This document shows, in pieces, positions 1 through 64,000 of a stretch of DNA of 64,000 bases (positions are counted from its first letter, which is position 1; each line of letters starts with the position of its first letter). The notes below the pieces were generated by a model, which searched no databases, was not told where the DNA came from, and worked only from the letters and a program-made list of their open reading frames with translations. The stretch spans positions 96,001-160,000 of the forward strand of contig CAWETW010000003.1 of NCBI GenBank assembly GCA_963812155.1. The letters are read 5' to 3'. Made by a program: the position numbers and the translations under genes. This DNA is from Vulcanimicrobiota bacterium (lineage in GTDB: Bacteria > Vulcanimicrobiota > Vulcanimicrobiia > Vulcanimicrobiales > Vulcanimicrobiaceae).

Positions 1-419
1 AGGGCACTGACGACGCCGGCCGTCACGGTATAGGCTAAACCGAACGGATTTCCCACGGCGACCACGAGTTGGCCCGGGCGCAGTGCCGCCGAATCGCCTA
101 GAACGACATGCGCCAACTCCGGCGCGTTGACGCGCAAGATCGCGAGATCGGTGTGAGGATCGTCGCCGATCAGCGTCGCTCCTAGCTCGCGTCCGTCAAG
201 GAGCGCGACGCCGATGCGTTGTGCGCCATGCACGACGTGGCTGTTCGTGAGCACGAAGCCGTCGGGCGTAAAGACGAATCCCGAGCCGTTGCCGCCGCTG
301 CGACCGTTGCGGACTTCGATGCTCACGACGGCGGGGCTGACGCGCTCGGCGGCCGCCGTGACGGCCTCCGAATACGGATCGAGCGCCGGCGATTCCGCGC
401 TGAGGAGGGAGAGGGTCAT
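1..419 (-). CDS. Trypsin-like serine protease (S1C/HtrA-DegP family), N-terminal part; runs off the window edge
   Basis: Manual translation [20 protein letters not shown]...[19 protein letters not shown]...DLAILRV...[20 protein letters not shown] shows HtrA motifs (TNxHVV catalytic His, DLA Asp, GNPFGL). GGAGG precedes the ATG at 419. Confidence 0.9.
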
Positions 420-527
420 GGTGCCTCCACAACCCACGGCTTCCAGCGGCCGGTTGCGACGCGCGTACGAAGCACCGCGCGGCGGGGAGGGTGCCAACCG
501 GCCGGGACGAATCCCGTCCGGTCCCGC

Positions 528-614
528 GCCCAGATGGCGGAATTGGTAGACGCGCTGGTTTCAGGTATCAGTGGTGGCAACATCGTGGGGGTTCGAGTCC
601 CTTTCTGGGCACCA
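528..614 (+). tRNA. tRNA-Leu (anticodon CAG), long variable arm, encoded CCA
   Basis: Acceptor stem GCCCAGA/TCTGGGC + ACCA; D-loop TTGGTAGAC; anticodon arm CTGGT-TTCAGGT-ATCAG; T-arm GGTTCGAGTCC. Confidence 0.97.
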
Positions 615-999
615 AAACCAAAAGGCGCCATAAGGCGCCTTTTGGTTTTGGCCCGGAGAGTGTTCGTCCCACGATGTTGCCACCACAGCGAAGCGCGAAG
701 CGCGGAGCGGTTTTTAAAACCTTGCTGCCGCGAAGCGGCTGCGAGCAACATCGTGGGGGTTCGAGTCCCTTTCTGGGCACCAAAACCAAAAGGCGCCATA
801 AGGCGCTTTTGGTTTGGCCCGGAGAGTGTTCGTCCCACGATGTTGCCACCACAGCGAAGCGCGAAGCGCGGAGCGGTTTTTAAACCTTGCTGCCGCGAAG
901 CGGCTGCGAGCAACATCGTGGGGGTTCGAGTCCCTTTCTGGGCACCAAAAGCCAAAGCGCCTATACGGCGCTTTGCTTTTGGTTGTTGCCACCACAGCG
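577..999 (+). repeat. Tandem tRNA-derived repeat array (about 2.5 units, period 168/165 bp), each unit starting with the 3' 38 nt of tRNA-Leu
   Basis: GCAACATCGTGGGGGTTCGAGTCCCTTTCTGGGCACCA occurs at 577, 745 and 910. Intervening sequence is near-identical between units 1 and 2; unit 3 is truncated and diverged. Confidence 0.95.
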
Positions 1000-1051
1000 C
1001 ATCGTCGATACTGCGGCCATTCAGCTATGCCGCATCGTAGATTTTTTTGCG

Positions 1052-1402
1052 CTAGTGCTGCGTGCGCTTCAAGTCTGCAACGAGTGCCTTTGCGGTCGAC
1101 TCCGGTACGCCCAACGCCGTAAACGCGGAACCGGTAAAGGTTCCGGACGTCATTTTGACGATCGTCCAACCGCTTTTGCTTTTTTTCGTCAATGCCTGGC
1201 CGGCGGCATAGTTTTTACCTGCGCTCCAGTACGCGACGATATACGGCTGCTCGGCCACCATTTTCACGTCGATGTCGGTGGCGTTAAGACGGTCCTGAAC
1301 CATTCCCGAAACGGCGACGGCGTCGTCGGGGCCGGGAATCTCCGCGACGGCCGGCGCCATGCACGCTACCGCCAGAACTATGGAAGCCAATATTTTTCGC
1401 AT
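1052..1402 (-). CDS. Small secreted hypothetical protein
   Basis: ORF with signal peptide MRKILASIVLAVACMAPAVA-E; start reassigned to the ATG at 1402. Confidence 0.7.
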   Translation of the reverse strand: MRKILASIVLAVACMAPAVAEIPGPDDAVAVSGMVQDRLNATDIDVKMVAEQPYIVAYWSAGKNYAAGQALTKKSKSGWTIVKMTSGTFTGSAFTALGVPESTAKALVADLKRTQH

Positions 1403-1510
1403 CGGCGCCGTATTTGCATGCAAGCGACCGCCTACCTCCCATTGGGATGGGCATTCTGAGAGCGTAACCTCTGACATGAGCGATCGGACGCGAAGGCGAA
1501 CGCCAACCCT

Positions 1511-2902
1511 ATGATGGGACGTTGGTTAGCCATGTTCTTCGGCGTTGCGCTCATGGCCGGGTGTTCGCTCGATAACGCTGCACTCGGAGTTGGCCGGCAA
1601 GCGTCTCCAAACGTCGTGAGCGGGAAATACATCAAGCATATCGTGGTGATGGTTCAGGAGAACCGCAGCTTCGACGATTTCTTTGCCACGTATCCCGGCG
1701 CCGACGGAGCGACGTTCGGTTACACGTCCAAGGGCGTGAAGGTAACGCTCGTAAAGAGCGGCCTGCCGGCCCCCGACATCAACCACGATTGGAAGACGTT
1801 CCTTGCCGAATGTGATTTGCAGTCCGGCGGCATCTGCAAGATGGACGGATTCGACAAGGCTAAGGTCGGCGGCAACAATTTGTGTAAGTTGTGCGCGTAT
1901 CAGTACGTCGACCCCACCAAAATCGCGCCGTATTGGTCGATTGCACAGAACTACGTGCTGCTCGATCATATGTTCCAAACTCAGGGAAGCGGCAGCTTTA
2001 CAGCACACCAGGACCTCGTCGCCGGGGCAACGGCGATCAATGACACCGACAGCCTGATCGATTTTCCGAACGAGGCCAAGGTCTGGGGATGCGACGCCCC
2101 GACGCCGAGTCCGAGTAATCCGTACGGTTCGTGGGTGCCGTTGATTACGACGAACGACTTCTACGAAAACGATCCCTCCAAATATCAGTTGCCGTTTCCG
2201 TGCCTGACTTATGAAACGATGCGGGATCTTCTCGACGCGAAGAAAGTCGGCTGGAAGTACTACACGCCGACCTACGACATCAATAAGTCGAGGGGCGGCG
2301 CCGGTACCGAGTGGAATGCCTTTGCGGCGATTCATGCGGTGCGCTACGGCTCGGAGTGGGGCACGAAAGTGGTGTGGCCCGAGACCCTCGTTTGCAGCGA
2401 TATCGCGGGCGGGAAACTGCCATCGTTCTCCTGGGTAATTCCCGATCAAGTCGATTCCGACCATCCCCAGAGCAAGAACCAACAAGACGACGGTCCCGAT
2501 TGGATCGCGTCGGTCGTCAATGCGATCGGCAAGAGCCAGTACTGGAATTCGACGGCGATCGTCGTCGTGTGGGACGATTGGGGCGGCTTTTTCGATAACG
2601 TGCCGCCGAAGTTTTATTCGTCGGGGCAGCTCGGATTTCGCGTTCCGGCGCTCGTCATCTCGCCGTACGTCGCGCAGGGCAAAGTTTCGCACGTGCCGTT
2701 CGAGTTCGGCAGCATCCTGAAGTTTGCAGAGCAAACGTTCGGCCTCGGATCGTTGGGTACGACGGACGTGCGGGCTAAATCGATCGGCGACGTTTTCGAC
2801 TTCACCAAACCGCCGCGCAGCTTCGTTTCGGTGCCGACGCAGCGCACCTGCGGCGACTTTGAACGCCGCCGGCCGTCGAACTTGCCGGTCGATACGGAAT
2901 AG
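1511..2902 (+). CDS. Phosphoesterase / phospholipase C-acid phosphatase family lipoprotein
   Basis: Lipobox LMAGC; motifs IKHIVVMVQENRSFD, WDDWGGFFD, GFRVPALVISPY. Confidence 0.9.
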   Translation: MMGRWLAMFFGVALMAGCSLDNAALGVGRQASPNVVSGKYIKHIVVMVQENRSFDDFFATYPGADGATFGYTSKGVKVTLVKSGLPAPDINHDWKTFLAECDLQSGGICKMDGFDKAKVGGNNLCKLCAYQYVDPTKIAPYWSIAQNYVLLDHMFQTQGSGSFTAHQDLVAGATAINDTDSLIDFPNEAKVWGCDAPTPSPSNPYGSWVPLITTNDFYENDPSKYQLPFPCLTYETMRDLLDAKKVGWKYYTPTYDINKSRGGAGTEWNAFAAIHAVRYGSEWGTKVVWPETLVCSDIAGGKLPSFSWVIPDQVDSDHPQSKNQQDDGPDWIASVVNAIGKSQYWNSTAIVVVWDDWGGFFDNVPPKFYSSGQLGFRVPALVISPYVAQGKVSHVPFEFGSILKFAEQTFGLGSLGTTDVRAKSIGDVFDFTKPPRSFVSVPTQRTCGDFERRRPSNLPVDTE

Positions 2903-3045
2903 ACGTCTAGACGAAGCTCCACACGACGGCGACGGCGGTGTATTGGGGGCGCGCGGCTTGCGGGCACCTGCTCGGGATGCCTGACTTAAAGGACTACGTC
3001 GCCTGCGGCGCCCTGCAAGCGCGATGCGCTAGGACGGTTCCCGAA

Positions 3046-4116
3046 TCAAGTGCGGCGTGGACGGCATACGAGGCCGCCGGCGGCTCGGCTCGTACTCCCC
3101 TGCACGAACACCGGTGCGTTCTTGACGAGCCACAGGCCGACGTTGGTCGTCGTGTTGACGACTGTATCGGGCCCCATAGCCTTCGCATCGTTGGCGTCGG
3201 TATTTTCGTAATCGTCTACAGCCCACTCGCTCGGCACGGCGTTGTGCAGCGCCAGCACGCCGACGAACTTCTGCGTATCGGCCGTGAACTCGCTGCTCCC
3301 GCCGTACGGAGAGATCAGCACGGTGGTTCGCAAGCCGTGGGCGTTTCCCCATCGAATGCCCTGCTCTATAAATCCTTGGTAGCCGCGACCGCTGCCGCCG
3401 GCAAGAAAAAACTTCGGCGGAGAATCAAACGCGATCCCTCCGCCGTATGCCGCTTCAAATCGAGAGAGTTCGTAGAACGGACTGTTGATATCGTAATACG
3501 CGGCACGCCTGCGGGGGAATATCGGATTACCACCCTCCCACGTCGCGTTGGGACCGACGATCGGCGCCATCGATTTGATGCCGGCCGATCTGCCGGCGAG
3601 CGTCCACATCTTCCAAGCCCGAACGTTTGCGGGCGTATAGCGGATCGCGGATGGCGGCTCGTACGGCACGTTAACGTTGGCCGCGTCAGGATTGAGAGCG
3701 CTTTCAACGTACTGATACCGGTAGTATTCGGGATAGCGGCTTGGCAAAAGCGTAAAGTAATTCGAACCAACCAAACCAAGCTCGGCTTCGCCCGGTCCGG
3801 TTCCGGCGAACACGCTCTCGATTGCATTGAGCACGGCGTAGGGCCTGGAGGACGGGCTCGCCGAGATCGCCGATGCAACCGCCACGGCGTGTTCGTAAAG
3901 CTTCACATGACCGGCTGCGAGAAGCTGGGTCGTGAAATCGGGGGCGATGAGAGTATTGAAGCCGGCCGTGCCGCCGACCGAAATGTACTCTCCCAAGTGC
4001 GAGCATGCGTTTGAAACGCTTGCCGCAGTATTCGCAGGTTCCACGATGCCGCCGCAACCGGTTCCGAGCGCGAGCATTACGCCGGCCAGCAGCCTGGTTG
4101 GGACGTTCACCCGCAT
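3046..4116 (-). CDS. Hypothetical lipoprotein (possibly glycoside hydrolase-like)
   Basis: Long ORF with lipobox-like LGTGC and an aromatic-rich body; no family recognised. Confidence 0.6.
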   Translation of the reverse strand: MRVNVPTRLLAGVMLALGTGCGGIVEPANTAASVSNACSHLGEYISVGGTAGFNTLIAPDFTTQLLAAGHVKLYEHAVAVASAISASPSSRPYAVLNAIESVFAGTGPGEAELGLVGSNYFTLLPSRYPEYYRYQYVESALNPDAANVNVPYEPPSAIRYTPANVRAWKMWTLAGRSAGIKSMAPIVGPNATWEGGNPIFPRRRAAYYDINSPFYELSRFEAAYGGGIAFDSPPKFFLAGGSGRGYQGFIEQGIRWGNAHGLRTTVLISPYGGSSEFTADTQKFVGVLALHNAVPSEWAVDDYENTDANDAKAMGPDTVVNTTTNVGLWLVKNAPVFVQGSTSRAAGGLVCRPRRT

Positions 4117-4167
4117 CCCAGTATCACCACAACGGGCCATACGTGAGATTGCGCTCCGTAAGACGAG

Positions 4168-5100
4168 TTATGTAGGCGGAAGGCTCGAGAGAAACGCAGC
4201 GATCGCGTTCGTCGTCGCTTGCGGTTGATCGTACATCGCAAAATGGCGCGAATGCTCGATGGAGACGATTCGCACGTTCGGCGCACCTTTGACGAGCTGG
4301 CCGTAGAAGGCTTGTTTGTCGGCGCTCGACGTCGCGCCGAAGCGCGGGTCGAAGCTCGCGTCAAACGGCGCGATCAAGAGAATGGGTACGGTGGCTTTCG
4401 CTAGATCGGGACGCAGATCGAGCAACAGGTCTTCTTGAAACCATCTTCCGCTGGCCGCAGGATCGCTCTTGCCGGACAGCGGCCCGATCGCGTCAATGTC
4501 GGACTGCGACGTCACGAGGTACGGAAGCGTTTTGGTGCGCTCGCTCTGCTCGAACTGCGCCGGAGTTTGCTTTGCCATCGCGTCAGCGACGCCGGCAGCC
4601 GTTGCCTTCACTTGCGCGGTAGACAGCATCACGTTGCCGGGATAAATGGGTAATCCGTCGAGCGCGATGACGGCGCGCAAGCGGTCGGGATGCTGCGTCG
4701 CGAGCATGAAGCCCATCGTCCCACCCAAACTATGTCCGATGACGACGGGTTTGACGATGTACTGCTTGTCGAGCAACGTCCAAAAATCGGCGGTCGTGGT
4801 CGCGAAGAGCGGTCCGTCAATCGGCGGCCGCCCGTCAAAGCCCGGAAGCGTTAACGCGTATACAGTGTATCGGGTCGCAAAGTGAAGTATTTGCCCGCTC
4901 CACTCCCACGGACCGCAGGTAAGGCCGGGAATGAAGACGAGCGCCTGCGCGCCGTTACCGTATCGGTCGACGTGCAGCGAACCGACGTCAAACGAGGCCG
5001 CGGGCGCCGGCAAGGGGGGCGGAACGGCCGCATTCGCGACCGCTGGATAGGTAAGCGTGAAAGCGACCGCGCACAGCGTGGCTCGAATCGTACGTTGCAT
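4168..5100 (-). CDS. Secreted alpha/beta hydrolase
   Basis: Signal peptide; FIPGL oxyanion region, GHSLGG nucleophile elbow, C-terminal HFAMYD. Confidence 0.9.
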   Translation of the reverse strand: MQRTIRATLCAVAFTLTYPAVANAAVPPPLPAPAASFDVGSLHVDRYGNGAQALVFIPGLTCGPWEWSGQILHFATRYTVYALTLPGFDGRPPIDGPLFATTTADFWTLLDKQYIVKPVVIGHSLGGTMGFMLATQHPDRLRAVIALDGLPIYPGNVMLSTAQVKATAAGVADAMAKQTPAQFEQSERTKTLPYLVTSQSDIDAIGPLSGKSDPAASGRWFQEDLLLDLRPDLAKATVPILLIAPFDASFDPRFGATSSADKQAFYGQLVKGAPNVRIVSIEHSRHFAMYDQPQATTNAIAAFLSSLPPT

Positions 5101-5229
5101 CGTGCACCGTTACGTCGGGCGCGCAGCGCGCCCCTCGGTGCGAGTTTATCGGATGCCGCGAAATTGTCCGGATGCGGCCGGCTCGAACGTCTAGCGGGCA
5201 GACACACACCACACCGAAGAGGAGAAGCT

Positions 5230-5568
5230 ATGAGTGAATATCTCTATATCTATCGCGGCGGCCGGCGCGGCCAGACGCCCGAAGAGTCGCAACAAATCAT
5301 GCAAAAGTGGCTGAACTGGATGAAGGATCTCACCGGTTCGGGCAACCTGAAAGATCCCGGCCAGCCGCTCGAGGAAGAGGGCAAGGTGGTCAACGGTAAA
5401 GGCGCCATCACCGACGGTCCGTACGCCGAGGCGAAGGATTTGGTCGGTGGCTTTACGCTCGTCGAAGCCGAGAGTCTGCAACGCGCCGCGCAGTTGGCCG
5501 GCGGATGTCCGATTCTCGACGTCGGCGGCAGCGTGGAGATCCGGCCGATCATGAAGATGGACATGTGA
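5230..5568 (+). CDS. YciI/DGPF-family protein
   Basis: GGAG RBS before the ATG at 5230; TDGPYAEAKDLVGGF and GSVEIRPI motifs; coupled to the ECF sigma downstream. Confidence 0.9.
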   Translation: MSEYLYIYRGGRRGQTPEESQQIMQKWLNWMKDLTGSGNLKDPGQPLEEEGKVVNGKGAITDGPYAEAKDLVGGFTLVEAESLQRAAQLAGGCPILDVGGSVEIRPIMKMDM

Positions 5569-6833
5569 CGAACGACCCGAGCGACCATCTCTTCCGCCAC
5601 GAGGCGGGGCGCATGGTCGCCGTCCTCACTCGGCTGTTCGGTCTTCACAACCTGGCATTGGCAGAAGACGTCGTGCAAGACGCCTTCTGCCGCGCCTTAG
5701 AAGTCTGGAAACTGCGCGGCGTTCCCGACAATCCGTCTGCATGGCTGATGAAAACGGCCAAAAATCGCGCGCTCGACGTGCTTCGGCGGGAGCGAACCGC
5801 GCGCACGTTCGCACCCGATCTCGGCCGTTTGCTCCACACCGAGTGGACAGTTGCCAATGCCGTCGAGGAAGTCTTCGACGCAACCGGCATCCCTGACGAC
5901 CGGCTGCGGATGATGTTCTCGTGCTGCCATCCGCGCCTTGCGGAAGCTGCGCAGACGATGCTCGTGCTGCAGCTCGTTGCGGGCTTCGGCGCGCGCGAGA
6001 TCGCGCAAGCATTCGTCAGCACGCACGCCGCCGTCGAAAAGCGTCTCACCCGTGCGAAAAGGACGCTCGCCGACTCGAGCGCGCTCTTCGATATCGCCGA
6101 CGCCGCCGATTTCGCGCAGCGCCTGCCCGCAGTCCAGCGCGCACTCTATTTGATCTTCAGCGAGGGTTACCACGGCGCATCCGCCGAGGCCGTCGTTCGC
6201 AGCGATCTCTGTCGCGAAGCGATCCGCCTCGCGCGCCTGCTGGCGGAGCATCCGCTCGGCGACACACCGTCGACCCGGGCGCTGTGCGCCTCGATGTATC
6301 TCAACGGTGCGCGTCTTGCGGCGCGTCTCGACGCGTCCGGAGCGCTCAGTCCCTTATACGAACAAGACCGGTCGCAGTGGAATCGCGCCATGATCGCGGC
6401 GGGACGCGAGTGGCTGGAGCGTTCGGCAACGGGAACCGCCGTGAGCCGGTATCACGTCGAGGCCGCGATCGCGTCGGAGCACGCATCGGCGCTTTCGTTC
6501 GAGGCCACCGATTGGCGGCAGATCGTTTCGCTCTACGACACGCTGATGCGGATTGCGCCTTCCCCGATCGTCGCGCTCAATCGCGCCATCGCCGTCGCGC
6601 AACTGGAAGGCCCTCAGCGCGGCCTCGAAGCTGTTGCGGCAATCGGCGATCGCGAGCGGCTCGAGCGATATCCGTTCTATCACGCGGCGCTCGGCGAACT
6701 GGAGCACCGGCGCGGGCGTTCGGACGTCGCGCGCGAGCACTTCACGCAGGCGGGCGCGCTGGCGCGCAACCACGCGGAGCGGCATTTTTTCGAGGGCCGC
6801 GTTGCCGCCTGCGCCGGTCTGTCAGCGTCGTGA
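5565..6833 (+). CDS. ECF RNA polymerase sigma factor with C-terminal TPR-like extension (ECF42-type)
   Basis: LAEDVVQDAF, AWLMKTAKNRALD, DDRLRMMFSCCHP, YLIFSEGY, VALNRAIA; GTG overlaps the YciI stop. Confidence 0.9.
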   Translation: MTNDPSDHLFRHEAGRMVAVLTRLFGLHNLALAEDVVQDAFCRALEVWKLRGVPDNPSAWLMKTAKNRALDVLRRERTARTFAPDLGRLLHTEWTVANAVEEVFDATGIPDDRLRMMFSCCHPRLAEAAQTMLVLQLVAGFGAREIAQAFVSTHAAVEKRLTRAKRTLADSSALFDIADAADFAQRLPAVQRALYLIFSEGYHGASAEAVVRSDLCREAIRLARLLAEHPLGDTPSTRALCASMYLNGARLAARLDASGALSPLYEQDRSQWNRAMIAAGREWLERSATGTAVSRYHVEAAIASEHASALSFEATDWRQIVSLYDTLMRIAPSPIVALNRAIAVAQLEGPQRGLEAVAAIGDRERLERYPFYHAALGELEHRRGRSDVAREHFTQAGALARNHAERHFFEGRVAACAGLSAS

Positions 6834-9083
6834 CGCGGAATCGCGTTCGAGTATGCGCGCCATTACGCCCGGCGGCGCGGCATCGGGTCGCGAGAAATCG
6901 ATGCGGGCGCTGAGCGCGGCGCCGTAGGCAACCTTGCCGTTGCGCCGCGTCACGTCGATGTTCGGCGGGAGTGCCGCATAGGGACGGAGATCGGGCGTAG
7001 CGCGGAAGGCTGCGTCCATCGGCACGGCCGTCGCATCGTAGAGCGAGAGCGGCTGCATGCCGAGGACGGTCTCGATCGTGCGCAAAATGCTCAGCGTCGA
7101 GTAGTGCTCGTGGCGAACGCCGCCGCGCGCGTACGGCGAAACGACCAGCATCGCCGTGCGCTGATCGCTGACGTGATCGGGACCGTCCTGCGAATCGTCC
7201 TCGATGACGAACATTGCCGACGATTTCCAGATCTGTGAGTGCGAGAGTGCGTCGATCATCTGTCCGAGCGCTTCGTCGTTGATCGCGACGTACGACTCCG
7301 GAGTGAGTTTCCCGGGCCTTGCGCCGTAGGTGTGATCGCCCGGCAGCCAGATGAACTCGAGTTGCGGCAGGTTCCCGGCTGCGAGGCGGGCTGCCAGATC
7401 ACGCCGCCATTCCTTTGCGCGTTCGAGATCGCTAACGTCGAGATTCCATCCGCCGTAGAAGCTGTCGATGCGGCCGGTCAGACTCGGCACGGCGGCCATC
7501 CAGCGGCCGGGATGTGATTTGTCTGGATTGGCGAGTTCACCGTAGTCGCGAAACGTCACGTGCGCGCGGCGCGCCGAATCCCAAAGATAACCGCCGGCCG
7601 GTACGCTGGGACTGCGGCCGCTGGTGATGTCGTCGATCGTGTAGCGTCCGGCATAGAGCGGCGGCCAAAACCGCTCGACGTAGTCGTCGGCAAACGCGGC
7701 GTCCGACCACATGTGGCCCGGCACGCTCACTTCGCCGCTCGTATACGCGTTGTCGAACAATCCGAAGCGTCGAACGAGCGCGTGTGCGTTCGGCGTGACG
7801 TTACGGCCGAACCGCGCCAACGACGCAGCGCCGTTACCCCCCGGTGCGTCGCCGAGCACTTGGTCGTACGTGCGATTCTCCCGGAGGACGAAAAAGACGT
7901 GCGTGATCGGGCCGTGCGCGCGCACGACCGGATGCGAAGCCGCAGCGTGCCAACCGGTCGCGCCCGGCGGATTTCCGCCCGGCATCGCGGCAGCGTCCGC
8001 AGGCAGCGGGTACGATCGAAGCGAGCCGAATTCGATCGCTCCGATGTAATCGCGATCGCCGCCGCGATAGAGCGGATTCGGTCGCGATCCCTCGCCTTTT
8101 CCGTCGAGAACGTAGAGCGTGCCACCGATCGCGAGCGCGGCAGTCGGATACCAGCCGGCCGGCATGCGCCCGGCCAAGCGATCGTCGCGAATGACGGCAA
8201 CCGAGTTTGCCGCGCCGAGGCTGACGAGAATGCCGGCCGGACCGACGCTGACGTCGTTCGGCGAGGAGCCGATGGCGCCCGCGGGGCCGCTTCCGACGCC
8301 GACGCTTGCGACCGCATGCAGATCGGAGGCGTCGTAAATGCCGACGCTGTCGGCATCGCTCTGCGCCACGTAAACGTTCCCGCTCGCGACGGCGAGCGCG
8401 CCGGGATGGAGTCCGGTTTTCCTGCGCGTGGTCGCGCCGGTCGCGACGACGATCCTTACGAGTTGGCTCGTCGCGCGCGAGGTTGCGAAGAGCGACGTAT
8501 CGCCCGCGCCGAACGCAAGGCCGCCCGGCTGCCCGCCGATTGCGATGCGGTGCGCCGCTCCGACGTTCGCGAGCGTTCCGATCCGTACCGCGCCGTCGCC
8601 GTCGGTTGCGACGGCAATCGTCGAACCATTCGCTGCGGCCGCAACGAGAATCGGATACGAGTGTGCCGGCATCGCAATGCGGTCGACGCGATGCGACGCG
8701 ACGTCGACCTCGAGCAGCGCGTCTGCGTTCGCGCCCGCAACCAGCACGCGATTGCCGTCGAGCCACACCGGTCGCCCGAAGGCGCCCGGTAGCGAGATGG
8801 AAACGATACGCGTGAGATCGGGCACGCGATACAGCGTAAGCGCCGGCGGATTATATCCGCCCTCGACGACGGCGATCGACGTGCCGTCGGGCGACGCCGC
8901 CATGCCTTGCGGCATCGTTCCGGTTTGCACCGCCGATGCGATTGGCCGCGCTATCGTCCAGCCGTTGGGGAGCACGATCGGAGCCAAGCCGGTTTGCGCG
9001 AGCGCAGCACCGGCGACCAGCGCCGCCGTGACGCACACGAACGAGCCCGTTCGGAACGCGCGCCGCGCACGCTTGCCGGTCAT
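6822..9083 (-). CDS. Secreted YncE-like beta-propeller / alkaline-phosphatase-like phosphoesterase fusion
   Basis: LPNGW, GWYPT, HVFFVLRENRTYDQVLGD, EDDSQDGPDHV motifs. Confidence 0.85.
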   Translation of the reverse strand: MTGKRARRAFRTGSFVCVTAALVAGAALAQTGLAPIVLPNGWTIARPIASAVQTGTMPQGMAASPDGTSIAVVEGGYNPPALTLYRVPDLTRIVSISLPGAFGRPVWLDGNRVLVAGANADALLEVDVASHRVDRIAMPAHSYPILVAAAANGSTIAVATDGDGAVRIGTLANVGAAHRIAIGGQPGGLAFGAGDTSLFATSRATSQLVRIVVATGATTRRKTGLHPGALAVASGNVYVAQSDADSVGIYDASDLHAVASVGVGSGPAGAIGSSPNDVSVGPAGILVSLGAANSVAVIRDDRLAGRMPAGWYPTAALAIGGTLYVLDGKGEGSRPNPLYRGGDRDYIGAIEFGSLRSYPLPADAAAMPGGNPPGATGWHAAASHPVVRAHGPITHVFFVLRENRTYDQVLGDAPGGNGAASLARFGRNVTPNAHALVRRFGLFDNAYTSGEVSVPGHMWSDAAFADDYVERFWPPLYAGRYTIDDITSGRSPSVPAGGYLWDSARRAHVTFRDYGELANPDKSHPGRWMAAVPSLTGRIDSFYGGWNLDVSDLERAKEWRRDLAARLAAGNLPQLEFIWLPGDHTYGARPGKLTPESYVAINDEALGQMIDALSHSQIWKSSAMFVIEDDSQDGPDHVSDQRTAMLVVSPYARGGVRHEHYSTLSILRTIETVLGMQPLSLYDATAVPMDAAFRATPDLRPYAALPPNIDVTRRNGKVAYGAALSARIDFSRPDAAPPGVMARILERDSASRR

Positions 9084-9562
9084 CACTCCTCGCCGTCGAA
9101 GTAATCGAGCGATTCGGAGCGCATAATTCGCCGTTGCGGCGATCGCACGAGCCATTTTTCGCTGTCGGGATAGTGGCACGATTCGCCGATCGGGTTATCG
9201 GCTACGCAGTAAAAGACCAGATCGTCCGCGCCGTCGTTCACGATTTGGTGCGCCTGACCCGGTTTGAAAAGAAACGCATCGCCGGCTTCGATCGCGGTGA
9301 CGCCGTCGTCGTGACGCACGGAGCCCGTTCCCGAGACGACGTGGTAAAACTCCCACTGGGCGCTGTGCGAGTGATACGGATACGGCACCTTTCCGGGGGG
9401 AACGCGTGCGAGCTCGACGTCGAACGGATGGCGCTGCTCGAGATCGGTCGACGTTGGATCGCGCCCGAGTGCGACGGAAATTTCGAGGCCCTCGCCTGCC
9501 ATCGTTCCCTTCGGCGACGACCACCGCTCGGGCGTCATCTCGTTGGTGTTAACCTTGCGCAT
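9083..9562 (-). CDS. Cupin domain protein
   Basis: PYHSHSAQWEFYHVVSGTG...AHQIVN cupin motifs; YPDSEK tail. Confidence 0.88.
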   Translation of the reverse strand: MRKVNTNEMTPERWSSPKGTMAGEGLEISVALGRDPTSTDLEQRHPFDVELARVPPGKVPYPYHSHSAQWEFYHVVSGTGSVRHDDGVTAIEAGDAFLFKPGQAHQIVNDGADDLVFYCVADNPIGESCHYPDSEKWLVRSPQRRIMRSESLDYFDGEE

Positions 9563-10061
9563 TCCCTGATTGTGCGCGCGGCAAGCGCAAAGTCCTGTGC
9601 ACGACGAGCGCGACCGGCAGTCCGAAGAATATCGTGTGAGCTACGAGCGTATCGAGCAGTGAGATCGGATTGGTCGAAGCGCGTGCGGCGTGTCCCAGGG
9701 GGACGACGAGAAAGAGCATCACGCCCATGACGACGGCACCGAAGATGAGCCCGGCGATCGCGGGCGATCGCCGCACCGCCGGCACGTTTGCATACAGCAG
9801 CGTGAAGGCGGCGGCCCAGCACCACGAGACGATGAAATCGAAGAACAGTCCCAGGGCCGCGGCCGCCAGGCCGTGCGCGTACGCCCACGCGCCGGTGATA
9901 TTCGCCGCATCCCACTGGAAGAGCAGCAGCGGCGAGCGTTTGAAGAAGACCGGGAGCGCGACCGACAGGTAGAGGCTGATCGCGACGTTGCCGGCGATGC
10001 CGGCGAGGAGAACGGCGCGAACGGGGGCGGTTCGATCGGCGATGCGGAATGCCGATGCCAT
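9549..10061 (-). CDS. Four-helix integral membrane protein
   Basis: About 4 hydrophobic segments; HTIFFGLPVAL tail; start uncertain. Confidence 0.65.
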   Translation of the reverse strand: MASAFRIADRTAPVRAVLLAGIAGNVAISLYLSVALPVFFKRSPLLLFQWDAANITGAWAYAHGLAAAALGLFFDFIVSWCWAAAFTLLYANVPAVRRSPAIAGLIFGAVVMGVMLFLVVPLGHAARASTNPISLLDTLVAHTIFFGLPVALVVHRTLRLPRAQSGNAQG

Positions 10062-10092
10062 CGTGGAACGCAACGAAGACCGAAGCCGCAAC

Positions 10093-10917
10093 GTGACGGG
10101 CGTTCTCATGTGTCCGCCGGATTTTTTCACCGTGCGAGACGTCAAGAATCCGTTCATGCGCGTCGACGCGATCGTCGATCGCGACGCAGCGGCGCGTCAG
10201 TGGAAGGCGCTTGCCGATACGTTCGCGCGCTTAGGCGTGACGCCGCACGCCGTCGAGCCGGCGGCCGATCTCGAAGACATGGTCTTCGCCGCCAACCAAG
10301 CATTCATCGGAGCGGGAAAATTGCACGCGCGGTTCGCCGTACCGAGCCGCATGCGGTACGCGTCGCGGCAGCGCGAGGTTCCGCACTACGTCGCATGGCT
10401 CGCGCGCAACGGCTTCGCCATTCTCGACGCCGGACTCGGCGGCGAGTTCCTCGAGGGCCACGGCGATCTGCTGGCGCATCCCAAGCGTAATCTCGTGTGG
10501 GCCGGGCATGGCTTTCGTTCCTCGGAAGAAGGCGTGGCGCGGTTCGCGCGCGCCGTTGACGCCGAAGGCCTCACCGTCGCGCCGCTGCAGCTCGTCGACG
10601 AGGTCTTCTATCACCTCGATACGTGCTTCGCACCGTTGAGCGAAGATGCGGCAATCGTGTATCCCGGTGCGCTGTCTGCCGCGTCGCTCGATGCGTTGCG
10701 CCGTGGATGGACGCGGTTGCACGAGATTAGCCGCGACGACGCGCTGCGGTTCGTATGCAACGGCGTTGCCGTCAACGGACGTTTCATCGTTTCTCACCTG
10801 ACGCCGGCGCTGAAGCGCATTCTCGATCGCGAGGAGCTCACTGCGGAGATCGTCGACGTCTCCGAATTCGAAAAAGCCGGCGGCAGCGTCTTCTGCCTCA
10901 AAGTGCTGCTGCCCTAA
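10093..10917 (+). CDS. Amidinotransferase / dimethylarginase (pentein) family protein
   Basis: LMCPPDFF...NPFM, DMVFAAN, LEGHGD, YHLDT, GGSVFCL (catalytic Cys); start uncertain. Confidence 0.88.
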   Translation: MTGVLMCPPDFFTVRDVKNPFMRVDAIVDRDAAARQWKALADTFARLGVTPHAVEPAADLEDMVFAANQAFIGAGKLHARFAVPSRMRYASRQREVPHYVAWLARNGFAILDAGLGGEFLEGHGDLLAHPKRNLVWAGHGFRSSEEGVARFARAVDAEGLTVAPLQLVDEVFYHLDTCFAPLSEDAAIVYPGALSAASLDALRRGWTRLHEISRDDALRFVCNGVAVNGRFIVSHLTPALKRILDREELTAEIVDVSEFEKAGGSVFCLKVLLP

Positions 10918-10948
10918 CTCCCGTGCCGTGCGCCGTAGTCGAAGGGCG

Positions 10949-11722
10949 TTAGAAGCGCAGCGAGAGGCAGCTGAGGCCGCCGTCCATCTTACGGAACTCC
11001 GAAACGTCGAGCGCGACGCTCGCGTACCCCGCTCCGGCGAGCGCCGCGCGAAGATGCGGATAGCCGGCGGCCACGAGGACGACGTCGTTCACGCGGACGC
11101 AATTCGCGGCGTACTCTTCACCGGGAGCGACGATCGTTACGCACGCCGGCGGCTCCCGCAGCAGCGGCGCGACTGCGGCCGTTGCGACGAAGCGTCCGTC
11201 GCCGAGATACGACATCGCACTCTTGAGATGCAGCGCATCGGCAACGTCGCGCACGTCGACGAGCACCGGCGTCTTTCCGGCGCGCCGCGCGATGGCGGCA
11301 AGTTGTGCGGCGCCGTCGCGGTTCGTGCGCTGGGAGATGCCGATGAAGATCCGCTCTCCGGCGTCGCACACGTCGCCTCCGTCGAGCGTTCCCGGCGCCG
11401 TGATTTCCTCGATTTCGCGAAAGTGCAGCCCGAGCGCGGGCCGAATGCTCCGCGGCTCGTCACGCCGCGCCGCCGCCCCGGGTCGCGCGAGCACCGCCGT
11501 CGTTCCGACGACCACCGCCGCGTCTTCGACGAAGTGCGCGTCGGGATGGCGCAGATCGGGATCGAGAACGGTCACGGCGGCGCCCGAGTGCCGCAGCGCG
11601 TCGCAGTAGGCCGCGTGTTGCCGGCACGCGCCGGCGTAGACCGGCGTGCCGAGTGAGGCGCTCGTGATGCCGTCGCCGAGATCGGGCGACGGCAATCGAA
11701 CGATTGCATGCGCGACGCGCAT
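10949..11722 (-). CDS. N(G),N(G)-dimethylarginine dimethylaminohydrolase (DDAH)
   Basis: PDAHFVEDAAV, TLDGGDV, LHLKS, MDGGLSCLSLRF motifs. Confidence 0.9.
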   Translation of the reverse strand: MRVAHAIVRLPSPDLGDGITSASLGTPVYAGACRQHAAYCDALRHSGAAVTVLDPDLRHPDAHFVEDAAVVVGTTAVLARPGAAARRDEPRSIRPALGLHFREIEEITAPGTLDGGDVCDAGERIFIGISQRTNRDGAAQLAAIARRAGKTPVLVDVRDVADALHLKSAMSYLGDGRFVATAAVAPLLREPPACVTIVAPGEEYAANCVRVNDVVLVAAGYPHLRAALAGAGYASVALDVSEFRKMDGGLSCLSLRF

Positions 11723-11725
11723 TTG

Positions 11726-12967
11726 CTAGACGGCTTCGGCGGCGACGCGGGTGCGACGCATGGCGGCGCCGGCCAACAGCGCCGGCACGATACCGGCGAT
11801 CGAAAGCACCCCGAGCGCGCGCCACGCGAACGGATATCCGTGCGTATCGACCAGGGCGCCGAAGAGCGTTGGTGCGGCGAAGGCTGCGAAGAAAACCCAC
11901 GTCAGCGCGGCGCCGAGCGCGCTGCCGGCGTGTTCCTCGCCGCCGATCTCCGCAAACGCGATCGCCGCAACGCCGAACCAGCCTTCGGCCGCGAAACCGA
12001 GCGCGCCCGCAACGGCCGCCACGACCCAGAGCGGCGCCGCCGGCGAGAGAAGCGACGTTGCGTACGCCAGCAGCGCGGTGAGGACGCAGACGACCGCCAG
12101 CGGCTGCGCGCGGCGTCCGCCGAACACCCGGTCGCTGATGACGCCCCACGACACCCGGCCGGCAACGGCGCAAACTTGCGAGAACGTAAAGATACCGACC
12201 GCGATGCCGATCGAGAACTGGGCTTCGTGCACGATCGTCAGCGTCAGGAACGCCAGCAGCACCATTTGCACGCTGACGAGCGCCATCGACGCCAAGGTCA
12301 TCAGCACCAGACGAACGTCGCGCGAAACGTGCACCATTTCGGCGAACATGGCACGCAGGGAGACGTGTTCGCCGCGAAGTGCGGCGGGCTCGCGATAGAG
12401 CATTGCCGCAATCGAGCAGGCGGCAATCGTGACGATTCCCGCCACCACGAGCGCCCATTGATAGTTGAAGCGTATCGCAACGATCGGCAGAATCGCCGAG
12501 CCGATCACGCCGGCAATCGGTACGCCGCACTGCCGGACGCCCATCGCAAAGCCGCGATCTTCCTTTTTGAAAAAATAGACGATGGCGTGGCTGCCGGCGG
12601 GCGTTACCGACGCATAACCGATACCGTACAGCGCCAGCCAGCAGAAGAGCCAGCGTGCATCGCGCACCGCCGCCGCTGCCAGAAGTGCCGCTCCCATCAG
12701 CCAGCCGCTCCAGAACACGACGGCCTTATCGCCGAAACGATCGGTCAGCGCGCCGGAGGCTGCGGTCGCCAGCATCGAACCGATCATTTGAACGGAAAGA
12801 ACCAATCCGAGTTGCGACGGCGGCAGCGAAAGCGCGGTCTCGATGAACGGCACGAGCGTGCCGGTGGAAACGACGAACAGCGACGCTGCGATCATTGCGC
12901 CGGCGAAGAGTGCGAGTACTTCGTAGCGCGATTCGGGGAGCGCTTTGGACGATCGTTCGCCGTGCAT
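11726..12967 (-). CDS. MFS transporter
   Basis: About 12 TM segments; GALTDRFGDK and GVISDRVFGGRR motif A repeats. Confidence 0.9.
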   Translation of the reverse strand: MHGERSSKALPESRYEVLALFAGAMIAASLFVVSTGTLVPFIETALSLPPSQLGLVLSVQMIGSMLATAASGALTDRFGDKAVVFWSGWLMGAALLAAAAVRDARWLFCWLALYGIGYASVTPAGSHAIVYFFKKEDRGFAMGVRQCGVPIAGVIGSAILPIVAIRFNYQWALVVAGIVTIAACSIAAMLYREPAALRGEHVSLRAMFAEMVHVSRDVRLVLMTLASMALVSVQMVLLAFLTLTIVHEAQFSIGIAVGIFTFSQVCAVAGRVSWGVISDRVFGGRRAQPLAVVCVLTALLAYATSLLSPAAPLWVVAAVAGALGFAAEGWFGVAAIAFAEIGGEEHAGSALGAALTWVFFAAFAAPTLFGALVDTHGYPFAWRALGVLSIAGIVPALLAGAAMRRTRVAAEAV

Positions 12968-13064
12968 TGCGCGTGCATTCGGTTTTGCGCGCGCAACCCC
13001 CGCATGCGCGCGCAGGGTTGGCGGCGAACCCGTGCAAGTGGAGGTCCATGGGTCCGGCCCTGCG

Positions 13065-13325
13065 TTGACCTCCTTCCAACGATACGCGATCATCTTCGCG
13101 CTCGCGGCGCCGGCGAGCGTCGTTACGTGGCTCGTCTTCCATGGCGTCTTTGCGAAATTCTCGGCGACGGAAACGGCGATGGGCTACGTCGACCCACTGA
13201 CGCAAATGGGCATCGACCTCGGTTACGTCGCCATGTTCGGCGGGACGCTCGTGTTTGCGTCGATCGCATTATGGGCTGCGGTACGCGCCGTCATCGCGCG
13301 TTCGCGCGACGACGAAGAGGCTTAG
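13065..13325 (+). CDS. Small 2-TM membrane protein
   Basis: Two hydrophobic helices in the 3' part of the 12945..13325 ORF; TTG start uncertain. Confidence 0.5.
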   Translation: MTSFQRYAIIFALAAPASVVTWLVFHGVFAKFSATETAMGYVDPLTQMGIDLGYVAMFGGTLVFASIALWAAVRAVIARSRDDEEA

Positions 13326-13345
13326 GGAGCTCCGTCGGAACGATC

Positions 13346-14188
13346 GTGCGCATCCTGCTCGACGTGAACCGGCGATCGCGCAGCGGCCGCCGCACCGGCG
13401 CCGTCGCCGCGCGCCAACTGGCCGAGGCCGGCGTCGAGATCGTACCGCTCTCGGCGCGCCATCGGGCGAGCGCCGTCGCGCCCTGCGACGCGATCGTCGC
13501 AGTCGGCGGCGACGGCACGCTCGTACGATTGATTCCCTATGCGATGCGTTGGAACGTGCCCCTCGGCATGATTCCGAGCGGAACGTTCAACGAACTCGCG
13601 CATACGCTCGGCATCCCGGTCGACGTCGCCGAAGCGTGCCGCGTCGTTGCCGCCGGACACACGCGCGAGGTCGACGTGGGCTGCGTCAACGGTACGCACT
13701 ATCTCAGCGAGGCCAGCATCGGCATCTCGAGCCGCGCCGCACGTATGCAGACTGCCGAACTCAAACAGCGTTTCGGTTACGTCGGGATCGTGACGACGGC
13801 GCTGCGCGCGCTGTGGTTTTCGCGCCCGATGTTCGCCGAGGTCTCATACGACGATACGGTCGTCCGGTTCAAAACGGTGCAGTTGACGATCGCCAACAGC
13901 CACCGGTTCGGCGGCGTCTTCGCCGTCACCGACGCCGCGATCGACGACGGCTGGCTCGATCTCTTTTCGGTCGAAATCGAAACCTTTGCGCAGGCGTTCG
14001 ACGTTGCGCGGACGATTCTCCGCGGGCGAAGGCAGTCGGTGCCGGGGCTGCGCACGTTGCGGGCCAAGCGTTTCAGCGTCCGCCAGCATCGCCGGCACCA
14101 CGTGACCGCCGACGGCGAGCCAGCAGGCAAGACGCCCGCGACGTTTACCGTGATGCCGAAGGCCTTACGCGTTTTCGTGCCGGAGTAG
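13346..14188 (+). CDS. Diacylglycerol/lipid kinase (YegS/DAGK family)
   Basis: AVGGDGTL, IPSGTFNELA, ANSHRFGG, DDGWLD, ADGE motifs. Confidence 0.92.
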   Translation: MRILLDVNRRSRSGRRTGAVAARQLAEAGVEIVPLSARHRASAVAPCDAIVAVGGDGTLVRLIPYAMRWNVPLGMIPSGTFNELAHTLGIPVDVAEACRVVAAGHTREVDVGCVNGTHYLSEASIGISSRAARMQTAELKQRFGYVGIVTTALRALWFSRPMFAEVSYDDTVVRFKTVQLTIANSHRFGGVFAVTDAAIDDGWLDLFSVEIETFAQAFDVARTILRGRRQSVPGLRTLRAKRFSVRQHRRHHVTADGEPAGKTPATFTVMPKALRVFVPE

Positions 14189-14193
14189 CGGCG

Positions 14194-15169
14194 ATGCGAT
14201 ATCGAAACTTGGGACACTCCGGCCTGCGCCTCTCGGTCGTCGGACTGGGCTCGTGGCTGACCTTCGGAAGCACGGTCGATCGCGACGCGGCGCGCGCCTG
14301 CGTCCTGCGCGCCTGGGAGCGCGGCGTCAACTTTTTCGATACCGCGAACGTGTACGCGCACGGCGGTGCCGAGGAAGTGCTCGGGACCGATTCTCAAGGA
14401 ACTCGATCGCGACGCGCTCGTGGTCGCGACGAAGGTATATTTTCCGACCGGGGAAGCCGTAACGCGCCGCGGTCTTTCGCGCAAGCACATTCGGGACCAG
14501 GTCGAACGCTCGCTCGCGCGCCTGCAACTCGACTACATCGATCTCTACCAATGCCACCGTTACGATACGACGACGCCGCTCGAGGAAACGTGCTCCGCGA
14601 TGAACGATCTCGTACGGGGCGGCACGATTCTCTACTGGGGCGTTTCGGAATGGAACGCCGACCAAATCGCCTCGGCCGCAACCCTGTGCGCGGCACGCGG
14701 CTGGACGGCACCGATCTCGAATCAGCCGCAGTACAGCGCGTTATGGCGCCGCATCGAGGATCGCGTGCTGCCGGTGTGCCGGCACTACGGACTCGGCAAC
14801 GTGGTGTGGTCTCCGCTGGCGATGGGCATTCTTTCGGGCAAATACGCCGATGCCGGCAATCCGCCGGCCGGAACGCGCGCGGCCGGCGCTCAGAAAGAGA
14901 TGATGGAGGATTATTTCACGCAGCCGGTGCTGGATGCGGTGCAGCGTTTGCTCCCGCTCGCGCGCGAAGCCGGATGCTCGCTCGCGCAACTCGCGCTTGC
15001 ATGGTGCTTGCGCGAACGCGCCGTCACCAGCGCGATCGTCGGCGCCACCAAAGTCGAACATCTCGATGAGAACCTCGGCGCGGCCGACCTCGAGGTCGAC
15101 CCAAAAATCTTCGACGAGATGAACCGCATTCTCGCGCCGGTGCTCCCGCACGAACCATACCTCGCGTAG
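14194..15169 (+). CDS. Aldo/keto reductase (frameshift near 14385, probably a sequencing indel)
   Basis: MRYRNLGHSGL...FDTANVY in one frame continues as VATKVY...YIDLYQCH...IVGATKVEHL in another. Confidence 0.88.
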
Positions 15170-15179
15170 CGAAGCGTGC

Positions 15180-17426
15180 TTACGTGCCTTCGTCGGCGCC
15201 CAGGTGAAAGACGTATTTGATGATGGTGCGGTTGAGCGTGGTGTTTGCCGCCGGCGAGCCGTAGTTGACGTAGAGTTCGTTGCCGCCGCGAAAGCGCTCG
15301 TGAAAACCGACGGCGATATTGGTGCCGGGTTGCGTCGAGAAGCCGCCCAGACCGTTGATGTTGCGGAACGAGAAAGTCAGCGTGCTTTCGGGACCGAGGT
15401 TGTAGCCGATCGTCGCGCGGCGCAGCCACTGTGAATCGAGCCCGCCGGGCCCCGCGAGCGGGCGTTCGTACGTGCCGCTGTACTCGAGGCCGAGGGTCAT
15501 GCGCCGGCCGATCGGACGCGCGGCTGAAATGTCGAACAAGTGCGTTTGGTTGCCGCCGAACGGACCCCACGAGTACGACACGTCGATGGGGTGCGGCGTT
15601 CCGTCGCCGTAGCCGATCGGAATCGTGCTGAGGTTGAACTGCTGCGTGGTTCCGTCGAGGTAGCACGGGTAGCCGCTGTACGACGAGACCGCGACGATCG
15701 GCCCGCTGCAGTCGGGGCCTTGCGGAATGCCGTACGATCGCAGTTGCCCGATCGCCGCGCCGGCGCCGTTAATCGAGAGGCCGTTTTTGAAGGTTGCGTT
15801 CAAAAAGATTTGCGTGTCGGCTTGATGCACCGCGCCGGATTCGTCGAGGAACCGATCGCCGCCGATGAAGAGTCCCCAGTTCTTGATGCCGGAAGCCGAC
15901 CCCGTGAAGTTCACAAACCCTTGCGGTCCGCGGATGTCGGAGTTGGCGGTGAAGCCGTCGATCGGGTCGTACCACGGTGACACGTCGAGATATCCGGCAT
16001 TGACTTCGTAGTTCGGTTTGTGTACGTCGACGAATGCATCGCCGAGATTCGCGTGACCCGGCAGAATCCAACTGCCGTTTTCGAACGCGTAGTCGGCGAA
16101 CCACACGAGCCCGCTCTTGAGGTTGCGGCCTTCCATTCCCGTTTCGATCGTCGCGTCGTTGCCGGCGATGCTGTGGTGGGCGAGGACGCCGTCGCTCCAA
16201 TAGAGGAACGTTCCGTCTTGCAGCGCGTGCTCGTAGCCGTAGGCTTGATCGTCGAACGTGTCGCCCGTCGTTTGATCGAAGCCGCGGAATGAAAGCACGC
16301 CGAGGCTCTGGTTGCCGAAGGTGCCTTCGATCTTGGCGCCGCGGTCGAACGGACCGATATCCGGCGAATAGAAGATGAAGTTCGGCGCGGTCGAGATTGC
16401 CGACACCGGTGAGCGCGGTCCGGAGTTTGCGTTGATGTAGTTCGCGCCTTGCGCGAAGAACGGGCGATACTCGATGAGTTGGCGGCGGAACTCTTGCGGC
16501 GCAATCGTCTCCTGGTCGACCTCGACGTTCGAGAAATCCGGCGCAATCGTCCCGACGAAACTCAGCGTCGGGGTAATCGGATAACTCAAATCCATTCCGA
16601 AGTTGCGCACTTGCATCGGCAGAAATTGGCCGTCGGCTTGCTGGAAGAGATTGCGATCCTGTCCGATGCTCGCCAGCCCGAAGATGTCGGCCCGTCCCTT
16701 GGGCCGGTGGCCGCCGCCGGCGACCGAGATCCCCGTTCCCGCCGCCCACCAGCGCGTATCCGCAAACGTCGGCCAGTTTCCGGACGGCGCATCTTGCATC
16801 AGCCCGTCGTAGGCCCAGACGCAATGCTCGCCTTTGCCGGCGAGCTGCCGCACGAATTGGATCCGCCAGGTTTGGTTCTTGCCGCCGCGCAGCTTCAGCA
16901 CGTCGAGCGGGATGATCAGCACGGCGCTCCAGCCGTCCGGACCGATCGTCGCCGCCGCATCCCAGCGTGGGCGGTAGCGAACGTTCTCGAGGGCCTGCTC
17001 GTAGCGGACGCCGCGCGGCGTCGTCTCGAAGTAGTACGCTTGCGAGCCGGCGCCGCTCGTATCGATACCCACCCCGACGAAATCGTCGAGGCCGAATCCT
17101 ACGTCGTTGGTCGTCTGCGTGGCCACGATGGTGTGCGGATTCTGGACGGCTTTGAAGGCCACGTATAAGAAGCGATCGTCGTAGAGGAAGTAAGCGTCCG
17201 TTCGGTCGGTCGCAGGGGAGCGCGTTGTGACGTTGACCCACGCGCCGGAATCCGGAACGCGGCCCGGCTGCCAGCCCGCATCGGCCAGAGCCGGGTCGAG
17301 CGGAAGCGGATGGGCGGCCCGAATCACGGGAAACGAAAACTTCTGCGTTACTGCGGCGTATAGGGGAAGAGCGGGCAACGCGATCCCGCCCCAAAGAGCC
17401 AGGGCGAACCTGACGGCTTTGCGCAC
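15180..17426 (-). CDS. Secreted or outer-membrane protein with N-terminal CBM9-like domain (DUF5916-like)
   Basis: Signal peptide; YDDRFLYVAF, GWSAVLIIP, PDFSNVEVD, EYRPFF; beta-strand-rich C-terminus. Confidence 0.75.
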   Translation of the reverse strand: MRKAVRFALALWGGIALPALPLYAAVTQKFSFPVIRAAHPLPLDPALADAGWQPGRVPDSGAWVNVTTRSPATDRTDAYFLYDDRFLYVAFKAVQNPHTIVATQTTNDVGFGLDDFVGVGIDTSGAGSQAYYFETTPRGVRYEQALENVRYRPRWDAAATIGPDGWSAVLIIPLDVLKLRGGKNQTWRIQFVRQLAGKGEHCVWAYDGLMQDAPSGNWPTFADTRWWAAGTGISVAGGGHRPKGRADIFGLASIGQDRNLFQQADGQFLPMQVRNFGMDLSYPITPTLSFVGTIAPDFSNVEVDQETIAPQEFRRQLIEYRPFFAQGANYINANSGPRSPVSAISTAPNFIFYSPDIGPFDRGAKIEGTFGNQSLGVLSFRGFDQTTGDTFDDQAYGYEHALQDGTFLYWSDGVLAHHSIAGNDATIETGMEGRNLKSGLVWFADYAFENGSWILPGHANLGDAFVDVHKPNYEVNAGYLDVSPWYDPIDGFTANSDIRGPQGFVNFTGSASGIKNWGLFIGGDRFLDESGAVHQADTQIFLNATFKNGLSINGAGAAIGQLRSYGIPQGPDCSGPIVAVSSYSGYPCYLDGTTQQFNLSTIPIGYGDGTPHPIDVSYSWGPFGGNQTHLFDISAARPIGRRMTLGLEYSGTYERPLAGPGGLDSQWLRRATIGYNLGPESTLTFSFRNINGLGGFSTQPGTNIAVGFHERFRGGNELYVNYGSPAANTTLNRTIIKYVFHLGADEGT

Positions 17427-17509
17427 GCGTACAGCGTCGCTCGGAGCCGTCGGGGGCGTCCTCAGAAAGCCATCAAAGATTCCGCAAGAGAATCTTCGGG
17501 GAGCGCGAC

Positions 17510-18931
17510 GTGAGCGTATACGAATTCGGACCCTTTCAACTGGATGCCGGACGCCTTTTATTGCTCGAGCGCGAAACGCCGGTCGCGCTCGGCCCGAAGG
17601 TCGTCGAGACCTTACTGGCGCTGATCGAGCACCCGGGCGACGTGCTGACGAAAACGGCACTCCTCGATCGCATCTGGCCCGAAGGCTACGTCGACGAAGC
17701 CAATCTCGCGCAAAACGTTTACGTGTTGCGCAAGACGCTGCGCTCGACGTGGAACGCCGAAGCGATCGAAACCATTCCGCGCCGAGGCTACCGCTTCACC
17801 GCCGAAGTTCGGCGGCGCGATGCGAGCGCGCTCGCAACGCCCTTAGAAGTGTCGACAGCGGCGCCGCGGCGGCGCCCGTGGGCGATTGCGGCAGCAGCGG
17901 CGTTTGCGTTGCTCCTCGTCGCCGGCGCCGGCTTGAAGATTCTTGCGGCTCGCGAGACGGCACCGCGTGCGCTCTCATTCGAAGGCGCGCGTCTCTACCA
18001 AATCGGCCGCTACTATTGGAACTTGCGGACCCCCGACGGCACCGCAAAGAGCCTGCAATATTTCACGCGCGTCGTCGACACCGACCCGGCCGATGCGCGC
18101 GGTTACGGTGCGCTGGCCGCCGCCAACGCCATCATGGGCGACTACAAATACGGGGCGTCGCAGCCGCGCGTCTATTTCGCGCGCGCTCGGGCGTACGCTG
18201 ACAAAGCGCTCGCGATCGATCCGAATTACGGAGAGGCCTACGCGGTGCTCGGCATGCTCGCGACCGAGAGTAACTCGATGTCGGACCAACAGATGGAGCG
18301 CGGACGCGCAGAGCTTCGCCGCGCGATCGCGCTCGATCCGTCGAGCGGCCCGGCGCACGAGTGGTACGGCGTCGCGCTCTTCGAACACGGCGAGTTTTCG
18401 CAGGCGTATGCAGAGCTGCGCCTGGCCGCCGATCTCGATCCCCTCTCCGTGGCAACCACGGCGTGGCTCGGCGATGCCGCGCGTCTGGAACGCCGCTACG
18501 ACGACGCCATCGCGTACGCGCGCGAAACGCTCGACCTTTCGCCGAAGCGCTTCGAAGTGTACGGAACGCTCGGATTGGCCTACGAGGCTCGCGGCGACGA
18601 CAATCGTGCCATCGAGGCATTCACGCGTCTGTCCGAGGCGGATCCGCACGCGCGACCCGAAGCATCCGCGTTGCTGGCAGAGGTCTTGGCAAAGTCGAAC
18701 CGCATGACGGAGGCGCGCGCGAAACTGGCGTACGCGCGCGCTCACGCACGCTACGTCGACCCCGGCGATCTCGCGATTGCGATGGCGGCCGTCGGGCAGC
18801 GCCATCTCGCGCTCTCGCTGTTGCGTCGCCAGCATGCCGAGCCGTATTTGAGGGCGGAAATCGCAAGCGACCCGCGCTTCAGCGTGCTGCGCAACGATCC
18901 GCAACTCGCCGAACTGCAAAAGCCCGCGTAA
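17510..18931 (+). CDS. Winged-helix (Trans_reg_C) - TM - TPR transcriptional regulator (CadC/ToxR-like)
   Basis: YEFGPFQLD...LLDRIWPEGYVDEANLAQNVYVLRK...IETIPRRGYRF, one TM helix, then TPR-like repeats. Confidence 0.9.
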   Translation: MSVYEFGPFQLDAGRLLLLERETPVALGPKVVETLLALIEHPGDVLTKTALLDRIWPEGYVDEANLAQNVYVLRKTLRSTWNAEAIETIPRRGYRFTAEVRRRDASALATPLEVSTAAPRRRPWAIAAAAAFALLLVAGAGLKILAARETAPRALSFEGARLYQIGRYYWNLRTPDGTAKSLQYFTRVVDTDPADARGYGALAAANAIMGDYKYGASQPRVYFARARAYADKALAIDPNYGEAYAVLGMLATESNSMSDQQMERGRAELRRAIALDPSSGPAHEWYGVALFEHGEFSQAYAELRLAADLDPLSVATTAWLGDAARLERRYDDAIAYARETLDLSPKRFEVYGTLGLAYEARGDDNRAIEAFTRLSEADPHARPEASALLAEVLAKSNRMTEARAKLAYARAHARYVDPGDLAIAMAAVGQRHLALSLLRRQHAEPYLRAEIASDPRFSVLRNDPQLAELQKPA

Positions 18932-18947
18932 GGCCGGCGTCGCAGGC

Positions 18948-19376
18948 GTGGCCGATGTGTGGGAGTCGTTGGGCGCTCGCCCGCAACTCGCGCGAACGCT
19001 GGCGCGCCACGTCGCGGCGGTCGACGACGGCTCGGTTCCGCGTCGCACCAAGGAACTCGTCGCGCTCATGGTCGCCTGGCTGAATGCGTGCGAACGGTGT
19101 GCGCGCGCTCACGGCGAGATTGCCAGGGAACTCGGCGTATCCGGCGCCGCACTCGAGGCACTGGGCGATTTCGCGGAGAGTCCGCAGTTTACGCCGGCCG
19201 AACGCGCCGCGCTCTCTGCTGCCGTCGCGTTGACGCGCGAGCCGCGTGCCCTGCCTGCACCGGTGAGTGAAGAGCTCGAACGCTTTTACGACGCCGGCGA
19301 GATCGTCGAAATCGTCGCCGCGATCGGACTCCACAACTACCTGACGCGCGCCAGCAACGCCCTGCGCGGCCCCTAG
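18948..19376 (+). CDS. Carboxymuconolactone decarboxylase / AhpD family protein
   Basis: KELVALMVAWLNACERCARAH (E-x11-CxxC-x3-H). Confidence 0.88.
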   Translation: MADVWESLGARPQLARTLARHVAAVDDGSVPRRTKELVALMVAWLNACERCARAHGEIARELGVSGAALEALGDFAESPQFTPAERAALSAAVALTREPRALPAPVSEELERFYDAGEIVEIVAAIGLHNYLTRASNALRGP

Positions 19377-20902
19377 TTCGTTCCGGTCATGCGGGCGACG
19401 ACGCGTTCGACCTTGACCAGGCGCGTCTTCGTCCAGCGATCGTGCAGCAGCACGCGCCGCCAAAAGAAACTCAGCACGATGATGAGCGGCCACAGGAGCA
19501 TCGCAAGCAAATAGCGCGCGGCCGATCGCCACACGCCCGGCCGGCGAAAATCGATGGTGACGACGCGCAGCCCGGCGATCATCATGCCGAAGGTCTGACC
19601 GGCCAACGTGACGAGCAGCGCCATGTAGACCGCAAACCAGAACGTCTTTCCCGTCGAGTTGTTGGGATCGACGAGCCTCGACGTGATTTTGAGCCCGCCG
19701 ATTTGAAAGACCGGTGCGTTACCGCTCGTGTCGATCGTGACCGGCCCAATGTCCACGTCCTCGCGTCCGGTTTTTGCTGCTGCCGACGCCGCCGTACTCG
19801 GACGGCTCGACGTGACCGATCGCGACTCGGCCGCGCCCGCGAGCGGATTGCGCCAACGGTAGCCCGGCGAGGGCTTCGTCTCCGGCGCCGCGGAGGGCGA
19901 AGGGGAGGATTCTTGGATTTGCACGGGGCTTGAAGCGTTCGTGCCGTTGCCGCTTCCGCCGGAAAACGAGTTGATGATGGCGAGCACCACCACGACGTCG
20001 ATCGCGCCAGCGGCGACACGCCGCCACCAGCCGGCGCAGTCGCGGGTGTCGACGGTACCCGAACCGGGTGCGGCCAGCGCCGGCGGTTCCTCGCCGCGCT
20101 CGCGCGCGAACCATTCCGTTCCGGCCGCATAGGCCGGCGTTGCGATGAACGCGCCCAGCGCGGCGATCCGCGTCGTGGCGTAGGGCTCGCTGCCGAGCCA
20201 GGTTCCCCAGCGCGAAACCGAGTCGGCTTGAATCTCGGCGTGCTGCTCGGCAAACGCCTGATAATCGACCTTGCGTCCGAACTCGTGAAATTCGGCGACG
20301 CCGATCGCGCGAATGGCCGCGTCGAGCGAACCGCAGCACAGCAGCCCGACTTTGTCGCACGTCATCGTGCAGCGCCGCAGCCATCCGCCGAAGATGAGCG
20401 ATATGAGCGGATTCTCCTTACCGTTGACGCTGAGCAGCGAGAGAAAACGCGTGTGCCCGGCCGCGATGTGCCCGAGTTCGCGGCCGATCATAAACGCCAG
20501 CTCGTCGTCGCGGAACACCTCGATCCAGTGGCTGCTGAGCACGAGCGCGTACGGCTCTCCGAATCCGAGCGCGGCAACCGGAACGTAGTTGTCCTCGCGC
20601 GCAAAAACCAGCGGCATCGGAATCTCGAGCGCCGCGCACGCACGTTTGACGATCGCAAAGACGCGCGGATATTGCGCGTCGTGCACGCGCACGCTCGAGC
20701 CGAGCAGCCGCCCTCGGGCCAGCGTCACGTACACCATCGCAATGACGATGAAGAGCGCGACCTGCGAGGCGCCGATCGACTCGTGCAGCACGTAACCGAT
20801 GAGCAGCGCAGCGGGCAGCGCGCAAATGGCGGTCAGCCAGAAGGCCACTCGTTCCGCTGGGTCCCGCAGCGAGAACGGGCCTTGGAAGAGCGATTGCTCC
20901 AT
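19373..20902 (-). CDS. M48/HtpX-like domain fused to a C-terminal RDD domain (metal ligands degenerate)
   Basis: Two TMs, ELAFMIGRELGH (HExxH position), then RDD motifs WWRRVAAGAID, GQTFGMMIAGLRVV, LHDRWTKTRLV. Confidence 0.8.
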   Translation of the reverse strand: MEQSLFQGPFSLRDPAERVAFWLTAICALPAALLIGYVLHESIGASQVALFIVIAMVYVTLARGRLLGSSVRVHDAQYPRVFAIVKRACAALEIPMPLVFAREDNYVPVAALGFGEPYALVLSSHWIEVFRDDELAFMIGRELGHIAAGHTRFLSLLSVNGKENPLISLIFGGWLRRCTMTCDKVGLLCCGSLDAAIRAIGVAEFHEFGRKVDYQAFAEQHAEIQADSVSRWGTWLGSEPYATTRIAALGAFIATPAYAAGTEWFARERGEEPPALAAPGSGTVDTRDCAGWWRRVAAGAIDVVVVLAIINSFSGGSGNGTNASSPVQIQESSPSPSAAPETKPSPGYRWRNPLAGAAESRSVTSSRPSTAASAAAKTGREDVDIGPVTIDTSGNAPVFQIGGLKITSRLVDPNNSTGKTFWFAVYMALLVTLAGQTFGMMIAGLRVVTIDFRRPGVWRSAARYLLAMLLWPLIIVLSFFWRRVLLHDRWTKTRLVKVERVVARMTGTN

Positions 20903-20976
20903 TTGGCTCTCGGGCTTGGCGGCCGCTGGCGCCGTCTCCGCCTCCAAGGCAATTTCAAACAAATGTGGCCGAGGGG

Positions 20977-21005
20977 TTGACAAGGGCGTCCGTCTTTCCT
21001 ATTAT
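20977..21005 (+). promoter_or_regulatory. Sigma-70 promoter of the YtrA-ABC operon
   Basis: TTGACA (20977-20982), 17 bp spacer, TATTAT (21000-21005). Confidence 0.85.
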
Positions 21006-21040
21006 ACTAGTGTACTAGTACAACAGTAGGTTGGTACTAG
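21005..21040. promoter_or_regulatory. Probable GntR/YtrA operator
   Basis: Palindrome TGTACTAGTACA (21011-21022) and TACTAG at 21005, 21013 and 21035, overlapping the predicted start site; resembles YtrA-subfamily TGTA..TACA boxes. Confidence 0.65.
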
Positions 21041-21060
21041 AGATGAAAGGACCAAACAAC

Positions 21061-21177
21061 ATGACGTATTTCGCAACCGATCCGGCCCAAAACGAAACCT
21101 CCCGCGAGCTTCGCACGACCGTGCGCCTGCCCGCCCAGGCCGGTCGCATCTTCCAAGGCTGGGGCCCGAAGTTCTAA
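21061..21177 (+). CDS. Unannotated 38-aa peptide at the head of the YtrA operon
   Basis: GAAAGGA RBS, then ATG; MTYFATDPAQNETSRELRTTVRLPAQAGRIFQGWGPKF*. Confidence 0.65.
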   Translation: MTYFATDPAQNETSRELRTTVRLPAQAGRIFQGWGPKF

Positions 21178-21195
21178 GAGGCTCGAGGCAAGGAA

Positions 21196-21594
21196 ATGCC
21201 GGCCGTACTGACGGTCGACTCGCGTAGCGGCGTTCCGATCTACCTTCAGATCGTCGAACAAGTCAAGCGCTCGGTCGCACTAGGAGTCCTGCGGGCGGGG
21301 GAACAGCTCCCCACCGTCAAGCAGCTCGCTCTCGACCTGACGATCAACCCGAATACCGTTGCGCGGGCCTATCGCGATCTCGAACGCGACAGCGTCATCG
21401 AGACCGCGCCGGGACGAGGGTCGTTCGTCCGGAGCGACGGAGCGGTCGACTCCGCACGAAGCGCCGCGGCCGACGTCGCGCGTGATGCCATCTCGGTCGC
21501 GCTGCGCGAAGCGAAATCCGTCGGGCTGTCGCGCGCCGAGGTTCGCAAACTCGTCGATGTGTCTATCGACCGGTGGTTTCCGGAGGAAGCATGA
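21196..21594 (+). CDS. ytrA: GntR family regulator, YtrA subfamily
   Basis: PIYLQIVEQVK...LPTVKQLALDLTINPNTVARAYRDLE...GRGSFV; short C-terminal domain; followed by ABC genes. Confidence 0.88.
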   Translation: MPAVLTVDSRSGVPIYLQIVEQVKRSVALGVLRAGEQLPTVKQLALDLTINPNTVARAYRDLERDSVIETAPGRGSFVRSDGAVDSARSAAADVARDAISVALREAKSVGLSRAEVRKLVDVSIDRWFPEEA

Positions 21595-22502
21595 GTACGA
21601 TACAGATCTCTCATTTGAGTAAGAGTTACGGCAAGTTTCCGGCCGTCAGCGACCTCTCGCTCGAGGTGCCGTCCGGCAGCGTCTACGGCTTGCTCGGACC
21701 CAACGGCGCCGGTAAGACGACCGTTTTCAAATGCATTTTGGGCTTGTCGCGCGCCTCGGGCGGCGACGTGCTCTACGACGGCCGTCCACTCGCGCCCGAG
21801 ACGTTTGCGGAAATCGCGTACGTGCCCGAGCGCAGCGTGCTCTACGAATGGATGAGCGTGGCCGAACACGTGGAGATGAATCGACGCGCGTTCGCGGCAT
21901 TCGATCCGTCGCGCGCGTTGGATTTACTGGGTCAGTTCAACGTCGACCCGCGCAAACGGGTACGCACGCTCTCTAAAGGCATGCGCACCGCCGTGATGGT
22001 GGCGCTCGCGTTTGCGCGTAACGCGCGAATTTTGGTCCTCGACGAACCGACGAGCGGGCTCGATCCCGTCAACCAGCGCCACGTGCTGAGCCTGATCATC
22101 AACGAAGCCGCGCGCGGGAATTCGGTCGTCTTCTCGTCGCATCAAATCGGTCAGGTCGAGCGCGCCGCCGAGCGGATTGCGGTGATCGATCGCGGGCGTT
22201 TGGTGCTCGAAGGTTTGGTCGACGATCTCAAGGCCGATCGCAAGATCGTCGAAGGCATCGTCCCCGACGCAACGTCGTCGCTCGACGGCATTACCGGCGA
22301 TCCGCGCATCGCGCGCGTCGACCGCACCGAACGCATCGTGCGGCTGCTCGTGATGGCCGGTGCCGACGATATCGCCACGCGGCTCACGCACTTGGGCGCC
22401 AGCGGCGTGCGCGTGCTCGACTTGAACTTGGAAGACATTTTTCTCTACGCCGTTTCGCCGGCCGATGCAACGGCGGACGTCGTTTCTGGGAGTACCTCAT
22501 GA
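21591..22502 (+). CDS. ABC transporter ATP-binding protein
   Basis: Walker A GPNGAGKT, signature LSKGM, Walker B LVLDEPT, H-loop SSH. Confidence 0.95.
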   Translation: MSTIQISHLSKSYGKFPAVSDLSLEVPSGSVYGLLGPNGAGKTTVFKCILGLSRASGGDVLYDGRPLAPETFAEIAYVPERSVLYEWMSVAEHVEMNRRAFAAFDPSRALDLLGQFNVDPRKRVRTLSKGMRTAVMVALAFARNARILVLDEPTSGLDPVNQRHVLSLIINEAARGNSVVFSSHQIGQVERAAERIAVIDRGRLVLEGLVDDLKADRKIVEGIVPDATSSLDGITGDPRIARVDRTERIVRLLVMAGADDIATRLTHLGASGVRVLDLNLEDIFLYAVSPADATADVVSGSTS

Positions 22503-23527
22503 CTTACGTGGAATGGCTGCGCGTTCGAGCAGCCCTCAAGTGGACGGCGATCGTTTTGGGTGGCCTTCTCGTGCTCGAGATCGTGCTGCGCCTCGTGCTG
22601 TCGGCGACCGGGCACGGCGATGCCCTCGCATTCGTGCACGGCATGCAGACCGACCCCGGTTCGCACGTCGTCACGACGACGCTTCCGGACGGAACCCAAC
22701 GCACCACCATCGAGAACGCAAAACACGACGTGAACGTCGTCATCGACGATAACGGGTATAGCGGTAAGCGAATCACGATTACGTCGGCGCACGGAGATTC
22801 CGACACGCCCAAGAGCGTTACGATGGGCAGCGTGGACGTTCGCTCGTCGCTGGACGGCCACAAGACGATTACGACGATCGAGACGGACCGGCCGGAGACG
22901 TTCTTTCTCCACGCTGCGATAGCGACCGCGATCACGCTGATCGTCGCGACGGTTCTCGCCGCACCGTTCGCGCGTGAAAACGACGGCCATTTGGAGATCG
23001 CGCTTACCAAGCCGATCGGCAGGGTCTCGCTGGCGTTGAAGCTCATCGGCGTGGATTTGCTCGGGTTGTTGGGGGTATGGGTGCTGTCGGCAATCTTCTT
23101 GATCGCCGCACACAGCATTTTCCAGCAGCCGCGATTCATCTTCGGTCCGAACGACGCGGCCGCGATACTGCTCGGTTGGCTGGGAGTTGCCGCGTGGTAC
23201 GCTTTCCTTTGCGCCGCAACCGCTTCGATGCGTCGCGGATTTGGACTCGTGCTCGGACTCGTACCGCTCGCGTCGTTCATCATCGTTCCGCTTGCAAAGG
23301 CGAAGCTCGGCGATTCTCAGGTCGCGCAGATGATCCACTGGATCGTCACGCCGCTGGCGGTGATCAATCCCTTTTATTACCTGCACTTCGGCGTGCCGGC
23401 CACGGTAGATGGCCGGCCCGTCGGCGCGGCCGCGGTGCTGCCGCAATACGAACTGCCCGCCCTAGCGATTCTCGCTGTGGTTTACCTAACGCTCGCCGTG
23501 CTGCAATGGCGCCGCGTGGAGGCCTGA
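22499..23527 (+). CDS. ABC-2-type permease
   Basis: N-terminal TM, extracytoplasmic loop, about 5 further TMs; ATGA coupling to the ATPase. Confidence 0.8.
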   Translation: MTYVEWLRVRAALKWTAIVLGGLLVLEIVLRLVLSATGHGDALAFVHGMQTDPGSHVVTTTLPDGTQRTTIENAKHDVNVVIDDNGYSGKRITITSAHGDSDTPKSVTMGSVDVRSSLDGHKTITTIETDRPETFFLHAAIATAITLIVATVLAAPFARENDGHLEIALTKPIGRVSLALKLIGVDLLGLLGVWVLSAIFLIAAHSIFQQPRFIFGPNDAAAILLGWLGVAAWYAFLCAATASMRRGFGLVLGLVPLASFIIVPLAKAKLGDSQVAQMIHWIVTPLAVINPFYYLHFGVPATVDGRPVGAAAVLPQYELPALAILAVVYLTLAVLQWRRVEA

Positions 23528-23529
23528 AG

Positions 23530-23682
23530 ATGGAACTATTCGGAACGACCTTTACCCTGTCGCTGGGCGCGTGGCGCCTCCGTTTCCTGCTCGCACTCGA
23601 AGACTCCGACTCAACGCCTCCGCCGAAGGTGCCGCCGCCGCATCACGTGCGGATCGTTCCCGACAACGAATACGCCCGCTGA
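23530..23682 (+). CDS. Unannotated 50-aa protein closing the YtrA operon
   Basis: ATG 2 nt after the permease stop with GGAGG upstream; MELFGTTFTLSLGAWRLRFLLALEDSDSTPPPKVPPPHHVRIVPDNEYAR*. Confidence 0.55.
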   Translation: MELFGTTFTLSLGAWRLRFLLALEDSDSTPPPKVPPPHHVRIVPDNEYAR

Positions 23683-23689
23683 CCGACGT

Positions 23690-24853
23690 TTAGTATATAA
23701 ACCCGTTGCGGACGGCGGGACGCGCAAACTTGAAGCCGCCGCCGCTGACGGTGTAGACGTAAATGTTCGGAATCAGCGGATCGCCGAATACGTTGAAGTT
23801 GTACTGGCCGACGAGCGTCGTAATCGTAGGGCTGCGCTGCATGGATGAGAGCAGCGAGACGCGCGTGTAGGCGGCGCTGCGGCGGGATGCGGAGATCAGC
23901 ACTTGCGCGGCGGCGTAGCCGTAGGCCGAGAAGGCCGTAATCGGACCGACTTCGCGTTGGAAGTCGGTCAGCAGCCCCACCGCGCTGGGGATACGCTCGA
24001 GCGGCGGAAGCGAGGATGCGACGTAGGCGCCGTCGAGCGTTTTGGAATACGTCGCCAGCGTGTCGCCGTTGTAGAAGCCGTCGCTGGCGCCGAAATCGCC
24101 GCGATAGCCGGCCAGCCGCAGCGCTTCGGCGAGCGGGCCGAGACCGGCCGTCGTTCCGCAGAGAAAAACATAGCCTGGGCTGTGTTGCAGCACCGTGCGC
24201 GCTGCCTGCGCCGGATCGAAGCCCTTGACCGGGAAAAGCAGTACGTCGGCATCGTGGCGTTCGGACTTCGCCTCCTGCACGAAGCCACGCGCCACGTCGT
24301 AGCCATAGTCGCCGTCGAGCGAGACGGCGAGCGCGGAGACGCCGCGCTTTTCCGGTAAGACCGTCGACGCGAACAGACGTCCCGAGGTGCTGTCCTTTGC
24401 CGGTAGGCGAAAGACGTTGTGATAGTTGCGATTCGTGACCGCGTCGGCGGTAACGGTCGGAACGACGAGCGCAAAGTTGACGTTAGCGTAGCGCGACAGC
24501 GCGGCGAGCGTCATGGGCGCGGTGAGGTTGCCGACGATGCCGATCACGGTGGAGTCGGCCGCGGCGACGCTGGCGTTGGTGGCCGCGAGTGCGACGTCGT
24601 TGCGATCGTCGTACGCGCGCATGCCCCAGACGCGCGAAATCGGTGCGGTAAACCGGTTCGTTTCGTCGACCGCGGCCTGCACGCCGCGCACGACCTCCGT
24701 GCCGTACTTCTCCAGCGGTCCCGAAAGCGTGACGTTGACGCCGATCGTGACCTGCTGCAGAAACGCCGGGTTGTTGTACTGCGCGCGCGCGGGCGCCGCG
24801 AGCGCGCTCGCGACGGCGCCGCCGGCTGCCGCGACGAACGCCGACCGCTTCAT
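23690..24853 (-). CDS. Branched-chain amino acid ABC substrate-binding protein (LivJ/LivK-like)
   Basis: Signal peptide; IGVNVTLSGP, YDDRND, VFRLPAKDS, DYGYDVA, YGYAAAQ. Confidence 0.85.
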   Translation of the reverse strand: MKRSAFVAAAGGAVASALAAPARAQYNNPAFLQQVTIGVNVTLSGPLEKYGTEVVRGVQAAVDETNRFTAPISRVWGMRAYDDRNDVALAATNASVAAADSTVIGIVGNLTAPMTLAALSRYANVNFALVVPTVTADAVTNRNYHNVFRLPAKDSTSGRLFASTVLPEKRGVSALAVSLDGDYGYDVARGFVQEAKSERHDADVLLFPVKGFDPAQAARTVLQHSPGYVFLCGTTAGLGPLAEALRLAGYRGDFGASDGFYNGDTLATYSKTLDGAYVASSLPPLERIPSAVGLLTDFQREVGPITAFSAYGYAAAQVLISASRRSAAYTRVSLLSSMQRSPTITTLVGQYNFNVFGDPLIPNIYVYTVSGGGFKFARPAVRNGFIY

Positions 24854-25716
24854 GCCGGAGCTCCCGGCGCGTGCGCGTAGCTCGCAAAGGTCGTCGCAAG
24901 GAACACGACCGAAAACGTCATGTTGGCGATGAAGATGCGCTCGTTGAGCACGAAGACGTTTTCGGCGACGCGGAACGCGCGATCTTCGTAAACCACCAGC
25001 AGCGCGGCCGCGGCAACGCCGGCATAGTAGAGCGGCGCGGCGTGTGCGGCGGCGCCCGCCAGCGCGAGCAGCGCGGTCATCGCGACGTGGAGTGCGATCG
25101 GCAGCGTGCGGGCGCTGCGTTCGCCGAATCGCGCCGGAAGCGATCGGATGCCCTGCGCGCGATCGACGCGTAGATCCATCAGCGCGTAGACGATGTCGAA
25201 GCCGGCCACCCAGACGGTCACCGCCGCAAACAGCAGCAGCGCCGCCCAGCTCACGCGGCCTGCGATGCCGATGTAGGCGCCCAACGGAGCGAGTCCGTCG
25301 ACCGCCCCCAGCACGAAATGCGTGACCCAGGTGACGCGTTTGCAAAGCGGATAGAGCAGGACGCCGGCGCCGGCGATCGGCAGCAATCGAACGCAAAGCG
25401 GATTGAGCATCCACGCCGCCCACAGCAGCACCGCGAGTCCGGCAACGATTGCTGCGAGCATCGAAAGGGGCGAGAGCGTGCCGGCGGCAAGCGCGCGCCG
25501 CGCGGTGCGCGGATTGCGTGCGTCAATGTCGCGATCGAAATACCGGTTGGCGGCCATTGCCGCGGTGCGGGCACCCAAGACCGCGAGCGTGATCCAGCCG
25601 AGGGCCGGCAACGGCGGAAGACCGCGCGCGGCGATCAGCGCGCCGGCGTACGCGAACGGCAGCGCGAAGAGCGTGTGCTCGACGCGAATTTCCCGTAGGA
25701 AGAGCGCGGCTTTCAT
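24850..25716 (-). CDS. ubiA: UbiA-family prenyltransferase (MqnP-like)
   Basis: IRVEHTLFALPF, AMAANRYFDRDIDARNPRT, GFDIVYALMD. Confidence 0.9.
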   Translation of the reverse strand: MKAALFLREIRVEHTLFALPFAYAGALIAARGLPPLPALGWITLAVLGARTAAMAANRYFDRDIDARNPRTARRALAAGTLSPLSMLAAIVAGLAVLLWAAWMLNPLCVRLLPIAGAGVLLYPLCKRVTWVTHFVLGAVDGLAPLGAYIGIAGRVSWAALLLFAAVTVWVAGFDIVYALMDLRVDRAQGIRSLPARFGERSARTLPIALHVAMTALLALAGAAAHAAPLYYAGVAAAALLVVYEDRAFRVAENVFVLNERIFIANMTFSVVFLATTFASYAHAPGAPA

Positions 25717-27242
25717 CACGGCGCGCCGTCCGGGCGTAAGAGCCGCGCGAGCGCCGGCGGTCCCTGCCCCGACCAATCGTCGGTGCGCAGCGCGCCGGCA
25801 AGGCCTTCGAGACCGTACTCGCGCCAACGTTTGCTCACGAGCGCGCGCACCTTCGCATCCATCACCATATCGGGCGGCCACTCGCGCGCGTACCCTTCGG
25901 CGGCATCCTTGCGGGTCGCATCGATGCCCATTTTGGTGCCGTAGGCGATGTCGTACGATCCGTGATCCAAATCGTCGACCGGTCCCGGCATCGTCACGAG
26001 GTCGCGATCCGGAGCGATATTGTTGAGCACGAACCAGGCGACGCTGCGCGTGTCCTGCACGTCGACGTCGGCGTCGACGACGATCAAGACGCGCGTCAAC
26101 ATCATCATGTGACCGAGTCCCCAAAGCGCGCTCATGACTTTTTTTGCATGGCCCGGATACGCTTTGCGGATCGAGACGATTGCGAGGTTGTGGAAGCCGC
26201 CTTCGACCGGCAGATTCATGTCGACCACTTCCGGCAGCACGAGTTGAAGCAGCGGCAGAAAGAGCCGTTCGGTCGCCTTCCCCAGCCACGCGTCCTCCAT
26301 CGGAGGTTTGCCGACCACCGTCGCCGCGTACACCGGGTCGCGCCGGTGCGTGATGCACGTGAGATGAAACGTCGGATAGCGGTCGGCGAGACTGTATACG
26401 CCGGTGTGATCGCCGAAGGGACCTTCGACGCGCAAGTCGCGATTGTCGACGTAGCCTTCGAGCACGAACTCCGCTTCCGCGGGAACGAGCAGATCGACGG
26501 TGCGAGCCGGCGTCAGTTCGACCGGCCGCCCGCGCAGCAAGCCGGCAAAAGCGAATTCGTCGAGCAGGGGCGGCAAGGGCGCCGTTGCGGCGTACGTCAG
26601 CACGGGTTCCGTTCCGATTGCAACCGCGACCGGCACCTTGTCGCCCCACGCGGCGGCGTGTGCGCGCCCTTGTTTGTGACGTTGCCAGTGCATGCCGGTT
26701 TCGCGTGCGTTGTACACCTGCATGCGATACATGCCGGCGTTGAAACGTCCGGTCTGCGGATGTTTGGTGATAACGAGCGGCAGCGTGATGAATGGGCCGG
26801 CATCGAGCGGCCACGTCGTAAGAATGGGCAGTTGGGTGAGATCCGGATTGCGCGTGACGACGTCGTGAACGGGAGCGTTGCGAACGATCTTCGGCGTCGC
26901 GTTTGCCAGCGGTGCGAGCCGCATCAAGGCGCCGATTTTTTCGCCCAGCGACGATCCGGGCGGCGCGATGTCGACGAGCCGCCGTATGCGCCCGGCGGCC
27001 TCGTCGAGATCGGCGGCATCGAGCGCCATCGCCATGCGTCGCCGCGTGCCGAACTGATTGGTGAGCACCGGGACCTTCGATCCGGCGGGGCGGGCGAACA
27101 GCAGCGCGGGTCCGCCGGCTTTGACCACGCGATCCGTGATCTCGGCAATCTCGAGATACGGATCGACGCGCGCTTGCACGGTGTGGAGTTCGCCGGCTTT
27201 GCGCAGCGCGCCGATGAAGTCGCGCAGGGACGAGAAGGGCAT
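25716..27242 (-). CDS. ubiD: UbiD-family decarboxylase (menaquinone, MqnL-like)
   Basis: EIAEITDRVVKAGGPALLF, NAGMYRMQ, MHWQRHK, EGPFGDHTG, VGKPPMED. Confidence 0.93.
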   Translation of the reverse strand: MPFSSLRDFIGALRKAGELHTVQARVDPYLEIAEITDRVVKAGGPALLFARPAGSKVPVLTNQFGTRRRMAMALDAADLDEAAGRIRRLVDIAPPGSSLGEKIGALMRLAPLANATPKIVRNAPVHDVVTRNPDLTQLPILTTWPLDAGPFITLPLVITKHPQTGRFNAGMYRMQVYNARETGMHWQRHKQGRAHAAAWGDKVPVAVAIGTEPVLTYAATAPLPPLLDEFAFAGLLRGRPVELTPARTVDLLVPAEAEFVLEGYVDNRDLRVEGPFGDHTGVYSLADRYPTFHLTCITHRRDPVYAATVVGKPPMEDAWLGKATERLFLPLLQLVLPEVVDMNLPVEGGFHNLAIVSIRKAYPGHAKKVMSALWGLGHMMMLTRVLIVVDADVDVQDTRSVAWFVLNNIAPDRDLVTMPGPVDDLDHGSYDIAYGTKMGIDATRKDAAEGYAREWPPDMVMDAKVRALVSKRWREYGLEGLAGALRTDDWSGQGPPALARLLRPDGAP

Positions 27243-27297
27243 GCCTGCTCCTTTACCTCGTCGCGGCGCGCCCCTCTCGGCAAGCTCCTAGGTTCCC

Positions 27298-28225
27298 TTA
27301 CGGCGTGGGCTCGTGCTCCGGAATGGATGCGACGAAGCGCGCACCTCCGCCGTTGGATGCCGTCAACCGCGACCGACCCGGCATGCGCCTGCGCGATCCA
27401 GCGGACGATTGCCAAGCCGAGGCCGGTTCCCGCGCCGTCATCGGATCGGCGGTAGAATCGTTCGAAGATGCGCTCCCGGTCGGCCGGCGGAATGCCGGCA
27501 CCGTCGTCCTCGACGACGATTTCGCAGCATCGCCCGTTGCGTTGCGATGCAATGATCACCGACGTGCGCGCATGGCGCACGGCGTTGTCGAGCAGATTGC
27601 GTGCGAGTTCGCGCAACCGCCGTTCGTCGCCGTCGACGATGGCGCTGACGGCGAGACTCTCGATGCGAACGCCGCGCTCGCGCGCGGACGAAGCGACGTC
27701 GCGCGCGCTGCGCGTTACGACGGCCGCCAGATCGACGGGTTCGCATTGCAGCACGCCTTGGCGCGGCTGGCGGGCCAGCGTCAGCAGGTCGCCGACGATC
27801 GCAGACGCCTCGAGCGCTTGCGCGGCAATCTCTTCGAAGGCGGCGCGCATTTCGGCGGGTTCGGCGCTGCCGGCCGCCTGCGCGACGCTGGCGATTGCCG
27901 CCAGCGGCGAACGCAGTTCGTGTGCCACGTCCGAAGCGAAGACGCGCTCGCGTTCGCGCGCCGCAAAGATCGGCGCGAGCGTCGCACGCGCGAGCGCGTA
28001 GGAGGCCGCGCCGACAGCGATGACGAGCGGCACGTCGAGCAACAGGATCGTGACCAGCACGCGCCGCATCGCGGTCGCCATGGCGGCGTGGCCTTCGGGC
28101 GTGTCCAGCGCCGGCTGCAGCAGCGACGCGTATTCCCGCATCACGAACGCGAACGCACCCGCGTCGAGAACCGCGAGGACGCAAATGAAAATGAGGAGAT
28201 AGAGAGCGGAAGTGCGCGCGATCAA
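27298..28225 (-). CDS. Sensor histidine kinase (2 TM; frameshift near 27360 in the last strand)
   Basis: H-box VAHELRSPL, N-box NLLDNAVRH, DDGAGI, FERFYR, GTGLGLAI; the true tail GGGARFVASIP lies in another frame ending at 27298. Confidence 0.88.
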
Positions 28226-28890
28226 TTGCGCAAGCGGTACCCGACGCCCCAGACCGTCTCGATGAAGCCTTCGTCGCCGAGCTTGCGCAGCTTACGGCGG
28301 AGCTGGCTCACGTACACGTCGACGATATTGCTGGAACCCTCGAAGTCATAGTCCCAGACACGCTCGAGAATCTGCGCGCGCGAGAGCGCGATGCCGGCGT
28401 TCCGCGCCAGCAGTTCGAGCAGCCGGAATTCGGTGGCGCCGAGATCGAGTGCCTTGCCGTCGTAGGATGCGTTGCGTCCGCCGACGTCCACGCGCAGTTT
28501 TCCGACCTCGATCGACGAAACGACCGGACGGTCGCCGCGGCGCAGCAGCGCGCGCAGGCGAGCGATGAGTTCGTTCTCGACGAACGGCTTTACCAGGTAA
28601 TCGTCGGCGCCGCAGTCGAGTCCGGCGACGCGATCTTCGACCGCGTCGCGCGCGGTGAGCATCAGAATGGGCGTGCGCACGCCTTCGGCACGCGCGCCGC
28701 GCGCTACCGCGAACCCGTCGATGCCCGGAAGGCCGACGTCCACGATTGCGGCATCGTAGTTCTCGCCGACGAGGCGGTCCAATCCGGTGCGTCCGTCGGT
28801 CACGATGCTGGCGGCGAACTTCTGAGCTTCGAGCATCGAGCGCACGGCGCGCGCGATCGGGAGGTTATCTTCAACGACCAAGATTCGCAT
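28222..28890 (-). CDS. OmpR/PhoB-family response regulator
   Basis: ILVVED, DVGLPGIDG, LTARD, ADDYLVKPF, VDVYVSQLRRKL, TVWGVGY. Confidence 0.95.
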   Translation of the reverse strand: MRILVVEDNLPIARAVRSMLEAQKFAASIVTDGRTGLDRLVGENYDAAIVDVGLPGIDGFAVARGARAEGVRTPILMLTARDAVEDRVAGLDCGADDYLVKPFVENELIARLRALLRRGDRPVVSSIEVGKLRVDVGGRNASYDGKALDLGATEFRLLELLARNAGIALSRAQILERVWDYDFEGSSNIVDVYVSQLRRKLRKLGDEGFIETVWGVGYRLRN

Positions 28891-28897
28891 GCTTCAC

Positions 28898-30052
28898 CTA
28901 ATACTTCCACGGGCCGGGGAAAGCTACTGTTACGGCGCCTCCGAGGGTGGGATGCTGATCGGGAGCGCCGATCGGGGCGACCTCCTGAAGCAGGAACCTA
29001 AACGGTGCGATCATCACGGCACCGTAGTAGACGAAATCGCGGGTGACGATCGGGTTCGCCTGCGCATCGTACCGAACGCCGAGATACGCGTGCGGAATGG
29101 GATAGACTTTGAAGCGCACGTAACCTCCGCTCGACGCTTGCCTCGTCCCGAAGCCGTCGGCGTTGCTGTCGTTGCCCCACCACTGCTCGGCTTGAAGATC
29201 GACCGGTCCGAGGGTCGCGTGCCCGAGCAATCCATACCGCGAGTACGTGTCGTTGAAAGCGGTGCTTCCGGTCGGCAAGATGTGTCGCACGCCTTCAAGC
29301 GCCTCACCGCCGCCGTCTAACTCGATGCTCCCCTTGGAAAAGAGGCCTTGATTGAGCCAGACGCCGACTTCCGGCGTCGAAACGTAGGTCGTCAAGCCCG
29401 TGTTCACCGGCTTGCCCCCGTAGGGCGCGCCCTGAAAGTCGCCGACGGCGAACGTCAGATTGGCGACGAGATTTCCAATCGTTCGCTGATCCCACACGCC
29501 CCATCGCGGCGACGACAACGGCAAATCGTTGAGTCCGACGTGCGCGCCGTAGTACCCGTACTGTTGCAGGTCGTCGAGGCGCTCGCCCGGCGACTGCGCG
29601 AGCGGCAGTTCGAACAACCCGAGCCGATATTCGGATTTCGTATGTGCATTGTAGTCGGTGAGAAATCCGAGATAGAGCGCGCTCGGACCGCCGCCCGCAC
29701 CGAGGCTGTAGTGCATGTAGAGCGAAATGTTGCCGACGTCGGTATTACCCAGCAAGATGCCGCCGGGCGTCCAACGCCGGGTTCCGGCAGCGGGATCCTG
29801 CGCGTACGACATTTGATAGCGAATCGCGAACATCGTCGTGCCGTGCTTTTCGATGGGAAGCCGGTACCCGTGCATGCGGAAGTAGTTGCCGAATCCGTTG
29901 AGCTCCGGCAAGACGCTGTGGCAGGCACCGCAGTGCAGCCGATAGCGCTGAGCGAAGACCGGAATCGCGCGAGCGGGCGCGGAGCAGAGGGCCGAAAACA
30001 ATATCGCCGCGACGAGCGCGGCGATCGCGAGGCGCGATTCTCTATTGTGCAA
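28898..30052 (-). CDS. Cyc2-like monoheme cytochrome c - beta-barrel porin fusion
   Basis: Signal peptide, then AIPVFAQRYRLH-CGACH-SVLPELNGFGNYFRMHGY (AxPxFAxx, CxxCH, PxL, FG..F...GY pattern of Cyc2), followed by amphipathic, aromatic-rich beta strands. Confidence 0.75.
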   Translation of the reverse strand: MHNRESRLAIAALVAAILFSALCSAPARAIPVFAQRYRLHCGACHSVLPELNGFGNYFRMHGYRLPIEKHGTTMFAIRYQMSYAQDPAAGTRRWTPGGILLGNTDVGNISLYMHYSLGAGGGPSALYLGFLTDYNAHTKSEYRLGLFELPLAQSPGERLDDLQQYGYYGAHVGLNDLPLSSPRWGVWDQRTIGNLVANLTFAVGDFQGAPYGGKPVNTGLTTYVSTPEVGVWLNQGLFSKGSIELDGGGEALEGVRHILPTGSTAFNDTYSRYGLLGHATLGPVDLQAEQWWGNDSNADGFGTRQASSGGYVRFKVYPIPHAYLGVRYDAQANPIVTRDFVYYGAVMIAPFRFLLQEVAPIGAPDQHPTLGGAVTVAFPGPWKY

Positions 30053-30530
30053 CGATGGCTCCTCGCATGGGTGCACCGTAGTGGTAGAAGCAGCCGTAGA
30101 GATAGGTGCCGGGCTTATCGACCTTGACCGTTTGCGATGACTCCCCCGCCTGCATCGCGCCGCTGGTCCAGCCGCCCGACAGTGTCGTTCCGGTCTGGTT
30201 CAAAGCCTTACCGCTAAACGGGTAGGCGTTCGGGAATTGCGTCTCGTTTTTACTTTGCCCCGGCGTAATCGATGTGGAAGTATGAGCGAATCCGTCGCTG
30301 TTCATGAACGTCACCGTGTCGTCGACCTTGACGTCCAGGACGGGCGGCTTCATGCCGCCGCTTTGGCCGTAGGGCGTTTGAACCGGAGCGTTCAGCGTAA
30401 GGTTGACGTCGACCACGTGATTGACGCCGGAAGAGCCGCCGCCGCCTCCGCCCGAGACGCCGATGCCGTTGGGCGTGCAGCCCGCGGCCAGCACGGCTGC
30501 GACGAACGTTGCGAGCAACGTGCGCGTCAT
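30042..30530 (-). CDS. Cupredoxin (type-1 copper) lipoprotein
   Basis: Lipobox LAAGC; DTVTFMNSDGFAHTS; KPGTYLYGCFYHYGAPMRGAIV (C-x2-H-x4-M). Confidence 0.88.
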   Translation of the reverse strand: MTRTLLATFVAAVLAAGCTPNGIGVSGGGGGGSSGVNHVVDVNLTLNAPVQTPYGQSGGMKPPVLDVKVDDTVTFMNSDGFAHTSTSITPGQSKNETQFPNAYPFSGKALNQTGTTLSGGWTSGAMQAGESSQTVKVDKPGTYLYGCFYHYGAPMRGAIVAQ

Positions 30531-31093
30531 CGGCCCACTCTGTGCGGCGTCATCGCGTGCGCTTCGGCGAGAATATCGCTTGTGAGATTGTTGGATGCCA
30601 GCAGCGTTTTCGTCAGCGTGCCGCGCGCGTCGAAGACGTAGACGAACGTCGTGTGCGCTTCGCGATAACCGCTCTTCCCCGGTTTGGCGATCACGCCGAA
30701 CGCGTTGAGAACGTCGTTGACGTCGGGGCTATGCCCGCTGGCGACCAACCAATAGCGAGAATTTGCGGAGAAGCGTTGCGCCAACGCCCGCATGACGCTC
30801 GGCGGGTCGTGCTGCGGATCGAGCGTGATCGTTAACAGTCGCGTCGAGAGCGCCTGGTGCGCGATCTCCGACGCGGCTTGTGAGAACTCCGCGTTGACCA
30901 ACGGACACGCATCGCTGCAATGCGCCGACACGAACGTCACGATAAGCGGGCGCCCTTCGAGCGAGCGCAGCGTGAACGTCCTTCCGGTCTGGTCGACCAG
31001 TTGCGGCGTCGCCGGCGGCGCCGGCGCTGCCGTCGCCGGAGCGACGTGCAGCGCGGCAATAAACGCCAGCATTCCTAGGAGCATGGGACGCAT
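30527..31093 (-). CDS. SCO1/SenC-family copper chaperone
   Basis: LVDQTGR, HCSDACP (CxxxC), ITLDPQHD, conserved His in AHTTFVYVFD. Confidence 0.9.
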   Translation of the reverse strand: MRPMLLGMLAFIAALHVAPATAAPAPPATPQLVDQTGRTFTLRSLEGRPLIVTFVSAHCSDACPLVNAEFSQAASEIAHQALSTRLLTITLDPQHDPPSVMRALAQRFSANSRYWLVASGHSPDVNDVLNAFGVIAKPGKSGYREAHTTFVYVFDARGTLTKTLLASNNLTSDILAEAHAMTPHRVGR

Positions 31094-31665
31094 CAGCGGA
31101 CGAACGTCGGCCCCGGCGTGGCCTTGGCGGCAACGCGGATGACGTCTTGCATTCCTTCGTGATAATGGAAGGCGCATCCGATGAGGTACGTTCCCTTATC
31201 CGAAAGCGTCACCGTCACCGATTTTCCGGGACCGATGGATCCGCTGGCGTAGCCGAGACCGAGGATCCCATTACCCATCGGCTGAGTCGAGAGCGTCGGA
31301 TTCTTCGGGAAATTCGCCGGCGGATGCTTCCGCTTGGCTACGACGTTGAGCGTATGCGAGTAGAGTTTGGAGAGGTTCTTGATCGTTACTACCGTGCCGG
31401 GTGGAAACGCGAGCACTTGCGCCGTCGTCGATTGCGTGAAACCGCCGACGAGTCCCCACGACGGGTCTTGCTTCGTCTTGACGCCTTCACTGGGCAGTTC
31501 TTCGCCGATCGTTTTGGCCGGCAGCGTGAAATGCAGTTCGGTTTGCGGGCCGAGCGATTGTACGAACGATGTTGCGGGAGTAGCGTTCGACGGCATGTTG
31601 CCGCCGCCGCACGCCGCCAGGGCGCACGCGATGACCGCCAACGCGGCGCCACCGGATTTTGTCAT
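31093..31665 (-). CDS. Cupredoxin-like lipoprotein (paralog A)
   Basis: Lipobox LAACGG; HTLNV; GTYLIGCAFHYHEGM; GAGGAG RBS. Confidence 0.8.
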   Translation of the reverse strand: MTKSGGAALAVIACALAACGGGNMPSNATPATSFVQSLGPQTELHFTLPAKTIGEELPSEGVKTKQDPSWGLVGGFTQSTTAQVLAFPPGTVVTIKNLSKLYSHTLNVVAKRKHPPANFPKNPTLSTQPMGNGILGLGYASGSIGPGKSVTVTLSDKGTYLIGCAFHYHEGMQDVIRVAAKATPGPTFVR

Positions 31666-31751
31666 AGGATGATTCTCCTCGAGTAGTGAGGGTGCGTGAT
31701 TGAGCGACGGTAGCAAGCGTTCGTGAAGAAAGTCTAAACCGAGTACGCGTT

Positions 31752-32405
31752 TTAGTAACTGTAGCCGGTCGGATAACCGCTCGGGCTCGGTCCGGTCGAA
31801 GGCGTTGCCGTTCCCTTGGGCGGCGGCGACGCTTCTTTTCCTGGAACGGCACCTTTCTTCACGACGAGCACGTCCTTCATGCCCTCGGAGTAGTGGAACG
31901 CACAGCCGATCAGGTACGTGCCGGCGTCCTTGAGCGTAATCGTCACCGAATGGCCGGGTTGTATCACGCCGCTGCGATAACCGGTGCCCATGATGCCCTT
32001 CCCGTTCGGACTCGTCAGAAGGTTCGGCTTACTGGGAAAATGCGCGGGCGGGCCTTTGATCTCCGCAACGACGTTGAGCGTGTGCGGCGTCGTTTTCGAA
32101 AGATTGCGCAACGTAATTTTCGTGCCGGGTGGAAAACCGAGCGTTTGCGAATATTGCTTTTGCGTAAATCCGCCGATCGTGGCTTTCCAGAACGGCGACT
32201 TGAACGTTCCAAGACCGGCGCTTGGAAGCTCTTCGCCGACCGTTTTCGGGGGAAGAATGGCTTGGACGGCGATGTCGGGTTCGAATGCCGGCAGCGTCAC
32301 ATTGCCTGCAGCTGGTACAACGCCGGCTCCGCCACCGCGCGTTGCGCAGGCGGCGAGGACGCCGGCCGCGACGATGGCGGCGAAGGCTATGTGCTTATTG
32401 ACCAT
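31752..32405 (-). CDS. Cupredoxin-like lipoprotein (paralog B)
   Basis: Lipobox LAACA; HTLNV; GTYLIGCAFHYSEGM; shares GEELPS, GGFTQ and FPPGT with paralog A. Confidence 0.8.
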   Translation of the reverse strand: MVNKHIAFAAIVAAGVLAACATRGGGAGVVPAAGNVTLPAFEPDIAVQAILPPKTVGEELPSAGLGTFKSPFWKATIGGFTQKQYSQTLGFPPGTKITLRNLSKTTPHTLNVVAEIKGPPAHFPSKPNLLTSPNGKGIMGTGYRSGVIQPGHSVTITLKDAGTYLIGCAFHYSEGMKDVLVVKKGAVPGKEASPPPKGTATPSTGPSPSGYPTGYSY

Positions 32406-32456
32406 GGGTACACCTCTTTCTTCTGCTCGACGCTATCGCGCCGGCATGAATAAAGA

Positions 32457-33263
32457 TTAAATCCGGATGGAATCGCGCATTGCGGTGGCCAGATTCTGCA
32501 GCGCCGGGTCGGTCGCGTCGCGCGACGCCTGCACGAACGCCTCGCGAGCTTCCGCGCGCCTGCCTTGCTTGAGAAGCAAAGCACCCAAGGCAAGTTGAGC
32601 GCGCGCGTAGGTCGGGGCCAAGACGAGCGCGCTGCGCAGCTCGCGTTCGGCTGCGGCGGCGTTGCCGAGGCGTTCTTCGGCAAGTGCGAGGTCGTAGTGC
32701 GCGACGGCATATGCGGGATTCGCGCGCAGGAGCTTTCCGAAGTCGTCGCGCGCCGTGCGGGCGTCGCCGGCGCGCAGCGCGACGATGCCGCGGGAATAGA
32801 GGGCCCGGGCCGATTCCGGATCGAGCGCGACGTAACGGTCGGCAACGGCGCGCGCCTCGTTGACGTCCCCGCGCGCGAGGTCGACGGCGACCAGATTTGC
32901 CATGGCCGCGAGAAATCCGGGATCGAGGGCGATCGCTGCCCGCAAATTGCGCGCGGCATCGTCGTAACGGCCCAAATTGGCATACGCGACGGCCGCGTCA
33001 TAGCGCGCCGTGGACCCCTTGGGCTCGGGTGGATTCAGCGACACGACTCGCTCGAACTCGGCGGCCGCGGCGGCAAACTTTCCCGCCGAAAAAGCCTCGA
33101 GCCCAAGGCGGAAGCGCTCTTCGATCTCCCGCGAGACCGCCATTTCTCGCAGCGCCGGCACGGACGTGGTCCGCGGAACGGGCGTCTGCATCGGGTATGT
33201 TTGGGCAAATGACCTCGCGGTCGTGAGCCCGCCCGCGAGCAAAAGGAGAAGCGCAACCCGCAT
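32457..33263 (-). CDS. Secreted TPR-repeat protein
   Basis: Signal peptide plus about 6 TPR-like repeats (A..LDP, YAVAHYDLA). Confidence 0.85.
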   Translation of the reverse strand: MRVALLLLLAGGLTTARSFAQTYPMQTPVPRTTSVPALREMAVSREIEERFRLGLEAFSAGKFAAAAAEFERVVSLNPPEPKGSTARYDAAVAYANLGRYDDAARNLRAAIALDPGFLAAMANLVAVDLARGDVNEARAVADRYVALDPESARALYSRGIVALRAGDARTARDDFGKLLRANPAYAVAHYDLALAEERLGNAAAAERELRSALVLAPTYARAQLALGALLLKQGRRAEAREAFVQASRDATDPALQNLATAMRDSIRI

Positions 33264-33272
33264 TGCTTATTT

Positions 33273-33530
33273 CTAGGGCGTGTGAGGACCGGACGGCAGC
33301 TCCGCGGCGCGCCATTCCGCAGCCCCGGCGGCGCGTTCGGGGCGGCACTCCCAGCCCTTGCGGCCGGCCGAAGTGATCGGACCGAGCAGCAGGGGCGATT
33401 CGGACGCGACGATCTGCCCCGCAAGCAGGTCTTCGAGGGAGCCGGCGCGTGCCAGAGCGGCCGCACCGCAGCTTAATGCGCCTGCCAGGAGAACCGCTCC
33501 GAGCAGCCGCCGCACCAAGGCGCTTGACAT
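33273..33530 (-). CDS. Small exported hypothetical protein
   Basis: Signal-like N-terminus; TATAAT 8 nt upstream of the ATG. Confidence 0.45.
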   Translation of the reverse strand: MSSALVRRLLGAVLLAGALSCGAAALARAGSLEDLLAGQIVASESPLLLGPITSAGRKGWECRPERAAGAAEWRAAELPSGPHTP

Positions 33531-33564
33531 CGGTTTCAATTATAGCCGAAGTTCTAAGGAATCC

Positions 33565-35406
33565 GTGAATCGCACCGGCATTTTCGCAACGGTCCTGCTG
33601 GCGTGCTCTCTGCCGGCGGTCTCTGCCGGAGCGCAGACGGCTCTGGTGGTCGGCTCCGTGAGGGATCAGCACGGGGCTGCCGTCGCGCGCGCCGCCGTGA
33701 CCGCCTACGACCGATCGGGCGCTCGACTTGGCGCCGCCACGACCGACGCCGCGGGCACCTTTGCGCTCGCGGCCGATGGGGCCGTACGGCTCGCCATTGC
33801 GTGCCGGTATTGCCTGCCGGTCGCACTTCCGGTCCAAGAGGGCCAGCCCGCGGTGGCCATCGTACGTCGCTTCGACGCGCTCTTCGACGACTCGCCGTCA
33901 CCCGGGGATCTCGCGAATCTGCCGTACGCGCACGTCGAGTCGGCCGTGGCGCTGCGTCCGTTTGCGCTGCTGCGTCAAACGACGACCGGAGTGCCCGGTT
34001 CGCAACTGAGCGATCGCGGCTTCTCCCCGAGCGATGCGCTGCTGATCGACGCCGGCGTTCCCAACTACGACTTCGCGGACGGAACCTCGCCGTACACGAC
34101 GATTCCGCAAGCCTACCAGCAGAGCGGCACCATCGCTCCGCCGGAAGACGCGTTCACGTACGGGGACCGCGCCGGTTCGGGCATCGTGACGCTGGATCCG
34201 TTCGGCGACGGCAACGCGGGCGCGGCGTTGACCGGCGGCGATCAAACGCTCCGGCTCGAAGCCGGCTCCGATTTCGCGCGCCTCGTCGCCGCAACGTACA
34301 GCAACGCATCGGAGTCGCGACAGCGCGCCGACGCCGCCCTTGCGGTGCCGCTTTCAACCGCGCAGACGCTGTCGTTCTCGGGGGGCACGTCGCAGGGTCG
34401 CGAGTACGGCGATCCGGCGTCGGCGCTCGACTCGAGCTTCAGTTTCGCGCGCGCGTCGTTCGCCGACGTGCAGCCGAACGCGAACCTTTACGCAAACTAC
34501 GTCGCCGATCGCGGCGGTTACGGCGCGGCGCTCGAGGGAACGACGCTTTCCGACGTGTGGTCGGATTCGAACTTCACGGTGGGCGCGCGTTCGCGCGGTC
34601 CCGTCTCGATCTTCGCCGATGCGTCGGATCGCCTGTCAACCGGCATTTACGACGATTCCTCGTATGGTATCGCGCGCATTGCCGGGACGCTGACCCAGAC
34701 GCGCTTCGATGCCGGCATCGATGCGAGCGGCAACGACGTCGACGTCCGGGCCGGCATCGGCTGGTTCGGCGTCGGGTTCACCGGCGGATCGTACGGCACG
34801 TCGGTGCCGTCCAACGCGCAGCTCGCGACGCCGTCGATTCTCGTGCGGCTCTTCCCCGATTCGAAATGGAGCGCGAACGTCGGCGCGAGCGGATCGTTTA
34901 CCCTGCCGAACCTGTGGCAACAGTACGCACCGGACGGCGGATACGACGGCTTGGTGTACGATCGCAACGCGCTGTATGCGGCGACGCTCGCGTACACCGA
35001 TAACGCACGCTTGCGCGTAGCGGTCGAAGGCGCATCGCAGCACGTTGCGGGATTCACCAACGGGACGGTCACGTCGGCCGGCGCCTCGGTGGCGTGGCAG
35101 ATTGCGCCGGCGATTTCGATGCGCGCGTGGACGATGCACGTCGACGATACCACGGTCGCGCCGGTGCCGAATCCGTTTTATCCGGCCGGATCGCCGGCAA
35201 CGGTCAATGCATTTTGGCTGACGTACGACAACGCCGCTTTGCGCGTCGACGCAATCTATCGCCGCGATGTGCTCAACGGTGCACCGTTCGAACATATCGA
35301 CGGCGACGTTTCAGGGCCGATTAACGGGCGATTGCGGTGGTACGCCGGCGTTGAAGATCGCCAGCGCACCACCTATCTCGACGTGGGTCTACGGTTTAAC
35401 CCTTAG
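33565..35406 (+). CDS. Outer-membrane TonB-dependent-receptor-like protein with N-terminal carboxypeptidase-regulatory-like domain
   Basis: Signal peptide; VVGSVRDQHGAAV...TTDAAGTF; plug-like LLIDAGVP...YGDRAGSGIV; beta-strand C-terminus ending TYLDVGLRF. Confidence 0.65.
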   Translation: MNRTGIFATVLLACSLPAVSAGAQTALVVGSVRDQHGAAVARAAVTAYDRSGARLGAATTDAAGTFALAADGAVRLAIACRYCLPVALPVQEGQPAVAIVRRFDALFDDSPSPGDLANLPYAHVESAVALRPFALLRQTTTGVPGSQLSDRGFSPSDALLIDAGVPNYDFADGTSPYTTIPQAYQQSGTIAPPEDAFTYGDRAGSGIVTLDPFGDGNAGAALTGGDQTLRLEAGSDFARLVAATYSNASESRQRADAALAVPLSTAQTLSFSGGTSQGREYGDPASALDSSFSFARASFADVQPNANLYANYVADRGGYGAALEGTTLSDVWSDSNFTVGARSRGPVSIFADASDRLSTGIYDDSSYGIARIAGTLTQTRFDAGIDASGNDVDVRAGIGWFGVGFTGGSYGTSVPSNAQLATPSILVRLFPDSKWSANVGASGSFTLPNLWQQYAPDGGYDGLVYDRNALYAATLAYTDNARLRVAVEGASQHVAGFTNGTVTSAGASVAWQIAPAISMRAWTMHVDDTTVAPVPNPFYPAGSPATVNAFWLTYDNAALRVDAIYRRDVLNGAPFEHIDGDVSGPINGRLRWYAGVEDRQRTTYLDVGLRFNP

Positions 35407-37730
35407 CCCTCGCGGCGGCCCTGGGGGCGCCTGCGCCGGCGCATTGGCGGAGCGCCGGGCGCGTCGGCCGCATATTCGGCCGGCGGTTCGGCGGGCGGTT
35501 CGGTAGGCCGTTCCACGGGCGCGCGCGGCGGCCGGCGCGGCCCGCGATCGCCGCCGCGGTCTCCACCGCGATCGCCGCCGCGGTCTCCACCGCGATCGCT
35601 GCTGCCGTTGCTCGAACCACCCAGAACGGCCTTGTGCGAGAGATTGAGGCGGCCTTGGCCGTCGATTTCCATCACCTTCACGGTGATCTCGTCGCCGACG
35701 TTGGCCACGTCCTCGACGCGTTCGACGCGCTGCGGCGCGAGTTGGCTGATGTGCACGAGCCCTTCCTTGCCGGGAAGAATCTGCACGAACGCACCGATCG
35801 GAATGACGCGCGTGACTTTGCCCGTGTAGACATCGCCGACGACGACCTCTTTGGTGAGATTTTCGACGATTTGCTTCGCCTTGTCACCGGCTTCGCCGTC
35901 GAGCGAGGTGATGTACACCGAACCGTCGTCCTCGATGTCGATCTTGGTGACGCCGGTGTCGGCGATGATCTTGTTGATCACTTTGCCGCCTGGACCGATG
36001 ACGTCCTTGATCTTCGCCGGATCGATCTTCATCACGATCATTCGCGGCGCGTACTGCGAGAGTTCCGCGCGCGGCGCGGCGATCGTTTCGGCAAGTTTGT
36101 CGATGATGAAGTAGCGCGATTTCTTCGCCGCGGCCATGGCCTCGCGCATGATCTTCAGCGTGATGCCCTGGACTTTGATGTCCATCTGAATCGCGGTGAT
36201 GCCGCGCTTGGTGCCGGCCACCTTGAAATCCATCTCGCCGAGCGCGTCTTCGAGGCCCTGAATGTCGGTGAGGATCGCGTACTTGTCGCCTTTGAGAATC
36301 AATCCCATTGCAACGCCGGCCACGTGACTGCTGATCGGAACGCCGGCATCCATCAGCGCCAGCGTCGAACCGCAGACCGAGGCCATCGACGACGAGCCGT
36401 TCGACTCCAGCACTTCGCTCATCAGGCGCATGGCGTACGGGAACTCGTCCTTGGGCGGAAGCACCGGCAGAAGTGCGCGTTCGGCCAAGGCGCCGTGGCC
36501 GATTTCGCGCCGGCCCGGGCCGCGCATCGGACGCGTTTCGCCGACCGAATATGGTGGGAAGTTGTAAAAGTGCATGTAGCGCTTGTCTTCGAGCGCTACG
36601 ATGCCGTCGAGCCGCTGGGCGTCGCTCGACGAACCCAGCGTGGCGGCCGTAAAGACCTGCGTCTGACCGCGCGTGAAAACACCCGAACCGTGAACGCGCG
36701 GCACGTAATGCACTTTCGTCCAAATCGGCCGGATTTCGTCGGCTTTGCGGCCGTCGGGACGAATCTTCTCGTCGACGACCATCGTGCGCAACTCGTCCTC
36801 TTCCATCGCCTTGACGATTTTGTCGAACGCTTTGGAAGCGCCCGGCTCCTCGAGCATCGTCCGCACGTCGGCGTCTTTCTTACCGCAGCGCGTCAGCGCT
36901 TCGTCGACGCCGAGCAGCGCGAAGGCGCGCTCGCGTTCGCCCTTGTCGACGACGCGCATTGCCTTGGCGACGTCCTTGGCGAAATTCTTGCGCACCCACT
37001 TCTCGAGGTCTGCGTTGACCTTTTGAACGGGGTACTCGCGCTTTTTCTTGCCGCACTTTTTGGCGAGCTGGTCGATCGCTTTGACGATGCGTTTGATTTC
37101 ACCGTGTGCGAACTCGACCGCGCCGAGGAAATCCTCCTCGTCGATCTCGTTGCCGCCGCCTTCGACCATCATCACGGCGTCGGCGGTGCCGGCGACGACG
37201 ACTTCCATGCCGCCGGTTTCATATTGCGCGAGCGTCGGGTTTGCGATGAATGCGCCGTCCTCGTCGCGACCGACGCGAATCGCCGCGACGGTTTTGTCGA
37301 ACGGAATGTCGCTGAGCGCGAGCGCGGCACCGGCCGCGCAGACGCCGAGCACGTCCGCATCGAGTTCCGGATCGATCGAAAGTACGGTCGCGACGACTTG
37401 AACGTCGTTGCGGAATCCGTCGGGAAAGAGCGGACGAATCGGCCGGTCGATTTGCCGCGAACTGAGCACGGCATGTTCGCTCGGACGGCCTTCACGCTTG
37501 ATAAAACCGCCGGGTATTTTTCCGGCGGCGAACATCTTTTCTTCGAAGTCGCAGGTGAGTGGGAACCAGTCGATGCCTTCGCGCGGTTTGGCGGAGGCGG
37601 TGACGGCGCAGAGCACGACGTTCTGGTCGCCATAACGAACGAGCGCAGAGCCATTGGCTTGCTTCGCAAGTTCGCCGGTTTCGATGACCATCGTGCGCCC
37701 GCCGACCTCAAGGGTCACGGAATCGGGCAC
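35403..37730 (-). CDS. pnp: Polyribonucleotide nucleotidyltransferase (PNPase)
   Basis: IETGELAKQANG, AGKIPGGFIKREGRP, FTRGQTQ, ESNGSSSMASVC, GEMDFKVAGT, KH and S1 domains; AGGAGA RBS before the GTG. Confidence 0.98.
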   Translation of the reverse strand: MPDSVTLEVGGRTMVIETGELAKQANGSALVRYGDQNVVLCAVTASAKPREGIDWFPLTCDFEEKMFAAGKIPGGFIKREGRPSEHAVLSSRQIDRPIRPLFPDGFRNDVQVVATVLSIDPELDADVLGVCAAGAALALSDIPFDKTVAAIRVGRDEDGAFIANPTLAQYETGGMEVVVAGTADAVMMVEGGGNEIDEEDFLGAVEFAHGEIKRIVKAIDQLAKKCGKKKREYPVQKVNADLEKWVRKNFAKDVAKAMRVVDKGERERAFALLGVDEALTRCGKKDADVRTMLEEPGASKAFDKIVKAMEEDELRTMVVDEKIRPDGRKADEIRPIWTKVHYVPRVHGSGVFTRGQTQVFTAATLGSSSDAQRLDGIVALEDKRYMHFYNFPPYSVGETRPMRGPGRREIGHGALAERALLPVLPPKDEFPYAMRLMSEVLESNGSSSMASVCGSTLALMDAGVPISSHVAGVAMGLILKGDKYAILTDIQGLEDALGEMDFKVAGTKRGITAIQMDIKVQGITLKIMREAMAAAKKSRYFIIDKLAETIAAPRAELSQYAPRMIVMKIDPAKIKDVIGPGGKVINKIIADTGVTKIDIEDDGSVYITSLDGEAGDKAKQIVENLTKEVVVGDVYTGKVTRVIPIGAFVQILPGKEGLVHISQLAPQRVERVEDVANVGDEITVKVMEIDGQGRLNLSHKAVLGGSSNGSSDRGGDRGGDRGGDRGGDRGPRRPPRAPVERPTEPPAEPPAEYAADAPGAPPMRRRRRPQGRREG
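35542..35599. repeat. 24-bp tandem repeat (2.4 copies) encoding the (DRGG)4 tail of PNPase
   Basis: CCGCGATCGCCGCCGCGGTCTCCA at 35542 and 35566, partial copy at 35590. Confidence 0.85.
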
Positions 37731-37839
37731 GGTATCTCCTAATGCTTTCGCTTTACTTTTTGTTAACTCGCCGCAATTCGGGAACTGCGCGAATCCGACC
37801 TTCCGGAGGAGAGCGCCGCCGGCGTCAAAATGACGGCGC

Positions 37840-39561
37840 ATGCGACTTTTGGCTGCTCTGGCGCTCGCTTCCGCGCTGCCGGCGAGCGCGGCTCCTTCGC
37901 CGGCTGCCTCTCCCGCGCCGGCGGCGGGCGCGCATGCGATGGTCGTGACGGAGCAGCGCTACGCGACGGTGGCGGCGCTGCGAGTGTTGCGCGACGGCGG
38001 AAACGCGGTCGATGCGGCGGTTGCAGCGGGTTACGCGCTGGCCGTCGTCGATCCGTGTTGCGGAAACATCGGCGGCGGCGGGTTCATGCTCGTGCGCACG
38101 CGTTCCGGTGCGGAGCGCTTCATCGATTTTCGGGAGAAAGCCCCGGCGCGGGCGAGCCGCGACATGTATCTCGACGCGCGCGGCCGCGCCGTTCCGGCAC
38201 GTTCGCGCAAAGGCTGGCTCGCCGTCGGCGTCCCCGGCACGGTGCTCGGGATGGAAACGGCGCGGCGGGAATTCGGTACGATGTCGCGCGCGGCGCTGAT
38301 GGCCCCCGCGATTGCGCTCGCTCGCAACGGTTTCACGCTCGCGCAGGGCGATCTCGTTGCGTTCACCGGAGAGGCGTCGCAAGGGTATGCCGGCGCGTAC
38401 TGGTTTGCAGCGCAACCCAACGTGCGCGATATCTTCATGCGTGCCGGCCGTTTTCCCCAAGCCGGCACCGTGCTGGTGCAGCCGCAGTTGGCGCGCACGC
38501 TCGAGGCGATATCGTCGGGCGGTGCCGATGCGTTCTATCGCGGCGCGATCGCGCGCGACGTCGTGGCGGCCAGCCGCGCCGGCGGCGGCATTCTCACGCT
38601 GGACGACTTCGCCGGGTATCGCGTTGAAGAAACTGCGCCGCTGCATTGCGCGTTTCGAGGATACGACGTTGCGTCGGCTCCGCCGCCGAGCTCGGGAGGC
38701 GCCACACTGTGCGAAATTCTCAACGTCATCGCGCCTTTTCCGCTGAGCGCGTGGGGATGGCACAGCGCCCGAAGCGTGCACTACGTCACCGAAGCCGAAC
38801 GGCGCGCCTACGCCGACCGCAATGCGTATTTGGGCGATCCCGACTTCGTGCGCGATCCGGTCGCGCGGCTGCTTTCGCCGCAGTATGCCGCGGCCTTGCG
38901 CGCACGGATTTCGCCGAATCGCGCAACGCCGTCGACCGACGTCAAGCCGGGATTGGGCGCGATCGCCTACGAGGGCGGCGACACGACGCACTACTCGATC
39001 GTCGATCGTTGGGGAAATGCGGTCGCCGTCACGTACACGCTCAACGATTGGTTCGGCGCCGGCGTCATCGCCGGAAAGACCGGATTTTTCCTCAACGACG
39101 AGATGGACGATTTCACCGCCAAGCCCGGCGTACCGAATATGTACGGCCTCGTGCAGGGCGTTCGCAACGAGGTCGCTCCCGGCAAGCGGCCCCTGTCGTC
39201 GATGGCGCCGACGATCGTCACGAAAAACGGAAACGTCGTCATGGTGACGGGAAGTCCCGGCGGTTCGCGTATCATCACGATCGTGCTCGAAACGATCCTC
39301 GACGGGCTCGTTTACGGGATGAACGTGCGCGAAGCCGTCGACGCTCCGCGCACGCACATGCAGTGGCTTCCCGATGCCGTCGAGTACGAGTCCGGCGCGC
39401 TCTCCGCGACGGCCGTCGCGTCGCTGCACTCGATGGGCTACACGTTGACAAAAACGCCGGATTGGGGCAGCGCGCAAGCGATTTTCGTCGACCCGGTCAC
39501 CGGCGTGCGTTACGGCGGCAGCGACCGGCGCCGGCCGTCGGGCGCGGCACTCGGATATTGA
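37840..39561 (+). CDS. ggt: Gamma-glutamyltransferase
   Basis: GGNAVDAAVA, IDFREKAP, TTHYSIVD (autocleavage Thr), NDEMDDF, PLSSMAP, GSPGGSRI. Confidence 0.96.
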   Translation: MRLLAALALASALPASAAPSPAASPAPAAGAHAMVVTEQRYATVAALRVLRDGGNAVDAAVAAGYALAVVDPCCGNIGGGGFMLVRTRSGAERFIDFREKAPARASRDMYLDARGRAVPARSRKGWLAVGVPGTVLGMETARREFGTMSRAALMAPAIALARNGFTLAQGDLVAFTGEASQGYAGAYWFAAQPNVRDIFMRAGRFPQAGTVLVQPQLARTLEAISSGGADAFYRGAIARDVVAASRAGGGILTLDDFAGYRVEETAPLHCAFRGYDVASAPPPSSGGATLCEILNVIAPFPLSAWGWHSARSVHYVTEAERRAYADRNAYLGDPDFVRDPVARLLSPQYAAALRARISPNRATPSTDVKPGLGAIAYEGGDTTHYSIVDRWGNAVAVTYTLNDWFGAGVIAGKTGFFLNDEMDDFTAKPGVPNMYGLVQGVRNEVAPGKRPLSSMAPTIVTKNGNVVMVTGSPGGSRIITIVLETILDGLVYGMNVREAVDAPRTHMQWLPDAVEYESGALSATAVASLHSMGYTLTKTPDWGSAQAIFVDPVTGVRYGGSDRRRPSGAALGY

Positions 39562-39594
39562 GCGGCGCATCGCCAGGGCACGACGTGCGGCCCC

Positions 39595-39603
39595 TGGTAT
39601 AAC
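39595..39603 (+). promoter_or_regulatory. Extended -10 promoter (TGGTATAAC) 7 nt before the transketolase start; probable leaderless mRNA
   Basis: TG-G-TATAAC at 39595-39603; no SD before the ATG at 39611. Confidence 0.6.
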
Positions 39604-39610
39604 GGGCTCC

Positions 39611-40468
39611 ATGCAAACGCTGACGCCGGCGCGCCAAAAAGAACTCGAACTCAAAGCCAACGACGTGCGGCAAGGAATCATCCGTTCGCTGCTGGCGGCC
39701 GGGTCGGGTCACTCTGCAGGCCCGCTCGACATGTCCGACGTGTTCGCGGCGCTCTACGGATTCCTGATGCGCCACGATCCGGACCGTCCCGATTGGCCGG
39801 ATCGCGACCGGCTCTTACTTTCGTGCGGGCACATCGCGCCGGTGCGTTATTCGGCGATGGCGAATTTCGGATATTTTCCGGTCGAAGAACTGCTGACGTT
39901 GCGCAAGTTCGGTTCGCGGCTGCAAGGCCATCCCGAACGCGTCACGCTGCCGTCGGTCGAAACGACGTCGGGACCGCTAGGCGAAGGCCTCGCGCAAGGC
40001 GTCGGCATGGCGCTGGGCGCGAAGATGGACCGGAAAGATTTCCACGTGTGGGTGGTCACGTCGGACGCCGAGCATCAATGCGGTCTGCATTGGGAAGCGG
40101 TCTTGACGGCGGCCAAGTTTCGTCTCGACAACCTCACGAGCGTCGTCGACCGGAACTTCATTCAAATCGACGGCAGCACCGAAGACGTGATGCCGCTCGA
40201 GCCGCTTGCCGATAAATATCGCGCGTTCAACTGGGAAGTCTTCGAATGCGACGGCAACGACATCGGCGAGTTCATCGCAACGGCGCAGCGCGCGCGAGCC
40301 GTTACGGGAAAACCGCAGGTGATCGTCGCCAACACGGTCCCCGGCAAGGGCGTCTCCTACATGGAAGGCGACTACACGTGGCACGGCAAGCCGCCCAACG
40401 CGCAGCAAGCCGACGAAGCGTTACGCGAACTCGGCGAAGCGCGGGAAAAGATTCTTGCCGATGTCTAG
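39611..40468 (+). CDS. tkt: Transketolase, N-terminal (TPP-binding) subunit
   Basis: GSGHSAG, DRLLLSCGH, LQGHP, TSGPLGEG, SDAEHQCG, WHGKPP. Confidence 0.93.
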   Translation: MQTLTPARQKELELKANDVRQGIIRSLLAAGSGHSAGPLDMSDVFAALYGFLMRHDPDRPDWPDRDRLLLSCGHIAPVRYSAMANFGYFPVEELLTLRKFGSRLQGHPERVTLPSVETTSGPLGEGLAQGVGMALGAKMDRKDFHVWVVTSDAEHQCGLHWEAVLTAAKFRLDNLTSVVDRNFIQIDGSTEDVMPLEPLADKYRAFNWEVFECDGNDIGEFIATAQRARAVTGKPQVIVANTVPGKGVSYMEGDYTWHGKPPNAQQADEALRELGEAREKILADV

Positions 40469-41489
40469 CGCCGGAACGGGCGTGCGCGACGCCGCCGCCT
40501 CCGCCATGCACCTGCTCGACTATCGCGCCGGCGATCTCAAGCAAGTGCCGACGCGCAACGGTTTCGGCGAAGGTTTGATCGAGGCCGGCTCGCGCAATAG
40601 CGACGTGGTCGGAATTTGCGCGGATCTTTCCGAGTCGACCCGCTTCGAAGGTTTCAAGAAAGCGCATCCCGCGCAATACATCGAGATCGGCGTCTCCGAG
40701 CAGTTGCTCGTGGCGATGGCCGGCGGTCTTGCGTCGGTCGGAAAGATTCCGTGGATCGCCAGCTATGCGATGTTCAATCCGGGGCGCTCGTGGGAACAAG
40801 TGCGCACGATCATGGCGCTCAACGAAACCAACGTGAAGATCGCCGGCGCGCATGCCGGCGTTTCGGTCGGCCCCGACGGCGCAACGCACCAGGCCATTGA
40901 AGACATCGCCATCATGCGCGTGATCCCACACATGACGGTCGTCGTTCCGTGCGACGCGGAACAGACGAAGAAGGCGACGATCGCACTATCCGAGCGCTGG
41001 GGGCCCGTCTATCTGCGCTTCGGGCGCGAGAAGTCGCCGGTCGTCACCAGCGCGGAAACGCCCTTCGAGGTCGGCGTCGCGCAGACGTTCCGGGAGGGCA
41101 GCGACGTCGCGATCGTCGCGTGCGGAATCCTCGTCTATAATGCGCTCGTCGCCGCCGCCGACCTCGCTCGCGAAGACGGCATCGAATGCCGCGTCGTCAA
41201 CAACCACACCGTCAAGCCGATGGACGAAAACGCAATCGTCGATGCGGCGCGCGTATGCGGCGCCGTCGTTACGGTCGAAGAGCACCAGAAGCACGCCGGG
41301 ATGGGTTCGCGCGTCGCGGAAATTCTCGCCCAGAAGCGGCCCGTGCCGATCGAGTTCGTCGGCGTCGACGATCGATTCGGTCAGTCCGGCGATCCGGTCG
41401 AACTCATCGAGTTCTACGGCATGGGCGTCGGCGCGATCAAAGAGGCGGCCCGCCGCGCCCTCACCCGCAAACAACCCGTGTCATCCTGA
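40461..41489 (+). CDS. tkt: Transketolase, C-terminal subunit
   Basis: ADLSEST, IGVSEQ, GPDGATHQAIED, PVYLRFGR, VTVEEH. Confidence 0.93.
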   Translation: MSSAGTGVRDAAASAMHLLDYRAGDLKQVPTRNGFGEGLIEAGSRNSDVVGICADLSESTRFEGFKKAHPAQYIEIGVSEQLLVAMAGGLASVGKIPWIASYAMFNPGRSWEQVRTIMALNETNVKIAGAHAGVSVGPDGATHQAIEDIAIMRVIPHMTVVVPCDAEQTKKATIALSERWGPVYLRFGREKSPVVTSAETPFEVGVAQTFREGSDVAIVACGILVYNALVAAADLAREDGIECRVVNNHTVKPMDENAIVDAARVCGAVVTVEEHQKHAGMGSRVAEILAQKRPVPIEFVGVDDRFGQSGDPVELIEFYGMGVGAIKEAARRALTRKQPVSS

Positions 41490-41528
41490 GCGCAGCATCG
41501 AACGAAGTTCGATGCGCAGTCGAAGGAT
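41479..41528. repeat. REP-like palindromic element between the convergent tkt and rpsO genes (may also terminate transcription)
   Basis: TGTCATCCTGAGC...GTCGAAGGAT around a perfect 9-bp stem GCATCGAAC-GAA-GTTCGATGC (41495-41515). Confidence 0.6.
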
Positions 41529-41797
41529 TAGCGACGCAGACCTAAATCGGCGATAAGGGAGCGATAACGCTCGACGTCTTTGCTTTGCAGATAGTTGAGC
41601 AAGCGGCGGCGCTGTCCGACCTGCAGCAGCAAGCCGCGGCGGCTATGGTGATCCTTCTTGTGGATCTTCAAATGTTCGGTGAGGTGGTTGATCGAGGCGG
41701 TAAGGATCGCGACTTGCACTTCGGCCGAACCGGTGTCGTTGGTTCCGCGGCCGTATTTGCCGGCGATCTCCGCCTTGCGTTCTTTGGTGAGGGGCAC
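41528..41797 (-). CDS. rpsO: 30S ribosomal protein S15
   Basis: [13 protein letters not shown]...[12 protein letters not shown]...RRLLNYL...LGLRR; AGGAG RBS before the GTG. Confidence 0.98.
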
Positions 41798-41877
41798 GAA
41801 AGACACTCCTTGCTCAGGATGGTCTCGCTCGGGTACAGGCGCGGCGTTGGGCTCGCGTCCGTCCCGGCGACCGGGCT

Positions 41878-41907
41878 ACCATAGCAGACGGCCGGGGGGT
41901 GAAGCAA
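41878..41907 (-). promoter_or_regulatory. rpsO promoter
   Basis: Minus strand: TTGCTT (41907-41902), 18 bp spacer, TATGGT (41883-41878) with TG extension. Confidence 0.6.
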
Positions 41908-41928
41908 CCCTTTTCAAGCAATCGGCGC

Positions 41929-42516
41929 GTGGTGGAGAAGCCATTCCTCGTTCCCGTCATCTACGGTTCGGTGCGGACCGAACGCAAGGGCATCCGGGCG
42001 GCCCGCTTCGTGCTGCGCGAACTGCAGCGACGCGGCATGGATGCGGTGCTCGTCGACCCGATGGAGAAGCGCCTTCCGCTGCTCGACCGGATGTATAAAG
42101 AGTTTCCCAAAGGTAAAGCGCCCGCTCCCCTGGAGGAGCTTGCGGATCTTTTCCGGCGCGCCGACGGCTTCGCCATCGTCTCCGGCGAGTATAACAACGG
42201 CATTCCGCCGGCGCTCAAGAATCTGCTCGATCACTTTCTCGAAGAGTATTTTTGGCGGCCGGCCGCAATCGCGTGCTACTCCGGCGGACGATGGGGCGGC
42301 GTGCGCGCCGCGATGCAGTTACGCATGTCGCTCGCGGAAATGGGCATGGTGACGATACCGAGTCTGCTTCCAACCGCGCGCGTGGGCGAAGCGTTCGCCG
42401 AAGACGGAACGCCGTCGGATCCGAAAACCGTGGAATATTCAGCTGAGTTCTTCGATGAATTCACGTGGTACATGGATGCGCTGCGAGCCCGGCGCAAATC
42501 CGGCGTACCGTACTAG
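41929..42516 (+). CDS. NADPH-dependent FMN reductase
   Basis: [36 protein letters not shown]. Confidence 0.92.
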
Positions 42517-42526
42517 GAGCGTCGGC

Positions 42527-43300
42527 GTGAATCTGGAGATCGCGGGAAAAACCGCGCTCGTGACCGGCGCCAGTTCGGGAATCGGCGAAGCGGTCGCGCT
42601 GGCGCTGGCGCGTGAAGGCGTGCGGTTGGCGATTGCGGCGCGCCGCGCGGATCGTCTCGACGCGCTGGCAGATCGCGCGCGTTCCGCCGGTGCGGCGGAG
42701 GCCCGCGGATTTGCATTCGATCAAGGAGACGCCGCTTCGGTCGAGGCGATGCTCGCGGACGTGCGCGCGGCAGTCGGCGACGTCGAAATCCTCGTGCTCA
42801 ACGGCGGCGGACCCAAGCCCGGCCGCTTCGGTGAGACTGCGCTCGATGATTGGGATGCCGGATATCGCACCGTTCTACGCGGCATGCTCGCGCTTGCGAG
42901 CGGCGCGCTTCCCGCGATGCGCGCCGCACGCTGGGGACGCATCGTGGCGTTGACCTCCACCTCGGTGAAGCAGCCGATCGACACGCTCGTGCTCTCGAAT
43001 GCATTTCGAACGGCGCTCGTGTCGGCGCTGCGCACGCTGGCCGTTGAAGTTGCCTCCGAAGGAATCACCGTAAACTGCATCGCGACCGGCCGCGTCGATA
43101 CCGATCGCCTGCGCGAGCTCTACGACGGAAGCGATGCGGCGATGCACGCCGCGGCGGCCGCCGACGTGCCGATGAAACGAGTCACCACGCCGGAAGAGTT
43201 CGCACCGCTGGTCGCGTTTTTGTGCGGGCGGCCGTCGAGTTACGTAACGGGGCAGACGATTTCGATCGACGGCGGCTTGACGCGAGGCCTCTTCGGTTGA
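42527..43300 (+). CDS. SDR family oxidoreductase
   Basis: [33 protein letters not shown]. Confidence 0.93.
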
Positions 43301-43641
43301 CGCACGCTCGCGAAGCGGAAGACGTGTACGTACGCGTCGCGCGGCGCGACGGCATCGTGCCGGGCGTTGCGACGATCGTCCGCGCCGGCGCGCACGAGGT
43401 GGCGATCTTCGACCTTGCGGGCGAACTGCGGGCGTACGAAAACTGCTGTCCGCATCAGGGCGGTCCGATCGGCGAAGGCATCGTCGACGGCGAGACCGTG
43501 ACCTGTCCGTGGCACGCGTGGTGTTTCGACCTTCGCGACGGCTCGATGACGATCGGCAACTTCGCATCGCTGCGTTCCTTCGGCGTGCGCGTTGACGGTG
43601 AGGACGTCTACGTCTCCGCCGAGCCGGAGATGCAACGGTGA
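43297..43641 (+). CDS. Rieske [2Fe-2S] ferredoxin
   Basis: CPHQGGP...CPWHAWCFD. Confidence 0.9.
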
Positions 43642-44144
43642 CCGGCGGCGACGCCGCTTGGAACGGGCGTGAGGGCACGGCGGGCGGCGCGGCGTTCGGC
43701 GACGCGCTGGCCGCGCTCGCGCGCGAACGCGAGGTACCCGTAGAAATGCTTGCCGAAGCGGCCGGACTGACGGCCGCCGAGTTCGCATCCGTCGTCGCCG
43801 GAACGCGCCGCGTCGGCGTGAGCGCGCTCGCGCAATTTGTAACGGCACTGCGGCTAAAACCGATCGAGTTCTTGCAGCGGGTAAAAATTCTCTCGCTTGA
43901 GGTCTACGCGTTCGGTCTCGATCCGCTCTATTTCTTACCCGAGGGACCGGTGCGTTACGACGCGCGCATCTACATGCGCGAGATCAATCCGCGGCATCGC
44001 GTTCCCGAGGGCGACATGACCCGCCGCAATACGACCCTCAAGGCGCTGGCCGAGGACGCGTTGCTCGATGCGAGCGGTAAGACGGAAGTCGAACTGGCTT
44101 ACTTGCTGCGGGCGGCCGTGGAACAGACCGGCGGCAGCCTCTAG
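43638..44144 (+). CDS. XRE-like HTH domain protein
   Basis: FGDALAALARER...LAEAAGLT..EFASVVAGTRRV; coupled to the Rieske gene. Confidence 0.65.
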   Translation: MTGGDAAWNGREGTAGGAAFGDALAALAREREVPVEMLAEAAGLTAAEFASVVAGTRRVGVSALAQFVTALRLKPIEFLQRVKILSLEVYAFGLDPLYFLPEGPVRYDARIYMREINPRHRVPEGDMTRRNTTLKALAEDALLDASGKTEVELAYLLRAAVEQTGGSL

Positions 44145-44209
44145 GAACCCCAAGCGCCGCGAGGCCGTGTAGGGTTCTTCGCGGGGGCACCGCGAACGAG
44201 GGGTTCCTG

Positions 44210-44776
44210 ATGCAAGGAGTTGAGGGAAAACGGATCGCTGCGTTGATCGGCGACGGCTTCGAAGAGGCCGATTTGATGGAGCCCCGCCGCGCGCTGGAAG
44301 AGGCGGGCGCGGTCGTGACGATCGTCGGAATGGACGAGCGCGCCAAGCAGCGCATCCGCGGGAAACGCGGGTTGGACGACGGGCAGAGCGTCAAGGCCGA
44401 GGAGCTGGTCGCGGACTGCACGGCCGAAGATTTCGATGCGCTGCTCGTGCCGGGCGGAACTTCACCGGACCGTATTCGCGCCGATCGCGACGTGCAGCGT
44501 TTTTGCCGTGAGTTCGATGCCGCCAAGAAGCCGACGTTCTCCATTGGTCACGGCGCGTACGTGCTCATTTCTGCGCAGCTCGTTCGCGGACGGCAGATTA
44601 CCGGCGCGCATTCGATTGCCGACGACATTCGCAACGCCGGCGGTCTCTATCGCGATCAACCGACGGTCGCCGACTCAAACTGGGTCTCGACTCGCGGAGG
44701 CGAAGACATCCCGCAGTTCAATCGCGCGATGCTCGAGAAACTCGCGACGGCTGCGCCGCCGCTCGTATCGCCGTAG
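44210..44776 (+). CDS. DJ-1/PfpI family protein lacking the catalytic Cys
   Basis: DGFEEADL, FDALLVPGG, SIGHG (normally AICHG), DIRNAGG, FNRAML. Confidence 0.88.
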   Translation: MQGVEGKRIAALIGDGFEEADLMEPRRALEEAGAVVTIVGMDERAKQRIRGKRGLDDGQSVKAEELVADCTAEDFDALLVPGGTSPDRIRADRDVQRFCREFDAAKKPTFSIGHGAYVLISAQLVRGRQITGAHSIADDIRNAGGLYRDQPTVADSNWVSTRGGEDIPQFNRAMLEKLATAAPPLVSP

Positions 44777-44806
44777 CGCGTTTCTCGTAACGAGGCGTTC
44801 ACGTTC

Positions 44807-44833
44807 ATGAAGCGGCGTTTATCGTCGCTTCAT
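44807..44833. terminator. Stem-loop downstream of the PfpI gene (possible terminator or regulatory site)
   Basis: ATGAAGCGGCG-TTTAT-CGTCGCTTCAT, 11-bp stem with one G-U pair. Confidence 0.4.
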
Positions 44834-44889
44834 CTGTGTTCGTCACGATGATGCTCCTTGAAGTCCCAAACAGAAAGGAGCAAGACCCC

Positions 44890-45336
44890 ATGACGATGCA
44901 ACATTTTTGCGCAGTCTCGGCGCTCGTAATCGCCTCGGCGTCGCTCGCCGGTTGCGCAAGCGGCACGCAGCCGTCCGCGACGAACGCCCTTCCCCTATCG
45001 AACGTTTCCCAAGTCACCCCGATGGACGGTCAAAACTGCGACGGCAGCGAGGGCGTCAAAGTCGCGCCGTGCCGATTGACGTTCGATGCAAAACATCCCG
45101 GACCCAAAGAGGTCGTCGTCTCGAGCGGAGACAACGACCGGCTCGCCATCAAAGAACGCGATGACTGCGCGGCACGAAACGTCGCGACCGTCACGCGGAT
45201 GTCGAACCATCGCTACGTCGTCACGGCGGGAAGCGCGAGAGGAACGTGCGTGGCAAACTTCGTTGCCGGCATGCAAAACGACGACCACGGGCATCGCGGC
45301 GCCGACCTCACCGTCGTTAACGTGCCGGAGCGGTAA
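44890..45336 (+). CDS. Hypothetical lipoprotein (Ig-like, 4 Cys in the mature part)
   Basis: AAAGGAG RBS; lipobox LAGC. Confidence 0.7.
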   Translation: MTMQHFCAVSALVIASASLAGCASGTQPSATNALPLSNVSQVTPMDGQNCDGSEGVKVAPCRLTFDAKHPGPKEVVVSSGDNDRLAIKERDDCAARNVATVTRMSNHRYVVTAGSARGTCVANFVAGMQNDDHGHRGADLTVVNVPER

Positions 45337-45338
45337 GA

Positions 45339-45917
45339 CTACACGGGATCGTAACGCGCCAGCGTTTCGCCGTATTGACGCACGGCGAGAAACGACGCGA
45401 ACGCGCAGAATGCCAGCGCACCCCAGACCGAGTGCGCGACCGCCGCGAGCGTAAACGCAATTGCGCTCGCGGCGCCTGCCATGCAGACGTAAAGCAGCTG
45501 GGCGGCACCCGCGCGGATCGTCGCGGACAACGCAATCAAGGTGCTGGCAACCGCGGCTCCCAGCGTCACGGCGAGCGTGATCGGAATCTCGCGCAATCCC
45601 GCAAACGTTGCCGCAGCGGCGACGTATGCAAACGTCGCTGGAACGACGATCGCGCACGGAACGAGTGCCCTTGCGCGCGCCAGTTGGCGTCCGAAGAGCG
45701 GCGCGCCTTGCTCGCACAGATCGAGGTGCGGAAAGCGGCCCGGGCTTTGCACCAATGCGATGACGATGCCGAGCACCGAACAGAAAAATACGGGCCCCGC
45801 GAGCGCGCGCGGAGCGACGAAGCCGGCGACTGCCGCCGTCGCGCAGGCAAAGGCCAGCGTGCGCCGCTCGGTGCGCAGACGCATCTCGAGAATGGCGATC
45901 GTCGCACGTCCCCTCAT
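45339..45917 (-). CDS. Multi-pass membrane protein (ABC-permease-like)
   Basis: About 6 hydrophobic segments; coupled to the degenerate ATPase upstream. Confidence 0.6.
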   Translation of the reverse strand: MRGRATIAILEMRLRTERRTLAFACATAAVAGFVAPRALAGPVFFCSVLGIVIALVQSPGRFPHLDLCEQGAPLFGRQLARARALVPCAIVVPATFAYVAAAATFAGLREIPITLAVTLGAAVASTLIALSATIRAGAAQLLYVCMAGAASAIAFTLAAVAHSVWGALAFCAFASFLAVRQYGETLARYDPV

Positions 45918-46462
45918 ACGAGCAATTCTTGGGCGGCGGCGGCGAAGGCCGCGGCATCCACCGGACTAAGGTGCGTCGAAAAGATTGCCCGCGGCCCGGC
46001 AGCGCCGACGATGCGCGCGGCGTATACCGGCTGCGGCCGGTCGAGCACGAGAATCTTCGGATTGCAGACGAGCGCGCCGGCCAGCGGAATGGCGAAGGCT
46101 TCGTGCACGCCGCCGAGGCGCGCCATCAGCAGTTTTGCATGGGCCACGGCGCGTCTGGGATCGAGATTCCACAGCGCGGCCCGGTAGGCGATGTAGCGAT
46201 CGAATTCGAGTCCCGCTAACGGTAACGCGTCGTGCGGAACGAATGCGGCGACGCGCTTACAGTGAGCCTGCTGCACGTGCGGATCGTACTGATCGAGAAG
46301 AACGCAGCCGCTGCCGGCTTTGACGATTCCGGCAGCCAGCAAGGCGACGACGTTGGCCTCCCGGGGCGACGTGCAGACGTACGCCGCGCGCTCGCCGGGA
46401 TCGACGTCGAGCGTGACCGGTCCAACGGCCGCGCCGCTCGCGGCGAAGCATGCCTCGCGCAT
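45914..46462 (-). CDS. Degenerate ABC ATPase-like protein
   Basis: ABC-fold remnants VTLDVDPGE, AFVPH, PKILVLDRP, IFSTH; no Walker A or signature motif. Confidence 0.6.
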   Translation of the reverse strand: MREACFAASGAAVGPVTLDVDPGERAAYVCTSPREANVVALLAAGIVKAGSGCVLLDQYDPHVQQAHCKRVAAFVPHDALPLAGLEFDRYIAYRAALWNLDPRRAVAHAKLLMARLGGVHEAFAIPLAGALVCNPKILVLDRPQPVYAARIVGAAGPRAIFSTHLSPVDAAAFAAAAQELLV

Positions 46463-46526
46463 GCGCAAGAGAAAGCTCAAGAGGCCTTCATTCAACGTCC
46501 CTTCAAAAGGAAGCCTACCGAAAACG

Positions 46527-48257
46527 ATGCTCTCCAACGCCGAAGTCGCCGCCAAACTGCTCGAGACCCGCACGCTCATGGAGATGGCGGGTGAGTCGTT
46601 CTACAAATACATGGCGTACGAGAAGGCCGCGGCCTCGGTCGAGAACGCGCCGCCGTTGGCCGATTTGATCGGAGCGGGCGAGCATCTCAAGCTGCCGGGC
46701 GTCGGCAAGTCGATCGGTTCGGCGATCGAGCAACTCGTCGCGACCGGCACCTCCGATTTCTTGGACGACCTCCATCTTCGCTTTCCGTCCTCGATCCTCG
46801 AAGTGCTGGCGGTCAGCGGCATCGGCGTCAAGACCGCGGCGACGCTGTTCAGCGACTACGGCATCGCCTCGCTCGCCGATCTGGAACGCGCCATCGCATC
46901 GGACGCACTTGCGGGCGTGCCCCGCCTCGGCGCCAAGACGATCGACAATTGGAAGCGGGGCATTCTCGCGTATAAAGGACGGCTGCGGCGAACGCCGCTG
47001 TCGGAGGCGCTCGTCATCGCTTACGAGGCAATGAGTTTCGTGCGCGAGGGTCCTGCCGTCGACCGTCTGTTGCCCGCAGGCAGCTTGCGCCGCCAAGAAG
47101 TCACCGTCGGCGACGTCGATCTCGTCTGCACGTCGCAGCACGCCGCCGGCGTCATCGCACACTTTACGCGCTGGGAGCGCGCGGAGGCCGTGTTGGCGGA
47201 GGGACCGACGAAAGCCAGCATCTGGCTCCCCGGCGGCTTGCAGATCGACCTGCGCGTTCTTCCCGATCATCTCTACGGCAATCTGCTTCAGCATTTCACC
47301 GGTTCGCGCGAGCACAACATCAAACTGCGCGAGCACGCCGTTCGCCGGGGTTTGCGCGTGAGTGAAAACGGCATCTTGAATCTCGAAACCGGCGATGCGA
47401 CGGTGTGCTCGGAAGAGGCCGGCGTCTACACGGCGCTCGGCATGCAGTACGTGCCGCCCGAACTGCGCAGCGGACTTGACGAGATCGACCTAGCGCTCGC
47501 GGGCGCGCTTCCGGCGCTCGTGGAAACGACCGATCTTCGCGGCGACTTTCACATGCACACGACCTGGAGCGACGGCGACGATACGCTCGAGGCGATGGTG
47601 GCGGCCGCGGCGGCGCGCGGCTACGAATACCATGCCATCAGCGATCATTCGCAAGGCCGCGGCCGGCGCTTCGGCATGTCCCCGGAACGCGTGCGCGAGC
47701 AGCGCCGCGCGATCGAAGCGCTCGGCGACCGCTACGGCGTGCGCACGCTCTGCTCGAGTGAAGTCGACATCCACGCCGACGGATCGCTCGACTACGACGA
47801 CGCCGTCTTGGCGGAACTCGACGTCGTCGTCGCGTCGGTGCATTCGGCGATGCAGCAGTCGCGGGACGAAATGACCGTGCGATTGATCCGTGCTTGCGAA
47901 AACCCATACGTGACGATCATCGGGCATCCGACCGGGCGCCGCTTCGACGGCGGCGCGGGTTACGAGTTCGACTACGACGCCGTCTTCGCAGCCGCGGCGC
48001 GAACCGGAACGGCACTGGAGATCGACGGCCAAGCGATGCGGCTGGACTTGCCGGCGCCGCTGGCGCGCCGGGCAAAGTCGTTCGGCGTGACGTTTACGAC
48101 CGACAGCGACGCGCACCGGACGCGCGACCTCATCAACGCCGAACTCGCGATCGGTCAGGCCCGGCGCGCCGGTTTGACCAAAGACGACGTCCTCAACGCC
48201 AAGCCGTTCGAAGAGATGCTCGCGTTCGTCAACGCCAAGCGCGTGAGGGCGACGTGA
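46527..48257 (+). CDS. polX: DNA polymerase X with PHP domain
   Basis: HhH motifs LPGVGK and VSGIGVK; GSLRR, GDVDL, IDLRV, HFTGSREHN; PHP motifs HMHT, SDHS, GHPTGR, SDAH. Confidence 0.95.
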   Translation: MLSNAEVAAKLLETRTLMEMAGESFYKYMAYEKAAASVENAPPLADLIGAGEHLKLPGVGKSIGSAIEQLVATGTSDFLDDLHLRFPSSILEVLAVSGIGVKTAATLFSDYGIASLADLERAIASDALAGVPRLGAKTIDNWKRGILAYKGRLRRTPLSEALVIAYEAMSFVREGPAVDRLLPAGSLRRQEVTVGDVDLVCTSQHAAGVIAHFTRWERAEAVLAEGPTKASIWLPGGLQIDLRVLPDHLYGNLLQHFTGSREHNIKLREHAVRRGLRVSENGILNLETGDATVCSEEAGVYTALGMQYVPPELRSGLDEIDLALAGALPALVETTDLRGDFHMHTTWSDGDDTLEAMVAAAAARGYEYHAISDHSQGRGRRFGMSPERVREQRRAIEALGDRYGVRTLCSSEVDIHADGSLDYDDAVLAELDVVVASVHSAMQQSRDEMTVRLIRACENPYVTIIGHPTGRRFDGGAGYEFDYDAVFAAAARTGTALEIDGQAMRLDLPAPLARRAKSFGVTFTTDSDAHRTRDLINAELAIGQARRAGLTKDDVLNAKPFEEMLAFVNAKRVRAT

Positions 48258-49061
48258 TCGAGACGATGACCGTCACCGCTCCCGACGGGGCGACGGCCGG
48301 CGCGCGCGTCGCGGGCGATCGCGGACCGGCGCTGATCTTCGTGCACGGCGTCGGCTCGACCGCGTCGATCTGGGACGCACAACTCGCGGCGTTTGGGGAC
48401 GCGTATCGTTGCGCCGCGATCGAACTGCGCGGCAACGGTGCGTTGCCCGATCCGGAGCCGTCGTCGATTACGCGCGAAGGCTTCGCCGACGACGTGCTCG
48501 CGATCGCGAATGCGCGCGGCGCGGACCGATTTACGCTCGTCGGCTGCAGTCTCGGCGGCGTGGTCGCATTCGAGTTGTGGAAGCGCGTTCCCGAGCGCTT
48601 CGAGAGCGATGGTCATCGTCGGTAGTTTCGCGCGTTATCCCGACGGCCAAGCCTACGCCGACGGCGTCAAGGCGGCGGCGCGCGAAGCCGGCGACATGCG
48701 CGCCTTCGCAACGTCGCGTGCGGCGAAGTTGGGCCTGCCGCCGGAGCGGCTGCGTGAGACGATCGACCAGATGGCGGCAAAATCCGTCGATTGTTATCTC
48801 GCCTCCACGCAGGCGACGTGGACGGGCGACTATCGCGCCGTGCTCCCGACGATTGGGGTTCCGGCTCTCGTCCTTTGCGGGGAACGCGACGCCGTCGCAC
48901 CGCGCGCACTGTCGGAAGAGATTGCGCGCGGCATTCCGGCCGCACGGTTCGCGAGCGTCGCCGGCGCCGGACACGTCGCCAACGCGGATGCGCCCAGCCG
49001 CTTCAACGAACTGCTTCGCGAGTTTCTTCAGCGCGACGCACAAAAAGGATCGCTCCTTTAG
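48254..49061 (+). CDS. Alpha/beta hydrolase (frameshift near 48603)
   Basis: FVHGVG and GCSLGG in one frame; GERDAV and AGHVAN in the next. Confidence 0.85.
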
Positions 49062-49918
49062 AGCGGGGTGAGGCGTTCGCTGCCGCTGTAAACGTTGGCG
49101 CGGCCGTCGCGCACGAAGCCCGCGAGGGTGATGCCGAATTCGCGCGCGAGTTCTACCGCGAGACTGCTCGGCGCGGAGACCGAACACACGACGGGAATCC
49201 GCGCGACCGCACTTTTCTGCAAAATCTCGTAGCCGGCGCGTCCGCTCACCATCAAAATGCAGCGCGAGAACGGGAGGCGGCCGTCGAGCAATCCCCAGCC
49301 GACGATTTTGTCGACCGCGTTGTGGCGGCCGACGTCTTCGCGCGCCACGATCGGCGAACCGGTTTCGTCGAAGAGAGCGGCGGCATGGAGTCCGCCGGTG
49401 GATTCGAAGATGCGCTGCGCCTGCCGCATGCGCTCCGGCAGCGAGTAGAGCAGTTCGGGTGCGATCGACACCGCGTCGTCGAGCGGGGGCACACCGCGGT
49501 CGCGCAGCGAATCGAGTTGCGCGCGTCCGCAGACGCCGCACGCGCTGCTCGCGGTAAAGTGTCGCTCGAGCCGCGTCACATCGGGAAGCGCACCGCGCGC
49601 TAGTTCGATGCTCACGACGTTATAGCGTTGATCGGGATCGAGCGCCGGATCCAAACAATAGGTGAGTTGCGCGATCTCCTCGCGCGAACGCACGATGCCT
49701 TCGCCGAATGCGAAGCCGGCCGCCAACTCGAAATCGTTGCCCGGAGTGCGCATCGTGACGGCCAGCGCGGCCGTCTCCCCGCCGGCGCTCACGCGAAGTT
49801 CGAGCGGCTCCTCGGTGACGACGGCATCCTCTTTCGACGCGCGATTCGAGCCGTCGAGCGACAACACGGTCGTTTCGACGGTGCGTCCGGGCCGTGCGCG
49901 CGTCTCATCCGCCGTCAT
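49058..49918 (-). CDS. fdhD: Formate dehydrogenase accessory sulfurtransferase
   Basis: EEPLE, TMRTPGND, SACGVCG, TGGLHAA, EDVGRHNAVDK, SAPSSLA. Confidence 0.96.
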   Translation of the reverse strand: MTADETRARPGRTVETTVLSLDGSNRASKEDAVVTEEPLELRVSAGGETAALAVTMRTPGNDFELAAGFAFGEGIVRSREEIAQLTYCLDPALDPDQRYNVVSIELARGALPDVTRLERHFTASSACGVCGRAQLDSLRDRGVPPLDDAVSIAPELLYSLPERMRQAQRIFESTGGLHAAALFDETGSPIVAREDVGRHNAVDKIVGWGLLDGRLPFSRCILMVSGRAGYEILQKSAVARIPVVCSVSAPSSLAVELAREFGITLAGFVRDGRANVYSGSERLTPL

Positions 49919-50804
49919 CGTCCCCCGCTTCCGGCCGGTCCTGCACGTAGACGGTCCCGAAACGTCCTTTGATGCAGAGGTTGCCGTGCGTCACCTCGTT
50001 CTCCAACGGCGCGGTAACTTTGACGATGGAATCGTCCTGCACGTGCAAACGAAGCGTGCAGCCGACGCCGCAGTAGGGGCAAATCGTATCGGTGCGCGTT
50101 TGGCGCGCTTCGTCCCAGAGGCCCTGGGTGCGCAGCTCGTGCTCGGAGGAGAACATCAGCGCGCCCGTCGGACAGACGCCGATGCAGTTGCCGCAGTAGA
50201 CGCAGGCCGAGTCGGGCAGCGGCACGTCGTATTCGGTCGAGATGCGGGCGTCGAAGCCGCGGCCGGCGGTCGCAATGGCAAATGTGTTTTGGGCATCCGT
50301 GCCGCACGCTTCGACGCACTTGTAGCAGAGGATGCACTTCGAGTAGTCGCGGACGTAGAGCTCGTTGTCGACCTTCACCGGTTGTGCTACCGTTGCGCCA
50401 TGGGTGCCGTAGCGGCCGGGATCGGCGCCGTAACGCGCCGCGTAACGCTGCGCGTCGGGTGCCGTCGAAAGATCCACCGACGACCCGAGAAACTCCAGTA
50501 CCATCTTGCGGCTGTGGCGAACGCGCTCGGAGTCGGTGCGGATCTTCATGCCGGCTTCGGCTTTGCGGGCGCACGCAGGCACCAGGACGCGAGCGCCCTC
50601 CAATTCGACGACGCAGACGCGGCAGGCATTGACCGGCGTCAGCGTCTGCAGAAAGCAGAGCGTCGGCGTTTCGACGCCGGCGGCGTTGCACGCGTCGAGT
50701 ATCGTGGCACCCTCGGGAACCGTCACGGTTTTTTCGTCGATGGTAACGTCGAAAACGCGCAGCGGCGCTTCCACCGGACGCTGCGGAAGCGGACCGTGAA
50801 TCAC
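49905..50804 (-). CDS. Fe-S subunit ([2Fe-2S] + [4Fe-4S] ferredoxins + molybdopterin-proximal [4Fe-4S]); detached N-terminus of the FDH alpha subunit
   Basis: PTLC...NACRVC...PAC; CILCYKCVEAC; CVYCGNCIGVCP; CPYCGVGC...GNLCIKGRFG. Confidence 0.9.
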   Translation of the reverse strand: MIHGPLPQRPVEAPLRVFDVTIDEKTVTVPEGATILDACNAAGVETPTLCFLQTLTPVNACRVCVVELEGARVLVPACARKAEAGMKIRTDSERVRHSRKMVLEFLGSSVDLSTAPDAQRYAARYGADPGRYGTHGATVAQPVKVDNELYVRDYSKCILCYKCVEACGTDAQNTFAIATAGRGFDARISTEYDVPLPDSACVYCGNCIGVCPTGALMFSSEHELRTQGLWDEARQTRTDTICPYCGVGCTLRLHVQDDSIVKVTAPLENEVTHGNLCIKGRFGTVYVQDRPEAGDDDGG

Positions 50805-52578
50805 GATGCCGTCTCCGGAAACGCGCCGGCGAGTTTGCGTGCCGACGCGATGGCGTTGGCGGCCGTCTGCCCGAGCCCGCAGATCGAGGCGTCGCGCATC
50901 ACGCGCGTAACGTCGTCGAGTAGCGTGAGGTCGATGACGTCGAGCGCTTCTTCTTGGCGGACGGTGCCGACCCGGCACGGCACGCACTGCCCGCAGGATT
51001 CGTCGCGAAAGAAACGTGCGATGCGCTGCAGCAGCGGCATCAGTGCGGTCGAGCGGTCGAACACCGCGACGACGCCGGAGCCGAGCGTCGCTCCCGCGGC
51101 GCGCGCGCCTTCGAACGACAGCGGCATCGAAAGCGCGTCGCCGGCGACGAAGCCGCCCGCCGCACCGCCCATGAGAATCGCCGCGATCGAATCGGCGGGC
51201 GGCGCGCCGGCGAGCTCGAGAAGCGTGCCCAGCGCGGTTCCGTGTTCCACCTCGTACACGCCCGGACGTCGTACGCTGGCCCCCGAGACGCAGAAGAGCC
51301 GCGTTCCCGTCGAATCGGGCGTTCCCAGCCGCGCGTACGCGGCGCCGCCCTCGAGCACGATATGCGGAAGGTTTGCGAGCGTTTCGACGTTGTTGATGAG
51401 CGTCGGCTTGCCGAAGAGTCCGCTCTCGACCGGAAACGGCGGTTTGCTGCGCGGCTCGCCGCGTTTGCCTTCGATGGAGTTGAAGAGCGCGGTCTCCTCG
51501 CCGCAAATATAGGCGCCCGCGCCGCGGCGGATCTCGACGTCGAACGCGAAGCCGGCACCCATCACGTCGTTGCCGAGCAGCCCGTCGCTGCGCGCCGCCG
51601 CGATCGCATTGCCGAGCCGCCGTGCGGCCAACGGATATTCCCCGCGCACGTAAATGAAGCCGCGTTCGCAGCCGGCCGCGTACGCGGCGATCGTCATCGC
51701 CTCGATGACGGCGAACGGATCGTGCTCCATCAGCACGCGATCCTTGAACGTGCCCGGTTCGGATTCGTCGGCGTTGCAGACGACGTAGTGCGGCTGTTGC
51801 GGCAGCCGTCGCAACCGCCTGCATTTTTCTTCCGGCGGGAAACGCCGCGCCTCCGCGCCCGAGCAGGTTCGACGCAACGACCTCTTCGACGACGCGTTCG
51901 CGCCCGAGTTCCAACGCGCGCGCCAGCGCGCGATAGCCGTCGTGCGCGCGATACGCGGCAAGGCGCTCGGGATCGACGCGACCGACGCGGCGCAGCAAGC
52001 GCAGGGGCGATCCGCCGGCGCGCGGCGGCGGCTCGTCGCCATCGCCCGCGAGCGGATTCGAAAGCAGGCTGCGCGCGTCGTCGACCTGCAGCGGCGCGAT
52101 CTGACGCTCGACCGGCGCTTCGCCGGCTACGCACAGCAGCGCCGCCGGCGCCCGATCGCACAATCCGAGGCACGGGCTGCGCTGCCACGTGGCGCGACCG
52201 TCCGGCGTCACCGCGCCGGACGGTCCGCACAGCGATTCCAGCGCGTCGCAAATCTCCGCCGCGCCGCCGTTCGCGCAGACGACGTCGTCGCAGACGTGCA
52301 GCACCGCCGGTGGACGCGGTGTCGTCGAGAACATCGCGTAAAAGGTCGCGACGCCGTATGCGTCGGCCGGAGGTACGGCGAGGCGCTCGCAGGCGTAGTT
52401 CAACGCGCCGCCGCTGATCCAACCGACGCGTGCGTTGATGGCATGCAACACCGGGAGCAAGAGATGCCGCCGTTGCCGTGCCGCCGCGCCCGATTCATCG
52501 TCCGGTGCGCCGAGGACGCGATCGACCGCCGCACGCTCTTCGGGCGTCGCGACCGCGCCGCGTAAAATGCAGATCCAC
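50801..52578 (-). CDS. NuoE-NuoF-like fused diaphorase subunit of NAD-dependent FDH (frameshifts near 52565 and 51810)
   Basis: VATFYAMF, CDDVVC, CLGLCD (NuoE); GRGGAAFP, CNADESEPGTFKDR, GAGAYICGEETAL, ESCGQCVPCR, SICGLG (NuoF). Confidence 0.88.
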
Positions 52579-52589
52579 GGCGATGCCCG

Positions 52590-54482
52590 CTACGAAATCC
52601 GTTCGAGGCGCACGGCCGCGGCCTTGAACTCGGCCGTCCCCGACTTCGGATCGACGGCGTCGATGGTGAGCAAATTGGTGGCGACCTCGTCGTTGAAGTG
52701 CGGCGTCATGAAGACGAGACCGGCCCGCAGGCCGTCGTCGATGCGCACCGGCGCGTCACCGATCCGCGCCGCGAACTCACGCGCACGCGCTCGTCCCTCG
52801 CGCACGCCGTAGCGCGCCGCGTCGGCCGGCGAGATGTCGAGCGTTTCGCCGCGCCGCAGCGGCGATGCGTATCCGCCGCTCTGCACGCCGGTGTTGAACG
52901 AGTCCAAGCCGCCGGCCGGTCGTCAGCCGTAACGGAAACTCGTCGTCGAGCGCTTCGACCGGCGGATCGTGATCGACCGACTGCAAACGGCGCGTGCGGC
53001 CGCGATCGGATCCTGCCAAAGGCGCTCGTGCAAGAATGAGTTCGCCCGGGTGCGTCTCGTCGTAGCACGGCCATTGAATGCCGTCGAGTTCCTCGAGCCG
53101 CGCGTAGCTCATGCCCGCGTGCCACGGCGAAAGCGAGCGGCACTCGTCCCAGATGGCCTCCGCGACGGCGTCGCCCCAGTCGTGCCCCAGACGGCGCGCG
53201 AGTTCGAACAGAATCGCGAGTCTTCGCGCGCTTCGCCCGGCGGTTCGAGGGCCTTGCGCACGCGCTGCACGCGCCGCTCGCTGTTCGTCACCGTGCCTTC
53301 GCTTTCGCACCAGCTCGACGCCGCCGGTAAGACGACGTCGGCCATTTCGCCGGTCTTCGTAAGAAAGATATCCTGTACGATCAGCGTTCGCAGGCCGCGC
53401 AGCAGCGCGATCGCTCGATGCTGATCGGCCTCCGACTGCGCCGGATTTTCACCGAGATGTAGAGCGTATCGAGTTCTCTGCGTTCGATGGCCTCGAACAT
53501 CTGCGTGAGGTTCCATCCCGCCGTGGGCGGCAGCCAGCTGCTCCACGCGCGCTCGAACTTCTCTCGCACGTGCGCGATCGTCGACGAACTGTCCGCCGGG
53601 ATAGCTGTCGGGTAATCGCGCCCATGTCGCCGCCGCCCTGCACGTTGTTTTGTCCGCGCAGCGGACAGACGCCCGATCCATAGCGGCCGACGTGACCGGT
53701 CAAGAGCGCAGAGGTTGATGAGCGCGCGGACGTTGTCGACCGCGTTGTGGTGCTCGGTGATGCCGAGCGTCCAGCAGAGTTGCGCGCTGGGCGCGCTCGC
53801 GTACGCGTGCGCCAGCTCCGCGATGCGCTCGCGCGGGACGCCGGTCGTCTTCTCCGCGTACTCGAGCGTGTAGGGCTCGTACGTGGGCGGCGTAGTGCTC
53901 GAAGCCGCTGGTCGCGCGTTCGATGAACGCGCGATTCTCCAGACCGGCGGCGAGAATCTCGCGCCCGACGGCGTTCGCCAGTGCAATGTCGGAACCGACG
54001 TCGAGCCCGAGCCATCCGTCCGCCCAGCGCGCCGAACTCGTCCGGCGCGGATCGACGACGTAGAGTTTCGCGCCGTTGTGGATGCCCTTGAGGACGTGAT
54101 GAAAGTAGATCGGATGCGTTTCGCGCGCATTCGATCCCCAGAGGACGATGACGCCGGTGCGTTCAGCTTCTTCGTAGGAGCTGGTGCCGCCGCCCGCGCC
54201 GAAGACCGTCGTCAGACCGACGACGCTCGGAGCGTGTCACGTTCGGTTGCAGCTGTCGACGTTGTTGCTGCCGACGGCGACGCGTGCGAACTTCTGAGCC
54301 ACGAAGTTCACTTCGTTGGTCGCCTTCGAACAGCTGAACATGCCGAAAGTGCGCGTCGCGTCGCGCTCGCGCGCGTCGTACAACGCCGCCGCGGCGCGAT
54401 CGAGCGCCTCGTCCCACGTTGCCCGGCGCAGCGAGTCGCCGTCGCGCACCAGCGGATGCGTCAGCCGCCGGTATCGTTTCAT
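52590..54482 (-). CDS. fdhF: Selenocysteine-containing formate dehydrogenase catalytic (Mo/W-bisPGD) subunit; multiple frameshifts
   Basis: RLTHPLVR...SKATNE...[20 protein letters not shown]; later fragments [24 protein letters not shown]...[24 protein letters not shown]. Confidence 0.85.
54196..54239 (-). promoter_or_regulatory. Sec UGA codon (54239-54237) and bacterial SECIS hairpin
   Basis: UGA, then 11 nt, then CGUCGUC-GGUCU-GACGACG (54225-54207), with lower stem CCGAG/UUCGG. Confidence 0.85.
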
Positions 54483-55245
54483 GACGGACGGTTTCCGGAC
54501 GAAGGCTGCGTTACCTCGCGCTGCCGCGACGGCGCCGCACGCCGCAGCACCAGCACGGCGATCGCCGCCAGCGCCGCGTATGCCGCGGCGATCGCAAACA
54601 GCGTCGCGTCGCCCCGCGAACCACGCGACGCCCAACGCCTTCGCCAAACCAAAATGTGCCGACCGATGCGAGCATCACGCCGACCAATGCCTTCATGGCA
54701 TTCTCCGGTACGCGCGCGAACGGCTTGTGCAGGACGATCGCCGCCGCCGTAACCGCCGCGAATGCGGCCGCGGCGCCGGCTGCCGACCACGAGAGCGCGC
54801 GCGAGGCTCGCCGAGCCGAACGTGACCACGATGACGGCGACCTCGAGACCTTCGACGAAGACGCCTTGAAATGCGACCGCCAGACCGGCGCGCGCTTCGC
54901 CGTCGTGCAAACGCGCGATTTCGCGTTCGAAGACGGCGCGCTCGTCGCGCATTCGCAGGCGTCCGGCATACCGCAACACGGCTTTGCGCAGCCAGACGAA
55001 TCCGAAGAGCGACGAGGAACGGTCCGGCGACCAGTTGGATCCTCTGCTAACGCCGAAGCGTTGGCCAGCAGCGGGCCGAAGAGCGCGATGATGACCGCCA
55101 GCGCGCCGCCGGCCAGCGCCGCACCGGTTAATGCGGCGCGCCAGCCCTGAGCGTATCCCACGGCGAGCACGATCGTGGCCGCTTCGACGCACTCCACCGC
55201 CGATGCCAGGAACGCCGTTCCGCCGAGAACCCAGCCGTGCATCAT
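54479..55245 (-). CDS. COG4280-like membrane protein (frameshifted)
   Basis: Repeated acidic TM motifs ASAVECVEAATIVLAVG and GVFVEGLEVAVIV; VPENAMK...GTFWFGEG; pieces lie in several frames. Confidence 0.7.
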
Positions 55246-55359
55246 CACGTCATCCTACCCCGGCGCAGGCGGGTGCGCCAAATCGCAGGTCCTGCGAAGG
55301 AAGCGGAGCCTTCCTCACCGCACCTATCGAGCCCGGACATCCCGCAGGAGGAGCCTATC

Positions 55360-56331
55360 GTGGATCTTTCGTCGACGATCGTATACGCGGGCGGCGATTT
55401 CGTCCGCTACGACGAGGCCAAGGTCGGGCCTGCTCACGCACGGCCTCCAATACGGCACCGGATGTTTCGAAGGCATTCGCGGCTATTGGGCTCCGGACGA
55501 AGACGAACTCTTTCTGATTCTAGTGCGCGATCACTACGAGCGCCTGATCACCTCGGCAAAGATTCTGACGATGACGGTTCCGTACACGCGTCGACGAACT
55601 CATCGACATCACGCTCGAACTCTGCCGGCGCAACCACTTCGCGCACCGACGTCTACATCCGTCCCTTCATGTATAAAGCCGCCGAAGACATCGGCGTGCG
55701 CCTGCACGACGTGCCCGACGCATTCGCGATCGTGCCGGTTCCGTTCACCGCGTACCTCGACACGTCGCACAGGGCTTGAGCGTCTGCGTGAGTTCGTGGC
55801 GCCGCGCCGACGACACGATGGCGCCGCCGCGCGCCAAGATCACCGGACTCTACGTCAACTCGGCGCTGGCAAAAAGCGAAGCGGTCGAAAACGGCTACGA
55901 CGAAGCGATTCTGCTCTCGCACGACGGTCACGTCGCCGAAGGTTCGGCGGAGAACGTCTTCCTCGTGCGCCGCGGCGTGCTCTACACGCCGGATCCGTCG
56001 CAGAACGTGCTCGAAGGCTGCACGCGCCGCGCGATCATGGACATCGCGCGCGACGAGTTCGGGCTGCAGGTCGTCGAGCGTTCGATCGATCGCGGCGAGC
56101 TCTACTCGTGCCGAGGAAGCGTTCTTCACCGGTACCGCCGCCGGCGTCGCGTACATCGCGGCGATCGACCGCCGCTCCGTCGGCGACGGCAACATCGGTC
56201 CGATCACCAAGAGTCTAGGCGAGTTCTACGGGCGCGTGGTGAGCGGCCGCGAGCCGCGCTACGAACACTGGATCACGCGCGCCTACGCGCCGTCGCAGTT
56301 GACCGTACCGCTCTCGCCGGCGCGCGCTTAG
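55360..56331 (+). CDS. ilvE: Branched-chain amino acid aminotransferase (several frameshifts)
   Basis: AGGAGG RBS; fragments LLTHGLQYGTGCFEGIR, YIRP, SSWRR...AKITGLYVNS, EGSAENVF, LEGCTR, FFTGTAAG, GPITK. Confidence 0.88.
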
Positions 56332-57335
56332 GGGCCGCCTCCGGCGCCTCCGACGAGCGAGCCCTCCGGCTGGCTCGCGCCGCTCCAATAGCGGACGTCG
56401 GGCGAGGTCGAGCCGGGTTCGCCGGAAATCGCGGGAAACGTCAGGCCGCTGGCTTTGCGCCAGCGCGCGAGCCGCACTTCGTCGGCGTATGCGATCCGTG
56501 AAATCGAGTGGATGAACGTGCGGCCGAGATCCTGCGAGGGCAGTGCGGTCGTCATCACCGCGATGACGTAGGGCGCGTCCGAAGCGTAGACGATGCCCGC
56601 GTCGTTGAGCGTATCGAAGAACGAGCCGGTTTTGTGAGCGATGGGCACGTCGTCGGGTAACGGCTCGGGAATGAGCGTGTTGTATTGGTCCTGCTCGAGG
56701 ATCGAGATCATCTCGTTCGAGGACCACTCGTCGATGAGGCGCCGCTGCGCCATCAACGTGAGCAGCCGCACGAGATCGGACGGCGACGTGCGCAGTTCGC
56801 GGCGCACGCTCCAGCCGGTCGTCCGGATATCGTCGCGCAAATGCGTGCGCGCGAGGCCCAAGCCGGCCATCGAATGATTGATGTTGCGACGCCCGACGAG
56901 CCGGATCAGCATGTTCGTCGCGGTGTTGTCGCTGATGTCGATCATCTTCTCGAGCAACTCCGACACCGCGTACGACGTGCCGGCGGGCGCGTCGCAGAGT
57001 TCTCCCGATCCCCAGTCCTTGTCGGAAGTGCGCAGCACCACGCGCTTCTGCAAATCGAAGCGTCCGGTTTCGAGTTGACGGAAAACCTCGACCATCACCG
57101 GAATCTTGATCGTCGACGCGGCCGGCATGCTCGCGCTTGCATTGAGACCGGTGTGATATCCGGTGCTCAAATCGAAAACTTCGAGCGCGGCCGGCGCCGC
57201 AAGATGCGCGGCCAATTTTCCGGCTTCGCGATGAAGCTGTGCGAGCGGGGCGGGGAGGTCGGCGGAAGCGGGGGCGATCGTGGTGACGAGGGCGAGAACG
57301 GCAACCGCGGCAGCGGCTGCAACGTAACGCTGCAT
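56328..57335 (-). CDS. Serine hydrolase, class A beta-lactamase-like (Beta-lactamase2 family)
   Basis: Signal peptide; AASTIK (SxxK), SDN, HKTG. Confidence 0.88.
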   Translation of the reverse strand: MQRYVAAAAAVAVLALVTTIAPASADLPAPLAQLHREAGKLAAHLAAPAALEVFDLSTGYHTGLNASASMPAASTIKIPVMVEVFRQLETGRFDLQKRVVLRTSDKDWGSGELCDAPAGTSYAVSELLEKMIDISDNTATNMLIRLVGRRNINHSMAGLGLARTHLRDDIRTTGWSVRRELRTSPSDLVRLLTLMAQRRLIDEWSSNEMISILEQDQYNTLIPEPLPDDVPIAHKTGSFFDTLNDAGIVYASDAPYVIAVMTTALPSQDLGRTFIHSISRIAYADEVRLARWRKASGLTFPAISGEPGSTSPDVRYWSGASQPEGSLVGGAGGGP

Positions 57336-57408
57336 CCGAGCGCGATTGCCGTATCCGCAGCGACCTTCCTGCCGGGTTTGGGTTGCGCTCCGCCGAACGC
57401 GCGGCCAA

Positions 57409-57873
57409 ATGACGGAACGCGATCTTCACGCCGGGCCGCCGAGGCGTTGGAGCGAGGAAATCGACGGCATTTGCTGGCTTCCTCGCTTGATCGACAAGAC
57501 GCGTGCGGCGCTTGCCGGCACGCTCGGCGACTATCTCTTCGGGCAAAGTCCGATGGATCGCGCGCTGTTGCGAGCGCTTGGCTTGAGCCATCGTGAGTTC
57601 GCCGCCATCGTGCGCGCGGCGCCCAGCGACGATGCGGTGCTGCCGGCCGTCGTCGCGCGCGATCCGCAAGCGCGGTCGCGCGCGCGAGCGTGGAGCGCGG
57701 CGATGCCGGCGCGCAACCGGTTGTTCCTCTGGCTGCTCGACGTTGACGACGGCTATCGTGCGAGCGTGCTCGTCGCGCCGGTCAAATGCGGCGCGCGCGC
57801 GATATCGCGCACCGTGAAATGGTTGTGGCCATCGCGTGCGGCCGAATCGCCCGCCGACGCACCGGCGCGATGA
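57409..57873 (+). CDS. DUF5069-like protein
   Basis: PPRRW...WLPRLIDKTRAALAGTLGDY...SPMD pattern. Confidence 0.65.
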   Translation: MTERDLHAGPPRRWSEEIDGICWLPRLIDKTRAALAGTLGDYLFGQSPMDRALLRALGLSHREFAAIVRAAPSDDAVLPAVVARDPQARSRARAWSAAMPARNRLFLWLLDVDDGYRASVLVAPVKCGARAISRTVKWLWPSRAAESPADAPAR

Positions 57874-58970
57874 TTCCGCTGCGCCGCAATCCGTGGGGAT
57901 GGGCGACCGACCGCCGTTTAACGCTGGCCATCAAGTTCGTCGGCCTGCTCGTGCTCGCATGGATCGCGTGCTCGTTCGTCTTCGGTTTCCTGGCGCGCAT
58001 CCGGACCGTCGTGTACATGCTCATCGGCGCGATTTTTCTGGCGTACCTCATCTATCCCGCGGTGAGGCGCCTGCGTACGCGCATGCCGCTTGCGGCGGCG
58101 ATCCTCGTGGTCTACGCCGCGATTCTGGCCGCAATCGTCGCGATCGGATGGTTCGTCGTCCCGCATCTCGCCGACGACGTCAGCGCGTTCGTGCAGCACT
58201 ATCCCGAACTGCTCGGGCGCGTCAACAGCTTTCTCTACGATCCCAACGATCGGCTGACGTCGCATCTGCCGTTGTGGATGCGCGATGCGATCGCGCGCAT
58301 TCCCGCCGAGGTCGCGCTTTGGGTGAAGACGCGCGGCGTCCAAAGTGCGGGCCACGCGGTGCTGCTGCTCGCGGGCGGATTTGCGGCGGTCGCGACGTTC
58401 GTCATCGTCCCGTTGATGACGGCCTATCTGCTGCTCGATCTCGAACATCTGCGCGACGGCTTTTCCAAGATGATTCCGCCGCGCCGCTGGCGCGCGACGC
58501 TGCACTTTCTCTCCGACGTCGACAAGGTGGTCGGCGGATTTATCCGCGGGCAGCTGCTCGTTGCGCTCTCGGTCGGCGTGCTCGTCGCCATTGCGCTGCT
58601 CGTCCTGCACGTCCGTTATGCCTTCTTCCTCGGAGCAATCGCGGCGATCGGCGATTTGGTGCCGTACGTCGGCGCAATCCTCGCGTTCTTGCCTGCATTT
58701 TCGATCGCATGGGCGGGTAACGGCATCGTCAACGCGCTGCTCGTCCTGGCCGCATTCGTCGTCATCTTCCAGGCCGAGGGACACTTGCTCGCGCCCAACA
58801 TCGTCAGCAAAACCGTGCGCCTGAGCCCATTCATCGTGCTCGTCGCGCTGCTCGTGGGCGGGGATTTGGGCGGCATCTTCGGATTGCTCGTCGCGATTCC
58901 GGCCGCCGGAATACTGCGCGTCGTCGCGATGCGGGTTTTCGGCGTACCCCCCGAGAACGAGGCCGCGTGA
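57870..58970 (+). CDS. AI-2E family transporter
   Basis: [42 protein letters not shown]. Confidence 0.92.
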
Positions 58971-59851
58971 CGACGCTTGCGACGCCCCGCCGCGTGGATA
59001 TCGTCGGCGTCCCGATGGATCTCGGCGCGAGCCGTCGCGGGGTCGACATGGGACCGTCCGCCGTGCGCTACGCGCGATTGCACGACAAACTGCAGCGCCT
59101 CGGGATCGAAACGATCGCCGATCACGGCAATCTCACCGTGCCGATTCGCGAAGCCGCATCGGCCGACGACGCGTCGGCAAAATATTTCGACGTCATTGCG
59201 AGCGTCTGCGAGCAACTCTCCGGCGTGGTCGAAGGCGCGGTGCGCGCCGGGGGTTTACCGGTGGTGCTCGGCGGCGATCATTCGATCGCGATGGGAACGC
59301 TGGCGGGGCTCGCGCGGGCCTACGAACGGCCTGCCGGCCTGGTATGGATAGACGCGCACGCCGACATCAACAGCCCGCAGAGTTCGTCGACCGGAAACGT
59401 GCACGGCATGCCGCTCTGGTTCGCGCTGAAAAACGGCATCGCGCTCGCGGGGCACACCGCCCAGATCGGACTTCGCGACGTCGATCCGGGAGAGAAGCAG
59501 ATGCTGCGTGAGTTCGGCGTGAAAGCGTTCTCGATGAGCGACGTCGATAAGCTCGGAATGCCGCGCGTCATGGAAGAAGCGATTGCGATTGCGGGCGGCG
59601 GCGACCGGCCGATCCACGTCTCGTTCGACATGGACGGTATCGATCCGAGCGAGGCGCCCGGCACGGGCACGCCCGTCAAGGGCGGATTGAGCTATCGCGA
59701 AGCGCACCTCGTGATGGAGATGCTGCACGACAGCGGCCGTCTCGGGTCGATCGAAATGGTCGAGATCAATCCCATTCTCGACCGGCGCAATCAAACGGCG
59801 GCGCTGGCGGTCGGATTGATCTGTTCGGGCCTCGGGAAATCGATTCTCTAG
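58967..59851 (+). CDS. rocF: Arginase
   Basis: [44 protein letters not shown]. Confidence 0.95.
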
Positions 59852-59937
59852 GTTCCCTTCCCGAGCCGCTGACCGTCGTTTGTCTCGGCGCCGGCGGTCT
59901 CACGCGTGCCGGCGCACGTCGCGCGCTGGCGGAACGC

Positions 59938-60459
59938 GTGACCGCGGTCCATCCGGACGTGCTTGCGCTGAGCGAGATCGACGACGGCGACGCACTCTCG
60001 GTTGCGACGCAGTTCGGCTATCAGTGGGCGTATCGCGGCGGCCAGGCGCTCTTTTGGAACGCGCGTTTTGCCGCAGTGCGCATCGAAGAATCGTATTTGC
60101 CGGCGCCGCCGCTGCAAACGTTCGAGCGCCGCGGTCTTCTGCGCGTCGACGGACGTTGCGGCAAGCGGGAACTGACTTTGTTGACGACGCGCTTTGCATC
60201 GAATCGCGCGCGTGCCCGCGACCTGCGCCTCACGCGCAGCGTCATACGGGAGACGCGCGCGCCAAGCGTGTTATTGTTCATCGCGAATCCGTCGGTCGCT
60301 GGGAGCGCCGCGTTTCGCGATTTAGGGTTTACGGAAGCCGAAAGTTACGCTAAGGACGCACTGCTGATCGCGGCGCGTGGTTGCCCGTTGCGACCGTGCG
60401 GCGACCGTGCGAGCGCGGATGGACTCGCCGGCCAACTCGTCGCCCTGGTTACAGTTTAA
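59938..60459 (+). CDS. Degenerate endonuclease/exonuclease/phosphatase-like protein (start may be about 59869)
   Basis: PDVLALSEID and ERRGLL match the EEP fold; later catalytic motifs are absent. Confidence 0.5.
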   Translation: MTAVHPDVLALSEIDDGDALSVATQFGYQWAYRGGQALFWNARFAAVRIEESYLPAPPLQTFERRGLLRVDGRCGKRELTLLTTRFASNRARARDLRLTRSVIRETRAPSVLLFIANPSVAGSAAFRDLGFTEAESYAKDALLIAARGCPLRPCGDRASADGLAGQLVALVTV

Positions 60460-61150
60460 TCGTCGCTTGGCCTTGGCAGGCGATGCCGCCGCCGCAAACG
60501 GCGGGATCCCAGTTCGCATCGGCGAGCAGAGACTGAATGCGCGTTTCGGTTTGCGCGTCGACGTTCGGCTGGAACTCGACGGTTTTCGTGCGGCCGTCTT
60601 CGCCGACGATCACGACGAGCGTCACGTGAACGCCGAGCGAAGCGAGTTGGCGGCGCACGCTCGGATCGAGGATCGGATCGGGTTGCCGCGCACCGAAGGG
60701 TAAGTATCCGCCGGTGTCGCGGTCTACGGTGCTCGCAACGGCGCGTGCAGCGGGCGATGCCGTGGTCTGCGGGGCCGCCTCGCCGTCGGTCGTTCCGTTG
60801 CCGGCGCGTGGCGCCGCGGCGACGACGGGCGCCGTCGATTGACGGTAGGCGGTTGCGGGGGGCGGCGACGACACTTTGTGCGTCGCATGCGCTAGTTCCA
60901 CGCGCGTCGTCTCCGAAATGACGCGCTCGGGGCTGCGGTTGGGCGCCGCGGCGCGCGGCTGCGGGCGGGGAGGCTCCCGGCGCTGGATCTCGATGTGCGC
61001 GACGTGCGTGAACGTGATCGTCTCGACCGGCGCCGCCGACGTCATCGTAAACGCGAGAGCCGGAATCAGCAACGCGGCTAGCAGGTGCACGCCGAACGAG
61101 GCGAGCAGCGCTCGTCCCATCGGGCCCCGTGAAGCGGCCGCGGTCAGCAT
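60449..61150 (-). CDS. TonB-like energy transducer protein
   Basis: TM with SFGVHLL (SxxxH), Pro-rich linker, C-terminal VTLVVIVGEDG...WDPAVC. Confidence 0.6.
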   Translation of the reverse strand: MLTAAASRGPMGRALLASFGVHLLAALLIPALAFTMTSAAPVETITFTHVAHIEIQRREPPRPQPRAAAPNRSPERVISETTRVELAHATHKVSSPPPATAYRQSTAPVVAAAPRAGNGTTDGEAAPQTTASPAARAVASTVDRDTGGYLPFGARQPDPILDPSVRRQLASLGVHVTLVVIVGEDGRTKTVEFQPNVDAQTETRIQSLLADANWDPAVCGGGIACQGQATIKL

Positions 61151-61242
61151 CGGATTCTCCCCTTCGTTCCAACGAGCGGCCGGCCCCGCGCGTGACGGAG
61201 CCGGCCGTGGGGCCGTGTGAATCGAGGCGGATCGAGGCGGAA

Positions 61243-61605
61243 CTAGTTTCGGAGAATCACGCGATTGACGACGAACGTGCCGTAGCTGTAGTAGCCGACC
61301 AGTGCGACGCTCTCGCCCGGATTGGGCGTAGCGCCCTCCGGATAGATGCGCGTTCCGTTCTTCAGATCGACGGTCTGGACGACGCCGTTACGGCGTTGTA
61401 CGGTCAGCCGGTAGGGTGCGAAGTTCGTAACGACGCCCAACATCACGTGGTGCTTGTCGTATTTGGCGGCGTTCCAATCCGGTTGCCACGTCGTGTACGT
61501 CGGATAGCCATACATTTGCGCGAAGGCCGGAGCCGTCATCGAGAATGCTGCGAACAAGAATGCGAGCGCGATGCCCGCGGTGGAGAGATGGTTACGTTGC
61601 ATCAT
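61243..61605 (-). CDS. Small secreted OB-fold-like hypothetical protein
   Basis: Signal peptide ending APAFA-Q; short beta-rich domain. Confidence 0.7.
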   Translation of the reverse strand: MMQRNHLSTAGIALAFLFAAFSMTAPAFAQMYGYPTYTTWQPDWNAAKYDKHHVMLGVVTNFAPYRLTVQRRNGVVQTVDLKNGTRIYPEGATPNPGESVALVGYYSYGTFVVNRVILRN

Positions 61606-61662
61606 GGCTGTGGGTTACCCGCACGGTTTCCCCAGCTAAACGAAAAGTACGATTAAAGCAGA

Positions 61663-62313
61663 TTAGCGTTCGCTGAGATCTCCACCCCACGCATCCCAGT
61701 GCGGAACGCGCGTGCGCGCAAAGAGTTCGATGCGTTTTCGATTTCCGAGCAGGCGCTCGATGAGGACGCGAACGACGGCGGGTTTCTCGCTATGTGCGCC
61801 GCGCGGATGCAGCACCACCTGGCCCTGCGCGAAATCGTGCAGCGGGAAGGGCCGCCCCGACGGCATCGTCGTGGCGGCGAGCACCAATTCGACGGTCGGC
61901 TTGGTGAACGTCGGCGAAACTCCCTGGCCGCGAATGATTTCGCCGCGCGCATTCGTTTTCACCCAGACGTAGGCGACGCCGCGGTAATGCAGTCCCCAGC
62001 GCGCAATGAGGTCGAGCGCAAAATTCAAACGCGGACACGTTGCCCACAGAAAGAGCGCGGCGCGCTGCGCCATCATTGCCCGGACGGGCAGACGCGCGAG
62101 ATCTTCCAGCGTCATGAGCGGATAGTGTTTCGCGGCGGCCGCATCTTTGATTTTACTTCCGTAATAGAACCACGGCGGATCGGCATAGACGACGTCGTAC
62201 GGACCTGCCGGAAACGGCGGCAGTTTCTCGTGTTCGGGGGTGGGCGAACGGCGCGCCAGCCGGCGCAACTGCGCGCGATTCTTCGGAGAATACTGGTCGA
62301 GACGTTTTTTCAC
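61663..62313 (-). CDS. MT-A70 family N6-adenine methyltransferase
   Basis: YDVVYADPPW, HYPLMT, LFLWAT, WVKT, HSEKP, IELFAR...WDAWG. Confidence 0.92.
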   Translation of the reverse strand: MKKRLDQYSPKNRAQLRRLARRSPTPEHEKLPPFPAGPYDVVYADPPWFYYGSKIKDAAAAKHYPLMTLEDLARLPVRAMMAQRAALFLWATCPRLNFALDLIARWGLHYRGVAYVWVKTNARGEIIRGQGVSPTFTKPTVELVLAATTMPSGRPFPLHDFAQGQVVLHPRGAHSEKPAVVRVLIERLLGNRKRIELFARTRVPHWDAWGGDLSER

Positions 62314-63095
62314 TAGCGTCCTTCCGGCAGCAACGCAATTGCGCCGGCGACCAGCGCGCCGCACACGGTCGCGGCAACGTTGACCGCATCGTTTTCGATC
62401 CATGCGGCGCCGCGCCGCAAGGCGGCCGGCGATCCGCACGAATGCGGATCGGTTTCGCAGGCGCAGTTGCAGCGCGCGCACCAGCGTTGCGCTTGCAGCG
62501 TAGCTCCCAATGCCGAATCGAACAGCGCGCCCGCGATTCCTCCGGCCGCTACCGCCCAGAAACCGGCGACGCCTGCCCACCGGGCGACGCCCGCAACGAC
62601 GGCCGCGCCGGCGACGGTTGCGAGCGTTCCGGTAACGGTGACGCCGCCTGAAATTCCCGTTGCGACCGGGCGCAGCGTGACGATCGATCGGGGCGCGCCG
62701 CGCGCGAGCGTGCCGATCTCGGTTCCCCACGTGTCGGCGGCGGCCGCAGCAAAAGCGCCGGCGAATGCGGCGGCAAACGCCGCGCCGCCGCGCGTTGCGA
62801 GGAGCGCGCAAAGCGCCGCGATCCCGCCGTTGGCCAGCACTTGCCAGGCGTCGCGCGCGCCGTGTTTTCCTATCCCCGCGAGCGATGCTTTACGCTCGCG
62901 CCCAAGTCTGGAGAGAAGTGCCGAGGGGATGAAAAACGCAAAGAGTACCAGTGCCGCGTGCCAGCCGCCGGCGGCGAACACCGCCGTGCCGACGGCGAAT
63001 GCCGCGACCGCGCCGCCCTTCGTCAGCGCGCGAGCGCGCCACGCGATCGCGGCGGCCGCGAATGCCAGCGCAGCGCCGGCGGCGGTTTGGATCAC
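62313..63095 (-). CDS. DUF92/TMEM19 family membrane protein
   Basis: ALTKGG, RDAWQVLANG, ADTWGTEIG, GISGGVT, DSALGATLQ, NDAVN. Confidence 0.9.
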   Translation of the reverse strand: MIQTAAGAALAFAAAAIAWRARALTKGGAVAAFAVGTAVFAAGGWHAALVLFAFFIPSALLSRLGRERKASLAGIGKHGARDAWQVLANGGIAALCALLATRGGAAFAAAFAGAFAAAAADTWGTEIGTLARGAPRSIVTLRPVATGISGGVTVTGTLATVAGAAVVAGVARWAGVAGFWAVAAGGIAGALFDSALGATLQAQRWCARCNCACETDPHSCGSPAALRRGAAWIENDAVNVAATVCGALVAGAIALLPEGR

Positions 63096-64000
63096 GAGCC
63101 CGGTGCGTAGTGCGCTTCGAGCGCTTCGACGAGCGCATCGGTCGTGTACGACGCCGCGACGACGTCGACGTTCATGCCGTGCGCGCGCGCGGCGTCTGCC
63201 GTAATCGGCCCGATGCACGCGACGGCTTTTCCGCGCGCGGCGGCGGCTGCCGCCGGCGCGTCTTCGAACTGCTCGACGTAGCCGCGTACGGTTCCGGCGC
63301 TGGTGAACGTGAGGACGTCGCAGCGGGCAACGTTGTCGCGGAAGTTCGGATCGCGCGTCGCGACGCTGCGATAGGCGGCGACGACGACCGGCTCCAGTCC
63401 GGCGTCGGCGAGCATTTGCGGGAGGATGTCGCGCGCTTCTTGCGCGCGATAAACGAGCACGCGATCGCCGGGCTGCGCGGCTTCGATGAGCGCGCGGGCG
63501 ATCTCTTCGCCGACGAATTCCGCCGGCACGACGTCGGGCCGGACGCCGAGCCGGGCGAGCCGGGCGGCGGTCTTCGCTCCGATCGCGGCCACCTTCACCG
63601 CGCCGATGTAGCGTGCGTCGGCATCGAGCGACGCGAGCCGGTCGAAAAATGCATCCACGCCGTTGGCGGAGGTAAACACGATCCATGCGTACGAGGCGAG
63701 ATCGTCGATGCAGCGGTGCGCCGCCGCCGGGTCGTCGGGCGGCTCGAGCACGACGGCCGGCGCCAGCACGGGCTCGGCGCCGCGCGCCGCCAGCGCCATC
63801 GCGAATTCTTCGCCTTGTGCGGCCGGCCGCGTGACGAGCACGCGTTTTCCGAAGAGCGGAAGCCGGTCGAACCACGCAACCTCGTCGCGCAAGCGCACGA
63901 CGTCGCCGAAGACGGCAACGGCCGGCGCGCCGATTCCGGCGCGCTCGACGTCGGCGGCGATCGTCGCGAGCGTTCCGACGCAGGTGCGTTGCTCCGGTCG
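63092..64000 (-). CDS. hemD: Uroporphyrinogen-III C-methyltransferase / synthase fusion (CobA-HemD), 5' end outside the window
   Basis: End of the CobA domain (GTLATI...APAVAVFGDVVRLR..WFD), then HemD motifs PLFGKRVLVTR, FTSANGV, FTSAGTV, CIGPIT. Confidence 0.9.
   Translation of the reverse strand, partial: RPEQRTCVGTLATIAADVERAGIGAPAVAVFGDVVRLRDEVAWFDRLPLFGKRVLVTRPAAQGEEFAMALAARGAEPVLAPAVVLEPPDDPAAAHRCIDDLASYAWIVFTSANGVDAFFDRLASLDADARYIGAVKVAAIGAKTAARLARLGVRPDVVPAEFVGEEIARALIEAAQPGDRVLVYRAQEARDILPQMLADAGLEPVVVAAYRSVATRDPNFRDNVARCDVLTFTSAGTVRGYVEQFEDAPAAAAAARGKAVACIGPITADAARAHGMNVDVVAASYTTDALVEALEAHYAPGS

Follow-up and report, generated by a model that had tools for sequence, protein, structure and literature searches.

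Within the window (the whole stretch of 64,000 nucleotides analysed here), seven co-oriented open reading frames on the minus strand encode, in this order, the type-1 copper lipoproteins cupB and cupA, an SCO protein, a third cupredoxin (cup3), a cytochrome-porin, a response regulator (RR) and a histidine kinase (HK), with start and stop codons that overlap or abut at 31093, 30530/30527, 30052/30042, 28898/28890 and 28225/28222. All of this, as well as the N-terminal motif of the porin, agrees with the earlier note on this DNA. Its seven genes are real, but the operon is larger than listed there, with an 85-aa open reading frame and a TPR gene upstream. The features are as follows.

33565..35406, plus strand: divergent gene for a TonB-dependent-receptor-like outer-membrane protein with a CarboxypepD_reg domain (Pfam), a plug-like region and a barrel, an assignment supported by its Atlas neighbours
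33539..33569, minus strand: promoter box variant ahead of the operon (tandem repeat, 9 nt, then TATAAT)
33273..33530, minus strand: previously unlisted 85-aa membrane-anchored or secreted protein with a conserved motif, a candidate kinase accessory
32457..33263, minus strand: secreted TPR protein, which stays with the RR-HK pair in three families
32430..32461, minus strand: promoter box before cupB (box pattern match)
31752..32405, minus strand: cupB, accessory type-1 Cu lipoprotein, His...Cys-x2-His-x4-Met
31707..31738, minus strand: promoter box before cupA-SCO-cup3-porin-RR-HK (box pattern match)
31093..31665, minus strand: cupA, accessory type-1 Cu lipoprotein, 53% identity to cupB
30527..31093, minus strand: SCO1/SenC copper chaperone with signal peptide, CxxxC and His
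30042..30530, minus strand: cup3, plastocyanin-like type-1 Cu lipoprotein, constant partner of the porin
28898..30052, minus strand: Cyc2-like monohaem cytochrome-porin, 384 aa, TTG start, predicted 16-strand barrel
28222..28890, minus strand: RR, OmpR-family response regulator, likely binder of the box
27298..28225, minus strand: HK, histidine kinase with two TM helices and a frameshift near 27363

The kinase gene had been taken to end at 27298, which is wrong: in the window one extra base near 27363 shifts its last ~21 codons, and the frame does not stop there. Because the 64 relatives listed end normally at this site, and the base is missing in one contig each from two short-read runs, the frameshift is probably an assembly error.

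The association of these genes is not due to chance, given that in 80 loci, some of which end at contig edges, the neighbours of the porin include cup3 in all 80, RR in 75, SCO in 74, HK in 73 and TPR in 71. Synteny is thus conserved, and the same adjacency of cup3 and porin holds in all 44 carrier genomes, which span three families; these two genes are the fixed core. The gene for the TonB-like receptor adjoins the operon in 68 of the 80 loci. Searches with the window protein as query found it in 26 of the 36 host-family genomes and in 0 of 24 others, and its linkage to the operon is limited to the host family.

In RNA run X13, cupA, cupB and the porin were matched by a handful of short, identical contigs of low depth, which were not counted as evidence of transcription. 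For habitat, sequencing runs with small word shares were left out.

The cytochrome-porin and its copper partners

The porin consists of a signal peptide (judged by eye) followed by a single N-terminal CxxCH, whose C13, C16 and H17 are invariant in 119 sequences. Its only Pfam match, Porin_O_P, is weak (0.013), it falls in no NCBIfam family, and sequence and profile searches of the PDB returned nothing meaningful. The AF2 model predicts 16 strands (pLDDT 88.9, pTM 0.86) and resembles OprP most closely (2o4v; Z 23.3, rmsd 3.4 over 293 residues), with OprB-type and other 16-strand porins 1-3 Z behind; OprP is the template reported for Cyc2 as well. The beta-barrel that had been expected is therefore predicted, OprP-like and behind an N-terminal haem motif, and we call the porin Cyc2-like on this ground. 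It shares with known Cyc2 proteins (A. ferrooxidans Cyc2, Mariprofundus Cyc2PV-1 and Leptospirillum Cyt572; PMC8406198) the signal peptide, the single CxxCH, the motif spacing, PxL, the predicted barrel and a length of more than 365 aa, the Cyc2 length criterion being at least 365 aa and the precursor having 384.

The stronger claim, that this is Cyc2, stands as to haem motif and predicted barrel but not as to the strict motif. That motif, AxPxFAR[Q/K][T/Y], occurs in 0 of 98 porins; where Cyc2 reads FAR[QK][TY], the window clade reads FAQRY or FAERY, and the variant AxPx[FY]A[QE]RY is found in 95 of the 98, with PEL or PDL (the PxL after CxxCH) inside the full spaced motif in 93. The barrel is also shorter than that of Cyc2 (356 aa mature), and the porins form a separate clade with support of 1.0 in a tree of 112 sequences that are unnamed or proxies. 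Among the 150 distant matches listed, 11 carry the strict motif, several of them aligning over most of the profile (P0278, 5e-45; P0295, 1e-36). A Cyc2-like family of Burkholderiales and Rhodanobacteraceae (L127, alignment A4) has a haem domain homologous to that of the porin (hhalign P 98.6); in Caballeronia a HiPIP gene lies upstream, and in Ralstonia an SCO-like ORF, identified by sequence, is nearby. However, the alignment covers the N-terminal 75 columns only, the barrels not being alignable by profile, and the genes that follow encode c-type cytochromes and not a cupredoxin.

A conserved Met of that family aligns with an invariant Arg of the window porins, in which neither Met nor His is conserved highly enough for a universal sixth haem ligand. 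Ten Arg are invariant, a pattern that may suit a pore with a preference for anions more than one for Fe2+. Homologous porins can be fused to electron carriers: 6 of the 15 long matches scanned have C-terminal fusions, with a cytochrome c domain in P0309, P0312, P0318, P0329 and P0385 and a cupredoxin in P0315. Two distant homologues, P0253 and P0257, are in frame with a chemoreceptor.

Pfam Copper-bind matches cupA, cupB and cup3, with cup3 alone above cut-off. The type-1 copper ligands are intact, as had been claimed, and those of cup3 (H83, C147, H150 and M155) are invariant in 96 sequences. Plastocyanin, pseudoazurin, amicyanin and auracyanin are among the PDB matches of the cup3 profile, while rusticyanin is absent from its 38 matches and from the 18 of cupA. 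The proposed copper chaperone was confirmed as an SCO protein (SCO1-SenC, 5.8e-21, over cut-off) that keeps CxxxC in 75 of 76 sequences. Of the three cupredoxins proposed as a relay, cup3 is the constant partner of the porin; since cupA and cupB have boxes of their own and are often missing or located elsewhere, the three do not make up one relay.

Regulator and promoter box

By Pfam, RR combines Response_reg with Trans_reg_C, and HK combines HisKA with HATPase_c; the periplasmic loop between the two TM helices of HK has only ~27 residues. Both score best with RppA/RppB and heavy-metal models, all under cut-off, and an identity as CusRS, CopRS or RppAB found neither an equivalog score over cut-off nor a periplasmic sensor domain. 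The 85-aa and TPR proteins head the operon and travel with the kinase. The former, with the motif LLGPI-x3-GRxGWxCxPE and one conserved Cys, has no Pfam or NCBIfam match; it was found at 70 of 94 loci and was not detected at 14 regulator loci of family f3, and all named ones among its 33 homologues are Eremiobacterota. The TPR protein is kept beside RR-HK across three families.

A tandem-repeat promoter box, TTYA-N7-TTCA-N11-TA-N3-T, gave 233 matches against 28 in control across 61 genomes, counted as a fixed pattern with reversed-pattern and spacing controls; an iterated PWM was dropped, as it drifted onto coding sequence. The box occurs three times inside the window operon, and its copy at the operon head recurs in 67 of 71 orthologous promoters. 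Outside this operon it stands before cup3-porin pairs that are detached, before HiPIP genes, and before the genes of other cupredoxins and of many secreted beta-propellers. It is also present upstream of the regulator orthologue in G055 and ahead of a HiPIP-cup3-porin operon in four genomes of the genus Tumulicola. In the window genome, the top box site precedes a HiPIP (NCBIfam Feoxidase_Iro, 1.4e-13, below cut-off), and none was found ahead of its cox, Rieske and resB genes. Most boxed genes encode beta-propellers or further secreted proteins for which no redox role is evident. The idea that the module has its own regulator is right in part: a shared box fits control by the adjacent regulator, but with the box also before many other genes of the envelope, this regulator does not serve the module alone.

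The locus shares with the autoregulated OmpR-family system BqsRS of P. aeruginosa (PMC4358008) a tandem repeat with an 11-bp period over the -35 region, although the repeat sequence differs. It also has an RExxE string, here in the TPR protein of the host family (63 of 75) and not in the kinase. Since the string lies outside the kinase and is absent from the other two families, it does not establish Fe(II) sensing, and we set it aside as a weak lead from one family.

Proposed electron uptake and competing explanations

We lean towards the view that the cup3-porin pair is a conduit that leads electrons inwards to high-potential carriers and belongs to an envelope regulon of heterotrophic soil Eremiobacterota. 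A dissolved reductant outside the cell would reduce the porin haem in the predicted outer-membrane barrel, and the haem would in turn reduce the lipid-anchored cup3 encoded beside it. Further transfer at high potential would fall to cupA, cupB and a HiPIP, copper would be supplied by SCO, and the electrons would end at the caa3 oxidase. RR may bind the promoter box, and the 85-aa and TPR proteins may relay a signal to HK, which is itself nearly devoid of a sensor domain. Whereas the genes, motifs, linkage and shared box are observed and the porin fold is predicted, we infer haem attachment, the binding of cup3 to the porin and the direction of electron flow.

A caa3 oxidase, cytochrome c maturation and ResB/CcsA are encoded elsewhere in the window genome (G000, 84% complete), in which neither RuBisCO nor NiFe hydrogenase was found. 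RuBisCO (E<1e-50) is present in 4 of 44 carriers and 5 of 16 non-carriers. As the hosts look like aerobic heterotrophs, the conduit would give supplementary energy or oxidative disposal rather than autotrophy. In the passages of PMC10654088 and PMC13741234 that describe it, the A. ferrooxidans rus operon (cyc2-cyc1-cup-coxBACD-rus) likewise combines an outer-membrane haem porin, blue-copper carriers and an aa3-type sink, and an Iro-like HiPIP belongs to the regulon of the window genome. Compared with the operon as given there, that of the window has no c4 cytochrome or oxidase, its cupredoxins are plastocyanin-like lipoproteins, it includes SCO, TPR, a small protein and a two-component system, and its type of host mostly lacks RuBisCO.

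Fe(II) may be named, tentatively, as the single most likely donor. It stays a candidate substrate at most, because the strict motif is absent from all 98 porins, the clade is separate and no RuBisCO was found in 40 of the 44 carriers. The lineage had been thought to have no known module of this kind, but Cyc2-like genes of Eremiobacterota were reported before (PMC8357290), and predicted iron oxidisers occur in Baltobacteraceae (PMC13594681). Such genes are used to mark iron oxidation, although what the divergent members do is unsettled (PMC8406198). The present clade offers a defined test case: its partner cup3 is constant, HiPIP is an alternative carrier, the predicted box of the regulator makes the inducing signal testable, and the host group is mostly without carbon fixation. 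If Fe(II) is oxidised, common heterotrophs of acid soils enter the iron cycle; if not, marker-based calls of iron oxidisers in Eremiobacterota need revision. It is also conceivable, if speculative, that regulated extracellular electron uptake is a class-wide trait of soil heterotrophs, running directly from a divergent haem porin to tethered blue-copper proteins and HiPIP without cytochrome c4. Lithoheterotrophic energy would then come from Fe(II) or else from an anionic reductant, metal-organic or humic, under a new kind of four-part switch (sensor-less kinase, TPR, small Cys protein and regulator) with a box that is legible in genome sequences.

The porin model, the invariant CxxCH, cup3 adjacency, the fusions, the HiPIP operons and caa3 suggest a conduit, while the missing strict motif, the alignment to other Cyc2-like porins over the N-terminal columns only, the lack of a universal sixth haem ligand, the Arg pattern, the unboxed respiratory genes, the non-redox boxed genes and the RuBisCO counts weaken this reading. 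Boxes before YceI, Lipoprotein_15, Hsp20, Ferritin_2, DUF305, phosphoesterase and beta-propeller genes would suit a regulon for envelope stress or redox homeostasis, in which the carriers buffer or detoxify periplasmic metals, quinones and phenolics without meaningful energy gain and are co-induced with repair and secreted proteins. This would also agree with the unboxed respiratory genes, with a kinase that has a tiny loop and accessory TPR and Cys-containing proteins, and with the RR-HK-TPR units that remain without the pair in G027, G031, G042 and G049. However, constant cup3-porin coupling, HiPIP operons and fusions to cytochrome c are signs of directed electron transfer, and we consider such a regulon unlikely, if far from negligible.

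The operon encodes as many as four Cu proteins besides SCO and has a divergent TonB-like receptor next to it. This could instead mean that porin and receptor import copper, which the cupredoxins and SCO store or deliver under a copper-responsive two-component system. The best-scoring, sub-threshold models of RR and HK point the same way, and the CopR box of Synechocystis is a TTTCAT direct repeat with a period equal to that of the window box. Its sequence is not given in the passages of PMC4890671 and PMC4182526, and the likeness is unconfirmed. Against copper handling, neither the CopB/C/D-like operon of the genome nor its three multicopper oxidases carry a box, the kinase has no periplasmic metal domain, and HiPIP is co-regulated. 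Type-1 Cu sites, moreover, serve electron transfer, and we regard copper handling as improbable. At least as improbable, in our judgement, is a sensory role, in which the haem-to-copper chain would inform the kinase of redox conditions outside the cell, by way of the TPR or 85-aa protein, instead of supplying respiration. Co-transcription with RR-HK, the missing sensor, the single Cys of the 85-aa protein and the chemoreceptor linked to P0253 and P0257 speak for it. Yet many genomes have the pair 20-500 kb away from the regulator, and the regulator unit also occurs where the pair is missing. The pair behaves as a regulatory target and not as an input.

The porin–cupredoxin pair and its operon

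The porin gene and its neighbour cup3, which encodes a type-1 Cu lipoprotein, form a real, conserved and divergent Cyc2-like pair within a readable envelope regulon. cup3 adjoins the porin gene in 80/80 loci and in all 44 carriers among 60 relatives screened in three families (orthologues called at E<=1e-45; the counts include unpublished G035, G048 and G059 as carriers and G033 as a non-carrier), so that this core of the module proposed in the earlier note holds in synteny. All four of its Cu ligands are unchanged across 96 sequences. Over the 80 loci, linkage to the porin extends to the response regulator (75), SCO (74), the kinase (73), the TPR gene (71), a divergent TonB-like gene (68), cupA (54) and cupB (48). 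The porin's closest named relatives (up to 96% identical) belong to Ca. Tumulicola and other Eremiobacterota (Vulcanimicrobiota) genomes.

All seven open reading frames described earlier, with their order, overlaps and the porin N-terminal motif, were confirmed in the sequence of the window, which corresponds to G000:C3:96001-160000. One correction concerns the end of the kinase reading frame, where one extra base near 27363 shifts the last ~21 codons. We treat this base as an assembly error, because the kinase ends normally at the corresponding position in the 64 relatives printed, and because one contig in each of two short-read runs, the best of which may be the window's own sample, lacks it. 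One open reading frame was previously unlisted:

33273-33530, minus strand: 85-aa ORF, upstream of the TPR gene in 70 of 94 loci

A Cys motif is conserved in its product, for which no family match was found; one Tumulicola genome holds a second copy inside the operon (L041:5908-6258). Response regulator, kinase and TPR gene make up a second cohesive unit across the three families, retained without the cup3-porin pair in G027, G031, G042 and G049, and elsewhere separated from that pair by tens to hundreds of kb. As the periplasmic part of the kinase is a short, if conserved, loop, the 85-aa and TPR proteins may serve as its accessory sensors. After the kinase come UbiD, UbiA-like and UbiX-like genes (23690-27242, minus strand); UbiD is linked in 57/80 loci, which probably reflects chromosomal neighbourhood.

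Relation of the porin to Cyc2

An AlphaFold2 model of the mature porin, run with 119 aligned sequences (pLDDT 88.9, pTM 0.86), has 16 barrel strands and a small N-terminal haem segment, in line with the expected barrel of about 16 strands with a haem domain. Foldseek matches to the model are general porins, and the top match of a wide structural search is OprP (Z 23.3, rmsd 3.4, 293 residues), the template given for Cyc2 by Keffer et al. (PMC8406198). The porin agrees with Cyc2 in length, CxxCH and PxL, but the strict motif AxPxFAR[QK][TY] occurs in 0/98 porin sequences from the loci, 95 of which have the variant AxPx[FY]A[QE]RY.

A search of 1.84 billion representatives with the porin profile returned 4286 matches at E<=0.001; among the matches listed, 11 of 150 have the strict motif, some of them covering most of the profile. 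Against the Burkholderiales/Rhodanobacteraceae Cyc2-like family (A4), the porin is alignable over the first 75 columns only. The operon porins form a single clade (support 1.0) in a FastTree of 112 unnamed or proxy sequences, made up of a subset of alignments A2 and A4 and of the full-length CxxCH matches; neighbouring clades are other paralogues, including two further copies in this genome (G000). Across 115 orthologues ten Arg are invariant, no Met is conserved, and neither His42 nor His293 is constant in distant members. The porin is predicted to function like a Cyc2-type haem porin, but we do not class it as a demonstrated Cyc2 iron oxidase.

The further copies in G000 are:

G000:C3:717247-718939 (L111:8248-9940): second cytochrome-porin paralogue, with a cupredoxin gene ahead that has a CuA-like CxxxCxxxHxxM motif
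G000:C5:14221-15342 (L112): third porin paralogue, in the same orientation as a YceI gene

Near the second copy lie, as judged by sequence, an ECF sigma/anti-sigma-like pair, a cupredoxin and a metallophosphoesterase-like gene, and in the distant homologue P0315 these two types, cupredoxin with CuA-like motif and cytochrome-porin, are naturally fused. A monohaem cytochrome c gene is ~3.5 kb from the third. In P0253 and P0257, from two separate clusters, the reading frame of a methyl-accepting chemotaxis protein continues into that of the cytochrome-porin, as fusion or read-through.

The promoter box and the genes behind it

Promoter alignment revealed a tandem repeat upstream of a -10-like element. 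It stands ahead of the operon in 67 of 71 promoters, as a 9-nt variant, and ahead of detached cup3-porin pairs in 10/10 loci of family f3. Three sites lie within the operon:

33569: box, variant
32461: box
31738: box

Searched as the fixed pattern TTYA-N7-TTCA-N11-TA-N3-T, the box occurs 233 times in 61 genomes and its reversed control 28 times; for G000 the figures are 9 and 1. There, the Y was admitted post hoc with the matches already known (TTCA alone gives 6), and 24 alternative spacings gave 0-2 matches each. We infer that the adjacent response regulator binds the box. Related regulators may share it, since the box still scores 17 matches against 4 in 12 genomes that lack the regulator unit.

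The nine exact G000 sites precede cupA, cupB, a HiPIP (high-potential iron-sulphur carrier), a Lipoprotein_15 protein and five secreted proteins (312-459 aa), one a PQQ-like beta-propeller; 7/9 of these genes carry a lipobox under a permissive criterion, which marks 281 of 2749 genes overall. Genes behind 94 sites were inspected in other genomes, 63 of these picked from genomes rich in sites. The targets seen repeatedly comprise cupredoxin lipoproteins, HiPIP, a beta-propeller-like family (15 members in all three families, one from unpublished G048), YceI, Lipoprotein_15, phosphoesterases and also response regulators, among them the orthologue in G055. Roughly one call in five resembles noise. 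With one mismatch allowed, no box was found upstream of 14 other genes, which include cox, Rieske, resB, CopB/C/D-like genes, three multicopper oxidases and the porin paralogues.

A conserved, boxed secreted family of ~380 aa (A5; L166, L170, L146, L152, L211, L214, L225, L233, L239 and others) has a GDxNPYG motif, with weak NHL/SGL matches in three members only. Ahead of a 148-aa lipoprotein for which Pfam gave no match (window 44818-45333, plus strand) lies a weaker box that falls short of the exact pattern. An apparent CopB-like, CopC, CopD-cytochrome c operon (G000:C1:784685-788541) is unboxed, and a second SCO homologue lies near G000 C1:794000.

A putative electron conduit and its alternatives

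In four Tumulicola-genus genomes HiPIP, cup3 and porin form one boxed operon, whose expression the box would drive. The boxed HiPIP of G000 resembles A. ferrooxidans Iro, with a score below cut-off; distant porin homologues carry fused cytochrome c or cupredoxin domains; and genes for a caa3 oxidase, for a Rieske/cytochrome b complex and for cytochrome c maturation by system II are present in G000. Because of these features together, we lean, with some reserve, towards an inward conduit, in which electrons would move via the porin, putatively bound to cup3, to high-potential carriers and O2. The same genes might instead serve envelope or redox homeostasis, which we think rather unlikely; copper handling appears improbable, and redox sensing marginally more so.

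Searches for RuBisCO found none in G000 and 14 congeners; the enzyme is present in 4/44 carriers versus 5/16 non-carriers, counts from kin that are not independent and genomes that are incomplete. Since it is mostly not found, most carriers are unlikely to be autotrophic iron oxidisers. A Cyc2-like gene is reported from an Eremiobacterota MAG (PMC8357290), Baltobacteraceae are predicted iron oxidisers (PMC13594681), a term search of PMC9758169 gave no mention of Cyc2, cupredoxin or HiPIP, and PMC13741234, PMC10654088, PMC12442345 and PMC4358008 provide context. No published description of the operon or box was found in the literature searched, which takes in few subscription papers, and the genes may be listed in supplements of the two Eremiobacterota papers. 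About 9 kb beyond the window end, tatA, tatC, resB, ccsA, Rieske, cytochrome b and cytochrome c genes, named by sequence (ccsA apart), form one run (G000:C3:169135-174947).
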